Shown in pieces: positions 1 to 28,379 of a stretch of DNA of 28,379 nt. Position 1 is the first letter of the stretch; each line of letters starts with the position of its first letter. Source of the stretch: an uncultured Gemmatimonadota bacterium. Its GTDB lineage: Bacteria; Gemmatimonadota; Gemmatimonadetes; Longimicrobiales; Gaopeijiaceae. The position numbers and the translations under genes were made by a program. The stretch is taken from assembly GCA_937136445.1 (NCBI GenBank), contig CAKZOQ010000048.1, forward strand, positions 1 through 28,379, in the 5' to 3' direction. The notes beneath the pieces were generated by a model. It did not search any database. It worked only from the letters and a program-made list of their open reading frames with translations, and was not told the origin of the DNA.

Positions 1-665
1 TCGAACTCCCGGGTCTGGTCGAAGTCCACGTCCACCTCCACCCGTTCGGCGATGCTTCCGGCCACCTGCACCCCGAAGCGCAGGTCCGGGTTGAGCTGGG
101 GGACGATGCTGGGGTTGCAGCTCACCTGGAACTGGTCGTCGCAGGGGCGATAGCGGGTCCACTCCCCACCGAGCTCCATCCGGCTCTGCACCCGGAGGGC
201 CAGGTCCGCGTAGTCGGTGACGAAGCGAGGCAGCTCCTCGCCGGTGGCGGGGGTCTGGGGGGTGGGGACGGGCGGAGGAGGCGCCGGCGGCAGAAAGCGG
301 AGGCTGTCCGCCGGGGGCAGCCCCCAGGCCCGGACCCGCGCGGTCAGGAGGGCCTCGAGCCCGCCGGCCGGCGTGGCCCGGGCCACCATGCGGTCCCGGA
401 GCTCCTCCAGCAGCGACGGGGGCCCCGCGGCGGCTCCGTAGGCCTGGGCGCTGGGCGGCGGGGCCACCGGGACGCGCCGGAACCCCAGCACCAGGGCCGG
501 GGCGCCGGGGGCGGCCGTCAGCCCGGCGCGGACCGTGGCCGGCAGAAGAGACAGGTCCCGGCGTACGCCGGGGGGTGCCTCCTGGCCAGAGAGCCCCGAG
601 GAACCGGGGGCGGTCGGCACCAGGAGGAGGGCGAGAAGGGAGAGGGCGGGGCGGAGGGGGGGCAT
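1..665 (-). CDS. 5' part of a putative SprA/Sov-like cell-surface (type IX secretion translocon-like) protein; continues off the left edge; absent from the supplied ORF track
   Basis: ATG at 665-663, and I found no stop in this frame down to position 3 (221 codons). It opens with a signal-peptide-like N-terminus (MPPLRPALSLLALLLVPTAPG) and a Pro/Ala linker. Then comes YADLALRVQSRMELGGEWTRYRPCDDQFQVSCNPSIVPQLNPDLRFGVQVAGSIAERVEVDVDFDQTREF, which resembles the N-terminal region of proteins annotated SprA in Gemmatimonadota (recall, not searched). Confidence 0.6.
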   Translation of the reverse strand, partial: MPPLRPALSLLALLLVPTAPGSSGLSGQEAPPGVRRDLSLLPATVRAGLTAAPGAPALVLGFRRVPVAPPPSAQAYGAAAGPPSLLEELRDRMVARATPAGGLEALLTARVRAWGLPPADSLRFLPPAPPPPVPTPQTPATGEELPRFVTDYADLALRVQSRMELGGEWTRYRPCDDQFQVSCNPSIVPQLNPDLRFGVQVAGSIAERVEVDVDFDQTREF

Positions 666-755
666 GCCGCGGCGGCGCTCAGACGACGAACCGAGGCGGT
701 GGGGCCGGTGTAGGGAGGTGGCGTCGCGAGGACCGTCCCGGTCGCTCCCGACGTC

Positions 756-785
756 TTGAGCCCTCGACCCCGCCTCCGGTAGCTT
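756..785 (+). promoter_or_regulatory. Putative sigma70-type promoter for the lptF/lptG-like genes
   Basis: TTGAGC (756-761), 18-nt spacer, TAGCTT (780-785), ending 56 nt upstream of ATG 842. Confidence 0.4.
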
Positions 786-841
786 GGCGGGTTGTCGCGG
801 GTCCGTCCGCGGCACGTCCCTTCGCAGCAGGCCGACGCCTC

Positions 842-2311
842 ATGGGCTTGGGAGTCCTCAGCCGATACCTCATCCGGGTCCACATCGGACCCTTCCTCTT
901 CGCCCTCACCACCATCACCGGGCTCATCTTCCTGAACTCGGTGGCGCAGAACATGGAGGGGCTCCTGGGGAAGGGTCTGGGCCTCCGTGTGCTCGGGGAA
1001 TTCCTCCTCCTCTCGCTGCCGCACGTCATCGCGCTCTCCCTACCGATGTCCGTGCTGGTGGCCGTCCTGTACGCCTTCAGCGAGCTGACGGCCTCCAACG
1101 AGATCACGGCCCTCTCCTCGGGGGGGGTGCGCCCCTTCCGGGTGATGCTTCCGGTGCTGGGGCTGGGCCTCCTGGCCACGACCACCATGCTGTACTTCAA
1201 CGATCAGGTCCTTCCCGAAGCGAATCATCGCCTAAAGAACCTCATGGTGGACATCGGTCGCAAGAGCCCGACGCTGCAGCTCCGGGAGCAGGTCGTCAAC
1301 GAAGTCCGTACGGAGAACGGACGGCAGACCTACTTTCTGACGGCGGCGCGCATCGACCCGGTGACGAGCGTCATGGAGGACGTCACCATCTTCGACCCGA
1401 ACCAGCCCACCCGCCCCCGCACCACCTGGGCGGAGCGGGGCACCATGGCCTTCAACGAGGCCAAGACCGATCTCTTCCTGACCCTGTACGACGGGCGCGT
1501 CCACGAAGTCCAGGGGGACCGGGAGGGCGGCTTCCAGCGGGTCTACTTCCAGGAACAGGTGGTCCCTCTTCGCGGCGTGGGCGATGAGCTCACCCGCCGA
1601 GCGGGAGGCTCGAGCCGCAGCGACCGGGAGATGAGCTTCAGCATGCTCCAGGAGCGGGCGGCGGAGCGCACCCAGGACGCGCGGGACCTGGAGCGGCGCT
1701 CCCGGGACCGGACGGTGGCGGCGGTCAGCCTGGCGCTGAACCGGCACGAACCGGGGGACACGGCGGCGGTGCTGGGCGGGAGCAACCTCCGACAGGCCCG
1801 GGGCACCGACACCCAGGCTGCCACGGTGTCGGTGCTGGCTCGGGATCGGATCAGCCAGGCTCTGGTGGCCGATACCCGGATGGCCGTCTCCCGGGCCGAG
1901 GCCGCCCAGGAACAGGTGAACGGCTACCTGGTGGAATTCCACAAGAAGTGGGCCATCGCCGTCGCCTGCCTCATCTTCACCCTCATCGGTCCCCCGCTGG
2001 CGCTGCGCTTCCCTCGAGGGGGCGTGGGTCTGGTGGTGGCGGGCTCCACGGTGATCTTCGCCTTCTACTGGGTGGGACTCATCGCCGGGGAGAGCCTGGC
2101 GGACCGGCGACTCGGCGATCCCATGATCACCATGTGGGTCCCCAACGTCGTCTTCCTCCTCACCGGGCTCTTCCTGGTGAACCGTATGGGGCGGGCCGGC
2201 GGGACCAGCCGCGGTGGAGGCGGATTCGGCGACCTCCTGTGGAGTCTGGGGCGCCGGGTCCGGGGATGGGTGGGTGGTGGGCGTGGGCGACGGGCCGAGG
2301 GGACGGCGTGA
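842..2311 (+). CDS. lptF: LptF/LptG (YjgP/YjgQ) family LPS export permease, LptF-like, 489 aa
   Basis: MGLGVLSRYLIR start, three N-terminal TM helices, LPMSVLVAVLYAFSELTASNEITALSSGGV motif, periplasmic beta-rich domain, then EFHKKWAIAVACLIFTLIGPPLA and three C-terminal TM helices ending MWVPNVVF. The 575-841 extension in the ORF track is low-complexity and not family-like. Confidence 0.88.
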   Translation: MGLGVLSRYLIRVHIGPFLFALTTITGLIFLNSVAQNMEGLLGKGLGLRVLGEFLLLSLPHVIALSLPMSVLVAVLYAFSELTASNEITALSSGGVRPFRVMLPVLGLGLLATTTMLYFNDQVLPEANHRLKNLMVDIGRKSPTLQLREQVVNEVRTENGRQTYFLTAARIDPVTSVMEDVTIFDPNQPTRPRTTWAERGTMAFNEAKTDLFLTLYDGRVHEVQGDREGGFQRVYFQEQVVPLRGVGDELTRRAGGSSRSDREMSFSMLQERAAERTQDARDLERRSRDRTVAAVSLALNRHEPGDTAAVLGGSNLRQARGTDTQAATVSVLARDRISQALVADTRMAVSRAEAAQEQVNGYLVEFHKKWAIAVACLIFTLIGPPLALRFPRGGVGLVVAGSTVIFAFYWVGLIAGESLADRRLGDPMITMWVPNVVFLLTGLFLVNRMGRAGGTSRGGGGFGDLLWSLGRRVRGWVGGGRGRRAEGTA

Positions 2312-2324
2312 GGGGTTCGAGCTG

Positions 2325-3395
2325 ATGCGCATCCTGGACCGCCTCGTCGTCGGCACCTTCCTGAAGCTCTTCGTCGTCTTCCTGGCGGCGTCCCCCATCC
2401 TGTTCATTCTGGGCAGCATCACCGAAGAGCTGGATACCTTCGTGGACCGTGGGCTCACCATGGGCGAGATCGCCCGGGCCTACCTCTTCCAGCTTCCGCT
2501 CTACGTGCAGTGGTCCTTTCCCGTGGCTGCCCTCCTGGCGGCGGTCTTCACCGTCCACGGTATGACCACCCACCGCGAGATCGTCGCCGCAAAGGCCGGA
2601 GGTGTCAGCTTCCACCGTGTGATTCGTCCCATCCTCATCCTCGGGCTGATCCTCACCGGGGTGGCCCTGGTCCTCACCGAGGTGGTGCCCCGGAGCAACC
2701 GGATCGCCGCCGGGATCCTCCAGTCGGAGGAGGTGGGCCGGAGCTGGCGCTCCGACTTCGTCTACCATGCGGAGGACGGCACCCACTGGCAGGTGGGGCG
2801 ACTGGACGCCTCCGAGGGCACCATGGATCAGGTGGTCATGGAGCGCCGGCGCGACGGGTCGGGCCGAGGCGCGCTCCACGTCGTGGCCGAGTCGGCCCAG
2901 TGGGACTCCATCGCCGGCTGGACCCTCACCGACGGCTGGGTCCGCAAGCTCCACCCCGACAGCGCCGAGGCGGCGTACCACTTCGAGACCGTCCGCATGG
3001 CGGGGATGACCGAACGCCCCGAAGAGCTCCTGGAAACCCCCCGGGAGCCCGACGAGATGACGTACGGCGAAATCGAGCGGCTGGCGGGGATGGTCCAGCG
3101 ATCCGGGGGAGACGCAAAGGAGCTCCTGGTGAAGCAGGAGCAGAAGCTGTCCCTTCCGGTGGCGACGCTGGTGGTCATCCTGCTCGGGGCCCCGCTGGCG
3201 ACGAGCAATCGCCGCGGCGGCACGGCCTACGGCATCGGGATCAGCCTCTCCATCACCCTCTTCTACATCCTCCTCTTCAAGATCGCGGGCGGGCTGGGGG
3301 AGGCCGGGGCCATGGGGCCGCTGACGGCGGCCTGGCTCCCCAACATCCTCTTCGCCGGCGCCGCGGTGGTCCTCCTCGCCCGGGTTCGGACCTGA
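2325..3395 (+). CDS. lptG: LptF/LptG family LPS export permease, LptG-like, 356 aa
   Basis: MRILDRLVVGTF start, HREIVAAKAGGVSFHR motif, KLSLPVATLVVILLGAPLA, and C-terminal AAWLPNILF. It lies 13 nt downstream of the paralogue. The F versus G assignment rests on order and length only. Confidence 0.88.
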   Translation: MRILDRLVVGTFLKLFVVFLAASPILFILGSITEELDTFVDRGLTMGEIARAYLFQLPLYVQWSFPVAALLAAVFTVHGMTTHREIVAAKAGGVSFHRVIRPILILGLILTGVALVLTEVVPRSNRIAAGILQSEEVGRSWRSDFVYHAEDGTHWQVGRLDASEGTMDQVVMERRRDGSGRGALHVVAESAQWDSIAGWTLTDGWVRKLHPDSAEAAYHFETVRMAGMTERPEELLETPREPDEMTYGEIERLAGMVQRSGGDAKELLVKQEQKLSLPVATLVVILLGAPLATSNRRGGTAYGIGISLSITLFYILLFKIAGGLGEAGAMGPLTAAWLPNILFAGAAVVLLARVRT

Positions 3396-3432
3396 CGGTT
3401 GGACGGCTCCTGGTGTGTCGGCAGGGCGCAGT

Positions 3433-4344
3433 TTATACGCCCGCTGACGGGAGGCTCGCCAGGAACCCGTCGGTGAGGCGGAGCTCCATCACTTCCTCCA
3501 CCGGACCCCGAAGGGTCACCTCCAGCCGCTGCGAGACGGTGACCGAGAGACGGCCCCCCTCCATGCGGACGGTCAGAGGCCCGGGCTCCTGGAGGCCCCG
3601 ATGCACCGCTGAGACAGCCACGGCGCAGGCGCTGGTTCCCGACGCCGTGGTGGGTCCCACCCCCCGCTCCCAGATGAGGGCCTCGAGCACCCCCGGCTCC
3701 AGGGAGGCGGCGAGCTGGACGTTCGACCCCGCCGCCAGCGCCGGGTGGATGGCCAGCGGCGCCCCCACCTCCTCCAGCCGATCCGCCGTGAGGACCTCGC
3801 CCCAGACCACCAGGTGAGGGTTGCCCACGGAGACCGGCGTGAGGTCCAGCCATCCGGCACCCACCACCTCCAGATGGCCCCCTGCGTCCAGGGCGTCGGG
3901 GTCCAGGGCCACCGCCTCGGGGCCCACCCGGCATCGACCCATCTCCACCGAGACGTCGTACCGTCCGCCCTCCCGCCCGTGCACCGTCATCTCCACCACC
4001 GCCCCGCCGATGCGCACCCGGAAGGCCTCCCCCACCCCGATCCGACCGGTGCGGAGCAGGTGGCTGGCGGCGATGCGGAGCCCGTTCCCGCTCCGCTCGA
4101 ACTCCGTACCGTCGGGGTTGAAGCCCCGGAGCCGGGCCACCACCCCCTCCGGGTCCCCCGCCGACGGCGCCGAGACCACGACCAGCCCGTCGCTTCCGGC
4201 CCCCCGGTGGGGGTGACAGAGCGCGGCTACCGCTCCGGGAATCACCGGCCAGGCGTGCCCCTCGTCCGCCACAAGGTAGTCGTTGCCCAGCCCGTGGGCC
4301 TTGTAGAGGTCGGCGGCGGCGAGGAGGGGCGGGGCGTCGGGCAC
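3433..4344 (-). CDS. dapF: Diaminopimelate epimerase (DapF)-fold protein with Ser in place of both catalytic Cys; about 303 aa, start uncertain
   Basis: KAHGLGNDYLV, FNPDGTEFERSGNGLRI, VSVGNPHLV, SNVQL, WERGVGPTTASGTSACAVA and MEGGRL motifs. GTG at 4344 was chosen as the start nearest the conserved N-terminal motif. Confidence 0.85.
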   Translation of the reverse strand: MPDAPPLLAAADLYKAHGLGNDYLVADEGHAWPVIPGAVAALCHPHRGAGSDGLVVVSAPSAGDPEGVVARLRGFNPDGTEFERSGNGLRIAASHLLRTGRIGVGEAFRVRIGGAVVEMTVHGREGGRYDVSVEMGRCRVGPEAVALDPDALDAGGHLEVVGAGWLDLTPVSVGNPHLVVWGEVLTADRLEEVGAPLAIHPALAAGSNVQLAASLEPGVLEALIWERGVGPTTASGTSACAVAVSAVHRGLQEPGPLTVRMEGGRLSVTVSQRLEVTLRGPVEEVMELRLTDGFLASLPSAGV

Positions 4345-4387
4345 GGATGGCTCCCGGGTGCGGAGGGAGAGGGGTGAGGACCCCGGT

Positions 4388-4393
4388 AAGCTA
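4388..4393 (-). promoter_or_regulatory. Possible -10 element for the dapF-like gene
   Basis: TAGCTT on the minus strand, 43 nt upstream of GTG 4344. It is the same hexamer seen at 780 and 7310, but no convincing -35 was found. Confidence 0.25.
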
Positions 4394-4574
4394 GTCTCCG
4401 CACGTCCGTACATCGACTCGTGGGGAAGGTCGGCTGCCACCGGCTTCAGGGGCCGTTCGCAACCTTTCTCCGCCCGGGCCCGTCCCATGAGCTGGACGAG
4501 CATGCGGTCGGAGTAGCGCCGGCGGTGCGTCGGGGACCAGCAGGCAGGAACGGGGACGGGGGGATGGGACGAAG

Positions 4575-7265
4575 ATGAGGGGTCGAGGGTGGACGATGAC
4601 GGCAGCGCTGCTGGGGAGCCTGGCCACCGCCGGCCTCCTGGGTGCCCAGGAGGTCTCCCACGCAGCCACGGCCGCGAGATCACCGCCGGTGGTCCGGGGG
4701 TGCTGCACCGACGGCGCCACTCGCCCAGCGCTGGAAGCCACCCGCCTCGAGGGCGGGGTGGAGTTGGACGGTCGGATGGACGAGGCGGACTGGCGCCGGG
4801 CGGCCGTCGCCACCGGCTTCACGCAGTTCAGCCCCGACGAGGGTGCCCCAGCCTCGGAGCGCACCGAAGCACGGGTCCTCTACGGCGAGGACGCCCTCTA
4901 CGTCTTCCTTCGGGCCTTCGACTCGCGCCCGGACTCCATCGTCGGCCAGGTGACCCGTCGGGACCAGATGTCGTACTCCGACGCCCTGGGCGTGGTGGTG
5001 GACTCCTACTTCGACCGGCGCACCGCCTTCCACTTCGCGGTGAACCCGGAGGGCGTCCAGTACGACATCTACCGCTACGACGACACGGCCATGGACTTCG
5101 GGTGGGACGCCGTCTGGGAGGTGGCCACGCGCCGCGACCCCGACGGCTGGTCGGCGGAGTTCCGCATCCCCTACTCGCAGCTCCGCTTCGGGGAGGGCGG
5201 GGCCCGGACCTGGGGCATCAACTTCGTCCGGGACATCGCCCGCCGGGACGAGACGGTGATGTGGTCCCCCACCGTCCAGGACGACAACGCCATGGTCTCC
5301 CTCTTCGGCGAACTCCAGGGCCTGGAGGGCGTCGAGGCACCCACCCGCCTCGAGGTCCTCCCCTATTCGGTGGCCCGGGTCGAGCAGGTGCCGGGAAATC
5401 CGGCCAACCCCTTCTGGTCGGAGAGCCGGACCACCGGCGCCATCGGAGCCGACCTGAAGCTGGGCCTCACCGGGAACCTCACCCTGGACCTCACCCTGAA
5501 TCCCGATTTCGGCCAGGTGGAGGCGGACCCCGCCCAGGTGAATCTCAGCGCCTTCGAGACCTTCCTCCCCGAGCGTCGCCCCTTCTTCCAGGAAGGGGCC
5601 TCCATCTTCAACTTCGGGATCGGGCTGGGGGACGGCGACGGGAGTACGGAATCCCTCTTCTACTCCCGGCGCATCGGGCGGCCACCGCAGGGGTCGGTGG
5701 AGGAGGACGGCTGGGTGGACGCCGACGACCGGACCACCATCCTCGGCGCCTGGAAGATCTCCGGGAAGACGTCCGACGGCTGGTCCGTCGGCCTGCTCCA
5801 CGCCATCACCGGCCAGGAGGAGGCGGTGGTGGCGCCGGACGCGGGGGCCGCCAGCGACCGGCTCACCCAGGCGGTGGAGCCGGAGACGCACTACGGCGTG
5901 ATCCGGCTGCAGAAGGACTTCCGGGAGGGTCGCTCCGCCCTGGGCATCATCGGGACCGGCACCCGCAGGGACGGGGAGGTGGCGGACGCGCTGGGGCTGC
6001 ACCGGCATGCCTTCGCCGGAGGCCTGGACGCCCGGCACCGCTTCGGGGACGACAACTATGAGCTCACAGGCTACATCCTCGGCTCCCGGGTGGACGGCTC
6101 CGCCGAGACGCTGCGGGAGACCCAGGAACGACCGGCTCACTACTTCCAGCGTCCCGACGCCGACCACCTGGACTACGATCCCACCCGGACGAGCCTCTCG
6201 GGGACCTCCGGCTTCCTCTCCATCGGCAAGATCGCCGGTGGCCACTGGCGCTTCAGCACTGGCCTCCAGACCCGCTCCGGCGGCTTCGACGTGAACGACC
6301 TGGGATACCAGCGCGACGCCGACTCCTTCGTGAACTGGGCCTGGATCGCCTACCGGCAGAACAGCACCCAGGGCATCTTCCGGAACTACGGCATCAACCT
6401 GAACGGCTGGCAGGCCTACACCACCGCGTGGGACCGGACCGGCCTGGGCGGCAACGTCAACGCCAACGCTCAGTTCACCAACTACTGGCACGCCTACGCC
6501 GGGATCAACCGGGATCTGGCCTCCTACTCCGGCCGAACCCTGCGCGGCGGCCCCCTCTTCCGCACCGAGGCCCAGACCAACGCCTGGGCGGGGTTCGGGA
6601 CGGACAGCCGCAAGGCCCTCCGCTTCAACCTGAACGGGTGGGGGAACGTGCGAGGGGAGAGCGACTCCCGGACGCTGGGGCTGTCGCCTTCGCTCCGCTG
6701 GCGGGCCTCGGGCCGAGCCCAGTTCAACCTGGGGCTGAACCTCCGCCGCACCGTCGAGGACCGGCAGTGGGTGGATCGGGTGGGCGAGGAGGACCCCGCC
6801 TACCTCTTCGGGCGGCTGGACCAGACCACGGTGGGCGTCACCCTCCGGGCGGACTACGCCTTCAGCCCCACTCTGTCGTTCCAGCTCTACGCCCAGCCCT
6901 TCGTGAGCGCCGGGGAGTACGGGGGCTACAAGGTGGTGACGGACCCGGTGGCCGAGGCCTACGCCGATCGCTTCCGACCGGTGGAGACCCGCCGGGACGG
7001 GGACGATCTCGTCGCCGACGTGGACGGGGACGGGGCGCTGGACCGCATCGGCCGACCGGACTTCAACGTGAAGCAGTTCCGTTCCAACGCGGTGCTGCGC
7101 TGGCAGTATCTCCCGGGCTCCACCCTGTACCTCGTGTGGTCCCAGGGCCGGGACCACGACCACGACAAGGGCGCGTTCGACTTCGGCACCGACCTCGACA
7201 CCCTCTTCGGCGTGGAATCCGAGGACGTGTTCATGATCAAGGTGAGCTACTGGTTCGGAGGATGA
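4575..7265 (+). CDS. DUF5916-type outer-membrane protein with an N-terminal CBM9-like (DOMON-like) domain, 896 aa (alternative start 4596)
   Basis: Signal peptide (AALLGSLATAGLLGAQE), LDGRMDEADW...FTQFSPDEGAPASERTEARVLY, WSAEFRIPYSQLRF, LDLTLNPDFGQVEAD, FLPERRPFFQEG and LFYSRRIGR. The C-terminal half has alternating beta-strand character and ends MIKVSYWFGG. Confidence 0.8.
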   Translation: MRGRGWTMTAALLGSLATAGLLGAQEVSHAATAARSPPVVRGCCTDGATRPALEATRLEGGVELDGRMDEADWRRAAVATGFTQFSPDEGAPASERTEARVLYGEDALYVFLRAFDSRPDSIVGQVTRRDQMSYSDALGVVVDSYFDRRTAFHFAVNPEGVQYDIYRYDDTAMDFGWDAVWEVATRRDPDGWSAEFRIPYSQLRFGEGGARTWGINFVRDIARRDETVMWSPTVQDDNAMVSLFGELQGLEGVEAPTRLEVLPYSVARVEQVPGNPANPFWSESRTTGAIGADLKLGLTGNLTLDLTLNPDFGQVEADPAQVNLSAFETFLPERRPFFQEGASIFNFGIGLGDGDGSTESLFYSRRIGRPPQGSVEEDGWVDADDRTTILGAWKISGKTSDGWSVGLLHAITGQEEAVVAPDAGAASDRLTQAVEPETHYGVIRLQKDFREGRSALGIIGTGTRRDGEVADALGLHRHAFAGGLDARHRFGDDNYELTGYILGSRVDGSAETLRETQERPAHYFQRPDADHLDYDPTRTSLSGTSGFLSIGKIAGGHWRFSTGLQTRSGGFDVNDLGYQRDADSFVNWAWIAYRQNSTQGIFRNYGINLNGWQAYTTAWDRTGLGGNVNANAQFTNYWHAYAGINRDLASYSGRTLRGGPLFRTEAQTNAWAGFGTDSRKALRFNLNGWGNVRGESDSRTLGLSPSLRWRASGRAQFNLGLNLRRTVEDRQWVDRVGEEDPAYLFGRLDQTTVGVTLRADYAFSPTLSFQLYAQPFVSAGEYGGYKVVTDPVAEAYADRFRPVETRRDGDDLVADVDGDGALDRIGRPDFNVKQFRSNAVLRWQYLPGSTLYLVWSQGRDHDHDKGAFDFGTDLDTLFGVESEDVFMIKVSYWFGG

Positions 7266-7286
7266 TCCCCGGCCCACCGTCCCCCC

Positions 7287-7315
7287 TTGGAGCGGAACGG
7301 CCTCGGCGATAGCTT
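7287..7315 (+). promoter_or_regulatory. Putative sigma70-type promoter of the met operon
   Basis: TTGGAG (7287-7292), 17-nt spacer, TAGCTT (7310-7315). This would start transcription at about 7322, just ahead of the riboswitch. Confidence 0.5.
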
Positions 7316-7332
7316 TTTCCTCGACCATCGAA

Positions 7333-7414
7333 TCGGGCGATTTGCGGCATATTGCGGCCCGACCGGCGACCGGATCCTTCCGGACCCGCCGGCGAACGAG
7401 CTAAAAAGCCTCGC
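7333..7414 (+). ncRNA. SAM-II-class riboswitch aptamer (long-loop variant with a hairpin inserted in L3)
   Basis: P1 is TCGGGC (7333-38) pairing with GCCCGA (7357-62). The SAM-II core motifs GATTT (7339-43), TTGC (7352-55) and GCTAAAAA (7400-07) are in the canonical order. Pseudoknot pairing GGC (7346-48) with GCC (7408-10). L3 hairpin CCGGCG/CGCCGG (7363-68/7387-92) and CCGGA/TCCGG (7370-74/7379-83). It sits in the 5' UTR of metH. Confidence 0.8.
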
Positions 7415-7460
7415 CTCGCCGCCTGCATCTGCGTCGGGGCGTGTTGCATCGGGAGGTACC

Positions 7461-11212
<3,752 letters not shown>

Positions 11213-11216
<4 letters not shown>

Positions 11217-13075
11217 GTCTCCGGGAGATCCTCGAGGACGGGCGGGTCCACCTGGTGGACGGAGCCATGGGGACCCTCCTCTACAACCGGGGCGTCTTCG
11301 TCAACGTCTGCTACGACGAGCTCAACCTGGACCGCCCGGAGCTGGTCCAGGGGATCCACGAGGAGTACGTGGAGGCCGGGGCCGAGATCCTGGAGACGAA
11401 CACCTTCGGCGCCAACCCCGTGAAGCTCTCGGCCTTCGGATTGGAGGACCGCACCGAGGAGATCAACGAGACCGCCGTGCGCCTCGCCCGTGCCGCGGCC
11501 GGCTCCCGAGCGTACGTCACCGGCGCGGTCGGTCCCCTGGGGATACGGATCGAGCCCTGGGGTCCCACGGCCCTGGAGGAGGCGGTGGAGCTCTTTCAGC
11601 GCCAGATCCGGGGACTCCTGGAGGGCGGCGCGGACGGCTTCGTGCTGGAGACCTTCTCCGACCTCCATGAACTGCAATGCGCAGTGCGCGCGGTGCGGGA
11701 GCTGACCGACCTTCCCGTCATCGCGCAGATGACGGTGGGTCAGGACGGTACCACCTCCTACGGCACGACCGCGGCGGCCATCGCTCCCGAGCTGGCCGAA
11801 CTCGACGTCCAGGTCGTCGGGCTCAACTGCAGCGTGGGCCCGGCCGTGATGCTGGACGCGCTGGAGGAGATGGCCGCCACCACCGACCGGCCCCTGGCGG
11901 CTCAGCCCAACGCCGGTCTTCCGCGCACCGTGGGCGACCGGAAGATCTACCTGGCCAGCCCCGAGTACATGGGTCAGTACGCCCGGCGCATGATCGAGGT
12001 GGGCGCCCGACTCGTCGGGGGATGCTGCGGCACCACGCCAGAGCACATCGCCGCCCTCCGGGACGCCGTCGCTTCGTGGCAGCCGACCCGCAGCTCGGTG
12101 TTCGTGCCGGCGACTCCGCGGGACATGCCCGACGATCATCCCGTTCAGGGGCCGGTCCCCCTCGAGCGCCGGTCCGCCCTGGGCCGGAAGCTCGCCCGGG
12201 GCGAGCCGGTGGCCACGGTGGAGATCTATCCGCCGCACGGCTGGGATCGGGACGCCATCATGGACCCGGCCCGGGAGCTCAAGGTGGCGGGTGTGGATGC
12301 CGTGAACATCTTCGACTCGGCCCGGGGACAGACCCGGATGGGCGTCGTTCCGTCCGCGCTCCTGGTGGAGCGGGAGGTTGGGATCGAGACCGTGGTGCAC
12401 TACACCTGCAGGGACAAGAACATGCCCGGGATGATCTCCGACCTCCTGGGCGCAGCCGGCGTGGGGCTCCGCAACCTCCTCCTGGTGAGCGGCGACCCCC
12501 CGGTCCAGGGGCCCTACCAGGACGCCAAGGCCGTCTTCGACATCGACTCCATCGGGCTCACCAACGTGGTGCAGGGGCTGAATCGTGGCGTGGACCCCGG
12601 AGGCAACTCCATCGGCTCCCCCACCGAATTCGTCGTCGGGGTGGCGGCCAACCACGGCGCGGTGGACCGGGATCGCGAGCGGAAGCGCTTCCGCTACAAG
12701 GTCGAGGCCGGTGCGGACTACGCCGTGACCCAGCCCGTCTTCGATCCCGAGGCGCTCGAGCGGTTCCTGGAGGAGGTCGCCCGGGACGACATCCCCGTCA
12801 TCGCAGGGATCTGGCCCTTCCTCAACCTCCGGAACGCGGAGTTCCTGGCCAACGAGGCCCCCGGGGTCGAGGTCCCCACGGCGGCGGTGGATCGCATGCG
12901 TTCGGCCCAGCAGTCCGGGACGGAAGCCGCGCTGGAGGAGGGCGTCGCCCTGGCCCTGGAGATGATCGAAGCCGTGCGACCATTGGTGGCCGGCTTCCAT
13001 CTGAGTGCCCCCAACGGCCGGGTGGACGTGGCCCTCCGGGTCCTCCGCGAAGGGGGCGTTCGGGCCACGGCCTGA
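11213..13075 (+). CDS. yitJ: Bifunctional homocysteine S-methyltransferase / 5,10-methylenetetrahydrofolate reductase (YitJ-type), 620 aa
   Basis: ATGA overlap with the metH stop. N-terminal domain: [39 protein letters not shown]-terminal MTHFR domain: [38 protein letters not shown]. Confidence 0.93.
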
Positions 13076-13094
13076 GTCGGGGTCGCCCCGGCTC
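13074..13094. terminator. GC-rich hairpin between convergent reading frames; possible bidirectional terminator
   Basis: GAGTCGGGG-TCG-CCCCGGCTC gives a 9-bp stem with one G:U pair, directly at the yitJ stop. There is no U-tract. Confidence 0.4.
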
Positions 13095-13213
13095 TAGGTG
13101 GCCTCGCGAGCCTCGTCCCTGGCCTCTTCGGCGAGGGTGCGGCGGCGGTGGATGAAGCCCAGCAGCACGAGCCCGGTGGCCAGCAGGACGTAGGTGGAGG
13201 GCTCGGGAGGGAT
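13094..13213 (-). pseudogene. Orphan PEP-CTERM sorting-signal remnant
   Basis: IPPEPSTYVLLATGLVLLGFIHRRR followed by 15 aa and TAG gives the PEP motif, TM helix and basic cluster. The in-frame upstream sequence (to ATG 13330) has no signal peptide or recognisable domain and overlaps the opposite-strand promoter at 13294-13323. Confidence 0.6.
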
Positions 13214-13293
13214 CGCACAGGAAGCCGACTCAGAGCCCGTCCTCCCCCGCCCGCTCCGGCTGAGCGGACCGACGGTCTCAGGGGCTCCTGATC

Positions 13294-13323
13294 TTGCCGC
13301 AGGACCCCTCCGGCGCCTAGCCT
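13294..13323 (+). promoter_or_regulatory. Putative sigma70-type promoter for the MBL-fold hydrolase
   Basis: TTGCCG (13294-99), 18-nt spacer, TAGCCT (13318-23), ending 39 nt upstream of ATG 13363. Confidence 0.4.
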
Positions 13324-13362
13324 GGACCATCCTCCCCGAACCCCCCGAGCCTCCGAGATACC

Positions 13363-15297
13363 ATGCCCACAGGATGGGTACGCGCCTGGGACGAAGAGCA
13401 CGCCCAGGGAGGGTTCGAGTCCGGTTCTGCCCGATCGCGCTGGCGGCGGCAGTTTCGCACCTCCCTCCACGAATCAGAGGACCCGTCGTCCGCGGTCCTG
13501 GCGGAGCTGGGCTGGGGCGACGAGGTCCGCCTTCCCGCTGGGATCGGCGGGGACGAATGGACGGCGGTGGAGGCCGACGAAGGGGAGGGCTTCATGCGCC
13601 GGGACCACCTTGTGGAGGTGGCTTGGGTGGATCGTACCGAGGACGGGGGCTTCACCGCCTCCCTCCACTTCCACCACGAGGGGGAGGTGGACCTCCTCTG
13701 GGGCGACCTGGTTCAGGTCCTCCACCGCTCCGGCGACACCTGTCGGGTGCGGGCACGCGGTCTCTGGGGGACCATGGACGGCCGGCGGCTGCGCCCTACG
13801 GCCCTCCTGGAGCTCTATTTCATCGATGTGGGCCAGGGCGACGGCGTCCTGCTCCGGACGCCCTCCGGACGTCACATGCTGCTGGACGGAGGCATCGCCC
13901 GCTCCGTCCAGATGACGGGGAAGAACGCCGCCGACTTCGTGGACTGGAAGTTCCACCGGGACTACGGCGACTATCGGGTCAAGCTGGACGCCCTGGTGGC
14001 CTCCCACTGCGACTACGACCACTACGGGGGGCTCTGGGACCTCATTCGACTCGAGCCCGACGACGACGACGAGCTGGACTGTGCGGAGGTGGAGGTCGTG
14101 GAGTTCTTCCACGCTGGCCTCTCCCGGTGGAAGGACCGGGACGGCGTCGATCCGCCGCACCGGGACGGGCTGGGACCCAACGACGGCATCTGGATTCGGC
14201 GCCTCCTGGGCGACCGGTCGGACGCCGAGGCCAGCGTCGTCCACGGCGCCGAGGAGGCCCTCCAGGGGTACTGGGGCTGGTTCGTCGACGACGTGCTCAC
14301 CCGGCATCCCGAAGCAGGGGTCCAACGGTTGGGCGTGGACGCCGACACCCTCACCGCGGGAGGCACCTTCCCCCGGGTATGGCCCGATGAGCCCGGGGTG
14401 GACATCCACGTCCTGGCACCCATCACCCGCATGGTGGAGGGTGCACCGGCCCTCCTGGACCTGGGGGACCGAGGACAGAACACCAACGGGCACAGCATCT
14501 GCCTGCGGGTGGACCACGGCGCCGCCCGCATCCTCCTCACCGGCGATCTGAACAAGGCCAGCCAGGACTGGATCATGGACGCCTATGGGGACCGCATCGC
14601 CGCCTTCAACTGCGACGTGGCCAAGGCGTGCCACCACGGGAGCGGGGACATCTCCATCGCCTTCCTGGAGCGGATCAACGCCGCCGCCACCGTCATCTCG
14701 TCGGGGGACGCGGAAGGGTACGCTCACCCCCGTCCGGAGGTGGTGGCCGCCAGCGCCGTCACCGGCTTCGTCACGGTGGACCGGGAAGCGGACCGCCTCA
14801 TCACACCGCTGGTCTACATGACCGAGATCGAGCGCTCGGTGGAGGTGGGCGAGGTGAGCCACATCACCATCACCCGGTACCCCGACAGCGACGGTGGGGA
14901 GGACGACGGAGCCCTTTTCGCCCTCCCCCGGCACGAGATCGCCGACGGAGCGCTCCCCACCTGGCACGACCGGCAGCGAATGCGGGAAGAGCCGGAGGAG
15001 GCCGACCGGATCGAGGAGGAGGCCGAGGATCGGGAAGCGGGGCACCTGGACCGCATGGACGCGCTCCAACGGGCTGCGCGCACCCGGGCGGAGTATCACT
15101 ACCGCTCCCCCCACCGTCTCTTCTCCACGCGCTACGGCAACCAGTCCGTCTGGCGGTCCCGCATCATGACACGGACCCACTACGGCCTGGTGAACGTCCG
15201 TACCGACGGTGAGACGGTGATGTGCGCCACCATGCGCGAGTCCGGGAGCGGGTGGACGGTCCACACCTTCCCGGCGCGCTTCGGGCCCCGGAGCTGA
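13363..15297 (+). CDS. Stand-alone ComEC/Rec2-like metallo-beta-lactamase-fold hydrolase with two N-terminal SH3-like repeats, 644 aa
   Basis: YFIDVGQGDGVLL, LLDGG, SHCDYDHYGGL (HxDxDH at 14005-14022), NTNGHSI, ILLTGDL, KACHHGS and ISSGDAEGYAHPRPE. The N-terminus has two LxWGDxV-containing units. No signal peptide or TM segment was seen. Confidence 0.8.
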   Translation: MPTGWVRAWDEEHAQGGFESGSARSRWRRQFRTSLHESEDPSSAVLAELGWGDEVRLPAGIGGDEWTAVEADEGEGFMRRDHLVEVAWVDRTEDGGFTASLHFHHEGEVDLLWGDLVQVLHRSGDTCRVRARGLWGTMDGRRLRPTALLELYFIDVGQGDGVLLRTPSGRHMLLDGGIARSVQMTGKNAADFVDWKFHRDYGDYRVKLDALVASHCDYDHYGGLWDLIRLEPDDDDELDCAEVEVVEFFHAGLSRWKDRDGVDPPHRDGLGPNDGIWIRRLLGDRSDAEASVVHGAEEALQGYWGWFVDDVLTRHPEAGVQRLGVDADTLTAGGTFPRVWPDEPGVDIHVLAPITRMVEGAPALLDLGDRGQNTNGHSICLRVDHGAARILLTGDLNKASQDWIMDAYGDRIAAFNCDVAKACHHGSGDISIAFLERINAAATVISSGDAEGYAHPRPEVVAASAVTGFVTVDREADRLITPLVYMTEIERSVEVGEVSHITITRYPDSDGGEDDGALFALPRHEIADGALPTWHDRQRMREEPEEADRIEEEAEDREAGHLDRMDALQRAARTRAEYHYRSPHRLFSTRYGNQSVWRSRIMTRTHYGLVNVRTDGETVMCATMRESGSGWTVHTFPARFGPRS

Positions 15298-15312
15298 CGG
15301 AGAGGGGGGCTT

Positions 15313-16584
15313 CTAGGGTTGGCCGCCGCGGACGACCCGGCCGCCCTTCATCACGAAGGAGACGTCCCGCAGGACTTCGATGTCGGTCAGGGGATCGCCG
15401 TCCACTGCGATGAGGTCCGCCGCCATGCCGGGGCCTAGGGTCCCGATGCGGTCGCCGAGCCCGAGGGAGCGCGCCGCCGTGCGGGTGGCATCCACGAGAG
15501 CGGCGTGGGCGTCCTGGCCACCGTCCTGCACCCGGACCAGGATCTCCCGCACGTTCTGCCCGTGGGCGCCAGCGGTGGCGTCGGTTCCCATGGGCATCTG
15601 GAGCCCCTCGGTCTCGAGGCCCATTCGGAAGACCTCGAGCATGGAGGTCTGCGCTCGCTCCATGTGGGCGAAGCCCTCCTCGGTATAGTTGCCCACGCCC
15701 AGATACCGGTCCTTGTTCTCCATGTAGTTCTGGACGACCAGACCCACGTTGGGATCGAAGAAGAGCCCTTCCTCCGCCAGGAGGTCCAGCGTCTCCTGGT
15801 CCAGGAGGGCACCGTGTTCGATGGTGGTGCACCCGGCCCGTGCCGCCCGCTGGGCGCTCACCGGCCCGTGGGCGTGGACCACGCTCCGGATCTCCAGCGC
15901 CCGGGCCTCGCCGCAGGCCGCGTCGAGCTGGTCCTGGGTGAGAGTGGGAACGCCGGCGTCGCGGATGCTCCGGGAGGCGAAGATCTTCACCGCGTCGGCC
16001 CCGGCCTCCCGCCGGGCTCGGACGGCGGCTCGGAGGTCCTCGGGGGTCATCTCCGCGTCGGTGATGGGTGCGAGGGAGGTCACGATCCTGGGCCCTGGAA
16101 GCTCCCCTCGGTCGATGGCGTCCCGAAGGGGCGCATCGACCGACCCGCCGATGCTCTGGACGGTGGTGAAGCCAGCCATGAGGGTCCGGTAGGCGTTCTC
16201 CGCCGCGTACAGCGCCGTCACCTCGCCGGGCTCCTCGGCGTCCGTGTGGGTCATCCCATCGGCGTCGAAGTGGGCCCCGATATGGACGTGGGTGTCGATG
16301 AGCCCGGGCAGCACCGTCCGGCCTCGGAGATCCACGGTGGCCGGACCCTGATGGTCCCGGATCTCGACGATGGATCCGTCGCGGATGACAACGTCACGGT
16401 CCTGGAGCACCGCTCCGGTCCCGTCCAGCAGCCGCGAGGTCCGCAGCACCACCCCGCCGTCGGCAGGGGCGGCCTGGGTGACGGATTCCCCCGGGGCGTC
16501 CGCCTCCTCCGTACCCGCCGTGCAGCCTGCGAGGACGCCGAGGCCGAGGAGGGCCCCGCCGGCGAGGCGGACGCCCTGCCTCAC
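15313..16584 (-). CDS. Metal-dependent amidohydrolase (imidazolonepropionase / Xaa-Pro dipeptidase-like) lipoprotein, 423 aa
   Basis: Lipobox LAGC, PGLIDTHVHI, AVKIFAS, VHAHG, TIEHG, MGTDA and IGTLGPGMAADLIAVDGDPL. It starts 7 nt after the ankyrin stop. Confidence 0.88.
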   Translation of the reverse strand: MRQGVRLAGGALLGLGVLAGCTAGTEEADAPGESVTQAAPADGGVVLRTSRLLDGTGAVLQDRDVVIRDGSIVEIRDHQGPATVDLRGRTVLPGLIDTHVHIGAHFDADGMTHTDAEEPGEVTALYAAENAYRTLMAGFTTVQSIGGSVDAPLRDAIDRGELPGPRIVTSLAPITDAEMTPEDLRAAVRARREAGADAVKIFASRSIRDAGVPTLTQDQLDAACGEARALEIRSVVHAHGPVSAQRAARAGCTTIEHGALLDQETLDLLAEEGLFFDPNVGLVVQNYMENKDRYLGVGNYTEEGFAHMERAQTSMLEVFRMGLETEGLQMPMGTDATAGAHGQNVREILVRVQDGGQDAHAALVDATRTAARSLGLGDRIGTLGPGMAADLIAVDGDPLTDIEVLRDVSFVMKGGRVVRGGQP

Positions 16585-16591
16585 ACGCCGC

Positions 16592-18430
16592 TCACTGGCA
16601 GGAGACGCAGTTCTGGTTGTTCACCACGCCGAGGCTCTCCAGGTACGCCAGCGTCTCCGGGAACGGCTGGATCCGCTGGTAGGGTCCGTTGGCCATGTCG
16701 GCCGCGGTCTGTCCGAATCGGCTGACCACGGTCAGGTCGGCCCCCTGCTCCACGAGGTAGCGCACCATCTCGGTGTCCCCCCGGGAGGCGGCGTTGTGCA
16801 GGGCCGTGTATCCCTGATGGTCTCGCTGGTTGACGTCGGCTCCCAGCTCCTCCACGAGGTACCGGACGGCCGGCATCCACCCGCCCGGCTTGTGGCGATG
16901 GGCGTTCCCCGCGAAGCCGAGGCCATAGCCTGCCCCGCTGGCCACATGGATGGGATACTCTGCGGGCCCGCCGACGGGAACCGGCGACAGTCCGCTCTCG
17001 TCCTCCTCGCCGTCCGGATAGTCGAATCCGCTCCCCGGCTTCCGGCGGCTGGGAATCCCGGGATCGGCCCCGTACTCCATCAAGAGCTTCATGGCCGCCA
17101 CGTCGGTGCCGTAGGCGGCGCGCCAGAAGGCCGTGGCACCCCAGTGGCTCGTGGAGAGTCGGGGCGTATTGAACTCGGTGTACCAGAGCTCCCGCTCCAG
17201 ACGGGCGTTGGGGTCCGCCCCTGCCTCGAGGAGCGCCTCGACGAGCTCCAGGTACGACGTCTCCTGCTGCTTGTGGGCGTTGGGCTGTGGATACCACGAG
17301 GTGGGGCCCCACTCCAGGTTGATGGCGCCGTAGAGAGCCGTGGCTCCGGCGTCGCTGGCGTGGTTCGGGTCGGCGCCCCGCTCCAGAAGTCGCATGGCCA
17401 GGTCGAAGTGGCCGTTGATGGTGGCGATGAGGAGGGGGGGCGTCCCGTCGGCGCTGGACTGCTCGAGGTCGGCGCCGCCGTCGAGGAGCGCCTCCACCGC
17501 CGAGGCGTGCCCCTGCCGCGCAGCGTGCAGGAGGGGCGTCATGCCACCCTTCTTCTCGATGAGGTCCACGAAGCTCTTCCGCATGCGCTCCAGCGGCTCC
17601 TCTTCCTCGTCCTCCCCGTCCTCCGAGGCGGGCTCCTCGGCTCCGGCCTCCGCCGTCTCCGGTTCGTCGGCCTCCTCCGCCTCCGCGGCCGCCGGCTCCT
17701 CACCCGTCTCGGCCTCCTCTTCCTCCTCCCCCGGCTCCGGCGAACGGCCGTAGCCACCCTCCACGAACCCCTCACCCCACTCCAGGATCTTCCGCTCGTC
17801 CCGAAGTCGCTTCAGCTCCTGGTCCTCTTCGGCCCGCGCCACCACATCGATGACCCGGGTGGTGAGGGAGGGGTCCGCCCCGGCCTCGAGGAGCGCCCGC
17901 ACCGCCCCCGCCTCCCCCGCCGCCGCCGCGAAGACCAGAGGCGTCTGGTCCGACGCGCCTTCCCGGGCATCCACCTCCGCCCCCGCCTGGGACAGGAGCC
18001 GGATGCCCTCCACCAGCCCGGAAGAGGCGGCGAAGTGGAGGGGTGTGGTCCCCAGCGAGTTGGTGGCGCCGGGATCGGCTCCGCCCTCCAGGAGGACGCC
18101 GATGAGCGCGTCGTGACCCGCCCGGGCCGCCAGGTGGAGGGGCGTGTAGCCGCCGTTCCGCGTGGCAGCATCCGGGAAGGCACCGGCCACCAGGAGCATC
18201 CGCGCCATCTGGGGGTGGCCGCCCTGGGCCGCCCAGTGGAGAGCCGTCATCCCGCCGTTCTGCGCGGCATTCACGTCCGCACCGGCACGGATGAGTGTCT
18301 GCACGGTCTCGGCGTCGCCGCGCTCGGCGGCGTCCGCCAGCTCGGAATCGACGACCACGTGGGCCGAGAGGACGAGGGTCAGTACCAGGGGCCCCAGGAG
18401 GGCCACGGCGGTACGGAGGGGGTGGGTCAT
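16592..18430 (-). CDS. Exported ankyrin-repeat protein with an acidic insert and a C-terminal CxxC, 612 aa
   Basis: GGGAG RBS then ATG 18430 and a signal peptide. Repeats include GMTALHWAA, GYTPLHLAA, GTTPLHFAA, DQTPLVFAA, GMTPLLHAA, GTPPLLIAT and GYTALHNAA. An E-rich segment lies at about 17590-17740, and the protein ends NNQNCVSCQ. Confidence 0.9.
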   Translation of the reverse strand: MTHPLRTAVALLGPLVLTLVLSAHVVVDSELADAAERGDAETVQTLIRAGADVNAAQNGGMTALHWAAQGGHPQMARMLLVAGAFPDAATRNGGYTPLHLAARAGHDALIGVLLEGGADPGATNSLGTTPLHFAASSGLVEGIRLLSQAGAEVDAREGASDQTPLVFAAAAGEAGAVRALLEAGADPSLTTRVIDVVARAEEDQELKRLRDERKILEWGEGFVEGGYGRSPEPGEEEEEAETGEEPAAAEAEEADEPETAEAGAEEPASEDGEDEEEEPLERMRKSFVDLIEKKGGMTPLLHAARQGHASAVEALLDGGADLEQSSADGTPPLLIATINGHFDLAMRLLERGADPNHASDAGATALYGAINLEWGPTSWYPQPNAHKQQETSYLELVEALLEAGADPNARLERELWYTEFNTPRLSTSHWGATAFWRAAYGTDVAAMKLLMEYGADPGIPSRRKPGSGFDYPDGEEDESGLSPVPVGGPAEYPIHVASGAGYGLGFAGNAHRHKPGGWMPAVRYLVEELGADVNQRDHQGYTALHNAASRGDTEMVRYLVEQGADLTVVSRFGQTAADMANGPYQRIQPFPETLAYLESLGVVNNQNCVSCQ

Positions 18431-18453
18431 GGGTCGGGTCTCCCGTAGGTCGT

Positions 18454-19848
18454 TCACACCGGGTGGTTCAGCGGAAGGGGCGCGGTGCTGTCGCCGAAGC
18501 TCTCCAGATCGTCGAAGCCCAGCCCGTGCATGAGGCTGAGGAAGGCGTTCGCCATGGGGGTGCCGTCCGGCGTCTTCAGGTGGAGGTTCCCCTCCAGGGC
18601 ACCGTTGGCCTTCCCGGCGAAGAAGAGGGGCAGACGACGGTGGTTGTGGATGTTCGGGTCGCCCATGGCCGAACCGTAGACGACGGCCGTCTTGTCCAGC
18701 AGGGGTACGCCGCCCTCCGTGGTCTCGTGGAGCCGTTCCAGGAGGTAGGTCACGACCTCCACGTGGTAGCGGTTCAGCTCGGCGAAGCGGAGGATCTCAC
18801 GCTCGTTGTTGGCGTGGTGGGAGAGGGGGTGGAAGCCGGCGTTCACCCCGCTCTCCGGGTAGACGCGGGCCGACGCGTCCCGGGAGAGCTTGAGGGTGAA
18901 GACGCGGGTCAGGTCCTGTTCGAAGGCCAGGACCTGAAGGTCGAACATCATCTCCACATGCTCCCGGAAGGAATCCGGGACCCCCGCCGGAGCCTCGGGG
19001 ATCTCCCGGGCCTCGCCGGAGTCGTTCCGCTCCTCGGTGAGCTGGATCCTGCGCTCCAGCTCCCGGACCCCGGAGAGGTACCGGTCGAGGCGGTTCCGGT
19101 CCGGCCCGTCGAGCTGGCTCGACAGTTGGCCGATGCGTTCCACCAGAGCGTCGAGGATGCTCCCACGCGTCCGCAGGCGCGCCGCCCGCTCCTCCGCCGT
19201 GCCGCCAGCCCCGAAGAGCTGGTCGAAGGCCTGTCGGGGGTTCTGGATCATGGGAAGCGGCTCCACCGGCGACTTCCAGCTCATGGAATCGGTGTAGACG
19301 CACGAGTAGTTGTACGGGCACCCGCCGGACTGGTCCACCGGCTCGATGCAGAGCTGCATGGACGGGATCGGCGTCTCCTGGCCGTATCGCTCGGCGTACA
19401 TCTGGTCCAGGGAGGTCCCGATGTACACGTCCGAACCCTCGGTCTGCTTGGCGTGCTGCTGGGTCAGGAAGGTGGCGGTGGACCGGAAGTGGTCCCCCCC
19501 GATCTCCTGCGGGTTGAAGGCCTCCGCCATCCGGGCGTCGGTGTTGCTGACGATGGTGAGGTAGTCCCGCCAGGGCTCCAGCGGAGCCATGCTGGTGGGT
19601 CCGAGGTCGAAGTCCCGGCCGGTCTGGGCAGGGGACCACAGATTCCGGGTCGCCCCCCACTCGTTGCACCCGGCGGCGCCGTGGCTCTGCTCCATGGCGA
19701 TGAGACGGGGCTGATCCGGCACGAGCCGACGCATGTAGCCGGGCTTGCCGGCGGGAATCATGGCGTCCAGGAGGGGCAGCCCCACCATGGCACCCATCCC
19801 TCGCAGGAAGGTGCGGCGGCCGATGTGGGCTCCGGTCAGGTATCTCAT
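18454..19848 (-). CDS. DUF1552 (HXXSHH) family protein with a Tat signal, 464 aa
   Basis: AGGAG RBS, RRTFLRGMGAMVGLPLLDAMIPA twin-arginine signal, GGDHFRS, the Cys motif LCIEPVDQSGGCPYNYSCVY, and FHPLSHH (18814-18831). Confidence 0.9.
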   Translation of the reverse strand: MRYLTGAHIGRRTFLRGMGAMVGLPLLDAMIPAGKPGYMRRLVPDQPRLIAMEQSHGAAGCNEWGATRNLWSPAQTGRDFDLGPTSMAPLEPWRDYLTIVSNTDARMAEAFNPQEIGGDHFRSTATFLTQQHAKQTEGSDVYIGTSLDQMYAERYGQETPIPSMQLCIEPVDQSGGCPYNYSCVYTDSMSWKSPVEPLPMIQNPRQAFDQLFGAGGTAEERAARLRTRGSILDALVERIGQLSSQLDGPDRNRLDRYLSGVRELERRIQLTEERNDSGEAREIPEAPAGVPDSFREHVEMMFDLQVLAFEQDLTRVFTLKLSRDASARVYPESGVNAGFHPLSHHANNEREILRFAELNRYHVEVVTYLLERLHETTEGGVPLLDKTAVVYGSAMGDPNIHNHRRLPLFFAGKANGALEGNLHLKTPDGTPMANAFLSLMHGLGFDDLESFGDSTAPLPLNHPV

Positions 19849-19875
19849 GCAGGTTCTCCTTGGAATGCTCGTCGT

Positions 19876-19897
19876 CGGGTGCCCGAGGGCACGCCCG
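19876..19897. other. Intercistronic stem-loop directly after the DUF1592 stop
   Basis: GTGCC-CGAG-GGCAC core, extended by CGGG/CCCG with a bulge. No U-tract; function unknown. Confidence 0.3.
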
Positions 19898-22369
19898 TCA
19901 GTGGCTCGTCTCGGTGGTAGGCGTCGGGGCCCGCTTCATGCGGAAGGCGTCGCTGAGAACCACGCCCTCCACGAAGGAAGAGACCCGGTATCCGTCGTCT
20001 GCCGCTCGTCGCACGATGCCCCGGATCGTGGGCTGGTCGAAGTGCTCGATCCGTCGCCCCAGGGCGTAGGCCATGAGGTTCTTGGTGAAGGCCCGGAGGA
20101 GGGGCTCCCGGTACTCCAGAAGGGCGTCCCGGAGCTCCACCGGCCCCGCCACGACCGTCCCGTCCCAGAGCTCTCCAGACGGATCCACCGGGTTGCCGGC
20201 GTCGTTGATCCGCCACTCCCCGGTGACGTCGTAGCGCTCCAGCGCCACCCCGATGGGGTCGATGACGCGATGGCAACTGCTGCACGACGGGTTGGCCCGG
20301 TGCATGGCCAGCCGCTCCTTCACCGTCAGCGATCGTCCCTCCCGGGCGTCGTCGGTCTCCTCCAGATCGGGGACGTTCGGCGGAGGGGGCGGCGGCGGGC
20401 TGTCCAGGAGGACCTCCATGATCCACTTGCCCCGCAGGACCGGCGAGGTGCGATTGGCGTGGGAGGTGAGGACCAGAACGCTCCCGTGGCCCAGGATCCC
20501 GGGCCGCTCGTCGGCGGGGACCGTCACCTTGCGGAAGTGCTCCCCGGAAACCCCCGGAATCCCGTAGAGCTCGGCCAGCCCCTCGTTCAGGAAGGAGTAG
20601 TCGGCGGTGAACAGCTCCAGGATGCTCCGGTCCTCCCGGAGGAGGTGGGTGAAGAGGAGCTGGGTCTCTCGCCGCATGTCCTCCCGCAGGCTGGCGTCGA
20701 ACTGGGGCCAGGTGTCCGAATCGGGGGCCACGGCGTCCAGATCCTGGAGTCGGAGCCACTGACTGAAGAAGCGGGAGCTGAGTCCCTCGGCCCGGGGATC
20801 CTGGAGCATCCGATCCACCTGGCTCCCGAGAACCTGCGGGTCCGACAGGGAGCCTTCCCCGGCGAGCTCCACCAGGACGTCGTCTGGGGGGAGGCCCCAG
20901 AGGAAGAAGGAGAGGCGGGACGCCAGGTCGGTGTCGCTGACCCGGTACACCCCCCCGGGGCCCGCCGCGCCGGCGGTCTCCTCCACGCGGAAGAGGAAGT
21001 CGGCGCTGGAGAGGACCCCCTGCAGCCCGGACCGGACGCCGACCTCGAAGCCACCTTCGTCCTCTCCCTGCTCGTAGAGCTCCATGAGCGGTTCGAGGTC
21101 GGCATCGGTCACCGGCCGCCGGTACGCCTGCTCGGCGAAGCGGGTCAGGATCTGTCGCGCGCACGCCGGAGCCTCCGCGGCCTTCACGGGGCGGCAGGTG
21201 AAGATCTTCCGACGGCTCGCGTTCTCGGAGATGCCCCGGACTTCGGTGGGCCCGGAGATCTTGAGTTGCCAGAGGTGAGGGAGGATGGTCATCCCGTCCG
21301 CCGTCCCGATCTGCAGATCGGCGAGGGACTGCCGGATGGGCGCGATGACATCCTCCGGCGGCCCGTCGAAGGTCGTCAGGAAGGCGGCGGTCACCTGGCG
21401 CTGGCCCGCTCGCACGAAGACGGGATCGGTGCCGCGGGTCTGGCCCGTGGGGTCCGACTCGTTCAGGAACCGGTCCACCTCGATCATGGCCACCCGCTCG
21501 CCGTCGATGGAGAGCTCGAGCTGCTGCCCCCGGGCCCAGCGGCCGAAGAAGGGACCGTTGAGATCGGTGTAGAAGCTGGCATCGAAGGTGTACCAGCCGT
21601 CCGCGACGAAGGTGTGGAGCTCGGAGATCCCGCCGCGGGTCCCGTGGGGCGCTCCTTCCAGACGCTCGAGCTGGGAGCGCGTTCGCGGCGCCGTGTAGAT
21701 GGCCTGCGTCGGGGTGGTGTTCCGGTCTCCCACCGCCATGCGGGCGATCTCGGCGGCGGCTCGCAGGTAGGCGTCGATGACGGTACTGGACGGCGTCTGG
21801 ACGTCGGCGATGTTGTCGAAGTTGTCGCTGTAGGTGTCCGGGGGAAGGAAGTCCTCGGCGTCCACCCGGAGGTCCAGGAGGGCCTGGACGGCCCGCTCGT
21901 ACTCCGGTCGGTTGAGTCGCTGGAAGCTCCGATGGCCGGGGTTCGGATTCCGGGCCGCCGCGTCGTCCATGATGGGTTCCAGGGTCCGGGCCAACGCCAG
22001 GACCGTGTCCCCGCCGGGCCGTTCGGCTCCGGGAGGCGGCATCATGTTCAGGCGCAGCTTGGAGATCATGCGCTCCGTGGTCTCGCTCCACCGCTCCGAC
22101 GCGGCGTCCTCGATCCGGTAGTCCTCCAGCGACAGGTTGCCACGGAGGCGACGCTCGTTGTGGCACCGCACGCAGTACTCCCCCACGACCTCCGTCATGG
22201 CCGTCACGTCCGGCGAAGCCTCCTCCGGCTCCGGCACGGGGTGCTCCCAACCCGTCCACGCCGACGAGTCAGGAGGCGGGACGGGCTGCTCCGACGACAC
22301 GACGTCGTCCGGGGCCCGTCCCAGGAGGAGGGCGGTGGCCAGGACCAGGGCGGACAGGATCACCCGCAT
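19898..22369 (-). CDS. DUF1592-family (PSCyt1 / DUF1587 / 1595 / 1592 / 1588 / 1585-type) exported c-type cytochrome with two CxxCH motifs, 823 aa
   Basis: GGAGG RBS and a Sec signal. CVRCH (22160-74) followed by LNMMPPPG, RLNRPEYERAV, AYRRPV, LASRLSFFLWGLPPDD, FFSQWLRLQDL, RTSPVLRGKWI, PPPPPPNVP, CSSCH (20270-84) and YALGR. Confidence 0.9.
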   Translation of the reverse strand: MRVILSALVLATALLLGRAPDDVVSSEQPVPPPDSSAWTGWEHPVPEPEEASPDVTAMTEVVGEYCVRCHNERRLRGNLSLEDYRIEDAASERWSETTERMISKLRLNMMPPPGAERPGGDTVLALARTLEPIMDDAAARNPNPGHRSFQRLNRPEYERAVQALLDLRVDAEDFLPPDTYSDNFDNIADVQTPSSTVIDAYLRAAAEIARMAVGDRNTTPTQAIYTAPRTRSQLERLEGAPHGTRGGISELHTFVADGWYTFDASFYTDLNGPFFGRWARGQQLELSIDGERVAMIEVDRFLNESDPTGQTRGTDPVFVRAGQRQVTAAFLTTFDGPPEDVIAPIRQSLADLQIGTADGMTILPHLWQLKISGPTEVRGISENASRRKIFTCRPVKAAEAPACARQILTRFAEQAYRRPVTDADLEPLMELYEQGEDEGGFEVGVRSGLQGVLSSADFLFRVEETAGAAGPGGVYRVSDTDLASRLSFFLWGLPPDDVLVELAGEGSLSDPQVLGSQVDRMLQDPRAEGLSSRFFSQWLRLQDLDAVAPDSDTWPQFDASLREDMRRETQLLFTHLLREDRSILELFTADYSFLNEGLAELYGIPGVSGEHFRKVTVPADERPGILGHGSVLVLTSHANRTSPVLRGKWIMEVLLDSPPPPPPPNVPDLEETDDAREGRSLTVKERLAMHRANPSCSSCHRVIDPIGVALERYDVTGEWRINDAGNPVDPSGELWDGTVVAGPVELRDALLEYREPLLRAFTKNLMAYALGRRIEHFDQPTIRGIVRRAADDGYRVSSFVEGVVLSDAFRMKRAPTPTTETSH

Positions 22370-22442
22370 GCTCGGTACCTCCGTTCGGTGCGCACGGGGC
22401 CGCGCCTCGGCGGACCTCCGTGAGAAGGGGGCAGGATCGTCG

Positions 22443-23807
22443 TCAGCACGACCCCGCCTGAGGGTTGGAGTCGCACTCCAGGTCGGACTTGGGGAAGACC
22501 GTACCCGGGCTCAGGAAGGCCTCCCCGGTGCTCCCCCATTCGGGGGCCGTGATGCCGAAGCGATACATGTCCAGAAGGCGGCGCTGCAGCTGGACGAGTA
22601 GGTTGACCCGGCGCATGTGCACCAGAAGCTCCTGGGGATCGATGTCGGCATGGACCGCCGGATCGTAGGGCGTCAGCGACGACTCCAGCGCCCGAACGGC
22701 GTTGATGTGCTCGGCGAACCCATCATCGTCTCCCTGAGCCAACGCCGCCTCGGCGAGGATCAGGTGGAGCTCCCGGGCCGAGACCGTGACGTTGGGGCTG
22801 TAGATGAATCCGTTGAAGAAATCCCAGGCCTCGCGGCGCAGCGCCGGATCCTGGACTCCGTCGATGGGATCCAACAGCTCGATGCCGTCCTCCTCACAGG
22901 CGCTGTTCCCGGGCCAGCAGCTCTGACGCAGCGACGCATCCTGCCGGATGATGTGGTTCTCGATGACCACCTCGCGGCGAGAATTGGTCTCGAAGGCCAC
23001 ACGGTTCTGGAGGGTGGTGGGGCTGTAGTCGTAGACGTACTCCCACTCGGGGCCCACCTGCCCGAGGACGGCCTCTGCGAGGGCGTTGGCGTCCGCGTTG
23101 TCGATGAGGGGGTCCGCCGGCACGCCGCCGGAGAGCTTCTGCCACAGAGCCCGGGCCCAGTGGCCTCTCGCCATGTGCGCCCGAGCCGCCAGCTCCACAT
23201 CGGGGTCGCCCGATTCCTGCGCCAGCGACACCGCCTGTCCCAGGCGGTCGATTCCCGTCTGGAAGAGCTGGCCCCGTTCCACGATGGGTCCGGGTTCGCG
23301 ACGGTCGGAGATGGCGAACTCCTCGAAGGTCTCCGCGGCGAGGATGTAGATATGGCCCGTCTCGTAGTAGGCGCGGGCCAGGAAGCCCAGATCCGTGAGG
23401 GCGTCGTTGGCTCGGTGCTCCTCCAGCACGCGGATGGCCTCGTCACCCAGCCAGCGCCCGATGGTCAGGGCCTCGTAGCCGTCGGAGGTGTAGCGCTGGT
23501 CGCTCTGGCTCAGGATGCCCCGGTCCAGGGCCCCCACCCCGTCGAAGCTCCCACGCCAGGTGAGTTCGTCGGTCACGGCTCCGTGGGCAGCGGAGAGGTG
23601 GCCGATGGCTTCGGCGGACTGGAGGAGCACGCCGTTGACCAGCGCGCTGGCCGCCGCCGGTCGCTCCACGTCCTCCTGCACCACCACGTTGGGGTTCTCC
23701 ACCTCGGTACTCAGTTCGTCACAGGCCGTCAGGCCCACGGCCGCTCCTGCGATCATCAGGGTCTGGAGGATCCGTGTCGGGAGCGTGGACAGTCGCATGG
23801 TTGTCAT
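22443..23807 (-). CDS. SusD/RagB-like surface lipoprotein, 454 aa
   Basis: GAGGA RBS, lipobox LTAC followed by DELSTEVENPNVV, TDELTWRGS, the TPR-like LARAYYETGHIY, RELHLILAEAAL, HINAVRA and RRLLDMYRFG. It lies 20 nt downstream of SusC. Confidence 0.85.
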   Translation of the reverse strand: MTTMRLSTLPTRILQTLMIAGAAVGLTACDELSTEVENPNVVVQEDVERPAAASALVNGVLLQSAEAIGHLSAAHGAVTDELTWRGSFDGVGALDRGILSQSDQRYTSDGYEALTIGRWLGDEAIRVLEEHRANDALTDLGFLARAYYETGHIYILAAETFEEFAISDRREPGPIVERGQLFQTGIDRLGQAVSLAQESGDPDVELAARAHMARGHWARALWQKLSGGVPADPLIDNADANALAEAVLGQVGPEWEYVYDYSPTTLQNRVAFETNSRREVVIENHIIRQDASLRQSCWPGNSACEEDGIELLDPIDGVQDPALRREAWDFFNGFIYSPNVTVSARELHLILAEAALAQGDDDGFAEHINAVRALESSLTPYDPAVHADIDPQELLVHMRRVNLLVQLQRRLLDMYRFGITAPEWGSTGEAFLSPGTVFPKSDLECDSNPQAGSC

Positions 23808-23827
23808 GGCTCGTTCCTCGTCCCAGG

Positions 23828-26800
23828 TCAGAAGGTCAGCCGCAGCGACAGCCCGAAGCGTCGCGGCGTAGCGATGATGTGGGCGTCGTGTCCGGCGTGG
23901 ACGTTGTCCAGCTGGACCGTCTCCGGATCCAGGTCCGGGTAGGGAGACCAGAGCATGAGGTTTCGTCCCGACGCCGTCAGCGTCAGGGCATCGGCTCCCA
24001 GCGAACCGGCGACGGAGGTCGGGACCGCCCAGGAGACGCTCGCCTCGCGCCAGCGAAGGTAGTCGGCGTTCTCCACCCGGTTGAGCCCGTTGAGACGGCT
24101 CCCCAACGAGTGGGCGTTGTCCCGGAACCAGAGGGCCGCGTCCAGCCGTTCCTGCGGCGTGCTGGCGGGGTTCAGGAGGACCGCCTCGTTGCCCGCCGAC
24201 TCCACCGTGTTCCGGCCGATGGCGGGGTTCCCGTTGCGGAACGCCCGGGTGTGGGCGGTGACGCGGAAGTTGCCCGCCTTGTAGGAGAAGTTGTTGGTGA
24301 TGCTCAGATTCCCCCACTGGACGGTCCCACCGAACGAGCCCTGCCAATCAGGGACCGACTTGCCCAGGTAGTTGTCGGTGAGGGTGCCGTTGATGCCGGG
24401 CACCCCGATGAGCAGCGCCTCGAGCTGCTCCACCGTCCGGGGCTCGGAGAGGAAGTCCAGCATGTCCGCCTCGGAGGCGGGGCTCCCGGCTCCATCGATG
24501 TCGTAGGGGAAGGGCACGTCCAGCAGCATCCCCCCGAACTGGGACTGGGGCGAATAGCCTTCACGGATGACCCCCAGGTTCCGCACGGACGCCTGCCGGA
24601 TGGGGAGGATCCCCCCCATGTCGGTGACCTCCTGGTAGAGGTAGGCCCCGTTGGCGAAGAGGTCGATGCTGAGGTCACCCTGCTGGTAGACGATGCCGCT
24701 CAGGGCCAGATCCACACCCCAGGCCTTCATCTCCCCCACGTTGTCGAGCTGGGGCTGGATGAAGCCGCCGGAGACCGGGAACTGGCGGGCGATGAGAAGG
24801 TTCTCGGTGGTCCGGTTCCAGTAGGTGGCCTCCAACGCCACCCGGTCGGAGAAGAGACCGGCCTCGAACCCGCCCTCGATCTCCGTCGTGACCTCGGGCT
24901 CCAGATCCGGGTTGCCCAGGTTCGAGGGCAGGAGCGCCGGTCCCCCGCCGGAGCTCGCCGGGGCGAAGGTGCTGAACCGGTCGAAGGAGCCCGGCTGCAG
25001 GCCGGACTGCCCCATGGCGCCCCGGAAGCGAAGGGTGCTGATGGGCCCGATGCCGTCCCACGACGGGAGGTCGCTGGGCACGAAGGAGAGACTCAGCTTG
25101 GGGTAGACCGCCGCGCTGGCGTTCTCACCGAAGGCGGAGTGCCGGTCCAGGCGGGCACCTGCCGTCAGGAAGAGGTAGTCCCGGAAGCCGATCTGCTCCT
25201 GCACGAAGATCCCGTTGTTGACGGTGCGCTCCTGCTCCTCGTCCACCGTCTGGTTGTTCCCGCCGCCCACCACGTCGATGCCCGGGCCCGGGAACTCCTC
25301 ACCCTCGGAGAGCACCATCTGCCGGTCCGAGACCAGGACCTGGGTCCCCACCACCAGCGACGAGGAGAGCTCGCTGCTCAGGGTGGACTCCCAGCTGGCG
25401 GACGCCTCCAGGGAGTACTCGTTCCGGTTCCGGTTCGTGACCTGTCGGATCCCCTGGGGATTGAAGTTGGAAAACCCGTCCACGGCATGGCCGAAGGGAC
25501 GCGTGAAGAGGAAGACCGAGCGGACCACGTCGAGCCCGCCCGTCACGTTCAGGTTGAGGTTGGGGATGGGGGTGTACCCGGCCTTCAGCGACGTTCCGAA
25601 GCGCTCGGTGTTGTCCGCCCACCGAACCTGGAAGCCCTCCTTCGTGGTGTTGAAGATCTGCGTCCCGAAGTCGTTGCTGGCGCTGGCCTCCTCCGGCTTG
25701 GAGATCTGCAGGGTGGCGACGCTCCCCGCCGTGTTGTCCTGGGGATGGGTCTCCCGGTCCACGTAGCGGGAGTTGAGCTCCAACCGGAGGTTCGCCGCCG
25801 GCTGGAAGGTCACGCTGGCGTCGATCTGCTTCGACTCGTTGGTGTCCTCGAAGATGTCGAAGCCATCCACCTGGAAGCACTGGTCGTAGCCGCTGGGGAG
25901 GGTGCAGTCCTTCCCGCCCAGCACCCCGTTGTCCTCCTGCCATCGACCCACCACGAAGTAGGTGATCTCCTCGGTGCCACCGCTGACGGAGAGGGAGTAG
26001 TCCTGGTAGACGCCGGTCTCGAAGAGCGCGTAGTCGTAGTCGGCCACATAGAGCTCATAGGGCTGGTTGTTCGCCCCCCAGAACTCGTTGAGGTGCAGGG
26101 TCCCCAGGTCGCGTCCCGGGGTGGGGTCCTGCGCGAGCGCGAAGCCGGCGAGGTCCTTCTCCTCGATGTGTCGGCTCACGCCTGCGCTGGCGCTGAAGGT
26201 CCAGCGCGCCGAACCCTGCCGGCCCCGCTTGGTGAAGATCTGGATGACGCCATTGGAGGCCTCGGTACCGTAGAGGGTGGCTGCCGCAGCCCCCTTCAGC
26301 ACCTCGATGTGGTCGATCATCTCGGGATTGATGTCGTCCAGGCGGGAGGGCGAGGCTGCCGATTCCCCGTCGCGGCCTGCGTCCACCCGCACCCCGTCGA
26401 TGTAGACGATGGGGCTGTTGTTCTGCGTCAGGCTCCCCACCCCGCGGATCCGGATGTCGGACCCGGATCCTGCATGGCCCCCGGTGGTGTTCACATCCAC
26501 CCCTGGGATGCGTGCCTGGAGGACCTCCGCCGCCGAGACCACCGGGGCGTTCTCGATGTCGTTGACGTTGAGGGCCGCCACCGTGTTGCCCAGCCTCCGC
26601 CGCTCGGTGGCTTCACCTGCGCCCGTGATGACGATCTCGTCCAGCTCGATGGCGCTGCGGGAGAGGTTGAAGTTGGCCGTAGCCGTCTCTCCGGGTGCCA
26701 CGGAGATGGTCTGCTGCTGCTGGCCGTACCCGATGAGCTGCACCCGGATGGTGTGCTCACCCGCCGGGACGTTCACGAGCAGGAATCGGCCGTTGGTGCC

Positions 26801-26989
26801 GGAGAGGGCCCCGATGCCCGTCCCGGGAATCGACACCTGTGCGTTGTCCAGGGGACGGGCGCTGGAGGCGTCGGTGACCATGCCGGTGACCGTCCCGGTC
26901 TGTGCCGACGCCGGTGCCGCTGCGAACAGGATGGTGAGGACCGATGCAGCGATCAGCCCGACTGCGGTTCGAATAACGTTGGAAGACAT
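23828..26989 (-). CDS. SusC/RagA-type TonB-dependent receptor, 1053 aa
   Basis: GAGGAG RBS, signal peptide ending ASA-QTG, and an N-terminal carboxypeptidase-regulatory-like domain. TonB box LDEIVITG, plug IRIRGVGS...PIVYIDGV...IEVLKGAAAATLYGTEASNGVIQIFTKRG, barrel motif GNPDLEPE, and a terminal Phe (LSLRLTF). Confidence 0.95.
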   Translation of the reverse strand: MSSNVIRTAVGLIAASVLTILFAAAPASAQTGTVTGMVTDASSARPLDNAQVSIPGTGIGALSGTNGRFLLVNVPAGEHTIRVQLIGYGQQQQTISVAPGETATANFNLSRSAIELDEIVITGAGEATERRRLGNTVAALNVNDIENAPVVSAAEVLQARIPGVDVNTTGGHAGSGSDIRIRGVGSLTQNNSPIVYIDGVRVDAGRDGESAASPSRLDDINPEMIDHIEVLKGAAAATLYGTEASNGVIQIFTKRGRQGSARWTFSASAGVSRHIEEKDLAGFALAQDPTPGRDLGTLHLNEFWGANNQPYELYVADYDYALFETGVYQDYSLSVSGGTEEITYFVVGRWQEDNGVLGGKDCTLPSGYDQCFQVDGFDIFEDTNESKQIDASVTFQPAANLRLELNSRYVDRETHPQDNTAGSVATLQISKPEEASASNDFGTQIFNTTKEGFQVRWADNTERFGTSLKAGYTPIPNLNLNVTGGLDVVRSVFLFTRPFGHAVDGFSNFNPQGIRQVTNRNRNEYSLEASASWESTLSSELSSSLVVGTQVLVSDRQMVLSEGEEFPGPGIDVVGGGNNQTVDEEQERTVNNGIFVQEQIGFRDYLFLTAGARLDRHSAFGENASAAVYPKLSLSFVPSDLPSWDGIGPISTLRFRGAMGQSGLQPGSFDRFSTFAPASSGGGPALLPSNLGNPDLEPEVTTEIEGGFEAGLFSDRVALEATYWNRTTENLLIARQFPVSGGFIQPQLDNVGEMKAWGVDLALSGIVYQQGDLSIDLFANGAYLYQEVTDMGGILPIRQASVRNLGVIREGYSPQSQFGGMLLDVPFPYDIDGAGSPASEADMLDFLSEPRTVEQLEALLIGVPGINGTLTDNYLGKSVPDWQGSFGGTVQWGNLSITNNFSYKAGNFRVTAHTRAFRNGNPAIGRNTVESAGNEAVLLNPASTPQERLDAALWFRDNAHSLGSRLNGLNRVENADYLRWREASVSWAVPTSVAGSLGADALTLTASGRNLMLWSPYPDLDPETVQLDNVHAGHDAHIIATPRRFGLSLRLTF

Positions 26990-27105
26990 ACGGCTCCTCG
27001 TCGTCGCGGGTCGTCCGGGCATCTCCCCCCCTGGGAAGCCCGGTCCTGCTCATGCCTGATGTATCGATGAAGACCCGGCGGGATGGGCCCGAAGTCGTGG
27101 CCTGC

Positions 27106-27618
27106 TCAGGCGCCTCCGTGCCACAGGGCCAGGATCGCGCGGGGCAGCACCGTGATGTCGGGCCCGCCGCCGGGATCGAGGCCTCCGGCGGTGCTGCCGC
27201 CGAAGAGTTGATCGAAGATGAGGTAGACGCCCGCGGTGATCCCCACGACCAGACCGGCCGTGCGAACCGGCGAGATCCGCTTCTCCTCCATCTCCAGGAT
27301 GTGTCCGCGTTCCAGCGGGACCTCCACCCGTCCGGGCTCGAAACGAGCCGTGCCGGCCATCACGTCGCTCCGCCACAGGGCCACGATCACGCGGTCCGGA
27401 TCCACCCGGACCAGGGCCCCCTCCACCTGCGTCCGGTCACCCCCTGCCGTGTACTCTCCGACCCGGTCGCTCCCGGCATCCGAGAGCTGCATCCGCACCT
27501 CCCGACCCTCGGGGAGCGAGGCTACGTCCGGCGCCGGCTGATAGCTGGCACACCCTCCCGCGAGGACGGCAGCCAGCCCCAGGGCCAGGCCCCGGGGGGC
27601 GAGGAGCGCTCGGTGCAT
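27106..27618 (-). CDS. Hypothetical lipoprotein with a C-terminal hydrophobic helix, 170 aa
   Basis: ATG 2 nt after the ankyrin stop, signal with lipobox-like LAGGC, a beta-rich core (REVRMQLS...VEGALVRVDPDRVIVAL), then RTAGLVVGITAGVYLIF. Confidence 0.75.
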   Translation of the reverse strand: MHRALLAPRGLALGLAAVLAGGCASYQPAPDVASLPEGREVRMQLSDAGSDRVGEYTAGGDRTQVEGALVRVDPDRVIVALWRSDVMAGTARFEPGRVEVPLERGHILEMEEKRISPVRTAGLVVGITAGVYLIFDQLFGGSTAGGLDPGGGPDITVLPRAILALWHGGA

Positions 27619-27620
27619 CG

Positions 27621-28379
27621 TCAGCAGACCTGACAGTTGTGGTTGTTCTCCGCTCCGAGGCTCTCCAGGAGCGCCAGGGCCTCTTCGTGCACCGGAACCC
27701 TTTGCACCGGACTGTTGGCCATGTCGGCCGTCGTCTGGCCCCTGCGACTCACCAGCGTGACTTCGGCCCCGTGCTCCACCAGGAAGCGGATGGTCGCCAC
27801 GTCCCCACGGCTGGCAGCGTGGTGGAGCGGGGCGTATCCGTTGACGTCCCGGGCGTTCACGTCGGCCCCGTGCTCCTCCACCAGATAGCGGACCGCGGGG
27901 AGCCACCCGTTCGGCGCTCCCTCGTGGAACCCGCCGGCGTACCCCTCTCCGAAGCCGATCCCGGTGGCCGCGTGGACGGGGTAGGCGGCGGGGCCGTAGA
28001 GCGGCACCGGCGGGAGGCCCGACGGGTCCTCCACGTCCTCCTCGTCGTACCCACGGAAGCGACGCTCCGGCATCCTCTTGGTGGGGATGGTGGGGTCGGC
28101 CCCGTACTCCACGAGGAGCTTCATCGCCTCCACGTCCTGTCCGTAGGCGGCGCGCCAGAACGGCGTGGCACCGGCAAACTCCACGCTGAGACGTTCGAAG
28201 TTGTACTCGGTGTACCAGAGCGTCTTCTCCAGGCGTACGTCCGGGTCGGCCCCGGCGTCGAGGAGGGCCCCCATGAGGTCCAGGTAGTCGTGTTCCTGTT
28301 GCTCGTGGTGCTGGGGCGACGGGTAGATGGACTTGGGATGCCACTGGAGGTCGATGGCCACGTACAGGGGGCTCGCCCC
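27621..28379 (-). CDS. C-terminal part of a second ankyrin-repeat protein (paralogue of 16592-18430) with a C-terminal CxxC; begins beyond the right edge
   Basis: The frame stays open to the window edge (GASPLYVAIDLQW...). It is collinear with paralogue 1: LWYTE, GATPFWRAAYGQDV, GWLPAVRYLVEE, GYAPLHHAASRGD, GQTTADMAN. It ends NNHNCQVC. Confidence 0.9.
   Translation of the reverse strand, partial: GASPLYVAIDLQWHPKSIYPSPQHHEQQEHDYLDLMGALLDAGADPDVRLEKTLWYTEYNFERLSVEFAGATPFWRAAYGQDVEAMKLLVEYGADPTIPTKRMPERRFRGYDEEDVEDPSGLPPVPLYGPAAYPVHAATGIGFGEGYAGGFHEGAPNGWLPAVRYLVEEHGADVNARDVNGYAPLHHAASRGDVATIRFLVEHGAEVTLVSRRGQTTADMANSPVQRVPVHEEALALLESLGAENNHNCQVC

Follow-up and report, generated by a model that had tools for sequence, protein, structure and literature searches.

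A divergent SAM-II-class element with a hairpin insert precedes metH in Gemmatimonadota

The leader of metH in an uncultured Gemmatimonadota bacterium carries at positions 7333-7410 what is very probably the aptamer of a SAM-II-class riboswitch, an assignment to which its architecture, covariation and graded homology all point. The element is a divergent SAM-II branch found in Gemmatimonadota, that is, a known switch class in a less-studied phylum and not a new class, and it leaves knowledge of the SAM-II class itself unchanged. Our explanation of the whole leader, to which we assign a probability of roughly 60%, is that this SAM-II aptamer controls metH, that SAM turns the gene off and that the platform downstream of the aptamer is an attenuator. 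Within the window (the whole stretch of 28,379 nt that was analysed), the element lies in the intergenic region 7266-7460, with a DUF5916 gene (4575-7265) on one side and the metH ATG at 7461 on the other, and the leader is composed of the following features.

7310-7315, + strand: TAGCTT, a TAnnTT promoter-like box, its position shared with most of the 131 leaders collected
7333-7338, + strand: P1 5' strand UCGGGC, pairing with 7357-7362; the pair at alignment columns 9/34 covaries
7339-7356, + strand: P1 loop GAUUUGCGGCAUAUUGCG, comprising L1 GAUUU and the pseudoknot 5' strand (G7346 G7347 C7348, U7350, U7352 U7353), its columns invariant or nearly so in alignment A1
7357-7362, + strand: P1 3' strand GCCCGA, pairing with 7333-7338
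7363-7392, + strand: two-stem hairpin, an L3 insert immediately after P1, identified by folding
7393-7399, + strand: single-stranded L3 linker CGAACGA, counterpart of the SAM-II consensus AAAcAAgUC; GAAC(G/A)A is kept in the long-L3 forms
7400-7410, + strand: pseudoknot 3' strand GCUAAAAAGCC, with pairs 7404-7353, 7405-7352, 7407-7350, 7408-7348, 7409-7347 and 7410-7346
7412-7441, + strand: GC-rich terminator-like hairpin, CGCCUCGCCGC (7412-7422) with GCGUCGGGGCG (7431-7441), identified by folding and by the conserved hairpin position
7442-7449, + strand: U/G-rich tail UGUUGCAU, a weak U tract with 4 U in 8
7451-7456, + strand: Shine-Dalgarno sequence (SD) GGGAGG, 4 nt 5' of the ATG at 7461
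7461-11216, + strand: metH, cobalamin-dependent methionine synthase, 1251 aa, with S-methyl_trans, Pterin_bind, B12-binding_2, B12-binding and Met_synt_B12 all matched in Pfam

The SAM-II hallmarks that an earlier note had read from this DNA, namely P1, the GAUUU...UUGC loop, the 3' tail and the H-type pseudoknot, were each found where the note had placed them. GAUUU occupies 7339-7343 and UUGC 7352-7355, which fits the Rfam SAM_alpha consensus GAUUUG...UUGC, and the pocket nucleotides conserved in that consensus (GAUUU, UUGC and GCUAAA) are all retained in the window. In the mechanism that we propose, the GCUAAAAAGCC tail folds back on the GGC..U.UU part of the P1 loop and on the GAUUU strand to form the SAM pocket, and the riboswitch controls metH in cis. 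We infer SAM as the ligand of the window element.

Searches with existing models gave a different picture. Rfam 15 at gathering thresholds returned no match in the window, and at E up to 10 the region 7200-7520 gave no SAM family, its sole match being a spurious miRNA with E 3; SAM_V (RF01826) was likewise without a match in this region at E up to 10. The window fails the SAM_alpha gathering cut-off (36 bits), RF00521 and RF01726 run over the whole genome did not find the locus and gave sub-threshold noise elsewhere only, and RF01726 matched neither the window region, nor the whole genome (E up to 10), nor 19 orthologous loci. None of the three models that the earlier note had named for checking its proposal (SAM_alpha, SAM-II_long_loops and SAM_V) thus matches the window, and judged by the Rfam models and the fold of the whole leader alone the element would have been dismissed. 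The models miss it because of the L3 hairpin and the divergent P1 and P2a.

Since Rfam gave no match in the window, homology to SAM-II was shown through relatives. BLAST of the leader against 60 related genomes recovered the 5' core GGGCGAUUUGCGGCAUAUUGCGGCCC from about 20 genera of the window's family, with identities of 90-100%, and scanning 185,579 species genomes with a sequence pattern yielded at least 120 loci, nearly all of them in Gemmatimonadota MAGs among the matches listed, with a few among the same matches from Anaeromyxobacter, other Myxococcota, Bradymonadia and Latescibacterota. Altogether 131 unique elements were collected, the window included, in a set that draws on the matches listed. 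Their L3 length is bimodal, with a short form of 11-16 nt (n=89) and a long form of 27-53 nt (n=42, including the window). Scores on RF00521 were graded across these relatives: short-L3 copies elsewhere in the phylum reached 41-56 bits (cut-off 36), within the family of the window, short-L3 metH leaders, whose P1 is likewise GGGG/CCC, reached 22-34 bits, and the long-L3 copies put through Rfam (the window and 15 orthologs) gave no match. In cmscan alignments, the short-L3 relatives had a core in common with the SAM-II consensus (GAUUUG, UUGC, GCUAAA and GCC) and a P2a strand 3 nt shorter. Four near-identical short-L3 cores were also seen outside the phylum (L034, L045, L088 and L096, in Anaeromyxobacter soli, a Bradymonadia MAG, a Latescibacteria MAG and a 'delta proteobacterium' MAG), at 41-53 bits on RF00521.

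A covariance model (R1) made with 109 sequences from the short and long L3 forms scored 62 bits on window positions 7327-7413 (E 8e-11), the only copy in the window's 89%-complete genome. Across Gemmatimonadota, 110 of 151 sampled genomes, a tally that takes in one unpublished genome (G116), held 1-5 copies each, so that SAM-II appears as the common SAM sensor of the phylum, with metH, yitJ-like, hom-like and thrC-like genes as its targets. Apart from the tally, no single claim depends on G116, nor does any depend on G037 or G056, two genomes from the BLAST search. P1 and the core motifs are therefore conserved in orthologous leaders, in about 20 genera and widely in Gemmatimonadota, as the earlier note had expected of a genuine element. 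SAM-II is best known from Proteobacteria and Bacteroidota, and the note had placed the element in a phylum for which it knew of no described SAM-II; our literature search found no paper on SAM-II in Gemmatimonadota, which agrees with that view, but short-L3 copies there pass the Rfam cut-off, so that SAM-II is detectable in the phylum with existing models.

Covariation was evaluated in alignment A1, which comprises 109 sequences and in which 12 P1 and pseudoknot pairs were scored. Standard pairs formed in 94.2% of the P1 and pseudoknot cells, a level reached by 0 of 500 shuffles, and pairing fell to 28-60% in slid controls. The P1 pair at columns 9/34 alternated between U-A (n=59) and G-C (n=49). 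Pseudoknot cells were paired in 98.5% of cases, a test that is not circular because the covariance model holds P1 only; the collecting pattern had fixed several pseudoknot columns, and the informative ones are those left free. One pseudoknot pair was C-G in 103 sequences and U-A in 4, with GGC/GCC becoming GGU/ACC in all four, and another was U-A in 81, U-G in 18 and G-C in 4, the G-C form being AGC with CGCC. These results indicated that P1 and the pseudoknot covary across related leaders, in line with the proposal of the earlier note. They also bear on the reading that the resemblance to SAM-II arose by chance in a GC-rich leader, or that the leader structure is independent of any ligand. 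The missing Rfam match in the window and a whole-leader fold no better than shuffles (z -0.16) speak for that reading, but it is refuted by conservation across genera and phylum, by the covarying pseudoknot and by the graded Rfam scores of the relatives, and we give it practically no weight.

The claimed 30-nt two-stem hairpin in L3 is present as a stable fold, at -22.6 kcal/mol (z -3.2) for 7363-7392 folded with the linker. Each of the 42 long L3 inserts likewise folds into a hairpin (mean z -2.8, with 93% below -1); stems and loops are of unrelated sequence, with GAAC(G/A)A left single-stranded in every case. Because every insert forms a hairpin while the sequences are unrelated, the insert is conserved as structure and not as sequence. 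The insert loops showed no motif pointing to a tertiary contact, and the hairpin most likely acts just as a stable carrier of extra nucleotides. As a candidate part of the switch it was set aside: its complementarity to its own downstream 80 nt was weak, at -27.3 kcal/mol versus -26.4 kcal/mol to those of other leaders (p 0.046, with flat ranks). About a third of the Gemmatimonadota SAM-II-like elements collected carry such a hairpin (42 of 131 unique, among the matches listed). With the window and 15 long-L3 orthologs escaping Rfam, automatic annotation probably misses a metH regulator in these genomes, and adding long-L3 sequences to the SAM-II seed would close this gap.

Compared with known families, the element is closest to SAM-II (RF00521; metA element), with which it has in common the P1 loop with GAUUU...UUGC and the H-type pseudoknot made by the GCUAAA(A)..GCC tail. 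It differs from RF00521 in its P2a, which has 3 bp (GGC/GCC) and a 3-nt loop deletion versus the consensus CCGGCC/GGCCGG, in its P1 (GGG(G)C/GCCC versus CGUGG/CCACG), and in its 30-nt L3 hairpin, Gemmatimonadota host and metH target. Structured SAM-II insertions have been described, in an alignment with hairpin inserts directly 3' of P1 (Weinberg et al. 2010, PMC2864571), and the 'SAM-II long insert' family from that work (RF01726) resembles the window element in having a stably folding insert at the same site, immediately 3' of the P1 3' strand. A small number of SAM-II elements were reported in the Bacteroides group when the class was defined (Corbino et al. 2005, PMC1273637). Unlike the window insert, which is GC-rich, the RF01726 family is AU-rich, its members having been found in Bacteroidetes and marine samples; the GC-rich insert occurs in the 42 elements noted above, almost all of them Gemmatimonadota metH leaders among the matches listed. 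SAM-V (RF01826) is likewise an H-type pseudoknot, related to SAM-II and with a similar pocket. The relatives of the window element differ from it in matching RF00521 and not RF01826.

The gene context is consistent with a SAM-II element. As in SAM-II, the element precedes methionine or SAM genes, metH in the window and metH, yitJ-like, hom-like and thrC-like genes in relatives, and in SAM-II an intrinsic terminator often comes next (PMC1273637). Long-L3 copies lie 5' of full-length metH in nearly every case with a callable ORF, and short-L3 copies lie 5' of genes of all four kinds, the thrC-like (threonine-synthase) and hom-like (homoserine-dehydrogenase) calls having been made by eye from N-termini. 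The yitJ-like protein, of ~600 aa, is 35% identical to the MetH N-terminus and combines homocysteine methyltransferase with MTHFR. The earlier proposal that the switch controls metH-yitJ held for metH, a plain five-domain metH by Pfam, but not for yitJ: the gene is absent from the window, and the next ORFs after metH have no Pfam match. Just 3' of metH, the long ORFs at 11677-13155 (+) and 11192-13000 (-) had no Pfam match on either strand.

The SD lies ~40 nt past the aptamer, as had been claimed, and 50 nt separate the aptamer 3' end (7410) from the metH start. The separate expression platform proposed earlier exists in the form of the hairpin pairing 7412-7422 with 7431-7441, which folds alone at -15.7 kcal/mol. 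Neither such a platform nor an L3 insert is new, both having already been described for SAM-II (PMC1273637, PMC2864571). According to Corbino et al. 2005 (PMC1273637), terminators lie between P2 and the ORF in many SAM-II elements, which work as OFF switches, and the SAM-II leaders of metZ and metA in S. meliloti terminate transcription with distant translation starts (Scheuer et al. 2022, PMC9373788). The window resembles the latter two in layout, with a Rho-independent terminator after the aptamer there and a terminator-like hairpin here, and with a start distant from the aptamer (PMC9373788); it is unlike S. meliloti metA in that the metA SD is within the riboswitch, with the translation start 74 nt downstream, whereas the window SD is separate and next to the ATG.

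The hairpin position is widely conserved. A hairpin of 23-35 nt starting 0-6 nt past the aptamer was present in 35 of the 41 long-L3 relatives scored, a count that leaves out the window because its own hairpin was set by hand, and in 44 short-L3 leaders; these hairpins were scored one by one, since RNAalifold gave no structure with the 3' strands misaligned. Tails with 5 or more U among the first 9 nt past the hairpin were found in 19 of the 35 long-L3 and 33 of the 44 short-L3 leaders, and tails in the window's genus are degenerate, for example UGUUGCAU and UGUGUCGUCU. A canonical terminator scan at the locus did not call the hairpin 7412-7441, and over 20 kb it produced 2 terminator-like sites, below the shuffled count, so that the scan says little for this GC-rich genome. 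The hairpin 7412-7441 and its U/G-rich tail constitute the platform, most likely a transcription attenuator, and we regard transcription attenuation as slightly more probable than not.

A rather unlikely alternative is that the output is translational, the hairpin being no terminator and SAM altering access to the SD (7451-7456), for example through pairing of a freed CCUC (7409-7412, 7414-7417) with GGGAGG, or that the riboswitch governs both translation and the stability of the mRNA, the arrangement of S. meliloti metA. Such an output would suit an SD just 9 nt past the hairpin and the degenerate U tract of this genus, and dual control by SAM-II is documented (PMC9373788). In eight leaders (L059, L082, L111, L120, L121, L128, L134 and L136) the aptamer is directly followed by GAGG or AGG and the start codon of the ~600-aa yitJ-like gene, with GAGG right after GCC; this layout is the classical SD-occluding design, and GAGG or GAAG is also kept directly past GCC in some long-L3 leaders. 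The folds of the window leader nevertheless argue against it: the anti-SD alternative put forward in the earlier note, CCUC with GGGAGG, was predicted at a probability of ~0.01, and the SD is as accessible in the free fold as in the bound mimic (P(SD paired) 0.42 in both). Moreover, the anti-SD model as drawn makes SAM an activator, and many orthologous leaders have clear U tracts, some with 60-130 nt from hairpin to start. With SD-occluding yitJ-like leaders and terminator-type leaders elsewhere, Gemmatimonadota uses both translational and transcriptional SAM-II platforms. Among the long-L3 leaders, five (L013, L018, L038, L114 and L129) have a purine run (GAGG, GAAG or GGAG) right past GCC that pairs with the U-rich stretch after the hairpin and is reminiscent of the SD located within the metA riboswitch of S. 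meliloti (PMC9373788); no purine run stands directly past the pseudoknot GCC in the window.

Returning to transcription attenuation, how the aptamer would be coupled to the terminator was clearest in the short-L3 leaders. There, an antiterminator pairs the aptamer 3' strand (N-CGCUAAAA; NCGCUAAAA) with the terminator loop and 3' strand (UUUU-R-GCG-N), as exemplified by loci L119, L053, L041, L085 and L037. The duplex averaged -12.3 kcal/mol versus -9.2 with shuffled terminators, cognate pairs exceeded non-cognate ones (p 0.02), and the variants covary (GUCGC/GCGAC versus ACCGC/GCGGC). A tail-to-terminator antiterminator of this kind was looked for in the long-L3 leaders and was absent (-6.9 versus -7.5 for shuffled).

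These antiterminators bear on the reading in which a SAM-II-like fold binds another ligand, such as SAH, or turns metH on. In other phyla, metH is typically among the genes under SAH-responsive ON switches, P2a has only 3 bp here, and a clear OFF-type antiterminator was not found for the long-L3 form. We nevertheless consider such a switch very improbable: the pocket nucleotides of SAM_alpha are all kept, the core also stands 5' of yitJ-like, hom-like and thrC-like genes, which form a biosynthetic regulon that SAM would be expected to repress, and the short-L3 siblings have an OFF-type antiterminator with covariation. SAM most likely turns metH off.

For the long-L3 form, the folding programs used cover neither pseudoknot nor ligand, and in full-length folds made with them the hairpin 7412-7441 had a probability of 0.79 free and 0.90 in the bound mimic. 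With the terminator at ~0.8-0.9 with or without the aptamer constraint, thermodynamics alone shows no switch. In folds of the nascent transcript up to the terminator loop, pairing between the 5' strands of P1 and the terminator was predicted in 29 of 36 long-L3 leaders (at a probability of 0.76 on average), compared with only 9 of 44 short-L3 leaders. The window itself gave a probability of 0.81, with an MFE of -43.1 versus -40.9 kcal/mol when P1 was forced (a cost of 2.2). These folds suggest a switching step in which, without SAM, the terminator 5' strand would capture the P1 5' strand (GGGCGA, 7335-7340) and no terminator would form, and in which, with SAM, the pseudoknot would lock P1 and the terminator would fold. 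This is the step that we favour, tentatively. The complementarity between the two 5' strands could merely reflect shared GGGGC/GCCCC helices, and a search for covariation between the leader/P1 5' strand and the terminator 5' strand found none, cognate and non-cognate complementarity being equal (p 0.94) and the partners nearly invariant.

It is conceivable, if unlikely, that the coupling of aptamer and terminator has been rewired in the long-L3 branch, with capture of the P1 5' strand replacing the tail antiterminator and the L3 hairpin perhaps serving as a co-transcriptional spacer or timer. If true, this rewiring would place two different switching strands inside one orthologous riboswitch lineage. 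The two platform designs offer a natural comparison of the ways in which a terminator can be linked to an H-type pseudoknot aptamer. A candidate decoy pseudoknot between the loop GCGGC and GCCGC (7418-7422) was noticed by eye in this genus and one neighbour only.

Upstream of the aptamer, the 'good promoter' described earlier did not hold up in a sigma-70 consensus scan of the locus, which gave no match; the TAnnTT box at 7310-7315 is found instead. This box, which we take to resemble the TAnnTTTG -7 promoter element of the Bacteroidota group, peaks at 27-32 nt 5' of GAUUU in most of the 131 leaders (loci L003-L152 and the window). Farther upstream, positions 3433-4683 (-) encode a DAP_epimerase-domain protein with a long N-terminal extension, its Pfam match covering residues 284-390 of 416.
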